Part shown: one piece after another, positions 1 to 64,000 of the stretch
Numbering within the stretch: the first letter of the stretch is position 1
How the letters are laid out: every line of letters starts with the position of its first letter
Assembly (NCBI GenBank): GCA_965214095.1
Contig: OZ243938.1
Location: forward strand, 4,672,001 to 4,736,000
Source of the DNA: Candidatus Poribacteria bacterium
GTDB lineage: Bacteria; Poribacteria; WGA-4E; WGA-3G
Direction: 5' to 3'
DNA length: 64,000 nt
Notes under the pieces: model-generated
Told to the model about the DNA's origin: nothing
Databases searched by the model: none
Seen by the model: only the letters and a program-made list of their open reading frames with translations
Made by a program: the position numbers and the translations under genes

Positions 1-39
1 TCTACTACGACTAATCGCGGTACAGTCCGTTGTCGACCA

Positions 40-1659
40 TCACGTTCTGGTCCTCGCATAACAAGCAAATTGTTCCTCGGTCATATCTTCAACCATATCA
101 CCCCATCGGTCTTGCGGATCAACCACACCACCACCCCAATTTGTATTTTTCGACTGATACTTAATCAGAACACCGCGTCTGGGTATTGAATTTTTCCACT
201 TTAAGGCACCGTGTGTGCAACCACCATCCATAAAGAAGAGTACATCTCCCGCTTTCATAACAGGTTGTACCACTAACCCCATCGTGTCATCACACGTACG
301 AATTCCGCGTGGCATAGAATACTGAGTCTTGTGTGAGCCTGGTACACATGCAAACCCGCCTAATCCGGGTTCAACGTCTCGCAACTGCCATGTGATAGTG
401 ACAGTCTCAGCATAACTGCGTCCGTTTTTAAAATCATAACCACGTGAAGGACTTATCGGTTCATTGCCATCGTGCAGTGAATGACCTGAAGTTCCTTGAA
501 CTGCACAGAAGACAGTCGCTCCACCTGTGCGATACCCACTTCCCCCCATCCAATTGAGCCGCTGTACTACAGTTGGATGTGCGATCATACGGCGGAATGG
601 AGCATTATATGGGTCGGGAAGGTCTAACAATCCTGGTAAGAGTGGACGACCCGTGCCAGCTTGACTAACAGAACCTCTTGCCAGTTCATCACCTACGACG
701 ATACGATCTTGATATTTATCTACTGCCTCATTTGCCTCTGCAAGCCATCTTTCATCCATCACACCACGCACGACCAAATATCCGTTCAGATCCCAAAAGT
801 AAAATTCTTTCTCATCAATTCCAGAATCCGGATCACGAATATATATGGATGGATGCATGACAGATGTGTCCTCTTCTACCCACGTCTTTTCACCATTAGT
901 ATTTAACACAGGTGGTGGATTTGAACCTTTAAATCCGGGTCTATACATGACAGCCTTTTGTGCTGGTGTCGCTTCATCTGCCCATTCCGGTAAAGATTCG
1001 GTCTCTGAATGTGGTCCAATTGGATTGGATTGAATTGCCGCACGGGCAATATACGAATATGATAGAAGCTTTTTCGGTTTGTCTTTCCACGGATGAAGAC
1101 CTTGGAGCGTAGGTACAGCAAGTAAAAACAGATCTCCTGCATTCATTGTTGGTTGTTGGACTAATCCCATATCGTCAATTCCGTTCATCAAGTCGTGTGG
1201 GGTTTCAACATTACTCTTATGGCTTGCCTGAACAACAACTAAACCACCGTCGCCTTCTGCGATATCTTCTAATACCCAGATCGCTTTCACTCCTTGACAA
1301 CTTCTTCGTCCGTTCTGTTGACGATATGCTAAGGATGGATTTCGCGGTTCATCTCCACCTACAAGTTTTGTGTTTATTTCACCATCGCTTTGTCCTAACA
1401 ATTGAGGTGCTTGATCCAGTCGGAATCCGTGTCCGATAATCTGATTCAGATACCACACCAATTTTGGATGTACCAATAAGTCTCGGAACAATTCTCGGTA
1501 TGGACTTGTCCCTCCTAATAGCGTATCACTCTCTCCAATAGACTCTAATGCCTCGTTTAGTGCTGCCACTTCATCTTGTGTTAGGACACTTGGAATATGT
1601 AAATATCCTGCCACATCAAAAGCATAGTTTTCTTCATTACTCATAACTTCACTATCCAT
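40..1659 (-). CDS. Tandem (two-domain) phytanoyl-CoA dioxygenase (PhyH)-family Fe/2OG protein; 3' end probably frameshifted and continuing past the window edge
   Basis: Two repeats of the PhyH fold (Y-F-D-x-x-GYL..., GG-x-x-x-V-x-x-SHK, AGD-x-x-F). GGAGG RBS ahead of ATG 1659. An alternative frame near nt 60 continues as AVMRGPERDGRQRTVPRLVV. Confidence 0.8.
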   Translation of the reverse strand: MDSEVMSNEENYAFDVAGYLHIPSVLTQDEVAALNEALESIGESDTLLGGTSPYRELFRDLLVHPKLVWYLNQIIGHGFRLDQAPQLLGQSDGEINTKLVGGDEPRNPSLAYRQQNGRRSCQGVKAIWVLEDIAEGDGGLVVVQASHKSNVETPHDLMNGIDDMGLVQQPTMNAGDLFLLAVPTLQGLHPWKDKPKKLLSYSYIARAAIQSNPIGPHSETESLPEWADEATPAQKAVMYRPGFKGSNPPPVLNTNGEKTWVEEDTSVMHPSIYIRDPDSGIDEKEFYFWDLNGYLVVRGVMDERWLAEANEAVDKYQDRIVVGDELARGSVSQAGTGRPLLPGLLDLPDPYNAPFRRMIAHPTVVQRLNWMGGSGYRTGGATVFCAVQGTSGHSLHDGNEPISPSRGYDFKNGRSYAETVTITWQLRDVEPGLGGFACVPGSHKTQYSMPRGIRTCDDTMGLVVQPVMKAGDVLFFMDGGCTHGALKWKNSIPRRGVLIKYQSKNTNWGGGVVDPQDRWGDMVEDMTEEQFACYARTRT

Positions 1660-1794
1660 TTTCCCTCCTGAAAGTGCCGATATTAGCATCTAATAGTTGG
1701 TCATTATATCAATTACAAACTTGACTGTCAATGAATACAACATTTTCGGGTGTTTAGTTCTAATAGATAAGATATCATTGTGCATCGGAATATT

Positions 1795-1897
1795 TATGGT
1801 GAAGCATAGAATTATATCTACACTTTCTATCAGCGGTAGGCGAGGTTTCCTAACCTCGCCTCAGCAATGTGGAGAACTAATTCAATAATTTGCCATA
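1795..1897. mobile_element. Short MITE-like element with internal GGTAGGCGAGGTTTCCTAACCTCGCC REP-like hairpin
   Basis: Hairpin core nearly identical to those at 17811 and 49671; ends TATGGTGAA...TTGCCATA. Confidence 0.55.
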
Positions 1898-1922
1898 GAT
1901 ATTATAGTGGTGTCATTTCTTA

Positions 1923-2077
1923 TTGTCTGAACCAGGATTTTCAAGATTAGTAGATTTGCAGGATTATGAGTTTGGCTCTGCAAAGTTCCTATTCCCAGTT
2001 TGACGTTTATTCTCTGGATGACTCTTTGATGTTTCAGACTCTTATCGTGTAAATCCTGAAAATCCTGGTTCAGACAA
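1923..2077. repeat. 26-bp inverted repeat pair (TTGTCTGAACCAGGATTTTCA[A/G]GATT) enclosing ~100 bp
   Basis: 1923-1948 matches the reverse complement of 2052-2077 with 1 mismatch. Confidence 0.8.
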
Positions 2078-2170
2078 AAAGGAATACAAACCCATAACGA
2101 ATTTAACGTTTGTGATTAATATTGAACAAGAATCCTCAGACTAAATAACCCTGTTAATTACATCATATTG

Positions 2171-2199
2171 TTGATTCTTCCATTAGTTTCTGCTATACT
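2171..2199 (+). promoter_or_regulatory. Putative sigma-70 promoter of the PspA/AAA cluster
   Basis: TTGATT-17 nt-TATACT with extended -10 TG. Confidence 0.55.
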
Positions 2200-2285
2200 A
2201 TGCATTGTAAATTAAAAGTTGTATTCATTGGAATGGTATTTCTCTTTACAAACATCTGGTAGTTGTGATAATATATGTGAGGTAA

Positions 2286-3221
2286 TTGTCTAAAAGAATT
2301 CGTAAAGAAACAATAACGACATCAACAAAAAGTAAACAGATAATACGACTGCTTCCACCTAATGACAGTGTATGCAATTTGGTGATAAAGTTGATTGATA
2401 AGAAATTATTTCGTCAGAAATATCTACTTCATCTTATTAGCAATCCATTTACCATTTACCCATTTGCTGCGGGAGTACTTGGAGTTTTTGCTTCATGGGT
2501 TTTCAATTTAGAACCACAGATACTATATTTGTTTGCTGGTGCTGTCGTCGGTCTTGGATTACCAATAGGCGCGTTGATAACGAAGTGGACTTCTGGCACG
2601 GATGACATTGCAAAAAAGGTTCATGAGGAACTTCTTCATGATGCACATCAACAACAGGAAGAGGAACTTAACGCACTTCATCAGCAATTGCTTAAAGATG
2701 GTGACCAAAGAACCGAACAAATGCTTGAAGAACTGCGGATGTTACACGAATCTTTTCAAGAAGAAGCAATGGACACAGGTTGGATGGCTTCTTTGCCACT
2801 TACCGTAAGTGCTGAAATCGCTGGTAAAGTCTCAGATCTTTTCAATCAAGCAGTTCAATGTCTCAAAGACACCTTGAAAATGTACGAGAAGTCAAAAGAT
2901 TCAAAATTGGCAACCGTCAAACGTGTATTACAGCAACACCGAGAACAACAAATCGCTGATGTTCAGCAGACAATAGTACAACTTACAAATCTCTATGCAC
3001 GCGTCATAACAATTAGTCCTGAAAGCAATGAGACAGAACTCTCACGACTCCGCACTGAACTTGATGAAAGTCTCGCATTTGCCAAGAAAGTTGACGAGCA
3101 AATACGAGAATCTACACCAAATATTGATGTTGATTTGTCTAATGTGGAAACTTCAATTGGAGAATCAACAATTACAACGCATCAGAATGTTGAATCTACG
3201 GAAGAAAGCAATTATCAGTGA
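2286..3221 (+). CDS. Membrane protein: two TM helices plus a long helical/coiled-coil domain (XpaC-like architecture)
   Basis: Hydrophobic segments PFTIYPFAAGVLGVFASWVF and ILYLFAGAVVGLGLPIGALI, then a Q/E/L-rich helical region; GAGG RBS before TTG. Confidence 0.7.
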   Translation: MSKRIRKETITTSTKSKQIIRLLPPNDSVCNLVIKLIDKKLFRQKYLLHLISNPFTIYPFAAGVLGVFASWVFNLEPQILYLFAGAVVGLGLPIGALITKWTSGTDDIAKKVHEELLHDAHQQQEEELNALHQQLLKDGDQRTEQMLEELRMLHESFQEEAMDTGWMASLPLTVSAEIAGKVSDLFNQAVQCLKDTLKMYEKSKDSKLATVKRVLQQHREQQIADVQQTIVQLTNLYARVITISPESNETELSRLRTELDESLAFAKKVDEQIRESTPNIDVDLSNVETSIGESTITTHQNVESTEESNYQ

Positions 3222-3264
3222 ATATGATTGATATGAATTCATTTCTTAGCTCTGGAGGGAATCA

Positions 3265-4020
3265 ATGCAAAACGGAATCACTCGGCTATACAATGCAATC
3301 TGGTATACACAAGTTGGACGTGCCCTTGAACAGAAAGATATAGAAAAAGAAAATGCGGAAAATACACAGGATTTGTTTGCTGAAGAGCTCAACAACCGTG
3401 AAGATATTCAACCCAGTAAACGTGGACATAGTCAACTAAGTAAATCTGAAGTTTTACACGATTCCAAAGTTAACAGCAAAACATCCGGGATAGTAACTCA
3501 GAAAATACTCATAGATAATCTGGATGCTGTCCGACAGACTTATGAAGACATAATCAACGATAAAAGGAATAATATTCAACGATACAAACTTGCAATAGGA
3601 CAACTCATTCCTCTTATAGAACAGAAAAAGAACTCACTGAAAAGTATTTTAGATGATATGGATAAGCTTGAGAAGATGAAGAAGGCTGCAACTGCAAAGT
3701 CCAAAAATATTTCCTTAGAACTAAAAGGGTCTGGCTTATCAGACAGGGAGATAGAACAGCATCCAGACTATACACGATGCATCAGTTCATATAATGATTT
3801 CGATTCTACCGTCAAGGAGAAAAACGTTCGTGTGGACGAACTTGAACTGGATATTGAACGTGCACAAGCAGATATTGAACATCATAAATCTAATATCACA
3901 CACCTTCACCGTGATGTAGAAAAGATAAAAACAGAACAATCTGAAGCGATAGCAGACCTTATTACTGCTCGTGAAAAAGAGAAAATTAATGAAGTTTTAT
4001 CGGATATCAAAGTAGATTGA
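3265..4020 (+). CDS. PspA/IM30-like paralogue with N-proximal insertion and truncated C-terminus
   Basis: Clear paralogue of 4082-4918 (shared NG-x-TR...WYT-x-x-GRA, YEDII-x-DK...NIQRYK-x-AIGQLI, KIKTEQSEA-x-ADLITA); GGAGG RBS. Confidence 0.8.
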   Translation: MQNGITRLYNAIWYTQVGRALEQKDIEKENAENTQDLFAEELNNREDIQPSKRGHSQLSKSEVLHDSKVNSKTSGIVTQKILIDNLDAVRQTYEDIINDKRNNIQRYKLAIGQLIPLIEQKKNSLKSILDDMDKLEKMKKAATAKSKNISLELKGSGLSDREIEQHPDYTRCISSYNDFDSTVKEKNVRVDELELDIERAQADIEHHKSNITHLHRDVEKIKTEQSEAIADLITAREKEKINEVLSDIKVD

Positions 4021-4081
4021 CATTAAAATCAAGAAATAACAATTATGAATAATCAGTTAATTTCATATAGGAGGATTTACA

Positions 4082-4918
4082 ATGGCAAACGGATTCACCC
4101 GTTTTTTTAAAGCGTTTTGGTATACACTTACTGGTCGTGCTCATGATCAGGCTGACAAATTGATGGAAGACCCTCATGCTATTCGCGGAGCTTATGAGGA
4201 TATTATCCGTGACAAACAAGGTAATATCCAACGATACAAACAAGCAATTGGGCAACTCATTGCACTTGTTGAACAAAAAAAGAACTCACTCAAGGCACTT
4301 ACCGAAGACATAGGCAAACTCGAACAGATGAAGACAGGGGCAATTGCTAAGGCGAAAAGTACGGCTGCAGAATTGCAACAAGCTGGTACGTCAGATGAAG
4401 AGATCAAACAACATCCAGAATATGTCCGGTGTGTTGGCTCATTTAACGATTTTCATTCAACTTTGGAGGAGAAAAACGCGAGAATTTCCGAACTTGAAGA
4501 AGATATTGATAGGGCACAAAATGATATTGAAGCACACAAAGTTCAAATTACTGGGCTGCACCGTGATCTTGATAAAATTAAAACAGAACAATCTGAGGCT
4601 GTTGCTGACCTGATTACTGCCAAGGAACAAGAGGAAATCGCAGATATGTTGTCTGGTATTAGTACGGATGGAACTTCTGCTGAATTGACACGGATGCGTG
4701 AAATTCGTGAAAAAGCAAAAGGACGTGCAGTCGTAGCACAAGAACTCGCTGGTACAGACTCACGTGCAGAAGAAGAGGAATTTCTTGCTGCAGCGAGTAC
4801 TACTGCCGCTTCTGATGAATTTGACTCACTCATCTTTGGAGCACAACAAACCGATACGCCAGCACAAACTGATGAGGCAAAGAGCGAATCACAGAGTGAT
4901 TCAGAACTGCCGTTATAA
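4082..4918 (+). CDS. PspA/Vipp1 (IM30; ESCRT-III superfamily)-like coiled-coil protein
   Basis: Amphipathic N-terminal helix GFTRFFKAFW, an 'EDP' motif, long helical hairpin, 'ELTRMRE...A...ELAG', acidic helix DEFDSLI and a C-terminal tail; AGGAGG RBS. Confidence 0.75.
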   Translation: MANGFTRFFKAFWYTLTGRAHDQADKLMEDPHAIRGAYEDIIRDKQGNIQRYKQAIGQLIALVEQKKNSLKALTEDIGKLEQMKTGAIAKAKSTAAELQQAGTSDEEIKQHPEYVRCVGSFNDFHSTLEEKNARISELEEDIDRAQNDIEAHKVQITGLHRDLDKIKTEQSEAVADLITAKEQEEIADMLSGISTDGTSAELTRMREIREKAKGRAVVAQELAGTDSRAEEEEFLAAASTTAASDEFDSLIFGAQQTDTPAQTDEAKSESQSDSELPL

Positions 4919-5036
4919 TTATTTAAAATAAGCTAATTCGTATCTGCGGGTAATTCTGCCTATTCAATACATACTGTATTTGGGGCATAGATACCCGCTT
5001 GATATGTTAATATATCAAATAAAAGCGAGATTGTTA

Positions 5037-6839
5037 ATGAACGTAAACACGTGGCATCAGGATAATACACCGAGTTGTTGGGAAGGGGTTTTAGAAAGGC
5101 TTAAGTCGTTTGAGACGCAGGTACACCACATTAAAGCAGCAAAAAAACGGTCAAAGATACCGTCTCAGATGCTTGATTCTTTCTATCACCTTCACGATAA
5201 CTTGATTGCTGAAACAAGCGATACTTTGCGTTCATATCAAAATACTCAGTCTTTTGACTCTCTACATTCAGTATTGGATAATTCATTTGTTGAGGCAATT
5301 TGGTTATCACTTGACCAATATCCTGAACTTGTCAATCACAAAGATATAGAAAACCTTGACACTGCAGGTTCCAAGATCTTCACACGATTTTCCCCTGATG
5401 CCCCAACGAATGTCGCTGATAGAGAGAAATTAAAATCTAAGATTCAACAGGTTTTTAAATTATCTTCCGATACATTAGAAAGACTGACAAGTAAACTTGG
5501 TAATCGGACTGCACCATTACAACACAGGCATCAAATTATGAGATGTCTACAGACAAGGTTCAATCTGGTATCTGGAAATCCTGAATTGGATAGTGATGTA
5601 CTCAGACTGTTTCAAGAGTTATATCCCACTGCCCCTTTTGATGTCGGGGAAGTAAAACTGATAAAAACTTGCTCCGCACTTTACTTCTGTTTGCCTTCTA
5701 AAGTGAAGGAGATTGACACAGAATCTCCAGGTAATATAAAGTCTAAAGAAACAGATAAATCTCATAATGTAAAGCCAGGTAAAAAATTAGGGTACGCGCA
5801 ATTTCTCAGAAGGATTTGGCAGGTTGAACCTTTCGCACACTTTCCAGTCTTTGGTACATTTAACGCCGAGGAACTTGATCCCAGTTTCCGAACAATGATT
5901 GCTGATGACACAGGCCTATCTATTGATTTGGTAACAACTACACTCACACGGATGATCGGCTTTCTACCCATAGAGGAACTGGATAAGTATCTTATTCATG
6001 ACACTTGGGGACATCAATGGCAAGAGAGTTTGCTTGATTTTGAGGAACTTTATACAGAATTATCACTTTTTAACCGTCCACTATCTGTAATGGAATCTGC
6101 TTCTGTCTTAGGTGAACATACTACATTTGGTGATGCGTTTCTCAAAACTGCTTCGGGGAAAATACAACTGGATCCGGATATTCTTACAAAATTTATAGAT
6201 TCTGAGTTGTATGAACGATCTATTGTCGCATTTACGCCTATTCTGGCAGAAATGTTGGCGGATGTTGTAGAATACAAATTCCTAAAACTACATCCTGAAC
6301 AGGTCAACTTAATGCCAAGTTCGTCCCTACTTAAGGACTATCCGAGCAAACTTGATTTAACGCTTGAGGATCTACACAACTGTTTTGAACGCGCATCTGA
6401 AGCATTTCAGACTTGGGTAGATTCGGATGAAGCCAAAAATAGATTACATAATGAGATATGTGAAAAATTTGATATTCAAGAGAGCGAAAGTAATTACAAA
6501 GAATTGAATGACATTCTTGAAAATGCAGTTGCAATTTGTAAAGAACGACTTGAAAGGTTTTATCAACCTGAATGGTATTGGGAAAAGACTGAAGACAACA
6601 ACTTAAAACTAAATGCATTCAGTTTCGCCGCACTCAACTTTCTCCGTATTCATACCGCTTTCTTACATACTTATCAAAGATTATCACAAATTGAAACTTC
6701 GTATGGGTTTATGGATGCACTTGTTTTGGCAATGGGAACTTTTTTTGAAAAGGAACCGCAACGACATATTTGGCAACTTGACAGTTTTTTGACTGAAGGT
6801 TTTCTACCACGATGGGAAATGTTTGCTCAGGCAAATTGA
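5037..6839 (+). CDS. Hypothetical ~600-aa helical protein with a metallopeptidase-like HDTWGH...EMLAD motif
   Basis: Long ORF between the PspA-like and AAA genes; motifs at ~5997-6014 and ~6249-6263; start uncertain (4980/5004/5037). Confidence 0.65.
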   Translation: MNVNTWHQDNTPSCWEGVLERLKSFETQVHHIKAAKKRSKIPSQMLDSFYHLHDNLIAETSDTLRSYQNTQSFDSLHSVLDNSFVEAIWLSLDQYPELVNHKDIENLDTAGSKIFTRFSPDAPTNVADREKLKSKIQQVFKLSSDTLERLTSKLGNRTAPLQHRHQIMRCLQTRFNLVSGNPELDSDVLRLFQELYPTAPFDVGEVKLIKTCSALYFCLPSKVKEIDTESPGNIKSKETDKSHNVKPGKKLGYAQFLRRIWQVEPFAHFPVFGTFNAEELDPSFRTMIADDTGLSIDLVTTTLTRMIGFLPIEELDKYLIHDTWGHQWQESLLDFEELYTELSLFNRPLSVMESASVLGEHTTFGDAFLKTASGKIQLDPDILTKFIDSELYERSIVAFTPILAEMLADVVEYKFLKLHPEQVNLMPSSSLLKDYPSKLDLTLEDLHNCFERASEAFQTWVDSDEAKNRLHNEICEKFDIQESESNYKELNDILENAVAICKERLERFYQPEWYWEKTEDNNLKLNAFSFAALNFLRIHTAFLHTYQRLSQIETSYGFMDALVLAMGTFFEKEPQRHIWQLDSFLTEGFLPRWEMFAQAN

Positions 6840-6865
6840 AATAAAAGGCTGATCTTTCTTGAAGG

Positions 6866-8722
6866 GTGGAGGACAAGACAATCGCTATCAAAGACCCTAC
6901 CTACAAATTCCGAACAGAAGCTGGATTACTAATAAATTCCGGCACATCGCGAAGCATCGTACTTCACGGAAATATACACGACATTTTTTATGTTTCCGAT
7001 GAAGATACCGAGGATTATATCCCACTCGTGTCATTTCTGACACATAGTTGGGATATTTCTGGTTATATCTTAATAGTCTACGAACTCAATGGACCTCTCC
7101 GTTTTTTACATACAAGTGATCGTGAAAGGGTTAAGAACGCTTTTAATTCTTGGAGAGGAACTACTGAACCATCCAAATCCAAAACTCCCAGTCATTTCGC
7201 AGAACTAAGTAGTACAGATGAGGCAGGAAGCAAGGCAGATAAAACTGAGGACACATTTGAAGAATACCTAAACGAAGCCATCGGTAGTCCTACATTGGCT
7301 CTTGAACTTCTCCGACAGTTCTGTTTGATTTCTCGTTCTACAAATGTCAATGGTGATCGTTTATTGGATGAAAAACTACTCATCTTAATAGAAGCAACAG
7401 ATATGTTATTGCCAGAGGGTGAGATACGAACTTTGAGTTTGGCTGACAGACATAGGATTAGTATCATTCAAGATTGGGTTTCTGATTCCGAGTTCATGAA
7501 AGGAACAGATACCGTTGTCTTTATTGCGGAATCCAAAAGCCTTGTCAACTCCCGTATCACACGTCTTCCACAAGTAGTTGATGTAGAAATCCAATCTCCT
7601 GACGTAGAAGCACGGAGACATTTTATTTCATGGTTTAATCGAACGCAAAAAGAAAAGAAAAAAGAACTCAATCTATGGGGGAGTCAATCTCAACTGGCAG
7701 TCCTAACTGCAGGATTATCATTACAAGCATTAAGGCAGATGCTTGTGTCTGCTTGTTATTCTGGTGAGAAACTACAACCTGATATTGTAATTGAGAAAGT
7801 ATCAGAATTCATCCAAGCAGAATTAGGTGAAGATGTTGTTGAGTTTAAAAAACCTGGACATACACTCACAGATATAGTTGGTAATAACAAACTGATTGAG
7901 TTTTTGAGGTCACAGATAATTCCACGAATCACTTCTACTGGAAAGGATTCACTATCTGGACTCAGTGTCTGTGGTCCTATTGGCAGTGGAAAAACATTCA
8001 TATTTGAGGGACTCGCGGGGGAATTGGACATACCTGTTTTAGTTCTGAAGAACATTCGTAGTATGTGGTTTGGTCAGACAGATGTTATTTTTGAAAGACT
8101 CAGACGATTACTTATGGCACTTGTAAATGTGCTTATTTTTGTTGATGAAGCGGATACACAATTCGGTGATGTTGGCAAGGATGCACATGCAACGGAACGT
8201 AGACTTACTGGTAAGATTCAAGCGATGATGTCTGACCCGCAACTACGTGGAAATATCACATGGCTATTGATGACAGCGCGTATCTATAATCTCTCGCCAG
8301 ACCTACGTCGAGAGGGTCGGGTTGGTGATATTGTTATTCCTGTTCTTGATCCAACAGGTGAAGATCGGAAGACTTTTCTTCATTGGACATTGCGCAATGT
8401 CTACACTGAAGCAATCTCGGACGAGGCATTTGAACTCTTGTTATCGCACACTGAAGGTTATTCTGCTGCGAGTTTTGCATCTCTTCGTGCTGACCTTGAG
8501 GCTGCAAAAAACCGTCAGGGTGAGTTATCTGTTGACGAGATCATTGATGTCATATCAGATAGAATTCTACCCAATATTGGTCCAATCCGACGTTATCAAA
8601 CATTGCAAGCATTTTTGAATTGCACACGCAAATCTCTACTTCCAGTGGATTATTCACCAGAAACAAGGGAATCATGGTTAGAACAGATTGCCCAATTAGA
8701 AGTTATGGGGATTAGAGGGTAA
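6866..8722 (+). CDS. AAA+ ATPase with degenerate N-terminal AAA-like domain and intact C-terminal AAA domain
   Basis: Walker A GPIGSGKT, pore loop SMWFGQT, Walker B IFVDEAD, SRH-like TARIYNLSPDLRREGR; N-domain IVLHGNIHD / LILIEATD / SPDVEAR. Confidence 0.9.
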   Translation: MEDKTIAIKDPTYKFRTEAGLLINSGTSRSIVLHGNIHDIFYVSDEDTEDYIPLVSFLTHSWDISGYILIVYELNGPLRFLHTSDRERVKNAFNSWRGTTEPSKSKTPSHFAELSSTDEAGSKADKTEDTFEEYLNEAIGSPTLALELLRQFCLISRSTNVNGDRLLDEKLLILIEATDMLLPEGEIRTLSLADRHRISIIQDWVSDSEFMKGTDTVVFIAESKSLVNSRITRLPQVVDVEIQSPDVEARRHFISWFNRTQKEKKKELNLWGSQSQLAVLTAGLSLQALRQMLVSACYSGEKLQPDIVIEKVSEFIQAELGEDVVEFKKPGHTLTDIVGNNKLIEFLRSQIIPRITSTGKDSLSGLSVCGPIGSGKTFIFEGLAGELDIPVLVLKNIRSMWFGQTDVIFERLRRLLMALVNVLIFVDEADTQFGDVGKDAHATERRLTGKIQAMMSDPQLRGNITWLLMTARIYNLSPDLRREGRVGDIVIPVLDPTGEDRKTFLHWTLRNVYTEAISDEAFELLLSHTEGYSAASFASLRADLEAAKNRQGELSVDEIIDVISDRILPNIGPIRRYQTLQAFLNCTRKSLLPVDYSPETRESWLEQIAQLEVMGIRG

Positions 8723-8758
8723 AATGAATTCAATCAAATTCACATTGTACCTCCACCG

Positions 8759-11743
8759 TTAATCTATACCATTAGCAATTAACACAAGGTCTTGTATATT
8801 GACAACACCATCTCCGTTGACATCGGCACGATTCAATGTTCCTGTTTCACCAAAACTGGTAGCAACTTTTACCAAATCCAATATGTCCACTACACCATCG
8901 TCATTTACATCAAGATGGATTATACTATTTTTCTCAATTTTGTGCCATTCTTGTACCACGTTTCCTAATACATCAACCACTTGGAGTCCAACAGATGTCT
9001 GAGGTGTAGCATACGAATCGGGGACAATGAATTCAATCGTTTCGGTTTCACTGTCCAATCTTTTGCATCCTATCACCTTTGTTCCTTTTATAGGGTCCTC
9101 AAATGTTGAAGGTGTAAGTAGCTGTGCTTGATGTAACCCATCAGAGTCCGACACCTCAAAACGGAAACGGACTGTATTGCGTGAAGTGTAATGTGGTAAT
9201 AAACGGAGGATATGTGTTGTCTCATCATCATCGTTTTGAGTTGCGTTGAATGCCGGATGTACACTCAAAAAATCAGCAGAACATGTAGTGAGTTTCTCAA
9301 AATAACCACTACTCGCAGACATTAGATTCGGTTCCCGAAAATCGTGATATAAGCCAAGAGCGTGTCCAAGTTCGTGAGCAACAATGCGAAAACTGAAACA
9401 GTCATCTACGACAGGAAACATTGCAACTCCTCCGCCAGATGGATGGACACCACCCAACCCGCACACATTGATGCCAAAAATGTTCCCACTCATCTCCAAA
9501 AAAACAACAAGGATGTTTTTTGATATGTCAAATCTTGGACTGATTTCCTCAGTAATTTTTATAAATGCTTGGTCTCTATAGTATGCTTCTTCGTATCTTC
9601 CTACAATATGATGCACAACTAAGTTGTCATCCGCATCAGTTTCATAAGTAAATGTGTTTATACCAAAACCGTGATCTTTCATCTCTTGAGCATAGAATAA
9701 TTTGACATTCACCATTACTCTGTCTACTTGCGTATTTATTCTTTGTTGAAGTAGACGATCTTTTGGACGAAAGTAAATAATCCGTACATTCGTATTGTTT
9801 TTTCTTTCTTGTTGAAGTTGTGAAATCTCTTCCAGCAATTCTTGATTTTGTTCGCGCAATCTCGCGAAATTCCATAGGATGACTGTCCCATCTTGGCTTG
9901 CGCTCGCAAGTGTTGTGCCATCTGGAGAAAACGCAACGGAACGTACTATGTGTGTATGTCCCGTTAGTGTATCAACGGAATATCCTGTCTTAGTATCCCA
10001 TAATCGCACAGTTCCGTCCTCCGCACCGCTTGCAATAGTACTGCCATCTGGTGAAAACGCAACTGATCGTACACTGTATGTATGTCCTACTAACGCAGCT
10101 TTGGTCTCTGTAGTCTTCGCATCCCATAATCGTACAGTCCTGTCTCGACTTCCACTAGCAATTGTATTGCCATCTGGTGAAATGGCAACACTAAAGACTC
10201 TATCGGCGTGTCCTCTAAGCGTTGCTTTAAGTTGTTTTGTTTCTACATCCCACAAACGTACTGTGTTATCTCTACTACCAGTTGCGATTGTGTTTCCATC
10301 ATCAGAATATGCAACACTTAGAATTCTCCAAGTATGTCCTGGTAACGCAGCAATAAGTTTCCATGTTTTAGCATCCCATATACGTAGCATTTTATCTTCT
10401 CCGCCACTTGCAAACGTGTTTCCATCTGGTGAGAACGCAACACTATAAACCGCGAAATTATCTCCCATTAGTGTAGATTTGAGATCTTGACTTTCCGTAT
10501 CCCACAACAGAATTTCCTTGTCACGATAGCCACCACTACTGACAATTGTTTTTGCGTCCGGTGAAAACGCCATTGATACAACGCGAAATGGATGTGCGGT
10601 AAAGGAAGATAGAAACCGACCTGTTTCCACATTCCACAATTGTATTTTGCCATCTTCACTTCCATTCGCAAGAATAGCACCATCTTTTGAATAAGCGAGA
10701 GAGATTTTGCTGTTGGTATAGTCCATCAAAGTAACAGAGGGTTCCCATGTGTTGACATCCCACAATCGGACTGTACCGTCTTCACTTCCACTGGCAAAGA
10801 TTGTGCCATCAAGAGAAAATGATACGGAGGTCACACCTTTTGTATGTTCAATGAACGTAGCAACAAGATAACCCGATTCTGCATCCCACAAACGTACTGT
10901 ATTGTCACTACTGCCACTTAATATCCATCTACTATCAGGAGAATATGTGATTGCTGTTACTGCATCTGTATGTCCTTTTAGTGTGTTGATTAATTCTCCT
11001 GTATCAGCATGCCATATACGTACCGTACTATCACTACTGCCACTTGCAAACCACCTGCCATTCGGAGAAAATGCTACAGAACGTACCCATCCGGTATGAT
11101 CTGTAAGCGTAAAGAGAAGCTGTCCAGTATGAGCATCCCAGACTCGTACCGAACTGTCTTCACTACCACTGATAAGTCTTCCACCGTCAGGTGAATAGGC
11201 AATGGAAGTCACCCAGCGTGTGTGTCCAGAAAGAGTTTCTATGAGTTGGTTTGTACGAACATCCCATAGCCGAATTGTATTATCCCAACTTCCACTTGCA
11301 ATTGTACTCTCAACAGGTGAATATTCCACTGTACTCACTCTGTCGGTGTGTGCAGAGAGGATTGCAATCCGTTCACCTGTTGCAGCATTCCACAAACGGA
11401 CGGTGCCATCTTCATTTGCGGTTGCCAGAACGTTACCGTCTTGTGAAAACGTGGCATTTGATATAGAACCCGCATATCCTTTGAGTAAAGGTAGTTCATC
11501 ACCTGTGTTTATATTATAGCTCCAAATCCCGGCAGAAGTAGCGATGATAAGCCGTGTCATGTCTGGAGTAAAAGTGATTCCATTTATTCTACCTTTCCCT
11601 AAGCGCACTTTCGCATTTTCAGGAAGATACGAATATGGACCGTTCTGTGCAAAACTCAAATGTGAAATAGTTATTGAAATGAGACATAGGCTTGATACGA
11701 GAATAAGAGGTTTTCTCATGTGTTTCCTTGATGGGTAAACCAA
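8759..11743 (-). CDS. Secreted WD40-repeat protein with zinc metallopeptidase and dockerin-like domains
   Basis: Signal peptide; many GH...SPDG...GS-x-D-x-TVRLWD repeats; HELGHALGLYHD; DVNDDGVVDILDLV / DVNGDGVVNIQDLV; real start may be the ATG of MRKPL. Confidence 0.9.
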   Translation of the reverse strand: MVYPSRKHMRKPLILVSSLCLISITISHLSFAQNGPYSYLPENAKVRLGKGRINGITFTPDMTRLIIATSAGIWSYNINTGDELPLLKGYAGSISNATFSQDGNVLATANEDGTVRLWNAATGERIAILSAHTDRVSTVEYSPVESTIASGSWDNTIRLWDVRTNQLIETLSGHTRWVTSIAYSPDGGRLISGSEDSSVRVWDAHTGQLLFTLTDHTGWVRSVAFSPNGRWFASGSSDSTVRIWHADTGELINTLKGHTDAVTAITYSPDSRWILSGSSDNTVRLWDAESGYLVATFIEHTKGVTSVSFSLDGTIFASGSEDGTVRLWDVNTWEPSVTLMDYTNSKISLAYSKDGAILANGSEDGKIQLWNVETGRFLSSFTAHPFRVVSMAFSPDAKTIVSSGGYRDKEILLWDTESQDLKSTLMGDNFAVYSVAFSPDGNTFASGGEDKMLRIWDAKTWKLIAALPGHTWRILSVAYSDDGNTIATGSRDNTVRLWDVETKQLKATLRGHADRVFSVAISPDGNTIASGSRDRTVRLWDAKTTETKAALVGHTYSVRSVAFSPDGSTIASGAEDGTVRLWDTKTGYSVDTLTGHTHIVRSVAFSPDGTTLASASQDGTVILWNFARLREQNQELLEEISQLQQERKNNTNVRIIYFRPKDRLLQQRINTQVDRVMVNVKLFYAQEMKDHGFGINTFTYETDADDNLVVHHIVGRYEEAYYRDQAFIKITEEISPRFDISKNILVVFLEMSGNIFGINVCGLGGVHPSGGGVAMFPVVDDCFSFRIVAHELGHALGLYHDFREPNLMSASSGYFEKLTTCSADFLSVHPAFNATQNDDDETTHILRLLPHYTSRNTVRFRFEVSDSDGLHQAQLLTPSTFEDPIKGTKVIGCKRLDSETETIEFIVPDSYATPQTSVGLQVVDVLGNVVQEWHKIEKNSIIHLDVNDDGVVDILDLVKVATSFGETGTLNRADVNGDGVVNIQDLVLIANGID

Positions 11744-11793
11744 ACTACTTGTACCTGAGTGGATTAGGACAAGTTACAGAGATATTGGAATAA

Positions 11794-11931
11794 TATAGCT
11801 AAAACCATAATTATTTACACACTACGGTAGGTTCGGTTTCCTAACCGAACCGGTGTTTGTTCTGTCTCATAAATGCGGTTAGGAAACCGCATCTACCGCG
11901 GAGTGTGCACGTATTTTTATATTTCACTATA
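11794..11931. mobile_element. MITE-like element (TATAG ends) containing an inverted doublet of GGTAG REP hairpins
   Basis: Reverse complement of 46129-46266; hairpins GGTTCGGTTTCCTAACCGAACC and ATGCGGTTAGGAAACCGCAT. Confidence 0.8.
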
Positions 11932-11947
11932 GTAATGATAGAAAGAA

Positions 11948-11973
11948 AACAGACGGAGCAAACCCCGTCTGTT
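11948..11973 (-). terminator. Likely intrinsic terminator of the cadherin-domain gene
   Basis: AACAGACGG-loop-CCGTCTGTT hairpin followed by a T-rich tract on the - strand. Confidence 0.55.
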
Positions 11974-11999
11974 CAATTGAATAAATTATATGAATACAC

Positions 12000-14099
12000 T
12001 TACTTCAGGATTAGCATTTTCCGGGTTGCAGAAAATTCTCCTGCTGTGATTCTATAGAAATAGATTCCGCTCGCAACAGACTCACCCATATCATTTGTGC
12101 CATCCCAATACGCAGCTTGACTACGAGTTTGATATAAGCCAGCAGATTGATGACCGAGGTCAAATTGACGCACAATACTACCATGTGCATCATAAATGCT
12201 GATTTGCACCTCACTCGGTTCTGCTAAACGATAAGGTATCCATGTCTCAGGATTAAATGGGTTTGGATAATTTGGGAGTAATGCTGATGATTGCGGAATC
12301 AAGGTTGCTAAGAGTTGTTCAAGCACCTGAATCCCTTGCTCATACGTTCGCTTGGGTTGATGGACAGACCTATCAATCGGCAAAGATAGCATTTGCTTTG
12401 AAACCTTCAACGACTGTTTCATCTGCCCAGTATTAAGCTCCTGCTTAGCAAGTCGCAACCACTGTTGTACTTGTGATGCGTGTAGTCCTTTAGCTGATGG
12501 TGCAGCAAGATTGCCATTCCCAAAACCGTTCGCTACTATGACCAGATCTTGAAAATTCACCAACCCATCACCATTGAGATCGGCTTCCAGGGCACTCGAA
12601 TCTCCGAATTTAGATGCGACCAATACTAAATCTAATATGTTGATAACATTGTCGTCGTTCAAGTCACCAATCAGCGGCAGCCGATAGCCGGGAGTGCCAA
12701 GACTCAATTCTTCTGACACACCATCATCATATCCGAGACCATCTTTGTAGCCACTTTCATCCCATGCTTCTGCTTGATATCCGATAATAGCAGGTTTTGC
12801 CCGATACCATGCGACATCAGTTGTAAGTAGAGGTGCAGTTTCAGGTTTCACAGGACGATTCGGAAAGTAATTACCAACGGTATCTTCATACCCGCCATCA
12901 GCACCTTGCAGGAACAACGCAAAATCAGTTGGTGGTAAACTGAAGCTTTCATCAATGACATAACGAACAGAACCGTCTCCAGGATCTGCTAATAGACTCT
13001 CAGATGAATTCGGATCTGTATTTACAATTAACATCACCTCACCAGCAGGAATCGTTTCCCCTGTGGGAAATGTAATTGTAGTCATTCCTGAACCCACGTG
13101 AATTGTCATCTGCCAACCCGACAAATCCACTTCTTCATCACTTATATTTCGTAACTCCAACCAATCATGTGCATCGTTTGCCCCGTTATACAGTTCGTTA
13201 AAAATAACTTTATCCATAGAAAGCAGCTGCACCAGTTGATCAATTTCAACACTACTGACAGATGGTGCCGTATCAACTTCTCCGAAACCTACCCCATACA
13301 CAATAAGAACACAGTCATTATTTGAGAGCGTATAACCGGAAGGACAACTTGTATCAGTTGAATTGGTAACATTAATAGTAACGCTGATTGAATCCTCACT
13401 ATTTGTCTGTTCTCCAGCAAACACATTAACTGTTACCGAATAGGAATTCTTAACTTCGTAATCAAGCGAGGCTTTGGTCTTCAACTGACCTGTACTTCCA
13501 TCAATTTTAAATGAACTCGCATCTGTGCCACTAAGTGTGTACTTATCAAGATTGCTATTAAAATTACTTGCGGCAACAGGATTACCGATGTTTGTGTTAG
13601 CAGCAGTATTTTCTGCTATAGAGCGGGTTGTACTATCTCCATCTGAAAACTGCAAGGATACATCAGTGACATTGATGGTGACAGAAATTGTATCTGTATC
13701 GGTGTAATTAGTAACTATCGGACCAGTAATTGAATCTGAAAGAGGACTAAGACGACCTTTTTGTGCCGCAACCGTTAATGAATAAGATGACTTAGTTTCA
13801 TAATCAAGTACAGTATTCGTTTTCAATTGTCCTGTACTACTATTAATAGTAAAGGAACCTGCATCGGTTCCCCTAATGACATATCGTCCTAATGAGGCAC
13901 TAAAATTATGTGCTGATACAGCACTACCAACATTCGTATTTGTTGAAACATTTTCTGCAACGGATCGGGTAGTACTATCATCATGATAATGACCAGATTC
14001 ACCGCTATGTGCAAAACAAGTACCCACAATGCTCCAACACAGAAAAATGCCTACAAATACTTTTGCATTGATTCTTCTTTTTACAATCGTATGCTTCAT
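12000..14099 (-). CDS. Secreted cadherin-repeat / lamin-tail-domain / dockerin-like protein with FlgD-Ig (T9SS type A-like) C-terminal domain
   Basis: Two 'GTDA-x-SF-x-I...GQLKT...LDYE-x-K-x-SYS' cadherin repeats; IFNEL...DWLELRN (LTD); DLNDDNVINILDLV; NYPNPFNPETWIPY...ASGIYFY...TRKMLILK. Confidence 0.9.
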   Translation of the reverse strand: MKHTIVKRRINAKVFVGIFLCWSIVGTCFAHSGESGHYHDDSTTRSVAENVSTNTNVGSAVSAHNFSASLGRYVIRGTDAGSFTINSSTGQLKTNTVLDYETKSSYSLTVAAQKGRLSPLSDSITGPIVTNYTDTDTISVTINVTDVSLQFSDGDSTTRSIAENTAANTNIGNPVAASNFNSNLDKYTLSGTDASSFKIDGSTGQLKTKASLDYEVKNSYSVTVNVFAGEQTNSEDSISVTINVTNSTDTSCPSGYTLSNNDCVLIVYGVGFGEVDTAPSVSSVEIDQLVQLLSMDKVIFNELYNGANDAHDWLELRNISDEEVDLSGWQMTIHVGSGMTTITFPTGETIPAGEVMLIVNTDPNSSESLLADPGDGSVRYVIDESFSLPPTDFALFLQGADGGYEDTVGNYFPNRPVKPETAPLLTTDVAWYRAKPAIIGYQAEAWDESGYKDGLGYDDGVSEELSLGTPGYRLPLIGDLNDDNVINILDLVLVASKFGDSSALEADLNGDGLVNFQDLVIVANGFGNGNLAAPSAKGLHASQVQQWLRLAKQELNTGQMKQSLKVSKQMLSLPIDRSVHQPKRTYEQGIQVLEQLLATLIPQSSALLPNYPNPFNPETWIPYRLAEPSEVQISIYDAHGSIVRQFDLGHQSAGLYQTRSQAAYWDGTNDMGESVASGIYFYRITAGEFSATRKMLILK

Positions 14100-14341
14100 A
14101 AAAGATTCTCCCCGATAAAATAATAGCCCAAGGCTTTATTTATATCTAATTGTTACAAAACGATTAGTTTTATTAATATTGAATGAGGATACAATATCTT
14201 ATAAGATATCAATAATTCATTCAAATTTGGTGTTTAATCAGCAAATTAAATCATGTTTTTACCTGATTGTCAAATAAAGTTGGGTTTGAATCGGAAGAAA
14301 CGCACATTATTATCAAAAACATTCAAATTCTTGAACTGATA

Positions 14342-15493
14342 TTATATCAGTAAGCTAACCACATCACCACTTGCAGCGGAACGGTAGCCAGCACAAATTA
14401 TCTCTACGGAGTGCGCAGCGAATTCAGCGTTCATTTCACTTTCAACACCATTTTCAATACAGTCAACAAACGCACTGAACTCTCGTTGCCCGTCATTTTC
14501 ACTGACGACATCAATCCATTGTTGTTTTGGTCGCATTCCAATTTCTGATTGTGTGCTGCTCCACATTCCCATCGGATCACGTGGGTGTGGAGTTGGTGGT
14601 TCAAATGCAGGTTCTGCAGCAAACACCTCTAATCTATTTGATGAAGCATCAAATGTCAATGTAGATTTACTTCCAACGAGATGTACCTTCCGAACCCCAC
14701 CTTGTGGATGGCTCTGCCACCCATATCGTCCTGCAGCAATCGTACCAGTAATCCCACCTTCTAATGATAATACCATAGCACCGAAATCTTCAACATCGCA
14801 GCCATCATGTTCTTTAAAAAAATAGTTTCCAGTACCACAAAATACTTGTTCCACTCGTTTACCTGTCAACCAGTTCACCATTGATACAGCATAAACACCG
14901 ATATCAAACATCTCTGGTTTTGCTTCCACGAAGCTATACCTTTCTAAAGTCGGGTATTGTGTTCGTTTTTGGCCCACAGGTGCACTTCCTGGATGTCCTT
15001 TTGCAAACATTACATCACAATGAATTGCTTGAAGTTCTCCAATGTGTCCACTATCCAGTGCTTGTTTCACCGTCCGTGCCCACGAACTATGTATGTTGCT
15101 AAACATCTGTGTCCTTACACCGTTTTTTGTAACAGCATCAACGATCTGTTGGGCATCTTTTGCATTTAGTGCCATCGGTTTATCAAGATAGATATGCTTT
15201 CCTGCTTCTGCACATTTTGTCCCAACACGTCCGCGTCGTTCTACTTCAGTGCATAAACTAACAATATGCACATCTTGACGCGCTAAAGCTTCATCAAGAT
15301 TGGAGATGAATGGTAACTTTCTTTCTTTTGCAAGGGATTGTGCCAATTCAATCCGTTCCACTGGTGCGTCCTGTTCATCTGCAAATGCTATGAGTTGACA
15401 TCGGGGATCATTGGCAAATAATACCGAATAGTTTTCCTGATGTGTACGATGTCCACCGAGTAATAGGACTCCAAATTTTCCGTTTGTTGCCAT
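14342..15493 (-). CDS. Gfo/Idh/MocA family oxidoreductase
   Basis: AGKHIYLDKPMA motif, VEDFG, typical C-terminus 'AGYRSAASG'. Confidence 0.85.
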   Translation of the reverse strand: MATNGKFGVLLLGGHRTHQENYSVLFANDPRCQLIAFADEQDAPVERIELAQSLAKERKLPFISNLDEALARQDVHIVSLCTEVERRGRVGTKCAEAGKHIYLDKPMALNAKDAQQIVDAVTKNGVRTQMFSNIHSSWARTVKQALDSGHIGELQAIHCDVMFAKGHPGSAPVGQKRTQYPTLERYSFVEAKPEMFDIGVYAVSMVNWLTGKRVEQVFCGTGNYFFKEHDGCDVEDFGAMVLSLEGGITGTIAAGRYGWQSHPQGGVRKVHLVGSKSTLTFDASSNRLEVFAAEPAFEPPTPHPRDPMGMWSSTQSEIGMRPKQQWIDVVSENDGQREFSAFVDCIENGVESEMNAEFAAHSVEIICAGYRSAASGDVVSLLI

Positions 15494-15495
15494 GC

Positions 15496-15939
15496 TTATC
15501 CCTCCACCCTAATAGGTTGATCACTTGCAAGTGCCTGTGTGATAGACTCTGTAAGTGTTTCTATCCTTCCAAGTTGTGGTGGTGTCCCACTGAGATAATG
15601 TTTCCCAATCGGTGTTTCATGATAAATCACACCCTTGTTTCCAACTAACATTACGTCAATTGCCGTTTCAGTTTCAACGCGATTAACACTCAATATTGAC
15701 ATCTGTCCATCAACATATTTAACCATTACTGTCACTTGTGTTGCGTTTGCATCTCCCTGTGCATAAACAGTCTGTGGATTTGATTGTATCCATCCATTTG
15801 ACAGTGCTGCAATCTCTGCTGCGGGTTGAAGTAGCGTGGTATTCTCACTTGCAACATTGAGGACACATCTTAAAAACACAGGACTCCCAATCCGATCCGT
15901 ATCAATAACTGAATCAACCGACTTTTTTAGTAATTCCAT
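15496..15939 (-). CDS. Hypothetical protein resembling an isolated Gfo/Idh/MocA C-terminal half
   Basis: 'IGSPVFLR', 'VYAQG...V-x-Y-x-DG', 'VG-x-KG-x-I' patterns; 2 bp upstream of the Gfo/Idh/MocA gene; GGAGA RBS. Confidence 0.6.
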   Translation of the reverse strand: MELLKKSVDSVIDTDRIGSPVFLRCVLNVASENTTLLQPAAEIAALSNGWIQSNPQTVYAQGDANATQVTVMVKYVDGQMSILSVNRVETETAIDVMLVGNKGVIYHETPIGKHYLSGTPPQLGRIETLTESITQALASDQPIRVEG

Positions 15940-16072
15940 ATTTTCTCCTTCCGTTTCTGCACTATAATATAATTGACTGTTCTAACTTTTTATGCTATAT
16001 TTTACACAATGTTTGGTAGTAATCCACACCAAACTTACTTCACTCATCATACACAATTTTCGGAGGACAATT

Positions 16073-16438
16073 ATGCCATTAAAGACTTTAAAAGAACTTG
16101 TTACAGAAGCAAAAGCCAACGTTGGACACATTTCACCTGATGAACTTACGGAGACAGACAAGTCTGTCATCCTTATTGATGTTCGGGATGAACCTGACTA
16201 TGAAGAAGAACATCTACCAAATGCTGTCTCACTCCCCCGCGGTTATCTTGAACTTGACATTGATGAGATAACAACTGATGAAAATACGCATATTGTAACC
16301 TATTGTGGTGGTGGAACTCGTGCTACCCTATCTGCAAACACCTTAAGAAACATGGGTTATGAGAATGTCTCAGTACTAACTGGAGGTTTTCGGGGTTGGA
16401 AAGCATCAGGACTACCCACTGAAAAATCTGATATCTAA
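16073..16438 (+). CDS. Single-domain rhodanese (sulfurtransferase)
   Basis: LIDVR...HLPNA, active-site YCGGGTRA, LTGGFRGW; GGAGG RBS. Confidence 0.9.
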   Translation: MPLKTLKELVTEAKANVGHISPDELTETDKSVILIDVRDEPDYEEEHLPNAVSLPRGYLELDIDEITTDENTHIVTYCGGGTRATLSANTLRNMGYENVSVLTGGFRGWKASGLPTEKSDI

Positions 16439-16543
16439 CAATCTATATGTGTAGATTAGCATAAATCGATTGCCCTGTCAATTTTAGGATCTTGGTATTC
16501 TAGAAGTTTCGAATCTATGATATGAACGTCCACAAACTTTTAC

Positions 16544-17632
16544 ATGGATACTTTGGAGGCTTATATGCCATATATATCAAAATCTTATCTCTATTTACGT
16601 TATACCGTCAATTCTTTACTAATTATATGTATGATTGTTTCGCCATTACTGATAAGTAGTTGTAGTGATCAAAAACAACAGTTGAATGTCTTTACATGGT
16701 CTGGCTACGTCAATGATGAGATACGAACTGGATTTGAGAAAGAATTTGGTGTTAAAGTTGTTGTTGGCACCTATGCTACAAACGAAGATCTTCTTGCAAA
16801 ATTATCGGTTGGTGCTTCAGGATACGATATCATTATGCCATCAGATTATATGGTTTCTATCATGATTAAATCAAATTTGCTTGCTGAGTTGGATCGAAAT
16901 AATATACCTAATTTTGATTCTATCAGTCCCGATTACCTTGACAAGTACTTTGATCCTGAAAACCGTTATTCAGTTCCTTACACATTTGGTACAGCAGGCA
17001 TCGCTTATGATTCAGATGTAGTTTCTCCCGCACCTGATAGTTGGACAGTACTATGGAATGAAGAATATAAGAATCAATTCAGTATGCTTGATGACCCACG
17101 TGAAACACCTGGATTGGCATTAAAAATGCTTGGATATAGTCTCAATACAACCGATCCAGAAGAACTGAATCAAGCTAAAGAAAAACTACTTGAGCAAAAA
17201 CCACTCGTAAAACAATACAAGAATGAGGCTGAAGAACTCCTTATTGCAGGAGATGTTGTAATGGCACACTGTTGGAGCGGTGATGCTTTTCGTGCTGCTG
17301 CAGAACGTCCATCTATACGTTATGTAATTCCTAAAGAGGGATCAAGTCAATTCATTGATAATGTCTGTATTCCAAAATACGCACCTCATAAAGACCTTGC
17401 TGAAAAGTTCATCAACTACCTTCTTCGTCCAGAGATTAATGCAAAAATATCAGCATTTACCAAGTATGGCACTTGCGTTCCAGCAGCAAAGGATCACTTA
17501 CCAGAAGAAATACTTATACATGAATATATCTACCCCTCAGAAGATGTATTACAATCCCTTGAATGGATAAGAGATCAAGGCGATTTTACCCAACAATACA
17601 GTCGTGCTTGGGAAGAAATCAAAGCAAAATAA
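16544..17632 (+). CDS. potD: Spermidine/putrescine ABC transporter substrate-binding lipoprotein (PotD/PotF family)
   Basis: LNVFTWSGY, YDIIMPSDY, YSVPYTFGTAGI, WSGDA, PKEG; lipobox ISSC. Confidence 0.85.
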   Translation: MDTLEAYMPYISKSYLYLRYTVNSLLIICMIVSPLLISSCSDQKQQLNVFTWSGYVNDEIRTGFEKEFGVKVVVGTYATNEDLLAKLSVGASGYDIIMPSDYMVSIMIKSNLLAELDRNNIPNFDSISPDYLDKYFDPENRYSVPYTFGTAGIAYDSDVVSPAPDSWTVLWNEEYKNQFSMLDDPRETPGLALKMLGYSLNTTDPEELNQAKEKLLEQKPLVKQYKNEAEELLIAGDVVMAHCWSGDAFRAAAERPSIRYVIPKEGSSQFIDNVCIPKYAPHKDLAEKFINYLLRPEINAKISAFTKYGTCVPAAKDHLPEEILIHEYIYPSEDVLQSLEWIRDQGDFTQQYSRAWEEIKAK

Positions 17633-17771
17633 AGATCCTTTCACCTCTGATCTCGTATATTCTGATGTTTGCTGACAACAATAGTTGAAGAATTGACATC
17701 CAAAAGACAACTTTAACTGTGATTGATAAGAATTCAAGCTTTTCTTAAGTTGATATATGTCTATCCGATAT

Positions 17772-17874
17772 TATAGTGAATTATAAATATAAGTTGGCAC
17801 TTTCGTCCTACGGTAGGTGAGGTTTCCTAACCTCACCGATGCAGAGTGTTCAAGTAATTTCAAAATCTACTATA
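17772..17874. mobile_element. ~103-bp MITE-like element with a single GGTAG REP hairpin
   Basis: Near-identical copy at 49630-49732; ends TATAGT...ACTATA. Confidence 0.8.
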
Positions 17875-17897
17875 ATTTTGTCAATTGGAGTTATCTA

Positions 17898-18770
17898 ATG
17901 AAAGTTTGGCATACGTTAAGATATCAGTTTCGAAGTCCAGTGATTCTCCTTATTCATTTTGCTTCATGGGTCTTGTTCTTTTTTCTGTTTGATGGTCCTA
18001 GACACAGTAATATATACGAAATACTGCAAACTCTTATAGATACATTGCATGTAATTCTAATTCTCAGTTTCATCAGCAGTTACCGATTGGCAAGAGGTAA
18101 ACTGAACGGTATTGCAAACACACAACAAGAGTGGATGAATTGGTATCGCAATCAAGAAGAAGATATTCCCAATTACAATAATATACTCACCCAATCTTTA
18201 TCTGAAAAATTCAGGTTAAGTTCGGTATTGATTTCAGTAAAGAACATTATTTTAGAAATATTCCGTAAGCCAATGATATATATCTTTCATTTTATTTGTT
18301 GGCATTTTATCTTTTTTTTGGGAACATTGTTAGATGACCCCATGCAGTTTACAATAAGAGAAAGGCAGTCGATAGGAATATTCCAGATAATTGAAAAGAT
18401 CGTATCTGATATGTCGCATGAATACATTTATGGATTTGCTGTTATTGCAATTTTTGCAATCATTACCTGTATACAAGACGCAAAAGGTAGACTCAAAGGA
18501 ATTGTCCATGAACATCGACAATGGTTAAATTGGTATGAAAATCAAAATGAATCTCTTCCAAAACAAAATAACTTAAATGATACTCCCTCTCTTATATCAA
18601 ATGAAACTGGACTATTATTTGTAAAACGCGAACCGATTTATACCATAATTTATGTTATCAGTGTAATGGTTATTTTCTTTATAATCGCATTACAACTCAT
18701 TCCAATCACAGAGTGGAGTGAAATTAAATTTTTGAGTTGGGTTGCATTGCTTGTACTGCTTTTACGTTAA
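17898..18770 (+). CDS. Membrane protein with an internal tandem duplication
   Basis: FRSP...IHFASW...ARGKLNGI...EWMNWYRNQ repeated as FRKP...FHFICW...AKGRLKGI...QWLNWYENQ; GGAG RBS. Confidence 0.7.
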   Translation: MKVWHTLRYQFRSPVILLIHFASWVLFFFLFDGPRHSNIYEILQTLIDTLHVILILSFISSYRLARGKLNGIANTQQEWMNWYRNQEEDIPNYNNILTQSLSEKFRLSSVLISVKNIILEIFRKPMIYIFHFICWHFIFFLGTLLDDPMQFTIRERQSIGIFQIIEKIVSDMSHEYIYGFAVIAIFAIITCIQDAKGRLKGIVHEHRQWLNWYENQNESLPKQNNLNDTPSLISNETGLLFVKREPIYTIIYVISVMVIFFIIALQLIPITEWSEIKFLSWVALLVLLLR

Positions 18771-18834
18771 ATCACATGATAATCAATCAGACATTAGGAT
18801 TAAACTGATTTTACATATATCTCTCAAAAAATGA

Positions 18835-18863
18835 TTGACACCTATTGAAATAAAATATATGAT
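18835..18863 (+). promoter_or_regulatory. sigma-70 promoter of sulfatase-uxuA
   Basis: TTGACA-17 nt-TATGAT. Confidence 0.65.
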
Positions 18864-18942
18864 ATGAATTATTACCTTTAGCGTAAGCGACAATAACAAT
18901 ACTCTCGTTGTATTTCATTATCATAATTGATTGGAGGAACAA

Positions 18943-20340
18943 TTGAGCAGACCGAATATACTATTCATAATGTCAGATGACCATGCATCTCATGCGATGA
19001 GTTGTTACGGAAGTCGTATTAATGAAACCCCGAATCTTGACCGTATCGCAGATGATGGAATGATTTTCCAAAACTGCTTCTGTGTCAATTCTATTTGTAC
19101 GCCGAGTCGGGCAAATATTTTGACAGGTCTACATAGTCATCTCAACGGTGTAAAGACATTAGGTGATAAACTTGATGGGAAAAAACCGAATGTCGCCAAA
19201 ATGCTTCAAGCAGATGGATATCAAACCGCTATGGTCGGCAAATGGCACCTTGGACACGGTGGAGATGCTGACCCTTCTGGTTTTGATTACTGGAACGTTC
19301 TTCCGGGACAGGGTGATTATTATGATCCTGTTATGATTGAAGAAAGCGGCAGAACAAAGCATGAAGGTTATGCTACCGATGTCATCACAGATTTCTCGTT
19401 GGATTGGCTGAAAAATCGGGATAAAGATAATCCGTTCTTCCTAATGTGTCATCACAAAGCACCACATCGTCCTTGGGATTCAGACGAGAAACATGTGCAC
19501 ATGTATGAAGATGAGGATGTCCCAATGCCGGACAACTTCTTTGATGATTATTCTAACCGTTCTAATGCTGCAAAAGAAGCAAAAATGCGTGTCTTTGGAC
19601 ACATGAATGATAGAGACCTAAAGATTGAGAGATTCGGTCCTCCACCAGAAGGTTTATCAGATGAAGAATTGGCTAACTGGCAATATCAACGTTACATCAA
19701 AGAATACTTGCGATGTGTCGCTTCCATAGATGACAATGTTGGAAGATTGCTTGATTATCTTGATGAAGACGGTGTCGCTGATGATACAATGATTATTTAC
19801 ACTTCCGATCAAGGTTTCTTCTTAGGTGACCACGGGTGGTACGACAAACGTTTTATGTATGAAGAATCGCTCCGAATGCCGTTTATTGTGCGTTATCCAC
19901 GTGCTATCGGTGCAGGAAGTTCTACTCACGCAATGGCATTAAATATCGATTTTGCTGAAACCTGGTTGGATTATGCAGGTCTACCAATTCCAGAAAACAT
20001 GCAGGGTTCAAGTTTAAGACCAATTCTTGAAGGAGGAACACCGGATGACTGGCGAACGCAGATGTATTATCGCTACTGGATGCACCTCTCACATCATCAT
20101 GTGCCTGCACATTACGGTGTTCGTACACACAAACACAAACTCATATATTACTATGGGGATCCTATGGGAACTACGGGTTCAGTGAACCAACTCACAGAAC
20201 CTGAATGGGAACTTTTTGATCTTGAAAAAGATCCGAATGAGATGTGCAGCGTTTATGACGATCCTGAATATGCAGATGTTGTCAAAGAATTGACTGCTGA
20301 GTTATACCGCCTCAAAGAGGAAGCATTGGATAACGAATAA
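18943..20340 (+). CDS. Cys-type sulfatase (S1 family)
   Basis: PNILFIMSDDH, CTPSRA signature, GKWHLG, TSDQGFFLGDHG...DKRFMYEES; TTG start after GGAGG. Confidence 0.95.
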   Translation: MSRPNILFIMSDDHASHAMSCYGSRINETPNLDRIADDGMIFQNCFCVNSICTPSRANILTGLHSHLNGVKTLGDKLDGKKPNVAKMLQADGYQTAMVGKWHLGHGGDADPSGFDYWNVLPGQGDYYDPVMIEESGRTKHEGYATDVITDFSLDWLKNRDKDNPFFLMCHHKAPHRPWDSDEKHVHMYEDEDVPMPDNFFDDYSNRSNAAKEAKMRVFGHMNDRDLKIERFGPPPEGLSDEELANWQYQRYIKEYLRCVASIDDNVGRLLDYLDEDGVADDTMIIYTSDQGFFLGDHGWYDKRFMYEESLRMPFIVRYPRAIGAGSSTHAMALNIDFAETWLDYAGLPIPENMQGSSLRPILEGGTPDDWRTQMYYRYWMHLSHHHVPAHYGVRTHKHKLIYYYGDPMGTTGSVNQLTEPEWELFDLEKDPNEMCSVYDDPEYADVVKELTAELYRLKEEALDNE

Positions 20341-20377
20341 GCCGCTACACCTCTTTCTATGAAAATGGAGGATATAA

Positions 20378-21400
20378 ATGGATAGCAATGGTAATCCACT
20401 AAAGAAAATTCCACCAGGTATGAAAGTTACTGCACAGATGTCTCCTGAACCGAGTGAAGCAGACCTTCAGTTTGCAAGACAGATGGATGTTGAGTATGTT
20501 GTGCTCTGGACAAACGGTGCAAATGCAAATTACGACTATTTTATGAGTCGTCGCGAGATATTTGAAAATGCTGGTTTGAAAATATATGGGTTTGGGAACA
20601 GTGATGTCCATAATCAAGATGGTATTGTTCTAAACTTAGAAAACCGTGATGCAAAGATTGAGCAATACAAACAGTATATTCGAGATTTAGGTAAAGCTGG
20701 CATTCCATATACGACTTATGCACACATGGGGAACGGTATCTGGAGTACGGAACGGGAAACGACGCGTGGTGGTGCAAGTGCGCGTGCGTTTAATCTCAAG
20801 AGTGCACAGGAAGGACATTGGGGTGGTAAGAAATATCCAATGCCGCTTTCACACGGTCGAGAATATAGTGAAGAAGAGATTTGGGATAATTACACCTACT
20901 TTATTAAGCAGGCAGCACCTGTAGCCGAGGAAGCAGGCGTAATGATTGGAATACATCCTGATGACCCACCGGCAATACATCTTGCAGGAATTCCAAGATG
21001 TATCTTTAGCAGTTTTGAGGGATATAAACGTGCCCTTGAAATTGCAGACAGTCCAAATGTCGGCATGTGTTTTTGTGTCGGTTGTTGGCTGGAAGGTGGG
21101 GATTTGATGGGGAAAGATGTCATTGAATCTATCCGTTATTTCGGTGAACGCGGCAAGATATTCAAAGTGCATTTCCGCAATGTTGACCAACCACTGCCAC
21201 ATTTCGTTGAAACATTTGTTGATAACGGCTATCAAGACATGTATCAAGTAGCAAAAGCACTGCGTGAAGTAGACTTTAATGGCGTTCTAATTCCAGATCA
21301 TATTCCAAGTATGGCAGGTGACCATCGCGTTGGCACTGCGTATACTATCGCCTATATGAACGCACTTGTAAAACGTGCAAATGAAGAGTTAGCAGCATAA
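20378..21400 (+). CDS. uxuA: Mannonate dehydratase (UxuA) family
   Basis: IHPDDPP, FCVGC, VHFRNV, PDH-x-P, AYTIAY motifs. Confidence 0.8.
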   Translation: MDSNGNPLKKIPPGMKVTAQMSPEPSEADLQFARQMDVEYVVLWTNGANANYDYFMSRREIFENAGLKIYGFGNSDVHNQDGIVLNLENRDAKIEQYKQYIRDLGKAGIPYTTYAHMGNGIWSTERETTRGGASARAFNLKSAQEGHWGGKKYPMPLSHGREYSEEEIWDNYTYFIKQAAPVAEEAGVMIGIHPDDPPAIHLAGIPRCIFSSFEGYKRALEIADSPNVGMCFCVGCWLEGGDLMGKDVIESIRYFGERGKIFKVHFRNVDQPLPHFVETFVDNGYQDMYQVAKALREVDFNGVLIPDHIPSMAGDHRVGTAYTIAYMNALVKRANEELAA

Positions 21401-21410
21401 GATAAGCTGA

Positions 21411-21850
21411 AAGTGTCTAAAGTGTCTAAAGTTAATCTAACTGAAACTAAGTTGTTGAATGAAGAATAAAGAATTTGCTAAAATCTTAGAAAAAAGGACG
21501 CAGAAATTTGCTGCGAACATTGTTCTTCTTTCCAAGCAACTTCCACATTCGCCTGAGGGGATGCGTATTCGAGACCAACTAACAGGTTCAGGTACTTCTG
21601 TTGGTGCAAATTATAGGGAAGCAAATCGTGCCCGAAGTCGAAAGGACTTTAGAAATAAAATGCATAATGTGCTGAAACACAATATTGGCTTGAAGTAATT
21701 GTTGATGCCAAAATGCTGGAATGGAATGTAGTTAAATCACATTATGAAGAGTGTAGTGAAATATTAGCTATATTTTCAACTTCAAACAAAAAACTTGATC
21801 AGTAATCGTATACAACCATAGGGAAACAACTTTAGACATTTTAGACACTT
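21411..21850. repeat. 23-bp inverted repeats (AAGTGTCTAAAGTGTCTAAAGTT) flanking the four-helix-bundle gene
   Basis: 21411-21433 matches the reverse complement of 21828-21850 with 1 mismatch; each arm is built from a 9-mer tandem. Confidence 0.85.
21459..21805 (+). pseudogene. Four-helix-bundle (23S rRNA IVP/S23-like) protein, frameshifted
   Basis: N-half ...DQL-x-x-SGTSVGANYREANRARSRKDF; the C-half AETQYWLEVIVDAKML...ECSEILAIFS...* resumes in another frame after ~21670. Confidence 0.8.
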
Positions 21851-21901
21851 ATACCTATAATACCTCACATTTAAATGCAAAAAGATCTTTCACAATTTTT
21901 C

Positions 21902-21930
21902 TTGCAATTAACTTTGATAAATGCTATAAT
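21902..21930 (+). promoter_or_regulatory. sigma-70 promoter with long leader before 22217
   Basis: TTGCAA-17 nt-TATAAT with extended TG. Confidence 0.6.
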
Positions 21931-22216
21931 TTGAAACATATTTGAGTAACCACACGTATGCAAGAATACTAAACAATTACCGTGTGGTGATATAAACAAA
22001 CTGAATTTGACAATGTTGGATTACTTCACTTGTCAGTGTTTATACCATGTGATAGCATAAATTACTGCTTTCACATTAATTAAAATATTTTCGGATATGC
22101 TAGCAAACCGGGAATATATATATTAGTATATGTCGTTTATTTTTGATATTTTTGGAAGCGCGCTTCTTATCTAAACTATCAAATTTGGACAGATTGAATA
22201 AGGAGATTTCATAGCT

Positions 22217-22975
22217 ATGAAAAAATTGGCAATTTTTCTTACAGTTGCTCTTATTGCCATTTCACCATTGGCTTATGCACAGAACTGGCAGCCAGCGGGT
22301 GATCAATGGATAGAAAAATGGTGGGGACTTGATTTAGTCATTCGAACCGGTGGATTCACTGCATCTGCCGAAAAAGATTACCTTGCTGAAGGAACAATTG
22401 ACACTAGTAATAACGAATCCGTTTATACAAATGAAAGTGTTTCTACACGTTTTGGTGCTGGACTCACAGGAAGAACACCAGTAAGATTACCAGCAGATAA
22501 CGGTGGTATTCTTACATGGTCAATTGTGAACCTTGACATTGGTAGCACAAACAACATGTATCAAAGTCATGATATACCAAACAATGCTCCAGGTCATTTA
22601 AGAGATAATATCACTTGGCACGGTATCATCCTCGTCTTGTCCCCCGATGACAGGACAACGACGATACACCCCGCACACGATGACCACGCAGAAATATGGC
22701 TGAACGGCAGAAAGGTCTATAACAATCCCAGTTGGACTGGTGGTGCTCAACAAGCAACGCAACCTACAGAAGTAGACCTCGTTGAGGGTGAAAACTTCTT
22801 GCACTTGAAGTGTGGTGAAGGCGGTGGTGGAGATTATGTCAATCTTCGTTTCTCTGAAGGTGATGAAGATCTCAGGATCGCTCCAACTATGGATGATCAA
22901 TTCCTTGATGTTTTGACTCCTGTTGAACCGAAAGGTAAAGTAACCACAACTTGGGCAGATATTAAACGTAAATAA
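22217..22975 (+). CDS. Secreted beta-sandwich protein with C-terminal VEPKGKVTTTWADIK tag
   Basis: Signal peptide ending AYA; DD-x-AEIWLNG...L-x-EGEN-x-L-x-LK (carbohydrate-binding/PA14-like strand pattern); AGGAG RBS. Confidence 0.75.
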   Translation: MKKLAIFLTVALIAISPLAYAQNWQPAGDQWIEKWWGLDLVIRTGGFTASAEKDYLAEGTIDTSNNESVYTNESVSTRFGAGLTGRTPVRLPADNGGILTWSIVNLDIGSTNNMYQSHDIPNNAPGHLRDNITWHGIILVLSPDDRTTTIHPAHDDHAEIWLNGRKVYNNPSWTGGAQQATQPTEVDLVEGENFLHLKCGEGGGGDYVNLRFSEGDEDLRIAPTMDDQFLDVLTPVEPKGKVTTTWADIKRK

Positions 22976-22996
22976 AAGTCCGACACTATAGATAAT

Positions 22997-23030
22997 AAAA
23001 ACCCGTATCTTTCATGGATACGGGTTTTTT
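22997..23030. terminator. Bidirectional intrinsic terminator
   Basis: AAAAACCCGTATC-loop-GATACGGGTTTTTT between convergent genes. Confidence 0.85.
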
Positions 23031-23055
23031 CTTGTAGAATATCAAAGATAATGGT

Positions 23056-24717
23056 TTATTCCAATTCAGTAATCGTTAATAACTGATTGATACCAACATT
23101 TTCTATTTTCTGTTCAGTTCCATTTTGCCACTTTACCTTAACACTGTCTATTATATTTGTATTACCTAAACCAAACATCAATCTCAAATCACTACCTGAT
23201 GCATAACTTGATCCGCTCTTTACTTCAGCAATCTGAGTGATTCCACCTGCATTTACTATCACTTTTGATCCTATTCCATCACGATTGTTGCGTTTTCCTA
23301 TCAATCTAATGTTTATCCAATTCTTCCTATTTCCACCTTCATTCATTAGCAAGACTGCATGTTGGTTTGAATTCATAATCACAATATCAATATCACCATC
23401 ATTGTCGTAGTCTGCTGATGCAGCCGCTCTTCCAACAAGTTCCTCAGAAAAGTATGTACCTGATGTCTGCGACACATCTGAAAATGTGCCATCACCTTTG
23501 TTGTGAAAGAGTTGATCCTGTTGTGCATACTTCTCATAATCTGTCAGTCGCTCAATTACTGCTTGTGGATGTCCGTTTGCACAGAATATATCAAGGTTTC
23601 CATCGTTATCATAATCTAAAAAAAGTGGACTAAATCCGACTATAGGTAAAGTTGGTTGCTGTAGTTTGCTTTCCACTGTGGCTTCGGTAAAGTAGAATCC
23701 ATCGTTTCCTGGATCATGCAATTTATAGAGTGTTGCTTTTTCTGAATTTGCAACAATGATATCCAGTAATCCATCGCGATTATAGTCACCACTATCCACT
23801 CCCATTGAACCTTCGGCTATACCGTTTTCATCATATCCCACACCAAGAAACAATCCTACATCTGTGAAAGTGCCATCTCCATTGTTATGATACAAAAAGT
23901 TGCGACTGGTATCATTTGCGACATAGATATCTGGATATCTATCATTGTCGTAATCAAAAGCAATGGCAGCCATTCCTCGTCCTTCACTCGGATTGATTAA
24001 TCCCGCTGTTTCTGTCACATTGGTAAAAGTACCATCACCGTTGTTTCTATAGAGCACATCAGGAGTGCCGGCATAACTTCTTGGGTGTCCATACCCCACT
24101 ATCCCCTTATAGTAAGTAACAGGCATTAATAAATCATATATGAGATAGTTCACAACAAATATATCCAAATCACCGTCAATATCAAAATCCAAAAATACTG
24201 CAGCAATACTCCATAACATATTATCTATACCAGCAGCTTTTGTGATATTGGTAAATGTGCCATCTCCATTATTTTGGTAGAGTGAATCCTGTCCAAAGTT
24301 AGCAACATATAAATCAGGATCACCGTCGTTATCAATATCCCCTGCGGAAGCTGCCATGCCGTATCCTGTATCACCGCAACCTGACTCAGAAGTAACATCA
24401 GTGAATTGTCCGTTTCCATCATTCCTGTAGAGTATATTCTTGGCTTCATTTTCAAGTTTCTCCTTAGAAACTCCATCAGCTGGAACAGGACCACTATTTA
24501 CAAAATAAATGTCTATGTATTCATCTAAGTTATAATCAAAAAAGACGACACCTGACCCCATAGTTTCAATGATATGCTTATGGTCTGTTTTTCCGTTAAT
24601 ATGTTTGAAATCTATACCTGCTTCTGTTGTAACATCAACATATAGAGGGAGTTTATCGGCTGTGCAGAATGTAGCACAAATGAAGAAAAGTATAAGTAAA
24701 ATAAAGATTCTTGACAT
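23056..24717 (-). CDS. CRTAC1-family protein (FG-GAP/VCBS repeats plus ASPIC/UnbV domain)
   Basis: IETMGSG, repeated D-x-DNDG-x-x-D / N-x-GDGTF-x-DV, NRDGIGS-x-V...FGLG...W-x-NG. Confidence 0.9.
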   Translation of the reverse strand: MSRIFILLILFFICATFCTADKLPLYVDVTTEAGIDFKHINGKTDHKHIIETMGSGVVFFDYNLDEYIDIYFVNSGPVPADGVSKEKLENEAKNILYRNDGNGQFTDVTSESGCGDTGYGMAASAGDIDNDGDPDLYVANFGQDSLYQNNGDGTFTNITKAAGIDNMLWSIAAVFLDFDIDGDLDIFVVNYLIYDLLMPVTYYKGIVGYGHPRSYAGTPDVLYRNNGDGTFTNVTETAGLINPSEGRGMAAIAFDYDNDRYPDIYVANDTSRNFLYHNNGDGTFTDVGLFLGVGYDENGIAEGSMGVDSGDYNRDGLLDIIVANSEKATLYKLHDPGNDGFYFTEATVESKLQQPTLPIVGFSPLFLDYDNDGNLDIFCANGHPQAVIERLTDYEKYAQQDQLFHNKGDGTFSDVSQTSGTYFSEELVGRAAASADYDNDGDIDIVIMNSNQHAVLLMNEGGNRKNWINIRLIGKRNNRDGIGSKVIVNAGGITQIAEVKSGSSYASGSDLRLMFGLGNTNIIDSVKVKWQNGTEQKIENVGINQLLTITELE

Positions 24718-24743
24718 GAGGGTTACTCTTTCTCGGAAGGTGT

Positions 24744-25592
24744 TTATTTCTTTTGTGTTTCTGCTGTTTTGACCAATCGAAAACCGACAAAGGATGTCTT
24801 TAAGGTAGGATACAGATAAAATCGGAAGGTTGTACTACATCGTGTAAGTTTGTCAATCCAAGAACCCCCTCTGAGCACACGCCAGCTGCCAACCTCTGGT
24901 CCCTTCGGATTCTGTTTGGGACTATGCAGATAGTAAATATCACTGTACCAATCTGAAGTCCATTCCCAGACGTTTCCTGCCATATCCATGACTCCATAGT
25001 AACTTTTACCTTTAGGATAACTACCTACAGGTGCGATACGATTCTCATAACCATCGTTTTTTTCGGATGTGTTTGCGTTTGGGAGCATTGAATTTCCCCA
25101 CGGCCATAATCTGTCTGTGTAGCCACGTGCAGCCTTCTCCCATTCGGCTTCTGTCGGTAATCGCATACCTTTCCATTCAGCATAAGCCTTTGCATCATGC
25201 CAAGATACACCAACAATAGGATGATCAGGAAACTTACTTGCACGTTCTGGCCAACTTCCAATATGTGGTAGACGTGAGAAACTCTCAGGCGTATGTTGTA
25301 TTTGATCTTGAGAGTTTTCATCCATTTCTTTTTGAAGACTATACCAAAATTCGTAATATTCTGCGTTTGTAACCTCATACTTACTAATATAGTACGCTGA
25401 TAGGTGAACTTTATGCTTAGGTCTTTCATCTGCAGCACGTGCATTGCTTCCCATTGAAAATGTCCCAGCAGGAATCAATATCATCTCAATGTTTTCATCT
25501 TCCGCATTCACACAGAAGTTTATATTCACGCAACATATTATGATTAGAATAGATATTGTATAAAATATTTTGTTTTGCACGACTATAGCCAA
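24744..25592 (-). CDS. Formylglycine-generating-enzyme (FGE-sulfatase/SUMF1) domain protein
   Basis: GTFSMGS, YEVTNAEY, RLPTEAEWEKAARG, DMAGNVWEW, RGGSW, GFRL. Confidence 0.9.
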   Translation of the reverse strand: MAIVVQNKIFYTISILIIICCVNINFCVNAEDENIEMILIPAGTFSMGSNARAADERPKHKVHLSAYYISKYEVTNAEYYEFWYSLQKEMDENSQDQIQHTPESFSRLPHIGSWPERASKFPDHPIVGVSWHDAKAYAEWKGMRLPTEAEWEKAARGYTDRLWPWGNSMLPNANTSEKNDGYENRIAPVGSYPKGKSYYGVMDMAGNVWEWTSDWYSDIYYLHSPKQNPKGPEVGSWRVLRGGSWIDKLTRCSTTFRFYLYPTLKTSFVGFRLVKTAETQKK

Positions 25593-25601
25593 GTTTGTGG
25601 T

Positions 25602-26798
25602 TTATTTCTTTTGCTGTTCCCGTAGAGATAAGAAATGTTGATATGCTTGATAATGCTGTTTAGCAAGTTTTTGTTGGCCAATGCTGTCGTAGAGTTTTGA
25701 GAGATTTAGATGATAATAGGGCTGTTCTTCATTCAAGGAAACTGCCTTTTGAAAAACAGCAATAGCATTTTGCACATCCCCTAACATTGCATAAGCACTT
25801 CCAAGTGTATTGTAAAACAAGTCATGCTTAGGCATAAGTTGTATTGCTGTTTTAGCAGAATCTACCGCTAATTTTGGATACTTGAGATTAATGAAAGTCT
25901 GGCTGAGACCATGATGAAAACCTGCGATTGTTGCCGCAGACGCATTTTGTGCCTTTGCCAGTTCAATACATTTTTGAAAAACCGGTATTACTCGCTTGTA
26001 TTTCCTTTGTTGCATTAACACTTTTGCTAATCCTACCCAACCTTCCAGATTGTTTGGATCCACACGTGTTAACCGAGTGAAACGTTCGTGATCCGCTGCT
26101 ACTTTTTGTAATGTTTGGTATATTTGCATCTCTTCTCTACTTTTCTGTTGATTTCCAGAACGAAGATATGCAGTACCGAGACCGAAATGTGGTTCAGCAA
26201 AATCCGGTGGACCGATTTCAATCGCTTTCTTGAAGTTCCTTATAGCTTCATCATAAGCAGTTAAATTAAGATGAGCATTACCAAGTTCATTATAATTTCC
26301 TGGCGCATTAGGTTTAAGTTCAATGGCTCTGTTTAACACTTCCACTGCTTTAGCATACTGACGAAGTTTGACATAAACTTTACCAAGCACCTCATAGGCG
26401 CGTGCATGTTGGGATGAGAGTAATACAACCTTCTGCAGCGGTGTTAACGCATCTTCCCACTGATTAAGTTTGAAATAGACAACACTCAATGAGTAAAGCA
26501 CTTCAATGTTATCTGGTTGAATTTTCAAAGAACGGTTATATACCTCTACTGCCTTGTTCCAAGAGGAATCCTCTGCATATATCATACCTAAGTAATGCAG
26601 TATTTCATGATGTTCTGGTTCAATTGCAAGCGCAGCATTAAATGCATCTATTGTTGCCTGATTATCTCCTTGAAAAAGGGCACGGAAACCCTTTTCCACG
26701 AATTCTACATATTCAGCATGTCTATTTGTTTCTGCTGAAAGTTCAGGAAATGGTACACATAACCAGATTAGCACTAATACTGTAAAATGTGTTCGCAT
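25602..26798 (-). CDS. Exported tetratricopeptide-repeat protein
   Basis: Signal peptide; repeated LG-x-x-Y...A...A-x-x-x-x-P TPR pattern. Confidence 0.85.
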   Translation of the reverse strand: MRTHFTVLVLIWLCVPFPELSAETNRHAEYVEFVEKGFRALFQGDNQATIDAFNAALAIEPEHHEILHYLGMIYAEDSSWNKAVEVYNRSLKIQPDNIEVLYSLSVVYFKLNQWEDALTPLQKVVLLSSQHARAYEVLGKVYVKLRQYAKAVEVLNRAIELKPNAPGNYNELGNAHLNLTAYDEAIRNFKKAIEIGPPDFAEPHFGLGTAYLRSGNQQKSREEMQIYQTLQKVAADHERFTRLTRVDPNNLEGWVGLAKVLMQQRKYKRVIPVFQKCIELAKAQNASAATIAGFHHGLSQTFINLKYPKLAVDSAKTAIQLMPKHDLFYNTLGSAYAMLGDVQNAIAVFQKAVSLNEEQPYYHLNLSKLYDSIGQQKLAKQHYQAYQHFLSLREQQKK

Positions 26799-26901
26799 CA
26801 GTATGTCCTATCGGTAGCAATAAGATAATGATATATCAAATGATACCTACTATCATTATTTGTGTCAATCACTTTCTCATTTAGAATAGTATGAATTCTT
26901 G

Positions 26902-26930
26902 TTGACAAGTATGAATTAAATGCGTACAAT
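26902..26930 (+). promoter_or_regulatory. sigma-70 promoter with overlapping AGTATGAATT direct repeats (possible operator)
   Basis: TTGACA-17 nt-TACAAT; AGTATGAATT at 26888 and 26908. Confidence 0.6.
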
Positions 26931-26977
26931 TTATATAATCATTAACATTGAACGTATATCCGAACAAGGAGTCTATC

Positions 26978-27760
26978 ATGCTAACGCAAGACCAAGTGGA
27001 TTTTTACAATGAGAACGGTTACCTCAAAGTAGAGCAACTCTTCTCACCTGAAGAAACTGAAGAACTTGCATCCGAAATGGTAAAGATAATTAACAACTGG
27101 GGACAAGAAACTATTGGTTGGCCAGGACCTTGGCGAACAAAGTATCTAAAAGAGGAAGACCAGCAGACAACAAAAGCAGTCTTCATGCACAATCCTCACT
27201 TCTATTCTGCAACTTGGGGTAGAGTGATTTTTCATGAACGTTTGACCGGTGCTGTTAGGTCTTTAATTGGAGAGTCAGTCCAATGGCATCATACTGTTCT
27301 CCATGCAAAACCACCGGAAAAAGGAACACCTTTTCCAATGCATCAAGACTATCCGTTCTATCCACACGATGGTCTGGATTTTGTTGATTGTCTCGTTCAT
27401 CTTGACGATGCTCCTTATGAAAGTGGTGCATTGCGGGTCGTACCCGGAAGCCACAAGGAAGGACCACGAGAACATATCACAGGTGAAGGCACTGCACCGC
27501 ATTTGCCAACGGATAAATTTCATCCAGATTTCATAGATTCCATCCCGATTCCTGCAAGTGCGGGGGATGTGATTTTCTTTAGTTATTGTCTAATTCATTG
27601 GTCAGAAGTAAATCGGACAGAACAGTGGCGGAAAGCAGTGCGATTTGGTTATCATACCCCAGAGATGCGTCCTATAGGTCGTGAACCGCATGAACCATAT
27701 AATAACATTATGGCAGGTGGTTTCAGAGTGAATCCTACTGCAGGAGAAATAATGGCATAG
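26978..27760 (+). CDS. Phytanoyl-CoA dioxygenase (PhyH) family protein
   Basis: FY-x-ENGYL, KPP...HQD facial-triad motif, VPGSHK, AGDV...IHWS; AGGAG RBS. Confidence 0.9.
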   Translation: MLTQDQVDFYNENGYLKVEQLFSPEETEELASEMVKIINNWGQETIGWPGPWRTKYLKEEDQQTTKAVFMHNPHFYSATWGRVIFHERLTGAVRSLIGESVQWHHTVLHAKPPEKGTPFPMHQDYPFYPHDGLDFVDCLVHLDDAPYESGALRVVPGSHKEGPREHITGEGTAPHLPTDKFHPDFIDSIPIPASAGDVIFFSYCLIHWSEVNRTEQWRKAVRFGYHTPEMRPIGREPHEPYNNIMAGGFRVNPTAGEIMA

Positions 27761-27802
27761 CATCTCTTATGATTGCATACCGCAATATCAAAGACATATT
27801 CT

Positions 27803-27865
27803 GTAGGAGTGATCTCCAAATCTCAACTAATACTATGACAGTTGGAAATCGGAGTTCCCTCCTAC
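27803..27865. repeat. GTAG REP-like inverted doublet
   Basis: GTAGGAG...CTCCTAC ends. Confidence 0.5.
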
Positions 27866-28028
27866 AACCAAGAGTGTGTACTCGTTTCAATAAACTACCC
27901 TAAATACATTCAGAGTTAAATCAACAAACAATTCTGAAATAAAAACCAAATAAATACGTAATTATTAAAGATGGCTTAATTCATAAAACATATTCCTAAT
28001 GAAAAATCAACTATGAAAGGAGATCAAA

Positions 28029-29378
28029 GTGTTTAGAATACAATCTACCAAAACCATCCATACAAAGAATTTACTAATATTCTTATGTTATCTCACACTT
28101 GTATGTATCCTAAGTATGAGTTGTCCTTTTGTTGTTGACACTTCTGCTCAGGAACCGTCCCTTGCTGAAAAGGTATTTGAAAAATACCGCACATTTTTTC
28201 AACGTGAGGATATCAAGACATTACTACCAACAGCCCTTGATGTATTAAAACAACCTGAACCACAGAAAATAATAAATCCAACAACAATTGATATTATCGT
28301 TAAGAATCCAGATCTACTAAAAGAATACATTCCTGATATTGATGACGATTTCATTACATTACTGAAAGAAGATCAGGAGATACAGGACTTTCTTAGGGAC
28401 ACAGATGTTCAAACTTTGCTGCAGGATGTTACAGCTATAGAAGAACTTGAAACATTACTCATGGAGAACCTGGTATCTCTTGCAGAAAAGATTCATGAAA
28501 GGTATTTAGATTTATTCATGAGGGAAGACATACAAGCACAACTTCCAATTCTTCTTATTGAATTGAAAGATCCAGAAATACAGAAGCTACTTATTCCTGC
28601 AACTATCCAACTTGTTATTGATAATCCAGACATTCTTAAGACCTTTCTTCCTGATATTGATGACGAAATCATTAGACTGCTTAAAGAAGATTCAGAGATT
28701 ATCGCTTTTATTAGTGATCCGGATGTGCAACTATTGCTTCAGGATCCCGAGGCAATTGACGAACTCGCGATGCTATTAAGTGTTCCAGTTCCCGTTGTTG
28801 TAACAGTAAAGATTGTCCCAGCATCTATTGTATCACCTAAGGTGGGTGAACAGCTCATCTTTACTGTTGATATTGCAGATGGTGTTGGCGTTGCAGGTTA
28901 TCAAGGGATAATAAATTTTGATCCATCAGCTCTTCAATTTGTTTCACTGGAACATGGCACATATTTTGCAAATAATGCATTCCCAGTACCAACGGATGTT
29001 ACGACAGATGCAGTAACATTTGCTCAAATTATTGCTGCACCAGATATTACAGCGAGTGGGACAGAGGGAACTCTGGTAACAATTACATTTGAAGTTCTTG
29101 ATGCAAAAGCTTCAATGTTGAGTTTATCAGAGGTGATTATTTCTGGTGTGGGTGGAGCACCGCATCAGGTTATTATTGAAAATGCAGAGATATTGGAACC
29201 ACCCAAAACCCCTTGGGATGTGAATAACGATGGAAGAGTTAATATATTGGATTTAACTTTTGTCGCATCCCACTTTGGCGCAGACAATCCGCCACCTGCA
29301 GCAGATGTCAATGGAGATGGGAAGGTTAATATATTGGATTTGACAACTGTGGCAAGTCATTTCGGAGAGACAACATAA
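28029..29378 (+). CDS. Secreted protein: two ~105-aa helical repeats, a cohesin-like domain and a dockerin-like domain
   Basis: SLAEK...FQREDI...PDIDDDFI-x-LLKED repeated twice; VAGYQ...FDPSALQFV...G-x-GTL-x-x-ITFEV; two DVN-x-DG-x-VNILDLT. Confidence 0.8.
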   Translation: MFRIQSTKTIHTKNLLIFLCYLTLVCILSMSCPFVVDTSAQEPSLAEKVFEKYRTFFQREDIKTLLPTALDVLKQPEPQKIINPTTIDIIVKNPDLLKEYIPDIDDDFITLLKEDQEIQDFLRDTDVQTLLQDVTAIEELETLLMENLVSLAEKIHERYLDLFMREDIQAQLPILLIELKDPEIQKLLIPATIQLVIDNPDILKTFLPDIDDEIIRLLKEDSEIIAFISDPDVQLLLQDPEAIDELAMLLSVPVPVVVTVKIVPASIVSPKVGEQLIFTVDIADGVGVAGYQGIINFDPSALQFVSLEHGTYFANNAFPVPTDVTTDAVTFAQIIAAPDITASGTEGTLVTITFEVLDAKASMLSLSEVIISGVGGAPHQVIIENAEILEPPKTPWDVNNDGRVNILDLTFVASHFGADNPPPAADVNGDGKVNILDLTTVASHFGETT

Positions 29379-29403
29379 GCATTAATGTCGTAGATTGCTG
29401 ATT

Positions 29404-29433
29404 TTGAAGGGAATTAGCAGTTAATTCCCTTCA
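29404..29433. terminator. Hairpin between convergent genes
   Basis: TTGAAGGGAATTA-loop-TAATTCCCTTCAA. Confidence 0.6.
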
Positions 29434-29456
29434 AGCTATCCTGTGGTCTTATGATA

Positions 29457-32414
29457 CTATTTCAATATCAGCATCTTCCGTGTTGCAGAAAATTCAGCAG
29501 CGGTTAATGTGTAGAAATACACACCACTTGCAACGGATTCACCCAATTCATTTTTGCCATCCCAATATGCCGCACGGTTCTGGTTTTGATAAGTGCCTGC
29601 GGACAGATTTCCTAAGTCAAACTTACGAACTAATTTCCCATCAGCAGCATGAATTGAAATGATCACTTCACTCGGTTTTGCTAACTGATAAGGTATCCAC
29701 GTCTCAGGATTAAATGGATTAGGATAATTGGGCAATAGTTTAGTCGTTTCTGGACGTAGTTTGAGTAATAGGTCTTGTAACACACGGATGCCTCTCTGAA
29801 AAGCAGGACTACCGTCATCAACTATATTTGCTTGTGTGATCCAACTTTGGATCTGTTCGGCCGTTAGATTGTGCGAAGCGGGTGACGGTGCCGCTGCAGA
29901 TTCTCCTCCGATATGACCGGCAACCGCTACTAAATCTTGTATATTGACAGTGCCATCACCGTTGACATCTGCGCGACCATCTGTAGATTGACCGAAGGCT
30001 TGTGCAACGATGACTAAATCCAAGATGTTGATTTTGCCATCGGCATTGACATCATATTGTGTGTAAAACATATCATCAACTTCAAAACGTACGATTTCCG
30101 TAAAGTCTTCGCGTAGGATGTTCTGTGCCTTATCCCATACGGTCATCTGTGAAATACCCCATGTTCCAGGCACACTGCCAACAGGCAGAATAATCGTTTT
30201 GTGGTAGGTCGTAAAGACAGTTGGATCTCCTTTGAAATATGTTTTGTGAAAATCGCTATGAAAATGATAAAAGGTGTGTATTACACCGTGCGGATCACGT
30301 AAATCAATAGCTGTGTAATTATATCCACTGATATCATCTTTGATTTGAAAAGTAATATCAACTTTTGTTTCGCCGTTCGGTTCATCCGGATTTGTCGGTT
30401 CTGCTACCACGGTAATCTGGTTCAAATCAAGAACTGGCGGCTTGCTATCAGGATTCGTTGTTACAATATTGATCGTGGCAGGTTTCTCATCAATAATCTC
30501 ATCTTTTACAAGAAGATGATCCTCTGTGTTAGTAAAGTATATCCCTCGGAAATTTAACGCAATATCTTCCATTGAAATATAGTTCAGTGAATATAACCCA
30601 CTTTGGAAGTAATCGGGAATAATCAACTCAACAGTTGCTTCACCAGTGTCTTTGTCGTATGTGCCATACCCATACGAGCTGCGTGAATAGGTTTCGGAAC
30701 TTTCATCGTTGACTCTTGCTGCAATGTTATTCATATCATTTTTTTCAATGATTTTCCAACGCGCAGTCAAAAGTTGGAGTGGTCTATCATCTTCCATACC
30801 CTCAGCCAAGGAGAGTTTCATGGAGTTTTTGACATACATCGGCGGATCTGTGTCGGCTAATGGGTTGTTGATAAAAAGTTTCCAGCCAAAATCTGTTTGT
30901 GATTGGTGCCGTTCATTGCCTTGGGCATCAGCGAGAGTAATTGAATCTGGTCCCCAAAACCCGTGTGCGGAAAAACGTGAGACAACACCCTCACCCCGCA
31001 GAATATGGCTTGTATCCGTATATACACCGTCTTTTATAGGATAAAGCCAAAGCTCAAAGAAGGTACCCTTATTACTAAATAATCTGATATGCGTTTCGCG
31101 GGCATTGTCTAAATCCCCTGTCTGGTGTAGTTCAATTTCTACAATTACCTGCTTATCCTCTTCCGGTTCGCCAATGACATCTATATCCACTCTTATGATT
31201 CGTCCTGGATATACCAAATCTGGATAAAGGTTATAAACCTGAAAGGTTAGATCTTCACGGATGGTCGATATATACCGTGTCCCGTGCATAATCCGGTTTT
31301 GTATGAAATCGTATTTATCTGGCGCACGCGATCGGAGCGCATCAGGACGGACCATGTAAAAACTGATACTCTCAGCCATATCCTCATTAGGATTCTTGGC
31401 ATGCGCATACGCGGATACAAATTCAAGTTGTTTCGTAGTTGACCATCCATCTTTATCATCAGGATTTTCATACCAACCGCCTAGTTCAATCCAATCCTGT
31501 TTGAGCTGCTCATCGAATAGGTGTGTCCATAGAAAGTGTGCTTTTTCATGCAGGATCAACCTATGGATATAGTCCGAGCCTAAATTCTGAAAAGCGGATT
31601 CCATGAACTCAATATATCCGCTTTGAACCCATGCGACTGCGGGGGCAGTCGGATATAACGGGTGAGGTGTGCCATCTAATCGCCGCACGATATATTTCAG
31701 TCCTGCAGTTTTGTGCATACCTGATGGGAATTCTTCAAGCATATTGACAAGAAACAGCACCTCTTCATTCTTAAAGGTTGAGAATCGCGCAGCGTGCTCA
31801 CCGGTTGTGTTTTCTGTTAATTGTGTGTAGTCGGGGACATTTAAACTCACCTCATACCGTTCGTTCAGTATACGTTCAATTGCTTCCCGGTCATTTCCGT
31901 CATCTGTTACGTATCGGACAACTGCGTGATGCAACCTTTTGGAAAAGAACCTGCCTACTACACCCTCAAGTTTCGCTAATCTCGGTTCTGCATAAGTAAA
32001 TGCGTGTTCTGAAATAGTGACAATTGTCTGTCTGTTGCTTGTATCTATTTCAATGTCACCGTCAATATGATTTGTGGTCAATTTCCATAAAGTGTGTAGC
32101 ACTTTCGGTTCTGGATCATAGAGGTCGTTTATAGGTTGCGGAACGGATTTAAATGTTTGTAGCAGGCGATATGCATTATCTGAACTCCATTCTGTACCGA
32201 GATAGACAGAATACTGCTGCATCAGACGCAAAGCAGCACTGTCTGTTATCACCTTCATCGGTTCATCAAGAAACGTGACTTGTAGCGGTTCGACCGCTGT
32301 AACCTGATCTGCCCCTCCAAGTTCGTCTGTATTTTCCCAACTGTATTCATAAGCTATTGAAACTTGAACATAAGAAATTAATATGCAATAGAGAGCAAGT
32401 TTTATTACTTTCAT
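29457..32414 (-). CDS. Secreted zinc metalloprotease-like protein with dockerin-like and FlgD-Ig C-terminal domains
   Basis: Signal peptide; LILHEKAHF with downstream FVSAYA...NEDMAES; DVNADGKINILDLV; NYPNPFNPETWIPY...TRKMLILK. Confidence 0.85.
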   Translation of the reverse strand: MKVIKLALYCILISYVQVSIAYEYSWENTDELGGADQVTAVEPLQVTFLDEPMKVITDSAALRLMQQYSVYLGTEWSSDNAYRLLQTFKSVPQPINDLYDPEPKVLHTLWKLTTNHIDGDIEIDTSNRQTIVTISEHAFTYAEPRLAKLEGVVGRFFSKRLHHAVVRYVTDDGNDREAIERILNERYEVSLNVPDYTQLTENTTGEHAARFSTFKNEEVLFLVNMLEEFPSGMHKTAGLKYIVRRLDGTPHPLYPTAPAVAWVQSGYIEFMESAFQNLGSDYIHRLILHEKAHFLWTHLFDEQLKQDWIELGGWYENPDDKDGWSTTKQLEFVSAYAHAKNPNEDMAESISFYMVRPDALRSRAPDKYDFIQNRIMHGTRYISTIREDLTFQVYNLYPDLVYPGRIIRVDIDVIGEPEEDKQVIVEIELHQTGDLDNARETHIRLFSNKGTFFELWLYPIKDGVYTDTSHILRGEGVVSRFSAHGFWGPDSITLADAQGNERHQSQTDFGWKLFINNPLADTDPPMYVKNSMKLSLAEGMEDDRPLQLLTARWKIIEKNDMNNIAARVNDESSETYSRSSYGYGTYDKDTGEATVELIIPDYFQSGLYSLNYISMEDIALNFRGIYFTNTEDHLLVKDEIIDEKPATINIVTTNPDSKPPVLDLNQITVVAEPTNPDEPNGETKVDITFQIKDDISGYNYTAIDLRDPHGVIHTFYHFHSDFHKTYFKGDPTVFTTYHKTIILPVGSVPGTWGISQMTVWDKAQNILREDFTEIVRFEVDDMFYTQYDVNADGKINILDLVIVAQAFGQSTDGRADVNGDGTVNIQDLVAVAGHIGGESAAAPSPASHNLTAEQIQSWITQANIVDDGSPAFQRGIRVLQDLLLKLRPETTKLLPNYPNPFNPETWIPYQLAKPSEVIISIHAADGKLVRKFDLGNLSAGTYQNQNRAAYWDGKNELGESVASGVYFYTLTAAEFSATRKMLILK

Positions 32415-32834
32415 TTTAATTCTCCCCTATTTAAGCTAAATAGTGTTCTTAGGATTACGATCTATACAGAGTATGTGTCGTATTGTTGTTATTTACATAT
32501 ATTGATTTAAGATAACCTAAGTTGCTACCTATGTACCACAAACTCTTTGTTTCTGCATACGAGAACACAAACTGAAAATTACGCTACAATACTTTGTGAA
32601 TAATCAGCGTTTCTCTATTAGATACGGTATATCACTGACAAATGTCTTGTCAGTACCAACTTAAATTAAAATAATTATAATAAATAGTCATATAAGAGTC
32701 AATATTTTTTGTATTATAATAACATTATATATTAGTTTAAAATGACTTTTGTTGTATTGTAAAATGAAATATATTGAATGTTCTTGTTGTGAACGTGTTC
32801 GCCAGTTGGGGCAAACCTTCAATATCAGTAAGGT

Positions 32835-32974
32835 TATACCATTTCTAAGAAAGAATAGTTCATTATAAAATTATGAATTCAAACTGAGATAGAGAATGTC
32901 CGAGGACGCAATGAATTGCGTGACTACGAACACCTGTTTTGATAATGACAAGTTATCACTTAGAATTGGTATTA
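32835..32974. mobile_element. MITE-like element with TATACCA(T/A)TT terminal inverted repeats
   Basis: Inverted copy at 53334-53435; partial copy at 33393-33473 (GACTACGAACACCTGTTT...GATAATGA). Confidence 0.75.
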
Positions 32975-32985
32975 TAATGTAACTG

Positions 32986-33212
32986 AGGGGTGTGCATAAA
33001 TAATCGGTGGATCAACATAGATGGTGACACACGTCACAAACTTCTTCATGTGGATAGGCACCATTCTTAGTGCAAAAAGGACAAGATTTTGTAGGTCGGG
33101 TAGAGTTTGCGAAACCCGACATGCAAGACTGGATACGATTGTGTCGGGTTTCACTGCGTTCTACCCGACCTACGACATAAGCTTAGAATCGATTTTATTT
33201 ATGCCCACACCT
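32986..33212. mobile_element. 227-bp MITE with 18-bp TIRs, 10-bp target-site duplication and internal REP doublet
   Basis: TIR AGG[G/T]GTG[T/G]GCATAAATAA (16/18); flanking direct repeat AATGTAACTG at 32976-32985 and 33213-33222; GTAGGTCGGGTAGA...TCTACCCGACCTAC at 33092-33172. Confidence 0.85.
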
Positions 33213-33392
33213 AATGTAACTGGTTGTAGACGGGGGATGAAGGGAATTTTGGGGTTGGGAGAATGGATTTCAGGGTGGATTTATTGGGATTGCATTGGTT
33301 ATTGACGGTCAGTTAGCAGTTGTTGGCAGTCAACTATCATCATGTGGATCGCGGATTTTGGTTCTGAATCGCGGATTTGCGCGGATGACGCG

Positions 33393-33473
33393 GAGAATGT
33401 CCGAGGCGCAATGCATTGCACGACTACGAACACCTGTTTGATAATGATAGGTTGTTATTTAAAAATGGTATTA
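33393..33473. repeat. Partial second copy of the 32835 element
   Basis: GAGAATGTCCGAGG...GACTACGAACACCTGTTT...AATGGTATTA. Confidence 0.7.
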
Positions 33474-33522
33474 TAAAGTAACTACAGAATCCACAGAGAT
33501 CAACAAGAAAAGTATAAAGCAA

Positions 33523-34530
33523 TTACGCTTTATAAAACTCTACTGTTGTGCCAGCCATGTCTGCAACTTTCTCTATTAGTTCTTCACGTTCTTTTTGCTG
33601 CATACCAGAGAACCGTTTAGCAATATCTATTTTTTCTTGTAATTGTTCAGCATTATCAGGTCCGGTGACAAGTGTGCTGACGGGAAATGCCCACACAAAA
33701 CGTATTGCTTCTTCAATACTTACCCGATTAGGCACAACTCTTGGCTTTGGTCCGTGTTTGCCATGTCTGGTTCCACCGAAAAATCCACCATTTGCTAAGG
33801 ACTTCATACCTATAACGCCAATGTTTCTTTCAACAAGCGATGGAATTACACCCTCAATAAAACTTTCATAACTGACATCGGCAATGTTTACCGGCAATTG
33901 ACACGCATCAAATATATCCGATTTATCTAATACGCGGGTGTGTGCGGATGGACTTGTATGTCCTGTGAATCCAATGTATCGAGCTTTTCCTGATTCTTTT
34001 GCCTCAGCCATGACATCAAAAACACCGTTCTCAATCCTTTCATTAACATCTTCAGGATTTCGAACAGCGTGTACCTGCCAAAGATCGACTTGATCTGTAT
34101 TGAGACGTTTGAGTGATCCTTCAAGGTGTTTTCGTGCAGTTTTTGCATCTCTTGCGTTTGTCTTTGTCATGAGAAATATATCGTCACGATATTTCGGAAT
34201 TAGCAGTTTGCCTAACCGTGTTTCACTTCCACCTTTCTGATAGGACTCGGCGGAGTCAAAAAATCTTACACCACCTTCCAATGCAACATCAAGCGTCTTT
34301 TGTGCTTCTTTTTCATCCATTTCACCGATATGCCATCCACCAAGTCCTAATATTGTGACTGATTCATCTGTCCTACCTAATTTCCGTAACGGCAAAAGTG
34401 TGCCTAAGCGGTCAGTAGAAGGTTTTACTTCCTGACCTTCTGAAACCCCTGAAGACAGGAGAATTCCTGTGGTTAATCCTGCCAATGACTTTAAAAATGC
34501 ACGTCGATCAATCATAGTTTTAACCTCCAC
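33523..34530 (-). CDS. Tat-exported aldo/keto reductase
   Basis: DRRAFLK twin-arginine signal; LGLGG, FFDSAESY, SLKRLNTDQVDLWQVH, YIGFTGH, GMKS. Confidence 0.9.
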   Translation of the reverse strand: MEVKTMIDRRAFLKSLAGLTTGILLSSGVSEGQEVKPSTDRLGTLLPLRKLGRTDESVTILGLGGWHIGEMDEKEAQKTLDVALEGGVRFFDSAESYQKGGSETRLGKLLIPKYRDDIFLMTKTNARDAKTARKHLEGSLKRLNTDQVDLWQVHAVRNPEDVNERIENGVFDVMAEAKESGKARYIGFTGHTSPSAHTRVLDKSDIFDACQLPVNIADVSYESFIEGVIPSLVERNIGVIGMKSLANGGFFGGTRHGKHGPKPRVVPNRVSIEEAIRFVWAFPVSTLVTGPDNAEQLQEKIDIAKRFSGMQQKEREELIEKVADMAGTTVEFYKA

Positions 34531-34761
34531 CTCACATCATATAGTCAATCTGAATTTTTGTCAATATCAAAATTACAATCGTCAGCGTTATCCAATTGTC
34601 GCGAAACATTCTTGGAGGATGGGTTTCCAACCCTGATTTCTTACGCGACAGTTGAATTGCATTGATCTGACAATTGATTTCAATTGACCAACACAAGACC
34701 CTTATGTATAATAACGTAGTTTATTTGTTGATGTTGACAGATAAAATTTATAGGATACGTT

Positions 34762-35487
34762 ATGGAACATACTTTACAAAAACAGATTCCTGATAAAACT
34801 GTAGTCTTGACTTTTGACGATGGATGTAAGTCACAAGCAACCTTTGTAGCACCAATTCTCAAGCAATATGGTTTTGGTGCAACTTTTTACATCACAGAAG
34901 GACTTGGATTTCTCAAGAATAAAGAAGCCTATATGACATGGGAAGAAGTGAGAGAATTACATGAATCGGGATTTGAAATTGGAAACCATACCAGACATCA
35001 TCGGAATGTTACACAACAAAGTGATCAAGATTTAGAAAGCGACCTGCATTATATTGATATGCAATGTATGGAATATGGCATCGCAAAACCGACAACTTTC
35101 TGTTATCCTGGGTATAGTCATAATGAATCTGCAGTGAATGTTGTGAATTCACACGGATTTCAGTTCGCCCGTCGCGGGGTTGCCCCAGAGTTTCCATATA
35201 ATTCGGAGGGTGGAAGAGGTCCCGCTTATGACCCGAAAGTGCATCATCGACTTCTCATTCCAACCACTGGTGCGTCGGGACCGAATTGGGATTTTGATGA
35301 TTTTACGTGGGCACTTGAGCAGGCTAAAGATGGTAATATAACTGTGTTGACGTTTCACGGAGTACCGGATCTGGAACATCCGTGGGTTCACACAGAACCG
35401 GATGATTTTGAAATTTATATGGAATTTCTATCAGACAACGGTTTTACTGTCATTGCCCTACAGGATCTTTCCAACTATATATGGTAG
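34762..35487 (+). CDS. Polysaccharide deacetylase (NodB/CE4) family
   Basis: LTFDDG, EIGNHTRHH, FCYPG, LTFHG. Confidence 0.9.
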   Translation: MEHTLQKQIPDKTVVLTFDDGCKSQATFVAPILKQYGFGATFYITEGLGFLKNKEAYMTWEEVRELHESGFEIGNHTRHHRNVTQQSDQDLESDLHYIDMQCMEYGIAKPTTFCYPGYSHNESAVNVVNSHGFQFARRGVAPEFPYNSEGGRGPAYDPKVHHRLLIPTTGASGPNWDFDDFTWALEQAKDGNITVLTFHGVPDLEHPWVHTEPDDFEIYMEFLSDNGFTVIALQDLSNYIW

Positions 35488-35528
35488 GTTATAGAATCAA
35501 CTATGCATTTGTCAGAAGTGGTATTAGG

Positions 35529-37010
35529 TTATTGAGTCGCGCCTATTTGTGCGGCTTGCGGTGCGCGTGTTGGAAGTTTCTTCTCCGTTAACGCTTCTTG
35601 TGGCACATACCTTGAGTAATCCGAAATACCACCAGTTGTCAAAGCATATACAACAACATTCGTCATAAAACGATACACGTTCGGCGAATAATGCACACTG
35701 CGTGTCGGTATACTTATAGTTTCCATTGCACACATATAATCACGCCGTATCACAAGCACCGATAACTTCTCTCCGACAGAGATCCCTTCCAGATAGTTCC
35801 GTCTTGGCGGTCGTGTGCCCCACCAATAAATATCAAACCCCACAGGAGGTCCACCCATCCCATAGAAGTTGTGATAAATCTCGTGTGAATTTTTTACGCG
35901 TTCAACTGTGTATTCAGGCATCACATATCGCATTTGTGAGAAGAATAATCGCACCATTGCTTGTGCTGGTGCGTTGACACCGCAATCGTCAAAGATTAAA
36001 AACCCACCTTTTTCAACGAGGTATTTGCGGAGTCCTGCTGCTTCTGCTTCAGAAAAACGGTTGTCCATTTTACCACCGCCATATTGTCTACTGATCAGAT
36101 TTCGGGATCGCGTGAATGCTGGATCGTGTCCTGTCATAAAGACCAGTGGTGATTTCTGTAAGTTTGCATCTGTCAACTTGATAGACCCACCATCTACGTT
36201 CATATCTGTTTTGATTTTAGTTTTCTCGTTGAGCCATTTGGCAAGTGCGTTGAGTGCTGACGAATCTGCCCACCAATCTGAAAGGGTGTGTCGTACGCGT
36301 GCGAATCGGAACACACCGCGTATATCTCGACCTCTGCCGAAAACAACACCGCACGGGTCACCGTCAATTATTGATGGATTTTCAGCGGGGCCAAGTGGAA
36401 TTGCACGGACGACATTCGAAAGGGCACTTTCTGTCACACCGACATGTTCCGACATCGATAAACCGAGGGGACGTGTCCAATTAACCTTTACCTGAACGAC
36501 ACCAGCGAGTGGACGTCCGATATGAGCAGGACCCGCAGTAGACAAACTTGCTAAAGGACCCACAACTGGTAAAGCCTTGGGTGATATTGACACTGGTAAA
36601 TCCACAGGTGTTGTTATTTCCAATTTTGGGACATTGGGATTAACTATTCTCGGCACATTCGGATTGATAGGTGTTCTTACTTTAACATTCCGGTTAGATA
36701 TAGATACTTCCGATGCCATCTGAGGTTGAGGTTGTGTATGCTGTGCAACAGTTATTAGACGTGGTTGCGTTTCAACAGGATCGGCAACAAACATGTTTTC
36801 TACGATTGCAGTTGTCTTGTGGACAGGTTTAACAATTTGTTCACGGACTTGTGGTGGCTTGGGTGGTTCTGGTGTGTTTAGCACATCTACGCCGATGAAG
36901 GTTTTGAAGGTCTGTGTGTGCGTAACAAAGTAGAGTCCAGCAATCAGCACGATTAGACAGTGGATTGCAATTGAAGTCAACAGAGCACCAGATACTTTTT
37001 TGCTGTGCAT
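35529..37010 (-). CDS. Membrane-anchored DUF4159-domain protein with Pro-rich linker
   Basis: N-terminal TM 'SIAIHCLIVLIAG' (TonB-like S...H), Pro-rich stalk, FARVRH...DWW, PLVFMTGH, LRKYL-x-x-x-GGFLIFDD, HEIYH. Confidence 0.75.
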   Translation of the reverse strand: MHSKKVSGALLTSIAIHCLIVLIAGLYFVTHTQTFKTFIGVDVLNTPEPPKPPQVREQIVKPVHKTTAIVENMFVADPVETQPRLITVAQHTQPQPQMASEVSISNRNVKVRTPINPNVPRIVNPNVPKLEITTPVDLPVSISPKALPVVGPLASLSTAGPAHIGRPLAGVVQVKVNWTRPLGLSMSEHVGVTESALSNVVRAIPLGPAENPSIIDGDPCGVVFGRGRDIRGVFRFARVRHTLSDWWADSSALNALAKWLNEKTKIKTDMNVDGGSIKLTDANLQKSPLVFMTGHDPAFTRSRNLISRQYGGGKMDNRFSEAEAAGLRKYLVEKGGFLIFDDCGVNAPAQAMVRLFFSQMRYVMPEYTVERVKNSHEIYHNFYGMGGPPVGFDIYWWGTRPPRRNYLEGISVGEKLSVLVIRRDYMCAMETISIPTRSVHYSPNVYRFMTNVVVYALTTGGISDYSRYVPQEALTEKKLPTRAPQAAQIGATQ

Positions 37011-37049
37011 AACTCACCTCGTCAAAGGATGATATTACTGTAACATACA

Positions 37050-37064
37050 GCAAGTTATATGCCA
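37050..37064 (-). promoter_or_regulatory. sigma-54 (-24/-12) promoter of the DUF4159 gene
   Basis: Minus strand TGGCATATAACTTGC fits TGGCA-N6-TTGC. Confidence 0.8.
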
Positions 37065-37110
37065 ATTAAATAGGTGGAATATGCGGTACATCCACACTTC
37101 TGACGATATT

Positions 37111-37160
37111 GCTGCACAAAAAAGGGCATTGAGATGTGAAGCTGCACAAAAAAGGGCATT
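37111..37160. promoter_or_regulatory. Paired putative enhancer (bEBP) boxes TGCAC-N6-GGGCA
   Basis: Perfect 20-bp direct repeat GCTGCACAAAAAAGGGCATT at 37111 and 37141 (30-bp period). Confidence 0.7.
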
Positions 37161-37294
37161 TTCGGTATAGGATAGAATATCCGAAATAGATCATGACAAA
37201 TGTTATCAAAATCTATTAGAATGTGAGTTTGATTAGGCAGTGGAATTGGGAGGAGACATCTCAAGGAAAGTATAGTCAATAGAATGTCTCTGCA

Positions 37295-37663
37295 TTACTT
37301 ATGAAAGGCAGCTATGATTAAACATCCCCAACCTGCGATAAAGGCTAACCCACCAATCGGTGTAATTGCACCTAACCAACGTAGACCTGTTAGACTGAGA
37401 ATATATAAGCTTCCAGAAAAAATCAATATACCGATGATGAAGCACCACCCCGCAGCAGATATATAGTTGCTTTGCCATTGTGAAAATGCCCACGCAACGA
37501 CAATCAATCCAATTCCGTGATACATCTGATATCTCACCGCGACCTCAAATATATCTAACATCTCCTTTGAGAGTCTACCTTTAAGTGTATGTGCGCCAAA
37601 GGCACCTAACAGAACACTCAATAAGCTAAAAGCAGCACCGGCTGCAAAGTAAAAGTTTTTCAT
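37295..37663 (-). CDS. DUF423 (YgdD/TMEM256) family membrane protein
   Basis: LGAFGAH, YQMYH, IFSGSLY, ITPIGG. Confidence 0.9.
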   Translation of the reverse strand: MKNFYFAAGAAFSLLSVLLGAFGAHTLKGRLSKEMLDIFEVAVRYQMYHGIGLIVVAWAFSQWQSNYISAAGWCFIIGILIFSGSLYILSLTGLRWLGAITPIGGLAFIAGWGCLIIAAFHK

Positions 37664-37877
37664 AAATCTCCTTTATGGTTCATCTTCTTCTATGTATATT
37701 ATATACAATCTGAAACAAATGTGGAATTTATTTCTCAATCACCCATGCTAACTCTCATTTGCTATGACCTAAAGGTTTTTGTTGTAATAATATTGTCAAT
37801 TATGCTAAACTATACTATCTTATAACGGCATAGTTTGACCTATTCCGTATGGTTACAAAAGGAGAACTTACTACAAA

Positions 37878-39953
37878 ATGAGACAATACAGAACAGAAGA
37901 AATTCGGAATATCGGAATTATTGCTCATTCAGGGGCAGGTAAAACTTCCCTAATTGAAGCGATGCTTTATAACGGTGGTGCAATTGAACGAATGGGAGCC
38001 GTGGATGACGGAAACACGGTTGCTGACTATGCCTCTGATGAGATAGAACGCAAGACCTCACTCAATTGTTCCGTGTGTATTGCGGAATGGGCGGAAAATA
38101 AACTTAACCTTATTGATACTCCAGGAGCAGAAGATTTTTACGGAGACCTTCATGGTGTACTTCGAGTCGTGGATGCAGTTGTCGTAGTCGTTGACGCCAC
38201 AACAGGCGTTGAAGGGGGAACAGAAAAAGTCTGGGAGGTTGCCGACAAGTATAATCTTCCACGCATTCTCTTCATAAACAAAATGGATAAAGAGAACGCA
38301 AGTTTTGATAATGCACTTGCAAGTATTTCTGAAATCTTAGAAACACGAGCAGTTCCTATTCAAATCCCAATTGGTAAAGAAGATCAGTTTACTGGTGTGG
38401 TAGATGTAATTCAAGATAGTGCCTTTCTTGAACCAAATGGAAACGCACCTGTTGGGAAGTCAGATGTCCCAGACGATTTAGCTGGCACAGCAGAAGAATA
38501 TCGGGAAGCACTCGTTGAAGTTGCCGCTGAAAGCGATGATGAACTCATTGAAAAGTTTTTTGAAGGTGAGCTCTCTGAGGAAGAGATACAGAAAGGTCTG
38601 CAAACAGGGATCTCTGAAAATCAGTTTGTACCAGTACTATGCGGTTCATCGCTAAAGAATATAGGTGTTCAGCAGTTGATGGATATGGTAGTTAGTTGTT
38701 GTCCATCACCTGTTCAAGCAGGAGAAATCCAAGATGTAGAAGACGACTCTAAAACACGCGAACCTTCAACCGATGCACCTTTATCTGCTGTTGTTTTCAA
38801 AACAATCGCAGACCCATTTTCAGGTCAACTCAGTCTTTTCCGTGTGTATTCAGGTGCGTTAGCAGGAGATTCACAAGTAAACAACTCAAGCCGTGGAGAA
38901 GTTGAAAGAATCGGCAAACCCACTTTTATGAACGGTAAGCAAGCGATTAATACTGCTAATGTCCCGGCAGGAGATATCGGTGGAATAACGAAATTGGATA
39001 AAACACGTACCGGAGATACATTGTGTGATAGAGACGCAGCTATAAAGTTACCCGGAATTGAATTTCCTAATACAGTTATCTCTTATGCTATATCCCCAGT
39101 CCGTGAGGGTGACGATGAGAAACTCATTAACGCTCTTACAAGGATTGGTGAGGAAGACCCATCCTTCAAGATTGAACGAAACGACGTTACAAAGCAGTTA
39201 CTTGTTTCAGGTTTGGGTGAACTTCATATTACAGTTAATCGCGCAAGAATAGCAGAGAAATTTGGGGTTGAAACTGTGGTTGCACCGCCAAAAGTTGCAT
39301 ACCGAGAAACTGTACGCAAGAGCGTGCAGAATGTTCAAGAACGACACAAAAAACAATCTGGTGGTAAGGGGCAATTTGGTGATGTCACGATTAACCTCGC
39401 TCCATTACAGCGAGGCGAAGGTTTTGACTTTGTTGATAACATTAAAGGTGGGGCGATACCGAAGAACTATATCCCAGCAGTTCAAAAAGGTATACGCCAG
39501 AGAATGGAACGAGGGGTCCTGGCAGGTTTTCCTTTGGTTGATATCCAAATAGACTTACATGATGGAAAATACCATGATGTAGATTCATCGGATATGGCAT
39601 TCCAAATTGCAGGATCTATGGCTTTTGCTACTGCTGTACAACAAGCGAATCCATGTTTGCTTGAACCCATCATGAACGTTACAATCACTGTGCCTGATCA
39701 GTATATGGGGAGTATTATTGGAGATTTAAACGGACGTAGAGGACAGGTGATGGGTGTTGAACAGGCAGGGAAACGACAGATAATTCAGGCTATTGTCCCG
39801 CAGTCAGAAATGCTACGATATTCCATTGATTTGAAATCTATGACGAGTGCGCGTGGCAACTTCACCATGGAATTCTCAAACTATGAGATTGTCCCCGATG
39901 ATGTTGCACAGAAAGTCATCGCTGAATCCGCGACAGAAGAAGACGAATCCTAA
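37878..39953 (+). CDS. fusA: Elongation factor G paralogue (EF-G2-like), outside the str operon
   Basis: AHSGAGKT, DTPG, NKMD, G-x-GELH, KKQSGG-x-GQFG, H-x-VDSS; switch I reads ERKTSL instead of ERGITI. Confidence 0.85.
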   Translation: MRQYRTEEIRNIGIIAHSGAGKTSLIEAMLYNGGAIERMGAVDDGNTVADYASDEIERKTSLNCSVCIAEWAENKLNLIDTPGAEDFYGDLHGVLRVVDAVVVVVDATTGVEGGTEKVWEVADKYNLPRILFINKMDKENASFDNALASISEILETRAVPIQIPIGKEDQFTGVVDVIQDSAFLEPNGNAPVGKSDVPDDLAGTAEEYREALVEVAAESDDELIEKFFEGELSEEEIQKGLQTGISENQFVPVLCGSSLKNIGVQQLMDMVVSCCPSPVQAGEIQDVEDDSKTREPSTDAPLSAVVFKTIADPFSGQLSLFRVYSGALAGDSQVNNSSRGEVERIGKPTFMNGKQAINTANVPAGDIGGITKLDKTRTGDTLCDRDAAIKLPGIEFPNTVISYAISPVREGDDEKLINALTRIGEEDPSFKIERNDVTKQLLVSGLGELHITVNRARIAEKFGVETVVAPPKVAYRETVRKSVQNVQERHKKQSGGKGQFGDVTINLAPLQRGEGFDFVDNIKGGAIPKNYIPAVQKGIRQRMERGVLAGFPLVDIQIDLHDGKYHDVDSSDMAFQIAGSMAFATAVQQANPCLLEPIMNVTITVPDQYMGSIIGDLNGRRGQVMGVEQAGKRQIIQAIVPQSEMLRYSIDLKSMTSARGNFTMEFSNYEIVPDDVAQKVIAESATEEDES

Positions 39954-39996
39954 ATCAAAACTTGTTGTTGACTTTGATTTTGACCCAAGTACTTTT

Positions 39997-40035
39997 AAAA
40001 TAGGCACGTCCATTTATAAAAGACGCGCCTATTTT
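39997..40035 (+). terminator. Probable terminator after EF-G2
   Basis: AAAATAGGCACGTC-loop-GACGCGCCTATTTT. Confidence 0.55.
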
Positions 40036-40069
40036 GTAATTGTCCACTGAGGAAACAGAAGTGAATATC

Positions 40070-41227
40070 ATGATGCGTAGAATACTCAATACAATTACAA
40101 TTTTCATTGTACTCATTTCAGTGAACACATTTGCTGATACTTCTCCTGATGGACCTCACACAAATCTAATAGCACTAAAGTATCCTAAAGCACCTGCAAA
40201 ATTCAAGAATACAGTTAAACCCAAGTATCCCAAAGAAGCAAGAAACGCTGGAAAAGAAGGTAGAGCTGTTCTCCAAGTGACCATTGACATCAACGGTTTA
40301 CCAAAGGACATTGTAGCACTTACCAAGGTAGGTTTTGGTTTTGAGGAAGCATCAATTGAGGCATTAAAGCAGAGCACCTTTTATCCAGCTAAAAAAAATG
40401 GTAAACCTATTGAGGATAGAGTTAGAATACCTTATGAATTTAAGCTTGAGTCATCTGATTTTAAAATGGTATATATACCAAAAGGTGAATTCCAAATGGG
40501 AAGTAATAGTGGGGATTCAGATGAAGAACCGCTGCATTCTGTCTTTCTCAATGCATTTTATATAGACAAACATGAGGTGACAAACGCCCAATATAAAGAG
40601 TTTGTTGATGCAAACCCGCAGTGGCAGAAAGACAAAATTTTGCGGAAATACCATGATGGTTATTACTTAGCAGATTGGATTGGGAACTTTTTTCCATCTG
40701 GCAAAGACAACCACCCAGTTGTGTATGTGAGTTGGTATGCTGCGATGGCTTATGCAAAGTGGGGAAAAAAACGATTACCGACTGAAGCAGAATGGGAAAA
40801 AGCAGCTCGCGGTGGATTGGTAAGTAAGAAGTATCCATGGGGAGATACAATTGACTCAACCAATGCTAACTATTTTGACGGAACTGACAAGGAAATCACC
40901 CCGGTTGGTTCCTATCCAGCGAATGGATATGGATTATACGACATGGCAGGCAATGTACGCGAATGGTGTCTTGATACTTATGATGAGAACTTCTTTGGCA
41001 GTAGTCCACGTGAAAATCCATTTGCCGATGCAAAGAGTATTGATGATGTAATTGATGATTTCATTAACCTAAAAGGTAACCGTGTCTTGCGTGGTGGTTC
41101 ATGGCTAAATAGTGCACAATTAGTACGCATTTCAAATCGGTACTGGAGAGCACCTACTGCTACAAACCCAAATGAAGGGTTCCGATGTGCGAAGTCTGTG
41201 ACAGAGAAAAGAGAAAATCAGGAATAA
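40070..41227 (+). CDS. TonB C-terminal domain fused to an FGE-sulfatase domain
   Basis: PKYPKEARNAGKEG-x-AVL...F-x-PA-x-KNGKP then GEFQMGS, RLPTEAEWEKAARG, MAGNVREW, RGGSW, GFRC. Confidence 0.85.
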   Translation: MMRRILNTITIFIVLISVNTFADTSPDGPHTNLIALKYPKAPAKFKNTVKPKYPKEARNAGKEGRAVLQVTIDINGLPKDIVALTKVGFGFEEASIEALKQSTFYPAKKNGKPIEDRVRIPYEFKLESSDFKMVYIPKGEFQMGSNSGDSDEEPLHSVFLNAFYIDKHEVTNAQYKEFVDANPQWQKDKILRKYHDGYYLADWIGNFFPSGKDNHPVVYVSWYAAMAYAKWGKKRLPTEAEWEKAARGGLVSKKYPWGDTIDSTNANYFDGTDKEITPVGSYPANGYGLYDMAGNVREWCLDTYDENFFGSSPRENPFADAKSIDDVIDDFINLKGNRVLRGGSWLNSAQLVRISNRYWRAPTATNPNEGFRCAKSVTEKRENQE

Positions 41228-41337
41228 TTGATGTAATTGAAATGAAGTTGTTTTTTGGTTTGATGTTACCTGTAGTTAACTGAAAAAAGGCACGCATCCG
41301 GAGCGTACCTTTTATGTAATAGTTGAAAACAGTAAAC

Positions 41338-42756
41338 CTAACTATCTAAATGGAAGACTGCCATTTTAGTTTCAGTCATCTCTTCAATAGCGTATTTCGG
41401 TCCCTCTTTGCCCATTCCGCTTTCTTTCACACCACCATACGGCATCAGATCTGCACGCCATTGTGTACCCCAGTTCACCATTAGATTTCCTGATTCCACT
41501 TCTCTGACAAAACGCATTGCCCAATCAATATTCTGTGTGAAGATAGCAGCACTCAATCCGTAGTTCGTATCGTTAGCAAGCGCGATAGCTTCGTCAATGT
41601 CGTTGACACGGGTGACACCGACTGCTGGTCCGAATATCTCATCACAGGATATTTTCATCTCAGGTTTGACATTAGCGAGAATAGCAGGTGTTACAAACTG
41701 ATCTTGCTTTTCGCCACCTGTGAGGAGTTCAGCACCGTCCGAGACTGCTTCTTCTATCCATTCAGTGACACGCGTAGCGTCCGCTTCCCGAATCATTGGT
41801 CCCATACGCACACCAGATTCCAACGGATTGCCGATACCAATCTGGGATACTTCTGCTTGGAAAGCATCTAAAAAATCTCCATAGATCTTTTCATGAGCAA
41901 TTACTCTTTGCGTAGAGATACATACCTGTCCAGCATTGGAATAGCCGGAAGCTGCTGCTGCTTTTGCGACTTTTTCCGGGTCGGCATCAGGCATCACAAT
42001 GAGCGGGGAATTTGAACCGAGTTCCATCGTCACGCGTTTCAATCCTGCCACTTTACATATATGTTCACCTACGTCACGACTTCCTGTAAAGGTAATCTTT
42101 CTGACCCGACGATCCGCACAAAGAGTGTCGCCGATTTCACCACCCGGACCTGTCACACACTGAATAGCTTCAGGAGGTGTGCCTGCTTCTAAGAATAACT
42201 CTACCAATTTCAGTGCGGAAAGTGGTGTATCCGTTGCCGGTTTGATAATGATAGCGTTTCCACCTGCAATTGCTGGTCCAGCCTTGTGACAAACAAGATG
42301 TAGTGGGAAGTTGAAGGGACTAATTCCAGCGACAATACCACAAGGGACACGTACTGTAAACCCGAGTTTGTTTTTTACACCTGGTGCACCTTCAAGCGGA
42401 ATTGTTTCGCCAGTCATCCGTTTTGCTTCCTCTGCCGAGAGCGCAATGATTTCAGATGCGCGAGTGGATTCACCTGTTGCTTCCGCTAAGATTTTTCCTT
42501 CCTCACGGGTGATAACTTCAGCGAGTTCATCAGCCCGTTCAACCATTAAGTCTGCAACTTTCCTTAATATTTCATATCGTTCATATCCTGTCAAACCTGC
42601 CATGATTTTTGCGCCGCGTTCTGCGGTTTGAATAGCAGTTTCGACATCCGCTGCATCTCCTTTTGGTACAGTATCAACTACTGACCCATCAAAAGGACTT
42701 AGAACGTCTATTTTATTTGATTTATCAACCCATTTACCACCAACGTGCATTTGCAT
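41338..42756 (-). CDS. Aldehyde dehydrogenase family protein
   Basis: PFNFP, FTGS, MELGSNSP, GQVCIS, EIFGP, YGLSA, GGVKESG. Confidence 0.95.
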   Translation of the reverse strand: MQMHVGGKWVDKSNKIDVLSPFDGSVVDTVPKGDAADVETAIQTAERGAKIMAGLTGYERYEILRKVADLMVERADELAEVITREEGKILAEATGESTRASEIIALSAEEAKRMTGETIPLEGAPGVKNKLGFTVRVPCGIVAGISPFNFPLHLVCHKAGPAIAGGNAIIIKPATDTPLSALKLVELFLEAGTPPEAIQCVTGPGGEIGDTLCADRRVRKITFTGSRDVGEHICKVAGLKRVTMELGSNSPLIVMPDADPEKVAKAAAASGYSNAGQVCISTQRVIAHEKIYGDFLDAFQAEVSQIGIGNPLESGVRMGPMIREADATRVTEWIEEAVSDGAELLTGGEKQDQFVTPAILANVKPEMKISCDEIFGPAVGVTRVNDIDEAIALANDTNYGLSAAIFTQNIDWAMRFVREVESGNLMVNWGTQWRADLMPYGGVKESGMGKEGPKYAIEEMTETKMAVFHLDS

Positions 42757-42800
42757 AATGCGTATTCTCCATTTCTATATTGTACGCGTGTTGCATACTT

Positions 42801-43574
42801 CTATTGTGATTTAGATTTCAATAATCCCCATGTTATGGTTGCTTTTCCAGTGGCTTCAACAGCAGCATAGTCTTCTAATCCTGTTTCCATTACATCGTTG
42901 ACTTGTGCTTCAGTGAGTGCTTTCGTAAAAAAGCCTACTTCATCAAAAAGACCTGTTGCAGCAACGTTGCCAGGTCGTGCTCCTATCCAGATAGGTGATT
43001 TACTGGTATCAAGTTTTCCACCACTCGCCATTTCAACTTCTAATTTACCATCAACAAACATCTGAACCTTGCTGCCATCATAGACTTTAGCGATATGATG
43101 CCATGTTCCATCTGCAACGATAGTTTTACCCGGCATACGCGACTCCTCCCCGTTGACGTGCCACATAAACACTGGATAGTCAGCATCATGGATCCATATA
43201 TCAAGATGACGTACAAGATTGGCCTCGGGCCAAACTTCCCCATTACGCCAAACGATGTACTGCCATGAAGCAGCATTCAGTTTTACCCAAGCAACAAATG
43301 TATATGGATCAGAGTTGAAAACGTTATCATGGTCAATTCGAACATAACTATCACCATTTCCTGGGAATTCCAGTGCTCCACTGAACTTGCCATTGTCAAC
43401 CCATTCCAGTGTGCCTTTGATGTTACCATCGTGTCCACTGACAATATCTTCAACAACTTTTCCTCTTCCTTCTTCAAATAACCATGCACTAACTAAACCC
43501 AGTTTTGCTGCATGTGCGGAAAAGGACATAACAAATATAAGTATTGTCAAACACAAAATAAGAGTTTTCATCAT
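42801..43574 (-). CDS. Secreted LamG (concanavalin-like) domain protein with C-terminal VEATGKATITWGLLK tag
   Basis: W-x-FEEG-x-G, GKFSGALEF, WHHIA-x-VYDG...FVDG, G-x-FDEVG; GGAGG RBS at MMKT. Confidence 0.85.
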   Translation of the reverse strand: MMKTLILCLTILIFVMSFSAHAAKLGLVSAWLFEEGRGKVVEDIVSGHDGNIKGTLEWVDNGKFSGALEFPGNGDSYVRIDHDNVFNSDPYTFVAWVKLNAASWQYIVWRNGEVWPEANLVRHLDIWIHDADYPVFMWHVNGEESRMPGKTIVADGTWHHIAKVYDGSKVQMFVDGKLEVEMASGGKLDTSKSPIWIGARPGNVAATGLFDEVGFFTKALTEAQVNDVMETGLEDYAAVEATGKATITWGLLKSKSQ

Positions 43575-43602
43575 ATTACCTCCAAAAAGTTGTAAAACCA
43601 AT

Positions 43603-44607
43603 TTAGACGCGGCATTTATCCAGAGCGTCCTCATCCAATTCCACACCTAATCCTGGTTTGTCGGGTATCGTTGCGTATCCGTTATCAAGTGGGATTGTTG
43701 AGGGTGTAACGATGTCAAAAGCGCGTAAAGCATTCAATGTGATTGATGGCATCGTCGCGTTTCGCATCACAGCTGCGAGATGCATAACAAAAGTAGTTGT
43801 TATACCGAGTCCAACAATCTGTATCCATACCGGTAAATCTGCTGACTCTGATATGATTGCTTCTCGTTTAGCATTTGCAGCGCGTGAATCAGGATATGCA
43901 ATAATAAATGAATCGTTCATTCTTGCTCGGATGGCTTTAACAGGATCAGGATTACCGAAGTGAATTGTAATCGGCATGTCGGTGTGTCGTTTTATCTCTT
44001 GGTATCCTTCAATATCTGATTGAGGTATCGGCGTTTCAAATGACTCAATGTTGAAATCCTGAAGTTGTCGTGCGACCTCCAAGGTTTGTTCTGGTGTTTT
44101 AAACGAGTCATTAGCATCTACTCGGAGTTGAAAATCGTCTGGTACTACTTCAGCGATCGCGGCAACCTGTTCACGAACTTCAAACCAAGGACGTGCCTTG
44201 ATTTTATGTAGCCGATAACCGAGTGCATAAGCATGTTTTGCTTCTGCTGCCCATTCTTCAGGTGTCATGTCGATTGACCAATACCCGAATGAAGTCTTAT
44301 CGTTAACTTTTTCACCTAAGAGTTGGTGGACTGGCACACCGAGTGATTTTCCCATGATGTCATAAAAAGCCTGTTGTAAAGGTGTCGGTGCCCAACCACT
44401 CATAAACTCAAACGGGTTTCTATCGATGTATTTTTGAATCGATTCTTCCGATTGAAATGAACCATCCCCTATACCAGTGATTCCATCATCTGTATGGACT
44501 TTGTAAACATGATCAATCTGATAGAGATTACGACTTGTCATCAATTCATAGATGCCTTCATGATATGGCACTCTCACCTTGATAACTTCAATATCTGTGA
44601 TTTTCAT
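43603..44607 (-). CDS. Mandelate racemase/muconate-lactonizing (enolase superfamily) enzyme
   Basis: V-x-TDDG-x-x-G-x-G, YDIMGK-x-LGVPVHQLLG, KIK, RVDAN, FETP, PGLGVELD. Confidence 0.9.
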   Translation of the reverse strand: MKITDIEVIKVRVPYHEGIYELMTSRNLYQIDHVYKVHTDDGITGIGDGSFQSEESIQKYIDRNPFEFMSGWAPTPLQQAFYDIMGKSLGVPVHQLLGEKVNDKTSFGYWSIDMTPEEWAAEAKHAYALGYRLHKIKARPWFEVREQVAAIAEVVPDDFQLRVDANDSFKTPEQTLEVARQLQDFNIESFETPIPQSDIEGYQEIKRHTDMPITIHFGNPDPVKAIRARMNDSFIIAYPDSRAANAKREAIISESADLPVWIQIVGLGITTTFVMHLAAVMRNATMPSITLNALRAFDIVTPSTIPLDNGYATIPDKPGLGVELDEDALDKCRV

Positions 44608-44680
44608 GATATTGATTCCTCCGTTTCAGGAATATATGATCCTATATAAAATTCAATAGCCTAATATACTGACAGGTATT

Positions 44681-45133
44681 CTATTCATCACGACGAATCC
44701 AACTGACCACATCTTCTGCTTCACCGGATCCACCTTCAACTCCGTCACTGCCAAAGGATATTAGGTCGTATCCATATTGGTCATGCACTCCTGGACGTAC
44801 GTAAATATAAGGATTTCCCCATGGATCTTCGGTAATCGGTATCTGAATGTATGGAACTAACCAGTATATTGGAATTGGCGGTTCTTCAGGATGTTCCCAA
44901 AGTGCTTTTAATCCTTGTTCCGTAGATGGATAGTCTCCATTGTCTTTGGCATACCTATCAAGAGCGATGCCAAGCGTTTCAATGTCTTCCGCAGCTTGTG
45001 TTTGTAATGCCCGTCCTGCTTGACCGAGTAATCGAGGTGCTAAGAGTACAGCTGCAATAACTGCAAGAATGACTATGACAATTAATAGTTGTACCAGCGT
45101 TATACCGGATTGTTGTTTGTAAAATGGTTTCAC
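44681..45133 (-). CDS. gspG: Type II secretion major pseudopilin GspG-like protein
   Basis: Prepilin site G|ITLVQLLIV; ALD-x-Y-x-x-DNG-x-YPSTEQGL-x-AL, DPWGNPY-x-Y-x-x-PG, S-x-G-x-DG-x-EGG-x-GE; GTG start after GGAGAGG. Confidence 0.85.
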   Translation of the reverse strand: MKPFYKQQSGITLVQLLIVIVILAVIAAVLLAPRLLGQAGRALQTQAAEDIETLGIALDRYAKDNGDYPSTEQGLKALWEHPEEPPIPIYWLVPYIQIPITEDPWGNPYIYVRPGVHDQYGYDLISFGSDGVEGGSGEAEDVVSWIRRDE

Positions 45134-45208
45134 GAATGCCTCTCCACATTTTTCTATTTTGAATGTGTTTACAAAGTTTAGCATATAATGTTGAATGAGT
45201 CAATACAA

Positions 45209-45847
45209 CTATTTTAAGTGAATCTGTGGATCATCCTCATAAGCGGAATCAATTTGCACCAAACGTTGTAAAGTGATACAGAATAGTCCAAATAGTGATT
45301 TCAGCAATGCTGTTTCTTTTATTACACCTACACAGGAAAAGTACAATTCATCAACACCTTCAGGAAAATCGGTGCCGAACCATCCTTCATCATCTTTTAT
45401 TGTAAAGTATATTCTCGGTTGTTGCTGACATAGTTCCTTTATCTTTGGTTCTGCAAGGAGTAACTTTATCTTTTCAGGATTATTACCTTTTATAATGAAC
45501 TTGTCATCAAAGAAAGGATCACCTATTTCAATATCCTGCATACCGAAGAATTTTCCGATTGAACTGAAAAATCCTTCTCGTGTAATTTTGAAATAGAGAC
45601 CATCCTTGTTAATGAAAGGTGCACGCATCCGAGTATATGTTGTTGTGGAAGTTGTTGTTCCAGTAGATGTTGTTTGGGTGTAAGTATCAAGTAGAATTTG
45701 CCATTCACCGTGTTTGTAGATGAGTACGTCCTTCTTCCAAAACCCACCATCAATATATTCACCACCGATGTCTGTTGCGATTTGTGACCAGATTTCGTCC
45801 TTTGATGGACCGAAAATGCCTCTGCGTTTTTTCATCTTTTTCTCCAT
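45209..45847 (-). CDS. Conserved hypothetical protein (DUF3137-like)
   Basis: FGPSKDEIW, G-x-QDIEIGDP-x-FDD-x-F-x-I pattern. Confidence 0.6.
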   Translation of the reverse strand: MEKKMKKRRGIFGPSKDEIWSQIATDIGGEYIDGGFWKKDVLIYKHGEWQILLDTYTQTTSTGTTTSTTTYTRMRAPFINKDGLYFKITREGFFSSIGKFFGMQDIEIGDPFFDDKFIIKGNNPEKIKLLLAEPKIKELCQQQPRIYFTIKDDEGWFGTDFPEGVDELYFSCVGVIKETALLKSLFGLFCITLQRLVQIDSAYEDDPQIHLK

Positions 45848-45857
45848 ATCTATGTTA

Positions 45858-46097
45858 TTAATTTACTTCGGTATAGGTTCGCCATAAACCTTTTGGATTC
45901 TCAACCGATAGACCAACATTTCCACATTCACCACAAACTGTTGCTCGTAATGGTTCACGATGTAAGCCTTTGAAGATCTTTGCGTTAGGGTTGCCTTGAA
46001 GTGTAACCATCAAAGTACTTCCGAATGATTGTTCACTCAGTGCAAGATTCTGCATGATTTTATCAGATCCGCATTGAGCACATTTAATTTCAGACAT
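45858..46097 (-). CDS. Small zinc-ribbon protein
   Basis: CAQCGS and CGECG; AGGAG RBS. Confidence 0.7.
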   Translation of the reverse strand: MSEIKCAQCGSDKIMQNLALSEQSFGSTLMVTLQGNPNAKIFKGLHREPLRATVCGECGNVGLSVENPKGLWRTYTEVN

Positions 46098-46128
46098 TTA
46101 CATTACTCCTAATTTCAATTTTGTATGT

Positions 46129-46266
46129 TATAGTGAAATGCAAAAAATATGTGCACACTCTCCAGTAAATGAGGTTTCCTAACCACATCTATGAGACTGA
46201 ACAAACACCGGTTCGGTTAGGAAACCGAACCTACCGTCGTATGTAAATAATTTTGGTTTTTACTAA
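46129..46266. mobile_element. MITE-like element, inverted copy of 11794-11931
   Basis: TATAGTGAAAT...GTGCACACTC...ATGAGAC-x-GAACAAACACCGGTTCGGTTAGGAAACCGAACCTACCG...GGTTTTTACTA. Confidence 0.8.
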
Positions 46267-47391
46267 TTATATTTGGTCGCTTCGCCATCTTTCAAGCGGA
46301 TGATCACGCGGTGTTAGGGGCATATAAATGCGACGTTTCTGTCTATGTGATTCCCATGTGGTATGTATCATTTCAAGACAATCACGTCCGTCTCTGCCGC
46401 TTGCAAACGGGTCTCGGTTTTCTTCTATTGCCTCAATCAGATCACGTAACATAAGACGTTGTAGTAGCAGACGTATAGAACCTTTATCCCGCTGATTGCC
46501 TTTTTCATCAATATTTTCTTCAGGAAGATGCACTGGATCCCAAGGTTGATCTGGTGTTTTATGTTGCCCTTTATGAATAAACATTGTGGTTCCGACGCTC
46601 TCCCGGATAGCGATACGGCCTTCAGTGCCAATAATGTCTATACCATAAGCGTTATCATTGGTTTGGGGTTGTGCAAGGAATTGGACATCTGCATGGATAC
46701 CGTTCTTAAAGCGAAAGGAAGCATGACCACGTTCCCCCAGAACAAGTCCAGCATCTCGGTCATGAGGGTGTACCTCTTGTGTGAGTTTAATGTCGTCCAC
46801 GGTGGATTCGCGTCCATCCATTTGCATCAGATGTGCATGTGTCCATTCAACATCCCCACCGAAAAGCCGTAACCAATCATATAAGTGAGTTCCCATCTCC
46901 ATGAGTGAATTTCCTACCTTGCGTCCACCTTTATCTGTGGCTTTCATCAGCACAACATCACCGATTTCGCCTTTCTCAATTAGTGAAAGAACATGACGAT
47001 TGTATGGACTTGCACGTTTGATATGGTTGATTGCGAACTTTACATTATTCTGGTCACAGGTATCTACCATCTCATCTGCTTGGATAAGGTTGAGTGCGAT
47101 GGGTTTTTCACAGAAAACATGGATACCGCGCTTTGCAGCTGCAATCGTGGGAGGGTGGTGCATGGGTGCTTGCGTTGGGATGATAACGATGTCTGGTTTC
47201 TGTTCGTCAAGCATCTTTTCATAGTCGTCATAGATTGCTTTGACACTGAATCGCTCACCCCATGCTTTTGCACGGTCAGGATTGATTTCTGCTCCAGCAA
47301 TGAGTTCACAGTTTTCCTCTAACTTTGCTGCTTGTGCATGGCTGCCACCCATTCCTCCGAGTCCGATGATTGCTATTCGGTATTGTTTCAT
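46267..47391 (-). CDS. Gfo/Idh/MocA family oxidoreductase
   Basis: IAIIGLGGMG-x-x-H, HVFCEKPIA, MGTH-x-x-D. Confidence 0.9.
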   Translation of the reverse strand: MKQYRIAIIGLGGMGGSHAQAAKLEENCELIAGAEINPDRAKAWGERFSVKAIYDDYEKMLDEQKPDIVIIPTQAPMHHPPTIAAAKRGIHVFCEKPIALNLIQADEMVDTCDQNNVKFAINHIKRASPYNRHVLSLIEKGEIGDVVLMKATDKGGRKVGNSLMEMGTHLYDWLRLFGGDVEWTHAHLMQMDGRESTVDDIKLTQEVHPHDRDAGLVLGERGHASFRFKNGIHADVQFLAQPQTNDNAYGIDIIGTEGRIAIRESVGTTMFIHKGQHKTPDQPWDPVHLPEENIDEKGNQRDKGSIRLLLQRLMLRDLIEAIEENRDPFASGRDGRDCLEMIHTTWESHRQKRRIYMPLTPRDHPLERWRSDQI

Positions 47392-47516
47392 ATAATGCTC
47401 CGAAGTTGAATATTCAGGTTTTAAACTATATTACCAAGTATAGATTGAAAGTGCAATAAAAAACGGCACTGTAGTAGTACCGGATATGTATGAGTATTGG
47501 ATTATATATGGAGATT

Positions 47517-48503
47517 CTATTGTGTTTTTACATTTGCCCATGTTGTTGTTAGCTTATCTGTATTGGGAGTAACATTGTACACCCCCTCGGTATCTAAAGC
47601 GAGACCTATTACATAATTCAATCCTGTAAGTATATCGATGACATTTGTACCATCAAGATTGCCTCTTCGGATTTTACTCTTATTGATATTGTGATTTTTT
47701 TCAATCCAATATATCTTTTGAGAGTGAGCATCCAAAACAATTTCTGTAGGAGTGTTTAGATCGGCAAGTAAAGTTTCAACATTTTTTCCCTCAAGTGATG
47801 CTATTCTTATTTCACCACGAGTCATTTTTGTCCAATATATATTACTGTTAACCAAATCTAGGGCTATTCTGTCATGATGTATAACACCTCCACGTAGTAT
47901 TTCGTAATTTGATCCATCCATGTTCACCCGTGCGATATTATCCTCAAAAGAATCTTGGAAATAAATTTTACCTGCTTTTAGGTCAAGTTTAATGTCTTCA
48001 GCATCGACTCTAATATCAAAAATCCCTCCATTTACAGGTGGAATTCTTATATCTTCAATATTGCCACCATCCAAATCTGCACGTGACATTCTCCATGGTC
48101 CAGACACATTACCCCAATATATCTTATTTCCTATTGTATCTATTGCAATGCTGCATGGGGATGGCAGCGGTTTTCCTTGTTCTTCAAGCATTGTATCACG
48201 ATTGATGATAATTTCAATGTCAGAACCGTCAAGGTTTGCACGATATATTCTCTTATATCTTAAGGTAACCCAGTAGATCTTACGGTTGGTTAAGTCCAAT
48301 GCAATATCAAATGGTGAATCCAATTCCGTTATGACATTTTCAACATTGGTTCCATCAAGGTTAGCACGTCTTATTTTATCCGTTTCTGTCCAGTATATTT
48401 TTGGACTTCCCTGTGCGTAAGTAATGCCTTGAATAGCAGAAAACAATATAACTATGGAGAAAACTAACTGGAGACATTGGTTTGATAACAATATATTTTT
48501 CAT
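47517..48503 (-). CDS. Secreted YWTD (LDL-receptor class B) beta-propeller with C-terminal TTTW tag
   Basis: Repeated IALD...KIYW...I-x-RANLDG; ends VTPNTDKLTTTWANVKTQ. Confidence 0.85.
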   Translation of the reverse strand: MKNILLSNQCLQLVFSIVILFSAIQGITYAQGSPKIYWTETDKIRRANLDGTNVENVITELDSPFDIALDLTNRKIYWVTLRYKRIYRANLDGSDIEIIINRDTMLEEQGKPLPSPCSIAIDTIGNKIYWGNVSGPWRMSRADLDGGNIEDIRIPPVNGGIFDIRVDAEDIKLDLKAGKIYFQDSFEDNIARVNMDGSNYEILRGGVIHHDRIALDLVNSNIYWTKMTRGEIRIASLEGKNVETLLADLNTPTEIVLDAHSQKIYWIEKNHNINKSKIRRGNLDGTNVIDILTGLNYVIGLALDTEGVYNVTPNTDKLTTTWANVKTQ

Positions 48504-48515
48504 GAGATGTATCCT

Positions 48516-49607
48516 TTACTTGGATTTCATATTTGCCCAAGTTGTAGTCAGTTGGTTTGAACTTGGTGAAACATCGTAAGGCCCTTCAGTGTCTATATCT
48601 AAACCTGATGGAGAATTTAAATTAGTGATTATATCCCTAACGTTTGTACCATCAAGGTTTGACTGTTGTATTTTTCCAATATCAGATTGCCAATCTAATT
48701 CTAACCAGTACATTTTTCCGGCACGTAGATCTAATGCAATGTCATAAGGAAAATTTAGTCCTGTAACAAGCGTTTCTGTCTTATCTCCGTTTAGGTTTGC
48801 CCGAAATATCTTTCCGGTAACAGTGTTCGACCAGTACATCATTTCATCGTGTAAATCTAATGCTAATGCATAAGCAGTACGCATATCAGTAATAATGTCT
48901 TCAGGGTCAGATCCATCAAGATTTGCGCGTTGGATTTTGCTAGCAAGTCCATCCGTCCAGTAAATTTTACTTGTATCACTGTCAATTTCAATATTAATTG
49001 GATGAAGCCACTGTTTCATTCTAATGTTAAATGGTACAATCAATTCTCTAATTTCAATATCTTCAATATTGATGCCGTCAAGATTTGAACTTTGAAAAAT
49101 ATCTAAATGATCGTTACCCCAGTAGATATTGTTTTTGTTTTCGTCAATAGCGATACAGATGGGAGCAATTAGTTTTTCATGTGGTAGTTTAACATGCTTT
49201 CCATCTTTTGGTGTTGCTATACCTTCACATTTCCCGTTTTGACACGTTATCCTCAATTTTCCTTCACCTGGTCCAAGATTGAATCCAGTTATGACATTTT
49301 CAATATTGGAACCGTCAAGGTTTGCAGATTGAATTATTGAAGCATAGTCTGTTATCCAATACATCTTACGGTTGCGTATATCCAAAGTGATGTCACCAGC
49401 AGCTTGTAAACCTGTAACTACATTCTCAATATTGGAGCCATTCAAATTTGCACGTATAATTTTGTCTTGCAATGTTTCTTCATCCCTTTCAATCCAGTAT
49501 AATTTCCCTTTCCCATAAGCATGATTGGTATCTAAATGATTACTAATCAACATAATGGCAATCAGAATTAGCAGCAGATGGGGTCGCTTCCAGTACTGAT
49601 AGTTCAT
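48516..49607 (-). CDS. Secreted YWTD beta-propeller paralogue with C-terminal TTTW tag
   Basis: KIYWTD...IQRANLDG repeats; ends VSPSSNQLTTTWANMKSK; AGGAG RBS at MNYQ. Confidence 0.85.
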   Translation of the reverse strand: MNYQYWKRPHLLLILIAIMLISNHLDTNHAYGKGKLYWIERDEETLQDKIIRANLNGSNIENVVTGLQAAGDITLDIRNRKMYWITDYASIIQSANLDGSNIENVITGFNLGPGEGKLRITCQNGKCEGIATPKDGKHVKLPHEKLIAPICIAIDENKNNIYWGNDHLDIFQSSNLDGINIEDIEIRELIVPFNIRMKQWLHPINIEIDSDTSKIYWTDGLASKIQRANLDGSDPEDIITDMRTAYALALDLHDEMMYWSNTVTGKIFRANLNGDKTETLVTGLNFPYDIALDLRAGKMYWLELDWQSDIGKIQQSNLDGTNVRDIITNLNSPSGLDIDTEGPYDVSPSSNQLTTTWANMKSK

Positions 49608-49629
49608 ATTATTTTCTCCTTTAATCACA

Positions 49630-49732
49630 AATAGTGAATTGTAAATATAAGTTGACACTTTCGTCCCATGGGAGGGGAGGTTTCCTAACCTCGCCGATGC
49701 AGAGTGTTCAAGTAATTTCAAAATCTACTACA
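49630..49732. mobile_element. MITE-like element, copy of 17772-17874
   Basis: ATAGTGAATT-x-TAAATATAAGTTG-x-CACTTTCGTCC...GAGGTTTCCTAACCTC-x-CCGATGCAGAGTGTTCAAGTAATTTCAAAATCTACTA. Confidence 0.8.
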
Positions 49733-49796
49733 TAAGTAATTCTATTGACGACTATGCTAAAGCAAGTGTCGTCAATACACCTGTGTTAGTAATAGA

Positions 49797-52700
49797 TTAG
49801 AATCCTGCCATTGCTCTAACATACATTGTGTTCGTAACAGTATTCCTGAAGAGATTAGTCGTCCTACGGACACCTGCAAGAACGATAATAGTTGCCCCAA
49901 GCCATTGTCCTCTGTTGATGGTCTGGATTTCAAGAATTCGTGTTCTCAAATCAGGACGATAGATAGACGGAACAGGAGTGTCAACAGAATATTTCTGCAG
50001 ATATTTCTTAAAATTTTGATCTCTATTGACAAACTTCCTGTATTGGAATCCACCAAGCAACTTAATTTTTGGTGAGAAATGGTAATCAAGTCGTACGCCA
50101 AGTATGTCCTCACGACTTCTGCGATTAAATCGCAAATATTCAACGACTTCTAAATCAGTTGGTGCGAACAAGTCTGGATTGAGTGTTTTTGGTATTTCCT
50201 CTGCAGTTCGGTCAAATGCCCTATCCCAAACATACTTAGCCATCGGTGTTAGAACAAGATCAACACCAATTCTATTAAAATGTGGGAGATCACCGAGTGG
50301 TATTTCATACCTTCCCTTTAGAATAGTTAACTGATTCCGTATATTTCTATCTGGATACCGTCGTTTTTTCCAGTTCGTTTTGTCATAGATCAAACCTGTG
50401 TCATTTGGATCCAGCGCGTTTATCCCGTGATCAGGATAAAATGGAGATTCCCGCCGGTCACCTGAAGAGCGAATCTGGTTCTCAAGTACCATAAAATCAA
50501 CACGTTCATCTGCTTCAAAACTTTTTGTAATTGGGTCATATTCTACATCTGTGAACAGTGCGTTCGTTTCATCTTGTTTAAGTTGTTTTTGCATGACCAC
50601 TAAAGATTTCGCTTCAAGTGTTAAGTTAGGCACTGCAGAATAGATACATTGGAAAATTGTCGTATTTTTCCGAGCGTTATAATAATCAAGTTCATCATTG
50701 ATGGATACAGTATCTAATTCACCAACAGGTAAAGTGATTGTGTAATCTGGAATATCATCCTGAACTCTGACGAACCGATTTTGGAATGCTATGCTACCAA
50801 AATCTGGGATGTCACGATCATAAATGACATGTACATATTTTGAGTTGTTTTTGCGCCTACTTGATATTTCTCTTTCGTTCAACCACCCTATCTGTAGAGA
50901 GAGATTGTTTAGCAGATCATATTTTGCATTGATGTGATAACCTTGACGATCAATACCGTATTCATATTGTGGTTCAAGATTATCTTCAATTGTATCTATT
51001 GTTCCGTTATTATTCAGATCTATTATACCCTTGAATACAGGCGGATCTGCATCAAAAATGAGAAAATCCTCATGATAATCTAATACACCGTTTTGATCTC
51101 TGTCATCTGCTCGAGGAATTACACCGTCAAAATCAACATCATCGGGCCAACCATCTTGATCATCATCATCCTCAATCAGAATATAATTATTGACTTCCCA
51201 TGAGTCTATTTCTCCAGGTAGTCGATCTATATCTACATTCTTATCAAGAGTAAAAACTGAACCCCTGTTTGGATTTGGACCAAGATTCAAATATGTGGTT
51301 GTGTATCCTGGATCAATGTGATATAGGACACCTGCTAAGTGAAGTTTTTCAAATCGAGATTCAAGGTGTATGAACCACGCCTTTTCTCTACCGAGTTTGC
51401 CATCTGCATCAACATCTGTTCCATCTCCACCTAAGAATGCTTCAAAACGTTCACCTTCCGTTTCAGAATAGGTTGGAACACCGTTGGCATCAACATGAAG
51501 TCCCGTTCTTGGGTTAATAGTCACACCAGAAGGTTGATCTCCATCAGGTGTCTTGACGATTGTTTGCGTTCGACTATATCCTACTTTATCTTTTGGAAGT
51601 GTAGGATACTGTTTGTATTTGCCATTGACGGAGTAATGTGTTCTGATGAAGATATTGCCGATTCTTCCTTCAAGGTCGATTCCGTAAAGTGTGGCAGCAC
51701 GGGCAGCACCGTATCGGTAACTGACTTTACGAGGTCTACCTTCGCCGTTCCATAGGCTTGGATTGTCCTTCAGTTTATCTCTATCTTTTATGTATTCTGG
51801 AGATTGTCCATAATTACCGGGAGCTTGTATAACATCACGATATGGCATCTGTATGTGACCATCAGAAGTTTTGATCCATTCCTGGAGATCAGGATTTTCA
51901 CCTGCTTGATTTGCCTTACTCAATCCAATAACAGCAATGTTATAATCACCCGCAACAATCATTTCAAAAACAACAGATTTGACTGTTCGTGGGTCTATGT
52001 TTATATCAATATCGTAAAGGTTGAAGTCATATTTCATTTTATTGAAACCAGTCACTATTTTCCATTCACTGTCAACTGAATCGACGATATTTGATGTGCC
52101 AACAGGTACAAGTTGGTCTGCAGAAATATCAAACACGTGAGTTTCTTTCGGTAATGGATTAGGTTCAAGACCTTCATCAATCTCTTCAGGAGTTAATTCA
52201 GTAAGTGCCTGAGTAACGATTGTTATTCGCATACTTTTGAATGCTGCGCCTACACCTTCTTGGATATTGTCGCTATGTAAATCGGGGTCATATTCATAAA
52301 AATCTGTGAAGGCTCTTGTGTAATTATCTTCAGGTGAGTCATCTCGGAAGACAACAGAGATTGTCTCTGGGGGTATATTTGGGACTGTTCCCATGTAGCT
52401 GGAGATTATACGTTCAGGATGTTGTTTGTGCATATTAATATAGGTATAACCAACACGAAGATTTTCTGTTAAAAGCGTTTGTCCGCGAAAACCGATGAGT
52501 CGTGTATTTTCAATATTTCTGACACGTGAAAGCGGATTCCACCCGTTTCTCCGACCAAGATCCAATCCTATAGCTTCTGGATCCATTGCTGCTCTAACTA
52601 ACCTGATAGGATTAGAAATACGTGAGTGAAGAAAAGAAAATAGATGATGTTCTTGAACGAAAGAGATGTCCCAACGGAGTCCATCAAATTCTGTCTTTGA

Positions 52701-53129
52701 GATTATATATTGGTTATGGAACAGTGTATCTGGTTTTAGTCGTATATGATCACCGATAGCAATATCTGTATGTCTGCCGAGAAAAGTCTCTTCAACCAAG
52801 ATTGCCCTGTCCAATTGTGTTGTGAACCTCAGGCTGTCAAGTTGTCCACTCCATCCAATAACCAATTTCCCATTCTTATCAAATTCTTGCTGATCTGAGT
52901 ATCTACTGATTTCACTGCCTTCAACCACCTCTTGACCATAAAGATCGCGGAAGAATTGAGGTTCTTCTTCTAATCTGAATCTATCAGAGAATTTTGCCTC
53001 ACTTTCTATAGCAGGTAAGAGGGGTTCATAAGGTCCAAGTGGTTGCGCACCGCAACCGATGAAAATGAATGTAATAAAGATGTAAGTCAATGTAAGTAGA
53101 GAATACGTCACATGTCTTAATTTTTTCAT
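49797..53129 (-). CDS. 1110-aa putative outer-membrane beta-barrel/lipoprotein with Ca-binding acidic repeats
   Basis: Signal ending IFIGC; alternating beta-strand segments; EDDDDQDGWPDD, DDRDQNGVLD, DLNNNGTID; C-terminal YVRAMAGF beta-signal-like end. Confidence 0.6.
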   Translation of the reverse strand: MKKLRHVTYSLLTLTYIFITFIFIGCGAQPLGPYEPLLPAIESEAKFSDRFRLEEEPQFFRDLYGQEVVEGSEISRYSDQQEFDKNGKLVIGWSGQLDSLRFTTQLDRAILVEETFLGRHTDIAIGDHIRLKPDTLFHNQYIISKTEFDGLRWDISFVQEHHLFSFLHSRISNPIRLVRAAMDPEAIGLDLGRRNGWNPLSRVRNIENTRLIGFRGQTLLTENLRVGYTYINMHKQHPERIISSYMGTVPNIPPETISVVFRDDSPEDNYTRAFTDFYEYDPDLHSDNIQEGVGAAFKSMRITIVTQALTELTPEEIDEGLEPNPLPKETHVFDISADQLVPVGTSNIVDSVDSEWKIVTGFNKMKYDFNLYDIDINIDPRTVKSVVFEMIVAGDYNIAVIGLSKANQAGENPDLQEWIKTSDGHIQMPYRDVIQAPGNYGQSPEYIKDRDKLKDNPSLWNGEGRPRKVSYRYGAARAATLYGIDLEGRIGNIFIRTHYSVNGKYKQYPTLPKDKVGYSRTQTIVKTPDGDQPSGVTINPRTGLHVDANGVPTYSETEGERFEAFLGGDGTDVDADGKLGREKAWFIHLESRFEKLHLAGVLYHIDPGYTTTYLNLGPNPNRGSVFTLDKNVDIDRLPGEIDSWEVNNYILIEDDDDQDGWPDDVDFDGVIPRADDRDQNGVLDYHEDFLIFDADPPVFKGIIDLNNNGTIDTIEDNLEPQYEYGIDRQGYHINAKYDLLNNLSLQIGWLNEREISSRRKNNSKYVHVIYDRDIPDFGSIAFQNRFVRVQDDIPDYTITLPVGELDTVSINDELDYYNARKNTTIFQCIYSAVPNLTLEAKSLVVMQKQLKQDETNALFTDVEYDPITKSFEADERVDFMVLENQIRSSGDRRESPFYPDHGINALDPNDTGLIYDKTNWKKRRYPDRNIRNQLTILKGRYEIPLGDLPHFNRIGVDLVLTPMAKYVWDRAFDRTAEEIPKTLNPDLFAPTDLEVVEYLRFNRRSREDILGVRLDYHFSPKIKLLGGFQYRKFVNRDQNFKKYLQKYSVDTPVPSIYRPDLRTRILEIQTINRGQWLGATIIVLAGVRRTTNLFRNTVTNTMYVRAMAGF

Positions 53130-53205
53130 TTAGTTAATTCTCCCTACTCAAATAGAAAGTTGGTCTTAACAGACAATCCTCAATGGTTAATTTTGAGATA
53201 TATAA

Positions 53206-53220
53206 GCAAGATATATGCCA
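53206..53220 (-). promoter_or_regulatory. sigma-54 promoter of the 1110-aa gene
   Basis: Minus strand TGGCATATATCTTGC. Confidence 0.8.
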
Positions 53221-53281
53221 CAAGTTATGAACTGTAAAATCCCTAAGAATCAATATCAGTTGGTATGTGTAAGAAAAATGC

Positions 53282-53327
53282 TGCCCATGAATGTGCAATA
53301 CTTAATTTTGTTGCACATTCATGGGCA
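53282..53327. promoter_or_regulatory. Paired putative enhancer boxes TGCAC-N6-GGGCA (inverted pair, 30-bp spacing)
   Basis: TGCCCATGAATGTGCA (53282) and TGCACATTCATGGGCA (53312). Confidence 0.7.
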
Positions 53328-53333
53328 TATACT

Positions 53334-53435
53334 TATACCATTTCCAAGAGATAACTTGTCATTATCAAAATAGGTGTTCGTAGTCGCGCGATTCACAATC
53401 TCATAATGAACTATTCTTTATTGGAAATGGTATTA
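53334..53435. mobile_element. MITE-like element, shorter inverted copy of 32835-32974
   Basis: TATACCATTT...GATAACTTGTCATTATCAAAA-x-AGGTGTTCGTAGTC...AATGAACTATTCTTT...AAATGGTATTA. Confidence 0.75.
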
Positions 53436-53437
53436 CC

Positions 53438-53827
53438 TCACTTTCTATCTACAATAGTGTAAAATTCAACCGTATCAATACGTCCACTACCAGTTGTTAT
53501 AGGTTTAATGATTTTAATTGCATCTGTCTCGGCATATAGGAAGATATCGTACGGGAAAGTGATCCCACCTTGGACTTTCTTTTTTAATTCCCAACGATTT
53601 GCCCTCTTACGGACTGAAATATCAAAGTTTTGGTACTTCCCAACACCAAGCAGTCTAACTTTTCGCACAATTGCTTTTTCTGGTATGGAGAAGATGACTC
53701 CATAAAATATTGGCTTTTCTGTCACTGGTTGATCAATCAGAACATATACCTGTTCTGTAAAGAGAACGGCACAACCGATCAATGATAAGTAGATTGGTAT
53801 TAAGAATAGAAATGTCAGTTTAGTCAT
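53438..53827 (-). CDS. Small hypothetical lipoprotein
   Basis: Lipobox LIGC; beta-rich body; GAGG RBS. Confidence 0.65.
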   Translation of the reverse strand: MTKLTFLFLIPIYLSLIGCAVLFTEQVYVLIDQPVTEKPIFYGVIFSIPEKAIVRKVRLLGVGKYQNFDISVRKRANRWELKKKVQGGITFPYDIFLYAETDAIKIIKPITTGSGRIDTVEFYTIVDRK

Positions 53828-53895
53828 ATAAATCCTCTACAATATATCAAATGTAAATAATAATGAATAACACCACAGTCCACATTATTCATAGA

Positions 53896-53910
53896 GCAAT
53901 TATTATGCCA
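53896..53910 (-). promoter_or_regulatory. sigma-54 promoter of the small lipoprotein gene
   Basis: Minus strand TGGCATAATAATTGC. Confidence 0.7.
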
Positions 53911-54165
53911 AAGATCTTATTGATAGAAAACAGGTTTATATCAGGATTCTTACGGATTAGCGTTGAGAATTGCAAACTTGCTGTTCAATTTCTGGACAGA
54001 CTTGTTCAAAATGTATTCTACATTCAAGACTTATAGATGGATGCATAATCTATTGACACGACTCAAATATTTGAGTATACTTGAGCAATCTAAAAGAAAA
54101 TGTCTTCAAAAGAGAAACTTAATCATGTTATCGTTAACTCTTAGAAACTTAACAACTGGAATAGG

Positions 54166-56604
54166 ATGTTAAAACAAATTATTGCTTTCGTATTCCTAAT
54201 AGTAATCATCTTGGTTGGGGATACTGTCGCACAGATGAAACAAGACAAGGAGAAGTCTATGGTTGAACGTTGGGGATTATATGAAGTGACCTTGAATGGA
54301 CCCGATACAGGTAATCCTTTCACTGAGGTAGAATTGTCAGCAGAATTTAAACGAAGTGACGTAAAAGGTGGACGCACTTTTGAACCGCAAGGATTCTATG
54401 ATGGGAATGGTATATACAAAATCCGATTCATGCCAGACGAAGTTGGTGAATGGACATACACTACAAAAAGTAGCAGCACAGAATTGAACGGTAAAACCAG
54501 TCAATTTACATGTATTGAACCGACTGAAGGCAACAACGGTCCGGTTGAAGTCTATAAGGATTTCTACCTACAATACGCTGACGGTACGCCCTATCATCAG
54601 TTCGGAACGACATGCTATGCATGGACACATCAGGGAGAGGAGATGGAGGAACAGACACTCAAAACTCTCACGGAAGCACCTTTCAACAAGATGCGGATGT
54701 GTATCTTTCCTAAAGATTATTCCTATAATAAGAATGAACCCGTCTACTATCCATATCAGGGAAAACCGCTCAAAGATTGGGATTTCACAAGATTCAATCC
54801 AGAATTCTGGCAGCATTTTGAGCAGAGAGTACAAGACTTGTTGAAACTTGGTATTGAAGCAGATATAATCCTATTCCACACTTATGACCGATGGGATTTT
54901 GAGAATATGGATGCTGAAAGCGATGATCATTATATCCGTTACGCTGTTGCACGCTTGGCGGCATTCCGCAATGTATGGTGGTCTCTTGCGAATGAATATG
55001 ACATTATGCCAGCAAAAGAGGAATCTGATTGGGATCGGTTTTTTCAGATTATACGAGACCACGATCCATATCAACGGTTACGCGGGATACATAACTGCAG
55101 AGGTTGGTATGACCACAATAAACCTTGGGTGACACATACAAGTATTCAAACGTCAAATATGGCTGAAGGCATCCTTTACCGCACACGATATAATAAACCG
55201 GTTATCTATGATGAGTGTCGCTATGAAGGAGATATACCTCAAGGATGGGGAAACATCACCGCACGACAGATGGTGCAGAATTTTTGGGCAGGTACAGTTT
55301 CAGGATGTTATGTTGGACATGGAGAAACATACAAACATCCTGAAGACCTTTTGTGGTGGGCAAAGGGAGGCATACTCCGTGGTGAAAGTCCAGCACGTAT
55401 TGCATTTCTAAAGGACTTCATGATAGATGCACCAGCATTTGATACACTTGAACCGGTCGGAGATGATAAGGGACGATATGTCCTTGCTAAAGAGGGTGAA
55501 TACTATTTAGTTTATACAACTGAACCGCAAACAATAACAGTTAAACTGCATGGTGACCAACCTTATAAAATTGATGGTATTGATACTTGGAATATGAAAA
55601 TCCTACCTGTTGGGACTGCACAACCAGGCGAATATACATTTGCGTCTTCGCAAACTGATTTTGCATACCGTTTCACACCTTATGCACCGGGTGAGAAACT
55701 GCGTCCAGAAGCAAAAGCATCTGCAGATGTTCTTCAAGGCAGTGCACCGCTTACAGTCTCATTTTCTGCATCAGACGATTTGACGCAACAATGGGATTTC
55801 GGAGATGGCACAACATCTGATGAATCGAATCCGATACACGTTTATGACAATCTTGGACAATATACCGTAATGCTCACTGTTACAGATGCAGATGGTGCAT
55901 CGGCAATAACTGCACTTACCATTAATGTTATGCCTGCTGTTCCTGATGACATAGGCACTCACTCAGAATTTCCTGGATCACGCGACGGACTTGTGTTTGT
56001 TTGGAACGGTACACTTGAGGATACCAATGAAATCGAATCCCGAGATGAAGCAAAATTTGCTGAAGACGGACAAATGGATCTGGCTGGTGGTTCATTTATC
56101 ATACAAAATGTTAATGATTCACTACTTGCAGCATGCAAGAAAAGCAATCAATTAACAATTGAATGTCTCGTCAGCACAGACAATCTAAATCAGAGCGGTC
56201 CGGCGCGCATAATATCGTTTTCAAAGGATGTCACCCATCGCAACTTTACCTTGGGACAGGATGGAAAGCAGTTTGCCATGAGGATCCGAACACCGCGAAC
56301 AGGTACAAACGGTCAAGGAGGCGAGTTCTCATTCGGTGAAATTGAATCAGGAAAGGCAACACATGTTATCGTCAGTTATTTTTCTGGGAATGTCCATTGC
56401 TATGTTAATGGTGAGTTAGTCCAGACGAGTAATGGAATTCAAGGGGACTTCAGCAATTGGGAACTATATCCACTTATTTTCGGTGATGAAGCAAGTGGTG
56501 GAAGGAACTGGGAAGGTAAACTGAGTCATGTTGCAATATATAGTCGGTTTGTCGGTTTGGAAGAGGCTGTGCAGAAGTTCCAACTGATTCAAAGTGAAAT
56601 GTAA
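54166..56604 (+). CDS. Secreted putative glycoside hydrolase (DUF5060 + DUF4038/apiosidase-like + DUF5605) with PKD and LamG-like domains
   Basis: GNPF-x-EV...GFYDG...RFMP; GTTCYAW, PFNKMRM, WWSLANEYD, DEC-x-YEG, HGETY; WDFGDG PKD; PARIISFS...NFTLGQ. Confidence 0.8.
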   Translation: MLKQIIAFVFLIVIILVGDTVAQMKQDKEKSMVERWGLYEVTLNGPDTGNPFTEVELSAEFKRSDVKGGRTFEPQGFYDGNGIYKIRFMPDEVGEWTYTTKSSSTELNGKTSQFTCIEPTEGNNGPVEVYKDFYLQYADGTPYHQFGTTCYAWTHQGEEMEEQTLKTLTEAPFNKMRMCIFPKDYSYNKNEPVYYPYQGKPLKDWDFTRFNPEFWQHFEQRVQDLLKLGIEADIILFHTYDRWDFENMDAESDDHYIRYAVARLAAFRNVWWSLANEYDIMPAKEESDWDRFFQIIRDHDPYQRLRGIHNCRGWYDHNKPWVTHTSIQTSNMAEGILYRTRYNKPVIYDECRYEGDIPQGWGNITARQMVQNFWAGTVSGCYVGHGETYKHPEDLLWWAKGGILRGESPARIAFLKDFMIDAPAFDTLEPVGDDKGRYVLAKEGEYYLVYTTEPQTITVKLHGDQPYKIDGIDTWNMKILPVGTAQPGEYTFASSQTDFAYRFTPYAPGEKLRPEAKASADVLQGSAPLTVSFSASDDLTQQWDFGDGTTSDESNPIHVYDNLGQYTVMLTVTDADGASAITALTINVMPAVPDDIGTHSEFPGSRDGLVFVWNGTLEDTNEIESRDEAKFAEDGQMDLAGGSFIIQNVNDSLLAACKKSNQLTIECLVSTDNLNQSGPARIISFSKDVTHRNFTLGQDGKQFAMRIRTPRTGTNGQGGEFSFGEIESGKATHVIVSYFSGNVHCYVNGELVQTSNGIQGDFSNWELYPLIFGDEASGGRNWEGKLSHVAIYSRFVGLEEAVQKFQLIQSEM

Positions 56605-56906
56605 AATATATGCACACTTCACGGTAGATGCGGTTTCCTAACCAATGCAGAATGCCATACGGGGAATGCCTAAAGAAGCATGCGCGTGTGGCATGCTCCA
56701 TGATTCATACCGTTGATTTGGCGCATTCTGCCTGACTATGAGCCTGAACAAATACCTTCATAGAGGTTCTCGCGTAGGATCCGGTTCGGTTAGGAAACCG
56801 AACCTACCGTCCTGGGGAAAACGCCTAATTTACACTAAATTGACCCCTGTGGTTCGGTTAGGAAACCGAACCTACCGTGGTGTGTACTAATTCTGGTTTT
56901 ACTATA
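56591..56906. mobile_element. Expanded member of the TATAG-ended REP-carrying MITE family
   Basis: Left end AGTGAAATG...TGCACACT...CGGTAGATGCGGTTTCCTAACC; two GGTTCGGTTAGGAAACCGAACCTACCG copies; right end GGTTTTACTATA. Confidence 0.7.
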
Positions 56907-56926
56907 GACACAATGGAAACATATAA

Positions 56927-58516
56927 ATGAATGACAAGGTATTTCATCTGCGCTTGTTAATAACAGTATTGCTGTTCTGTATCTTTTCAACGTTATGTCT
57001 GCAATACGGTATTGCTCAGAACTACACGCACAAGAGTCTCCCTGAAGGCACAAAAGCACGTCTTGGTAAAGGAATTATCAAAGATATTCTCTATTCTCCT
57101 GATGGAAAATTGTTTGCCGTTGTAAGTTCAATTGGTCTTTGGCTCTATGACACAAAGGATTATCAAGAAATCACCTTACTTCCAATTCCTAAGAGTGGGA
57201 ATAGACCGTTGGCACATAAAATTCAGGACACATACTTCAGTGTTGATGGACAGATGTTGATATGTGAAACTAAAGAGAAGCAAGCTATCATTTGGGATGT
57301 CTCCACGGAGGAAAGCAAAGAAATTAACCTTACAATCGGTGCATCCTTTCGTGCTGATAGAAAAACATTGACTATTGGTTCTGGGCAAGAACAGGTAGAA
57401 TTATGGCAAAGTAAAAAAGAAATAATAGTGAATCCGCAAAAACAGTCTGGTGAAATAGACAAAATAATTGCATACAGTCCTGACGAACAAACTTATGCAA
57501 CTACCGAAGACAAATATAACATTAGGATAAGAGACAAACGAAGTGGAAATAAAACGATAAAAACAATTAAATTCACTAAGTTTAACTACGGTCAAAGTAT
57601 TCGTCTTAGTCCAGATGAACAAACGCTTGCAACACTAAATGCGAAATCACCTATTCGTCTGTGGGATAGCAATACAGGTATATTAAAGAGAACACTTAGT
57701 GGACATCTTGTAAAAAACAATCCTATCCGAATTCAAACACGTTATAATCCTCCATCTCAACTTGATAGTATTGTATTCAGTCCAAATGGGAAAATTCTTG
57801 CAAATGGAAGTTTGAATGGTGAAATTCTTTTATGGAATACAAGCAGTGGAAAGTTGATTAGGAAATTTACAGATCAATTTGGATTCATTAAGAGTCTATC
57901 CTTTAGTCCAGATGGAAAGTTTCTGGCAAGTGGTAGTGATGGTGGAAGCATCCTTGTATGGAATGTTGAAACAGGAAAACATAAGCCATTTCTCGCTGAA
58001 CGGATGCGGGGTATCTCTTGTGTATCTTTCAGTCGTGATGGAAGTATACTTGTTGGCGGAAGTGTAAATGGAGACATTTTTTTCTTTGATGTAGAAACAG
58101 GAAATACACTAAAAACATTTACAGGTCATATTGCAGAAATTAGTCATTTAATGTTCAGTCCAGATGACTCCCAAATCGCAAGTGCAGGTTGGGATGGAAG
58201 TGTTCGTTTGTGGGATATAGAAACAAGGAAGCAGATAAAGACCCTCTCAGCACCAATCTCAGTACATTTCCGGGGTTATTGGCAGGAAATTTTGTTTACA
58301 GAGGATGAAAATCTATTTGCCATCAATATTGACTATAGCAATTTTATTCATTTATGGAATGTAAGCAGCGGGGAATACGTCAAAATGTTGGTGGGACATG
58401 CGTCTCGTTTACGCAGTTTTTCTGTCAGTACTGATACACAGACACTCGCAAGTTTCAGTGCTGACGGTACGATATTGTTATGGGACTTGTATTCCATAAT
58501 TAATGCGATACAATAA
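56927..58516 (+). CDS. Secreted WD40-repeat protein
   Basis: Signal peptide; LPEGTKARLGKG leader; FSPDG...LW repeats. Confidence 0.9.
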   Translation: MNDKVFHLRLLITVLLFCIFSTLCLQYGIAQNYTHKSLPEGTKARLGKGIIKDILYSPDGKLFAVVSSIGLWLYDTKDYQEITLLPIPKSGNRPLAHKIQDTYFSVDGQMLICETKEKQAIIWDVSTEESKEINLTIGASFRADRKTLTIGSGQEQVELWQSKKEIIVNPQKQSGEIDKIIAYSPDEQTYATTEDKYNIRIRDKRSGNKTIKTIKFTKFNYGQSIRLSPDEQTLATLNAKSPIRLWDSNTGILKRTLSGHLVKNNPIRIQTRYNPPSQLDSIVFSPNGKILANGSLNGEILLWNTSSGKLIRKFTDQFGFIKSLSFSPDGKFLASGSDGGSILVWNVETGKHKPFLAERMRGISCVSFSRDGSILVGGSVNGDIFFFDVETGNTLKTFTGHIAEISHLMFSPDDSQIASAGWDGSVRLWDIETRKQIKTLSAPISVHFRGYWQEILFTEDENLFAINIDYSNFIHLWNVSSGEYVKMLVGHASRLRSFSVSTDTQTLASFSADGTILLWDLYSIINAIQ

Positions 58517-58539
58517 GTAATATCAAATTAACCTAAATC

Positions 58540-58563
58540 GTAGGGGCAGGGTTCCCCTGCCCG
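58540..58563 (+). repeat. GTAG REP hairpin
   Basis: GTAGGGGCAGGGTTCCCCTGCCCG. Confidence 0.65.
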
Positions 58564-58646
58564 GCCGTGTTCTCAGCATCAAAAACAGGACAAATCTCGT
58601 TAATTTGGTATATTATGAAATCAACATAACCAATAAGGTTAGAAAA

Positions 58647-60566
58647 ATGAAAAACAGAATGCTTTTAATTTTGCTGGCGATAGGTATAATTTCTGTTTCC
58701 ATAATATCCATAATCGTAACAACAAAGAAACCTCCAGATGATTTTATTCCAGAGACACCGCAGCGGGATTTACCAAACGGTGTGAAAGCACGTATTGGGA
58801 AAGGTAGGATATTAGATGTTGCGTACGTTCCAGAAAGCACACAATTTGCTGTTGGCAGTTCTACTGGAATATGGTTCTATGACGCAAATACCTTAGAAGA
58901 AGTTGGTGCTATTCAAGGAAATACTGGTAAAAAACTCAGAATGTCTTTCAGTCCGGATGGAAAAACATTTGCGACAGTAGATGGTAGTAAAACTCTCCGT
59001 TTATGGGACACAGAAACTCTTCAGCACAAAGCTACTTTCATTCGTGATGCTTATCATGCTCCGGCTTTCGTATTTGATTATGTATCGTTTATTGGTGATG
59101 GTCAAACTTTGGCAAGTAGATATCTCGGCAGTGTTGATTTTTGGGATACTACTACATTTGCACATCACTCTGAACTTAGCACTTATACACATGGAAATAT
59201 GGCCTTTTGTTCGGATGGAAGACTACTTGCTTATGAATGGAATGATGGTATCCAAATAGTGAATGTTGCAGAAGACAAGAAAATGAAAAGCTTAAAGGTA
59301 CCAAGAGACCATATTGAGAGTTTTGCATTTAGTCCGGATGGACAAATACTTGCAGGTGGAACTCGTGACAAATTAATCAATTTGTGGAATATTGATACAA
59401 GTGGACTGAAGAAGACAATTAAAGCACATAAACATAGTATAGAATCTATTGCATTTAGTCCAGATGGGAAAACACTTGCCAGTGGAAGTTTTGATCAAAC
59501 TGTCAAATTATGGGATGTTGCTAAAGGAAAACATAAGAAGACATTCAAAGAGCATTCCAATGAAATACATAAAGTACTATTCAGTCCAGATGGAAAAACA
59601 CTTTTAAGTTATTGTCGGGATAGCATCGTTCATCAATGGGATGTTGAAACGGGTAAACATAAGAATACACTCAATGATCATAGAAATTTTGCCACTAGCA
59701 TATCGTTGAGTCCGGATGGTTTGACAATAGCAAGTGGAGGTCTGGACAAAACCGTACGTTTGTGGGATGCAAACACTGGTGAACACAAAATGGTGATTAG
59801 AGGACATAAATCAGTTGTAACTTCCGTATCCTACAGTCCTGATGGATTAACCATAGCGAGTGGTAGTCGTGATAAGAATGTTCGGTTGTGGGATGTTGCA
59901 ACAGGACAACATAAGAAAACACTACGAGGACATATAAGAGAAATAAAAAATGTCCGATTCAGTCCAGATGGAAACCTACTTGCAAGTCAGAGTCATAGAA
60001 GTGTCAGGTTATGGGATGTTAATACAGGTCGTCAAAAATACAATTATGTTATTAAACCCTTTAGTTCCTTTGAATTAGGTTTATCGTTCAGTTCGGATGG
60101 GAAATACCTTGCAAGTACTGGTAATGATGCGAAGATTTTTATGTGGGAAGTTTCCACAGGTAAACTCATTCGGACATTCAAAGGAGCGAATGGGATATTA
60201 GAAGATTTAGCGTTCAGTCCGGATGGAAAAACAATAGTATCTGGAGGAATTAACACACCTATGTATCTATGGAATACAGATACTGGAGAGCGGATCAAAA
60301 CTGTTAAAAGACGAACAGGTTTCATAAGCTCATTAGTATATAGTCCGGATGGGAAATACCTTGTAAATGGTAGTTATCATTCTAATTTACACTTTTGGGA
60401 TACTGACACCGGTATAAAAAAGAAAACACTCAAAGATCATGGACTTGCAATCTTTGATATCTTATTTAGTCGGGATGGATCAACACTTGTAAGTCAGAGT
60501 ATAGATGGAACTGTGTTTGTGTGGGATTTTACTTCTATATTGAAAACAATCAATACTAAGAATTAA
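58647..60566 (+). CDS. Membrane-anchored/secreted WD40-repeat protein
   Basis: N-terminal hydrophobic helix; LPNGVKARIGKG leader; more than 10 SPDG...WD repeats. Confidence 0.9.
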   Translation: MKNRMLLILLAIGIISVSIISIIVTTKKPPDDFIPETPQRDLPNGVKARIGKGRILDVAYVPESTQFAVGSSTGIWFYDANTLEEVGAIQGNTGKKLRMSFSPDGKTFATVDGSKTLRLWDTETLQHKATFIRDAYHAPAFVFDYVSFIGDGQTLASRYLGSVDFWDTTTFAHHSELSTYTHGNMAFCSDGRLLAYEWNDGIQIVNVAEDKKMKSLKVPRDHIESFAFSPDGQILAGGTRDKLINLWNIDTSGLKKTIKAHKHSIESIAFSPDGKTLASGSFDQTVKLWDVAKGKHKKTFKEHSNEIHKVLFSPDGKTLLSYCRDSIVHQWDVETGKHKNTLNDHRNFATSISLSPDGLTIASGGLDKTVRLWDANTGEHKMVIRGHKSVVTSVSYSPDGLTIASGSRDKNVRLWDVATGQHKKTLRGHIREIKNVRFSPDGNLLASQSHRSVRLWDVNTGRQKYNYVIKPFSSFELGLSFSSDGKYLASTGNDAKIFMWEVSTGKLIRTFKGANGILEDLAFSPDGKTIVSGGINTPMYLWNTDTGERIKTVKRRTGFISSLVYSPDGKYLVNGSYHSNLHFWDTDTGIKKKTLKDHGLAIFDILFSRDGSTLVSQSIDGTVFVWDFTSILKTINTKN

Positions 60567-60573
60567 ACTATGT

Positions 60574-61092
60574 CTGACGGCTCCCAAACCTAAAGGATTG
60601 GGGTTCTTTTAGGTCATCTTCTCACTCCGAGAGTTTTTTGAAAATGTGGGCATCTTTTATAGGCTTATAGACTACTCACTTGGGTTCAAGCCAAGTTTAC
60701 CAGCACAGCAATTGTGGGGGTGCCCGCCAAGACACGACTAACAGGGACTACTTTATTACCCCAAAATCGTCCCAGATACTTTGTCTATTGTTCTGTTATT
60801 TCGCGGTTGTGGAGGGAACACCGCCACAATCTCATAAAGCGATTCCAGAACTCATCACAAACGACTGGCAAGGATCACAACTTGCAGCGTATACAACCGA
60901 ATGTGGTATCGTTGAGAGTATCAACATCAACTCTGTCCAAGCAAGTGGATTGGATAGGACATTGGCAAGGTTGTCAATGATTGCTTTCCTATCCAGTTGA
61001 CATATAGAATATACCACATTTCTTGAATAAAATCAAGGTTTGTGGCAGTGTTTCATCCCAAATCTAAAGAATTGGACTTTCACACCGCAACG
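60574..61092 (-). mobile_element. Non-autonomous IS200/IS605-like element with no intact ORF
   Basis: Same-orientation terminal hairpins CCCAAA[C/T]CTAAAG[G/A]ATTGG at ~60583 and ~61057; minus-strand end AGAACCCCAATCCTTTAGGTTTGGGAGCCGTCAG resembles IS605/IS1341 right ends. Confidence 0.65.
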
Positions 61093-61144
61093 TTAGGTAA
61101 AATGAGAATACTCATTTCTTTGGAGTGGAGATACAACATTTGAC

Positions 61145-62482
61145 ATGAAAAACTTACGATTTACATTTCTAACAGTTCTGTTTCTGTGCATTTTGTCGTT
61201 TCAAAATTCATCCTATGCCCAAAATCACTGGAATCAGTTCAGGGGTCCAAACGGAGACGGAACAACTATTGCAACGAATCTCCCAACAGAATTTAACGAG
61301 ACCAAGAATCTACGATGGAAAACACCTATTCATGATAAAGGGTATTCATCACCTATTGTCTGGGAAAATCAGATTTGGCTTACAACGGCTCGGACGGATG
61401 GTACTGAACTTTTTGCTATATGTGTGGATCTTGAAAGTGGTGACATCATACATGACATTAAGGTATTCGACGTTGAAAACCCTCAACTTGAACATCCCGA
61501 TATAAATAGCCACGCCTCACCTACACCTATTGTGGAAGCGGGACGAGTTTATGTCCACTATGGCACTTACGGCACAGCATGTTTGGATTCGGAAACAGGT
61601 GATATCCTATGGGAACGTAGAAATCTCAACTGCGATCACCGTGTGCGTCCGGCTTCTTCTCCGATTATTGATGGCGAGTCTATTTTTCTCACCTTTGATG
61701 GCGTAGATATGCAATTCATTGCAGCACTTGATAAAAATACAGGGGATACCATTTGGTTAGAACATCGGAATTTTGACTCCGATTTTGGGAAGGTCCTGAA
61801 AGAAAAGGGTGTGAAAGATATTGAAAAAGTAAAAAAAGAGAAAGCAAATGACAACCGAAAATCTTATGCAACACCTACAATTATCACATTTCAAGGAAAG
61901 AAGCAATTGATAAGTCCTGCTGCTGAAGTTACGTTTTCTTATGACCCTAAAACAGGTGATGAACTTTGGCGTGTTCGTCATGTTGGATGGGGTTGGAATG
62001 TTGCATGTCGACCAATTTTCGCAAATGATCTCGTCTATTTTACAACGGGTATAGAAAAACAGCTGTTAGCAGTTGATCCATCAGGTGCAGGAGATGTAAC
62101 CGATACGCACATCGTTTGGAGTCACCGTAAAGGTTCTCCTGAAATACCTTCGCCTCTTATCATTGATAATCTGCTGTATATGATTAATGAAGGAGGCGTT
62201 GTAACGTGTTTAGATGCAAAAAATGGTGAAACGGTATGGAAAGGTCGTGCGAGTGGCAATTATTGGGCATCACCATTATATGCGGATGGAAAAATTTACT
62301 TTTTTAACATGGATGGGAGTGTGCCGGTAATTTCTGTGGGTCGGACATTCAATTTATTGACAACCAACAGGTTTGACACAGAATTTGTAGCATCCGGAGC
62401 TGTCGCTGGAAACAAGTTAATTCTCCGATCACTTACGCATCTTTATTGTTTTGAGAAAATGCATGACACTGATGACCATTGA
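61145..62482 (+). CDS. PQQ-like (BamB-type) beta-propeller protein
   Basis: W-x-QFRGP-x-G-x-G, SSPIV, HASPTP, D-x-x-TG-x-x-x-W repeats, SPL-x-ADGKIY. Confidence 0.9.
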   Translation: MKNLRFTFLTVLFLCILSFQNSSYAQNHWNQFRGPNGDGTTIATNLPTEFNETKNLRWKTPIHDKGYSSPIVWENQIWLTTARTDGTELFAICVDLESGDIIHDIKVFDVENPQLEHPDINSHASPTPIVEAGRVYVHYGTYGTACLDSETGDILWERRNLNCDHRVRPASSPIIDGESIFLTFDGVDMQFIAALDKNTGDTIWLEHRNFDSDFGKVLKEKGVKDIEKVKKEKANDNRKSYATPTIITFQGKKQLISPAAEVTFSYDPKTGDELWRVRHVGWGWNVACRPIFANDLVYFTTGIEKQLLAVDPSGAGDVTDTHIVWSHRKGSPEIPSPLIIDNLLYMINEGGVVTCLDAKNGETVWKGRASGNYWASPLYADGKIYFFNMDGSVPVISVGRTFNLLTTNRFDTEFVASGAVAGNKLILRSLTHLYCFEKMHDTDDH

Positions 62483-62535
62483 TAATATTAAATAAAAGTA
62501 TGTAAAGTTTTTGGCACTCATTTCTTACCATCCAT

Positions 62536-62624
62536 TGTAGGGCGAAGCCTACTACATTCAAACAATGGACGGGACACGGAGACCCGCAATACAATGTGTA
62601 ATCGTGGTTGGAAACCACTCCTAC
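62536..62624. repeat. REP-like cluster between convergent genes
   Basis: GTAGGGCGAAGCCTACTAC on +; GTAGGAGTGGTTTCCAACCAC on -, whose TAG is the stop codon of the adjacent ORF. Confidence 0.55.
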
Positions 62625-63043
62625 TTCCTGATTGTCATCTTGCGGGTGGCAGTGAAGCTACCGGCACGAAGGACATAGAAATATACACCACTTGCTACAG
62701 GTTCTCCATGTGCGTTGCGACCGTCCCAATACGCCGCACGGGAACGGTTCTGATAGATACCCGCAACCTGATGTCCCAAATTCAAACTACGCACAACACG
62801 TCCACGAATATCATAAATCGTTATCCCAACATCACTCGGTTTCGCCAGTTGATATGGAAACCACGTCTCTGGATTGAAGGGGTTCGGGAAGTTTGCTAAG
62901 AGTGCAGTTTCAATAGGTGTGAACAGTGCCAATAGTTGTTCTACCACGTCAATGCCACGCTGGTAGGTGCGAGAAGTGTTTCCTGATGCGCGTGCCTTAG
63001 TGAGAAATCCTTGTAGTTGTGCTTCCGCGAAATGTGATTGCAC
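62621..63043 (-). pseudogene. Orphan C-terminal FlgD-Ig/sorting-domain cassette (5' part of gene missing)
   Basis: YQRGI-x-VVEQLL...NFPNPFNPETW...ASGVYFY...TRKM matches the C-termini of 12000 and 29457; no signal peptide; in-frame stop ~30 nt upstream. Confidence 0.7.
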
Positions 63044-63062
63044 CTGCGCGCGGGCAGTTTGT

Positions 63063-63456
63063 TTATTCAGGGGTTACCTTTCTGATCTCCCATGTGTCGC
63101 CTTCTATTCGTACAGCTATAAAGTCATGCAACTTGCCATTGATATTACCTTCTAAAAATATCCCTTCACCTACAGTAGCAAAGCCAAACTGCCCTCTGCC
63201 GTCAGCAAGTACAGAGAATGTGTTACCTGTGCCGGGGTCAATGCAGCTATCTCCCGGCATCAACAGATCACCGACTTTACAGAGGTCTTGTTCTGACGGT
63301 TCCTCTTCTACATCCATTTCAGTTAAAACATCAGCTTCAGTTTCCATGACAACAACTGATTCAACATCCATCTCATCATCTGTGTCCATGTCTTCCGAGC
63401 ATCCGATTGCTACGAAAACACAAAATACCATTAATATTCGCGTTAAACTTTTCATT
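63063..63456 (-). CDS. Small acidic lipoprotein
   Basis: AGGAG RBS; lipobox AIGC; acidic linker; C-x-VGD-x-L-x-PGDSC motif; start may instead be the MFIMK ATG a few codons upstream. Confidence 0.65.
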
Positions 63457-64000
63457 ATGAACATTTCTCCTTTTAGATTAAAACACATTATTCTGTCTTG
63501 ATAACGTGAGTTTGATAATTAAATACTTGTCAACAGAGACCCCTTAGTTATTGTGAAGTTTACCAAAAACTAACAAAGCTAAGGAGTTCTCTGATGGATA
63601 TCATTACAATGTCTGTGAAATAGACGATTTCTTCCCTGTATATGAACAATATCATGTGCAACATCAGTTGGAAATACTCAGGAAAAGCTACATCTGCAGT
63701 AGATTGGTGCCTTCATCCGAGCAAAGTCATGATGATATTTGTGCCTTTTCATCATAAGTGGTATAAGAATTTCAAAACCTATTATCAGTATTATGTCTAC
63801 TACCGCTGCGTTGGGTGTTTCCAAACCTTGTCAGTTATAATCGTTAGTTGTGGTGTTTGAATGTGACATTTATCAGATTAGAAAAGACATCTTACTGCAA
63901 CATTTTCAAATCCGCCCAAATCCTCGTAAGTTTTCCACTTGCGGAGATTAACCCTCGCAACCGCACCGTTGCTAACTGCTCGCGATCCCCCGCATGCGAC

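Follow-up and report, generated by a model that had tools for sequence, protein, structure and literature searches.

In a member of the Poribacteria, which are sponge symbionts, a divergent membrane-coating protein of the PspA/Vipp1 type is encoded in one operon with its own two-domain AAA+ motor. With confidence about evenly balanced, we read this locus as the form that a widespread bacterial system takes in Poribacteria: a dedicated PspA/Vipp1-family protein sits beside its own type-II classical AAA+ ATPase, which would remodel or recycle the polymer. That the two proteins are functional partners is very probable; direct action of the ATPase on the polymer of PspA we would put at an even chance at best. 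By analogy, the pair is a promising candidate for a bacterial equivalent of the ESCRT-III/Vps4 machine, which has been missing so far. Neither the pairing of PspA with an AAA+ protein nor the remodelling idea is new, both having been described computationally in the pertinent part of Ravi et al. 2024 (PMC11237479). New here are a gene (g4) in the slot of an ABC transporter, a division of the system into two modules, and a C-terminal tail motif present in 77/77 AAA+-proximal PspA copies versus 0/33 extra paralogues, a count made on the same related sequences that served to define the motif.

The locus and its two core proteins

The window – the whole 64,000-nucleotide stretch analysed, from contig OZ243938.1 of Candidatus Poribacteria – carries five open reading frames on its forward strand, with the coordinates that a sequence-only reading had assigned to them. 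They encode a coiled-coil protein with two transmembrane (TM) segments (g1, 2286-3221), a tail-less PspA-like protein (g2, 3265-4020), the divergent PspA/IM30 protein (g3, 4082-4918), a soluble, mostly α-helical protein of no recognised family (g4, 4980-6839) and the tandem AAA+ ATPase (g5, 6866-8722). Alignment of homologues places the likely start of g1 at a GTG near 2382 (279 aa; homologues 278-281 aa) and that of g4 at the ATG at 5037 (600 aa). The intergenic gaps are, in order, 43, 61, 61 and 26 nt, so that the description of five co-oriented genes with short gaps holds. The neighbouring WD40 gene had been described as head-to-head with the operon; it lies on the minus strand (8759-11743), and its stop end faces that of g5 across 36 nt, an arrangement that is convergent, or tail-to-tail.

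The same reading had placed a single sigma-70-like promoter ahead of the operon. A weak hexamer pair does lie on the forward strand 5′ of g1 (2245-2272; TG-extended, 10/12 matches). In the region as a whole, however, promoter-like sites are not enriched (28 found versus 22.4 ± 4.0 in shuffles), and the pair is thus no evidence of a single promoter. A weak hint of expression comes from contigs of four metatranscriptome runs, all from one study and from a relative 90-95% similar, which cover g1 to g5 and bridge g3-g4-g5, although these RNA contigs could include DNA carry-over.

By its sequence, g3 is a dedicated, divergent member of the PspA/IM30 family and hence of the ESCRT-III superfamily. 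It matches Pfam PF04012 at 38.1 bits (cut-off 33.9; E=1.6e-9) over nearly its full length, residues 9-243 aligning to profile positions 3-206 of 220. PspA/IM30 is also the family to which the largest number of g3-family members match, although only 5/13 reach E≤0.01 against PF04012. The top four matches among PDB sequences are Vipp1 or PspA, with E=6e-5 for g3 alone and 4e-6 for its family profile (A5); the first match to anything else is about three orders of magnitude weaker in the former search and about 30-fold weaker in the latter, and CHMP or Snf7 chains are absent from both at E≤0.1. Membership of the PspA/Vipp1 family, as first proposed, is therefore borne out by both the Pfam score and the best solved relatives. 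The predicted N-terminal amphipathic helix (nt 4082-4141) coincides with the peak of the computed hydrophobic moment in an 18-residue window (0.50 at residues 1-18, compared with a weaker 0.14 in g2), and the alignment shows Trp13 and Gly18 to be conserved between clades. The tail motif, acidic and hydrophobic in character, lies at residues 245-252 (nt 4814-4837).

The paralogous relationship of g2 to g3 is clear (48% identity, E=4e-79), even though g2 alone has no Pfam match. It carries a 55-aa insert following the N-terminal helix and stops after helix 4, without helix 5 and the C-terminal tail. Elsewhere in the genome there are three further PspA genes, to which g3 shows no similarity by BLAST or HMM. 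Coiled-coil proteins can give spurious matches in profile searches, and the assignment of g3 to PspA rests on one divergent profile match.

From its predicted domains, g5 is a classical-clade type-II AAA+ protein with an inactive N-terminal and an active C-terminal cassette. The sole Pfam domain found is AAA (PF00004; E=6e-14, residues 368-488), within a classical AAA domain that is predicted to be active (residues 358-573, nt 7937-8584) and contains Walker A (nt 7973-7996), pore loop 1 (nt 8060-8080) and Walker B (nt 8138-8155). Across 24 diverse homologues, the Walker A Gly and Lys are invariant, and conservation of the Walker B Asp and Glu and of the pore-loop Gly reaches at least 90%. Ahead of it lies a degenerate AAA-like domain (about residues 20-330, nt 6923-7855), in which the Lys is missing from the Walker A equivalent and the Asp-Glu from that of Walker B. 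The two halves align to each other in hhalign (probability 95.8%, E=6.5e-9), which – together with an aromatic pore loop like that of Cdc48 D2 – agrees with the original call of a double-domain, classical-clade ATPase.

The best PDB matches of g5 are Cdc48, p97 and VAT, starting at about residue 320-360; its active domain aligns to both Cdc48 D1 and D2, the latter alignment spanning the pore loop. Vps4 chains are absent from the best 60 of its 156 PDB matches, and the NCBIfam CdvC model scores 29.3 bits against a cut-off of 650. In the Pfam search, neither an MIT domain nor any other recognised substrate-binding domain was found, and the part ahead of the AAA region yielded no Pfam or NCBIfam domain and no recognisable N-terminal double-psi-barrel adaptor domain. 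The protein has no GAFTGA motif, nor was an HTH domain found in it. Its family is distinct, comprising 235 clusters when full-length matches at E≤1e-30 are counted. Because no MIT domain was found, the earlier description of g5 as an analogue rather than an orthologue of Vps4 fits, and we regard this analogy as a reasonable interpretation.

A conserved pair and its companions

The conserved core of the locus is, judged by gene neighbourhood, the PspA-AAA+ pair. The gene for g5 is present in 129/176 genomes of the phylum and, as a single copy, in 111/111 of its own family. In 77/80 Poribacteria loci a PspA-like gene lies upstream of the AAA+ gene on the same strand; the three others are contigs with only 1227-2413 nt of upstream sequence. 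The distance between the two genes is below 400 nt in 50/80 loci, and g4 stands between them in 21. Homologues of g1, by comparison, occur in 22/80 loci.

The pair recurs in a distant clade (A3; 26-30% identity), assigned by source names to KSB1, Acidobacteriota and Aminicenantes, where the operon runs in the order VWA, OmpA/PBP, g1-like, PspA-like, ABC transporter, AAA+. All five distant-clade loci with at least 4 kb of upstream sequence carry the g1-like and PspA-like genes, the former directly upstream of the latter, and in one additional locus both stand directly upstream; 18 of the 24 loci have too little upstream sequence to inform. Pfam confirmed the VWA, OmpA, PBP-like, ABC permease and ABC ATPase components of these operons, and the full set of TM protein, ABC ATPase, permease and PBP/OmpA protein is found in the relatives L078, L103, L107 and L110. 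The PspA-like proteins of this clade keep a related C-terminal tail in the alignment. As the g3-g5 pair recurs both in Poribacteria and in the distant clade, the arrangement is not due to chance, and the synteny across phyla on which the sequence-only reading had staked its proposal is indeed found. By source names, cultured carriers include Acanthopleuribacter pedis and Sulfidibacter corallicola. For remoter AAA+ relatives on plasmids of Paenibacillaceae and Arthrobacter (22-27% identity), a scan of 10 neighbouring proteins turned up no PspA; linkage to PspA is thus not a property of the whole ATPase family.

That reading had also treated the five genes as one unit, a view that does not survive the comparison. 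Gene order in relatives suggests that the system is made of two modules, VWA-OmpA-g1-g4 and PspA-AAA+: three of the five short-form Poribacteria genomes hold g1 and g4 in a VWA-OmpA-g1-g4 operon away from PspA-AAA+, while in the other two g4 was not found with the present g4 query. In the source genome, a VWA-OmpA pair lies 172 kb away (C1:4852644-4855187).

The sequence of g1 is predicted to contain two hydrophobic stretches (about residues 55-73 and 78-100, nt 2448-2585) ahead of some 190 aa of helical, cytoplasmic chain. The protein has no family match in Pfam, NCBIfam or PDB, homology to Snf7 is not detectable, and its AF2 model is of low confidence (pLDDT 55.7). In its nearest named Atlas cluster, found by a language model, 12% of the members bear PF25587 (Rv2743c); the score of 0.87 falls short of the 0.9 mark, and there is no HMM support.

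As for g4, all source names given for its 202 homologues are Poribacteria, to which the family is apparently restricted. Searches of Pfam, NCBIfam, PADLOC, PHROGs and PDB sequences gave no match, and Foldseek comparison of its AF2 model (pLDDT 77.5, pTM 0.78) with the PDB gave no recognisable fold match (best E=0.15, TM ≤0.16). A His/Asp-rich block at residues 338-349 (nt 5991-6026) is invariant across 21 homologues; the earlier label of a metal-motif protein is borne out only as far as this block, whose metal binding is putative. The gene occupies the slot held by the ABC transporter in distant-clade operons.

Proposed action and alternatives

In the mechanism we favour, g3 would attach by its N-terminal amphipathic helix to the inner membrane, coat it and polymerise there, and the tail-less g2 may co-polymerise with it. 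The membrane protein g1 could serve as an anchor or nucleator, tied to the peptidoglycan-bound OmpA/VWA module encoded 172 kb away. A hexamer of g5 would grip the exposed g3 tail, thread it via the aromatic pore loop and extract subunits, whereby the polymer would be remodelled or recycled, as Vps4 does for ESCRT-III. The part of g4 might be that of an accessory replacing the ABC transporter of the ancestral operon.

The relation of the two core proteins could also be the reverse, the PspA-like protein regulating or adapting the AAA+ protein rather than serving as its substrate: it would keep the ATPase inactive or recruit it to stressed membrane, where the ATPase would unfold or extract some other client, for instance a damaged membrane protein, g1 or the VWA/OmpA module. 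VWA proteins are classic AAA+ partners, and one is encoded in the ancestral operon; moreover, the plasmid-borne g5 relatives have no PspA among the neighbours scanned, so that other clients are possible. There is precedent in Proteobacteria, where, according to the sections of two papers that deal with it, PspA binds and inhibits the AAA+ protein PspF (PMC7619361, PMC11746142); in E. coli this is the opposite direction to the action proposed here for g5 on g3 (PMC7619361, in the same section). However, g5 is not a sigma-54 activator – it lacks GAFTGA and belongs to Pfam AAA PF00004 rather than to a sigma-54 activator family – and the tail dichotomy (77/77 versus 0/33, on the sequences that defined the motif) resembles a substrate or recruitment tag, though an adaptor would fit too. 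We consider this reversal unlikely. Quite unlikely, in our view, is an assembly chaperone, with PspA and the AAA+ protein building or maintaining, at the inner membrane, a trans-envelope complex of OmpA/PBP with ABC (or g4), so that solute uptake or envelope tethering would be primary and membrane remodelling secondary. Such a role would suit the PBP-like protein, ABC permease, ABC ATPase and PBP/OmpA protein of the ancestral operon and the separate VWA-OmpA-g1-g4 operon of 3/5 short-form genomes, and it comes close to the 'chaperone-like assembly' suggested in the corresponding part of Ravi et al. (PMC11237479). Yet 50/80 Poribacteria loci keep only PspA-AAA+ together and 2/5 short-form genomes have no g4 by this query, which indicates that the pair can persist without a linked transporter.

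Highly improbable is a defence system, anti-phage or abortive on stress, formed by the AAA+ protein together with a membrane-active coiled-coil protein. What points that way are PADLOC matches of g5 to IetA (E=1.3e-4), of g1 to ZorA (E=5.5e-3) and of g3 to the coiled-coil proteins LmuB and JetC, a match of g5 to a PHROG of unknown function (E=1.4e-14), and the setting of the plasmid-borne g5 relatives among hypothetical genes. But the PADLOC matches are all weak, reflecting a generic AAA core (IetA), a partial ZorA or coiled coils; nuclease and other effector domains are lacking; and a gene that is single-copy in 111/111 family genomes is unlike patchy defence islands.

Relation to known systems

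The closest description of a system of the kind we favour, a PspA-family polymer handled by a linked ATPase, is that of Ravi, Anantharaman, Aravind, Gennaro et al. (mSystems 2024; PMC11237479). The part of that paper devoted to it reports operons in which bacterial PspA occurs together with a tandem AAA+ protein whose N-terminal domain is inactive; a TM protein, an ABC ATPase, a permease and a PBPB-OmpA protein are encoded alongside, and ATP-dependent membrane remodelling is proposed. The present locus shares the adjacency of PspA to an AAA+ protein with two domains, the N-terminal one degenerate, as well as the TM coiled-coil protein alongside; its relatives have the ABC ATPase, permease and PBP/OmpA protein, and the role proposed is the same. 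Between the AAA+ proteins, the likeness is one of domain layout and operon context, as described in that part of the paper (PMC11237479). The locus differs in having g4 instead of an ABC transporter (there is none in the window), in VWA-OmpA genes 172 kb off and in an added tail-less PspA paralogue. The TM protein, called a Snf7 homologue in the same part of the paper, has here a counterpart, g1, with no such detectable homology (PMC11237479). Poribacteria have 0 occurrences in the main text of Ravi et al. (PMC11237479).

With ESCRT-III/Vps4 (CdvB/CdvC) the locus has in common a subunit of the ESCRT-III superfamily, here predicted to form polymers, that is encoded with a classical-clade AAA+ ATPase with an aromatic pore loop, and several paralogous subunits of which one type only has a conserved C-terminal tail. 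Its subunit, however, is of the PspA rather than the Snf7 branch (a search of the entire genome, 94.5% complete, gave no match to Snf7, PF03357, at E≤0.01), and g5, besides lacking an MIT domain, has two AAA cassettes and is closest to Cdc48/p97 rather than to Vps4. Two stacked AAA cassettes, one of them predicted to be catalytically dead, are a feature shared with the type II AAA+ proteins (Cdc48/p97/VAT, NSF, Pex1/6), and the aromatic-hydrophobic-glycine form of the g5 pore loop is that of Cdc48 D2; g5 differs from them in its distinct family and its lack of a recognisable N-terminal adaptor or substrate domain.

The classical Psp system of E. coli (PspF-PspABC) likewise has a PspA-family effector genetically linked with an AAA+ protein and with a small partner in the membrane. 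In the present case, g5 is not a sigma-54 enhancer-binding protein, and PspB and PspC are absent: Pfam searches across the same 94.5%-complete genome matched neither PspC (PF04024) nor PspB (PF06667). Together with the lack of GAFTGA in g5, this supports the original observation that PspB, PspC and PspF are missing. Its small size, its integration in the membrane and the place of its gene immediately 5′ of a PspA gene give g1 the position and architecture of a PspA anchor. In this it resembles LiaI, a membrane partner of PspA in Bacillus, and mycobacterial PspM (Rv2743c), the only link to the latter being the language-model lead described above.

The PspA-like proteins and their tandem AAA+ ATPase

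The five plus-strand genes at 2286–8722, called g1 to g5 here, follow one another with gaps of 43, 61, 61 and 26 nt, in line with the co-oriented genes and short gaps of the sequence-only reading, in a genome assembled into 4 contigs (5.25 Mb, 94.5% complete). Alignment with homologues suggests that g1 begins at a GTG near 2382 (279 aa; its homologues have 278–281 aa) and g4 at the ATG at 5037 (600 aa).

Judged by its sequence, g3 (278 aa) is a probable representative of a divergent PspA subfamily. It scores 38.1 bits against Pfam PspA_IM30 (curated cut-off 33.9; E=1.6e-9), with residues 9–243 aligned to profile positions 3–206 of 220, and among solved structures its sequence comes closest to four Vipp1/PspA chains (E=6e-5), with a gap of about three orders of magnitude to the next match. 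Vipp1/PspA also come out on top with a profile of the g3 family (E=4e-6), and no other family is matched by as many members of the g3 alignment as PspA_IM30 – albeit at E<=0.01 in only 5 of 13. The highest hydrophobic moment of the protein lies in residues 1–18, as would befit the helix with which PspA and Vipp1 bind membranes. Its neighbour g2 (251 aa) is 48% identical to g3 (E=4e-79), which upholds the claim that the operon carries PspA/Vipp1 paralogues; in the alignment, g2 has a 55-residue insert after the first helix and ends after helix 4, and so has neither helix 5 nor the C-terminal tail. Elsewhere the genome has another three PspA/IM30 genes, of which two stand in tandem (C1:3938452–3939051 and 3940101–3940700 on the plus strand, 3969836–3970477 on the minus strand). 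Their Pfam matches are stronger than that of g3 (E from 1e-27 to 3e-12), and no similarity between them and g3 was found by BLAST or HMM.

Near their ends, g3 and its orthologues share a conserved acidic-hydrophobic motif (residues 245–252 of g3), followed by a short conserved C-terminus, and a related tail is present on the PspA proteins of the distant clade discussed below. Across the Poribacteria loci, the motif occurs in 77/77 of the PspA copies nearest the ATPase and in 0/33 of the extra g2-like paralogues, of which a locus has at most three, a count made on related genomes and on the same sequences from which the motif was defined. Such a dichotomy is the sequence pattern expected of a tag for recruitment or engagement of the ATPase, similar in principle to the C-terminal motifs through which ESCRT-III subunits bind Vps4.

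The ATPase itself, g5 (618 aa), has a Pfam AAA domain at residues 368–488. Its best alignments cover both cassettes of Cdc48/p97/VAT and span the aromatic pore loop of Cdc48 D2, which bears out its description as a classical AAA+ protein with a threading-type pore loop; among NCBIfam models, CDC48, PAN, CdvC and FtsH match weakly, all far under their cut-offs. Across 24 homologues with identities as low as 26%, the Gly and Lys of Walker A never vary, and conservation is at least 90% for the Asp-Glu of Walker B, the Gly of the pore loop and one arginine in the second region of homology. The N-terminal half of g5 aligns with its own C-terminal AAA domain (probability 95.8%, E=6.5e-9), with a Walker A equivalent that has lost the Lys and a Walker B equivalent that has lost the Asp-Glu. 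A degenerate AAA copy thus precedes a C-terminal AAA domain, which makes g5 a tandem AAA+ protein whose first cassette is inactive by motif loss and agrees with the double-domain ATPase proposed earlier. No MIT or other N-terminal domain, no GAFTGA motif and no TM segment were found in it.

The g5 family is sizeable, with 235 clusters (at 50% identity) matched at E<=1e-30, mostly over the full length; among ten cluster representatives, two clusters are labelled 'SpoVK/Ycf46/Vps4 family', and g5 also matches PHROG 8638, whose function is not annotated (E=1.4e-14). One protein, P0398, which shares a 90%-identity cluster with a protein 40% identical to g5 (P0276), lies on a 15.6-kb contig labelled at NCBI as a Nanoarchaeota MAG, a label that reflects either a transfer or a binning error.

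A conserved pair within a two-module system

Genes like g5 are present in 129/176 Poribacteria genomes, including 111/111 of the window's own family, and nearly always in single copy. The best 80 of 505 g5 relatives were surveyed as loci; since their record titles name Poribacteria (77) or 'uncultured bacterium' (3), this survey is silent on other phyla. In 77/80 of them, a co-directional PspA-like gene is located upstream (76/80 with an alternative, non-overlapping choice of ORFs), and the other three have just 1227–2413 nt of upstream sequence each. Fewer than 400 nt separate the PspA-like gene from the ATPase gene in 50 of the 77. Between the two stand g4 in 21/77 (20 of these also with g1, the other being a truncated contig), one smaller gene in 4/77 and a 4.2-kb block in 2/77 (L078 and L084). 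In some Poribacteria, g1 and g4 are separated by a series of three or four PspA-like paralogues, of which only the last has the tail (L010:4589–7955; L007:4269–8057), and one Poribacteria locus has an additional ORF of 1392 aa between g4 and the AAA+ gene (L029:5060–9238).

According to Pfam, the block in L078 comprises DUF481, an ABC permease and an ABC ATPase, in an operon headed by a VWA protein and an OmpA-domain protein. In another locus, L082, the order is VWA, PBP/OmpA, g1, PspA, g4 and AAA+, and comparison of the two layouts indicates that g4 occupies the slot of the ABC transporter. The window's own genome has its VWA and PBP/OmpA pair elsewhere, at C1:4852644–4855187 on the minus strand, 172 kb from the g1–g5 operon; the two genes are 57% and 63% identical to their orthologues at the head of the L082 operon. 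In the short form of the locus, which has the PspA–AAA+ pair only, g4 can likewise be found apart: 3/5 short-form genomes searched have it elsewhere, in an operon of VWA, OmpA, g1 and g4, and the same g4 query gave no match in the remaining 2/5. These fused and separate arrangements show a system of two modules, joined or separate depending on the genome: module A consists of VWA, OmpA, g1 and either g4 or an ABC transporter, and module B of PspA and the AAA+ ATPase.

Beyond Poribacteria, 24 related loci of a distant clade (26–30% identity to g5) were traced in metagenome contigs. With an HMM built solely from Poribacteria g3 homologues, 6/24 show a co-directional PspA-like gene upstream (E from 2e-7 to 2e-12), namely L100, where the gene is directly upstream, and every one of the 5 loci whose upstream sequence reaches at least 4 kb; the other 18/24 have less than 2.8 kb upstream with no PspA-like gene within it, and are uninformative. 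The synteny of AAA+ and PspA genes that the sequence-only reading had proposed to look for in other phyla therefore recurs. In all 6 loci, a g1-like gene precedes the PspA-like gene; the calls in L098, L100 and L102 are independent of the model's training set, and the copy in L110 matches g1 directly (phmmer E=6.6e-8). The other genes of these operons encode, by Pfam, VWA, OmpA, an NMT1/THI5-like binding protein, an ABC permease and an ABC ATPase. The source names of the clade are candidate division KSB1, Aminicenantes and Acidobacteriota, the last including the cultured Acanthopleuribacter pedis and Sulfidibacter corallicola. More distant relatives still (22–27% identity) occur on plasmids of Paenibacillaceae and Arthrobacter, such as those found among hypothetical genes on large plasmids of Paenibacillus polymyxa, Aneurinibacillus sp. 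and Arthrobacter sp. (L085–L087), with no PspA among the 10 neighbours scanned – so the ATPase family as a whole is not tied to PspA, although at least two of its clades are.

The two remaining proteins are harder to place. In g1, two hydrophobic segments are followed by about 190 helical residues, and no family was matched. The idea of a membrane-anchored ESCRT-III/Snf7-like protein was rejected: the g1 and PspA-like families align with a probability of 1.9% in hhalign, a PDB profile search yields 8 matches at E<=10 with no ESCRT-III among them, and for 13 members neither Snf7, PspA nor Rv2743c is among the 25 of 36 matched Pfam families listed. Foldseek returned nothing at E<=0.001 and no ESCRT-III among the 50 matches listed, which have the IncA soluble domain at rank 4 (E=0.16), a search that carries no weight because the AF2 model is of low confidence (pLDDT 55.7, pTM 0.40). 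The Atlas links g1 to unnamed Planctomycetota clusters (0.95) and to a cluster carrying Rv2743c (0.87), the latter a lead only. As for g4, it is soluble and has 202 homologues, all from Poribacteria where a source name is given. Many residues are invariant, including a His/Asp-rich block at 338–349; the metal role behind its earlier label as a metal-motif protein remains a guess. No match was found in Pfam, NCBIfam, PADLOC, PHROGs, PDB sequences or the Atlas. Its AF2 model is fairly confident (pLDDT 77.5, pTM 0.78) and found no structural match in the PDB with Foldseek (best E=0.15, TM at most 0.16), so that g4 may, as modelled, have a new fold. A relationship to the 359-aa protein that follows PspA in L078 was also considered and rejected (hhalign probability 0.5%).

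A candidate polymer-remodelling system and its rivals

The association of PspA with a tandem AAA+ protein is not new, having been predicted in 2024. Ravi et al. (PMC11237479) describe a PspA homologue beside a protein with two AAA+ domains, of which the N-terminal one is inactive. They report extended operons that also encode a TM-segment homologue, an ABC ATPase, a permease and a PBPB/OmpA protein, and suggest ATP-dependent membrane remodelling, likened to Snf7/VPS4. Every element of that description was recovered independently here, the complete set in related loci (L078, L103, L107 and L110), and g1–g5 probably belong to the predicted system. The earlier observation was largely right; its interpretation, an ESCRT-III-like system with a Vps4 analogue, was already in print as a prediction. 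Calling g5 an analogue rather than an orthologue was apt: unlike ESCRT-III/Vps4 proper, the operon has no MIT domain and no Snf7-family protein, and its ATPase has two cassettes and is closest to Cdc48. Added here are the Poribacteria variant, with a putative new-fold g4 in place of the ABC transporter, detached VWA–OmpA genes and an added tail-less paralogue, as well as the two-module architecture and the tail dichotomy; the supplements of the 2024 paper may already list the g5 family or Poribacteria. Outside subscription-only papers, the literature yielded no experimental study of a PspA-linked tandem AAA+ protein and no paper naming both Poribacteria and PspA.

That PspA and the ATPase are functional partners is very probable. 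From the family memberships, domain layout, conserved adjacency and tail dichotomy, we infer a mechanism in which g3, perhaps with g2, would polymerise on the inner membrane via its N-terminal helix, while g1 would anchor or nucleate the polymer and link it to the wall-bound VWA/OmpA module. A g5 hexamer would engage the g3 tail and thread it through its active ring, subunit extraction would remodel or recycle the polymer, and g4 would be a putative accessory. This reading is plausible and unproven, and whether the ATPase acts directly on the PspA polymer is close to an even call. A control-free complex prediction of full-length g5 with the g3 tail (residues 186–278) gave scores of 0.30, 0.54 and 0.12 against a mark of 0.32, and speaks neither for nor against binding.

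PspA might instead be a regulator or adaptor of the ATPase, as it is for PspF, a reading we consider unlikely. The classical Psp system differs from the one in the window, in which no PspF, PspB or PspC was found – as the sequence-only reading had noted – and g5 has no GAFTGA motif. PspA and g5 could also be seen as a chaperone for a trans-envelope transport complex made of the OmpA/PBP and ABC (or g4) proteins, set beside short-form loci where the PspA–AAA+ pair stands by itself, and this seems distinctly improbable. A defence module would be a most surprising outcome: PADLOC matches are weak only, and g1–g5 belong to none of its systems.

The remodelling mechanism matters because the disassembly of bacterial ESCRT-III-type polymers (PspA, Vipp1) is an open question, for which structural work invokes chaperones or PspF by analogy (PMC11746142). 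A PspA subfamily with its own threading-type AAA+ protein in at least Poribacteria, KSB1, Acidobacteriota and Aminicenantes is a concrete and testable candidate; a tail tag limited to one subunit type would offer a sharp experimental handle, and the cultured Acidobacteriota may make genetics possible. In its fullest and rather doubtful form, the proposal is a complete and independently evolved bacterial counterpart of ESCRT-III/Vps4: a heteropolymer of tailed and tail-less PspA proteins, nucleated by g1 at the inner membrane, tied to the cell wall via VWA/OmpA and turned over by the tandem AAA+ protein via the tail tag. In Poribacteria, g4, possibly an enzyme, would stand in for an ABC importer with a feeding or sensing role in the ancestral system. 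If true, the proposal would contradict the statement of a 2025 review (PMC7619361) that a Vps4-like ATPase appears absent in bacteria.

Flanking genes and transcripts

The next gene after g5, encoding a 994-aa WD40-repeat protein, lies on the minus strand at 8759–11743 and is therefore convergent with g5, not head-to-head as first read. Many short-form Poribacteria loci have a gene for a WD40 protein (about 670 aa) immediately upstream of the PspA–AAA+ pair and in the same orientation (e.g. L035:6893–8914, plus strand); this recurrence could be chance in WD40-rich genomes or could point to a third partner. Further along the window, at 12000–14099 on the minus strand, lies a gene for a 699-aa protein with cadherin, lamin-tail, dockerin and FlgD-Ig domains and a type IX secretion C-terminal sorting domain. 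On the other side, the minus-strand gene at 40–1689, divergent from the operon, encodes 549 aa with a PhyH (phytanoyl-CoA dioxygenase) domain, and 5' of it, at 1703–1731 (minus strand), is a perfect 12/12 sigma-70 consensus with a TG extension. Where the operon had been ascribed a sigma-70-like promoter, there is a promoter-like hexamer pair at 2245–2272; the region has 28 sites of this kind, which is no enrichment over shuffled sequence (22.4 +/- 4.0). No Rfam family was found in window positions 1–12000.

A weak hint of expression comes from metatranscriptome contigs in 4 runs of one study, which derive from a relative 90–95% similar, cover g1–g5, bridge g3, g4 and g5, and may include DNA carry-over; the runs hold about 0.10–0.11 of the sampled words, and as contigs they give neither starts nor levels, uncovered bins being uninformative. 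In all four runs (X1–X4), the contigs of the related strain diverge from the window after 8714 and continue with unlike sequence, so that this strain has a different gene downstream of g5.
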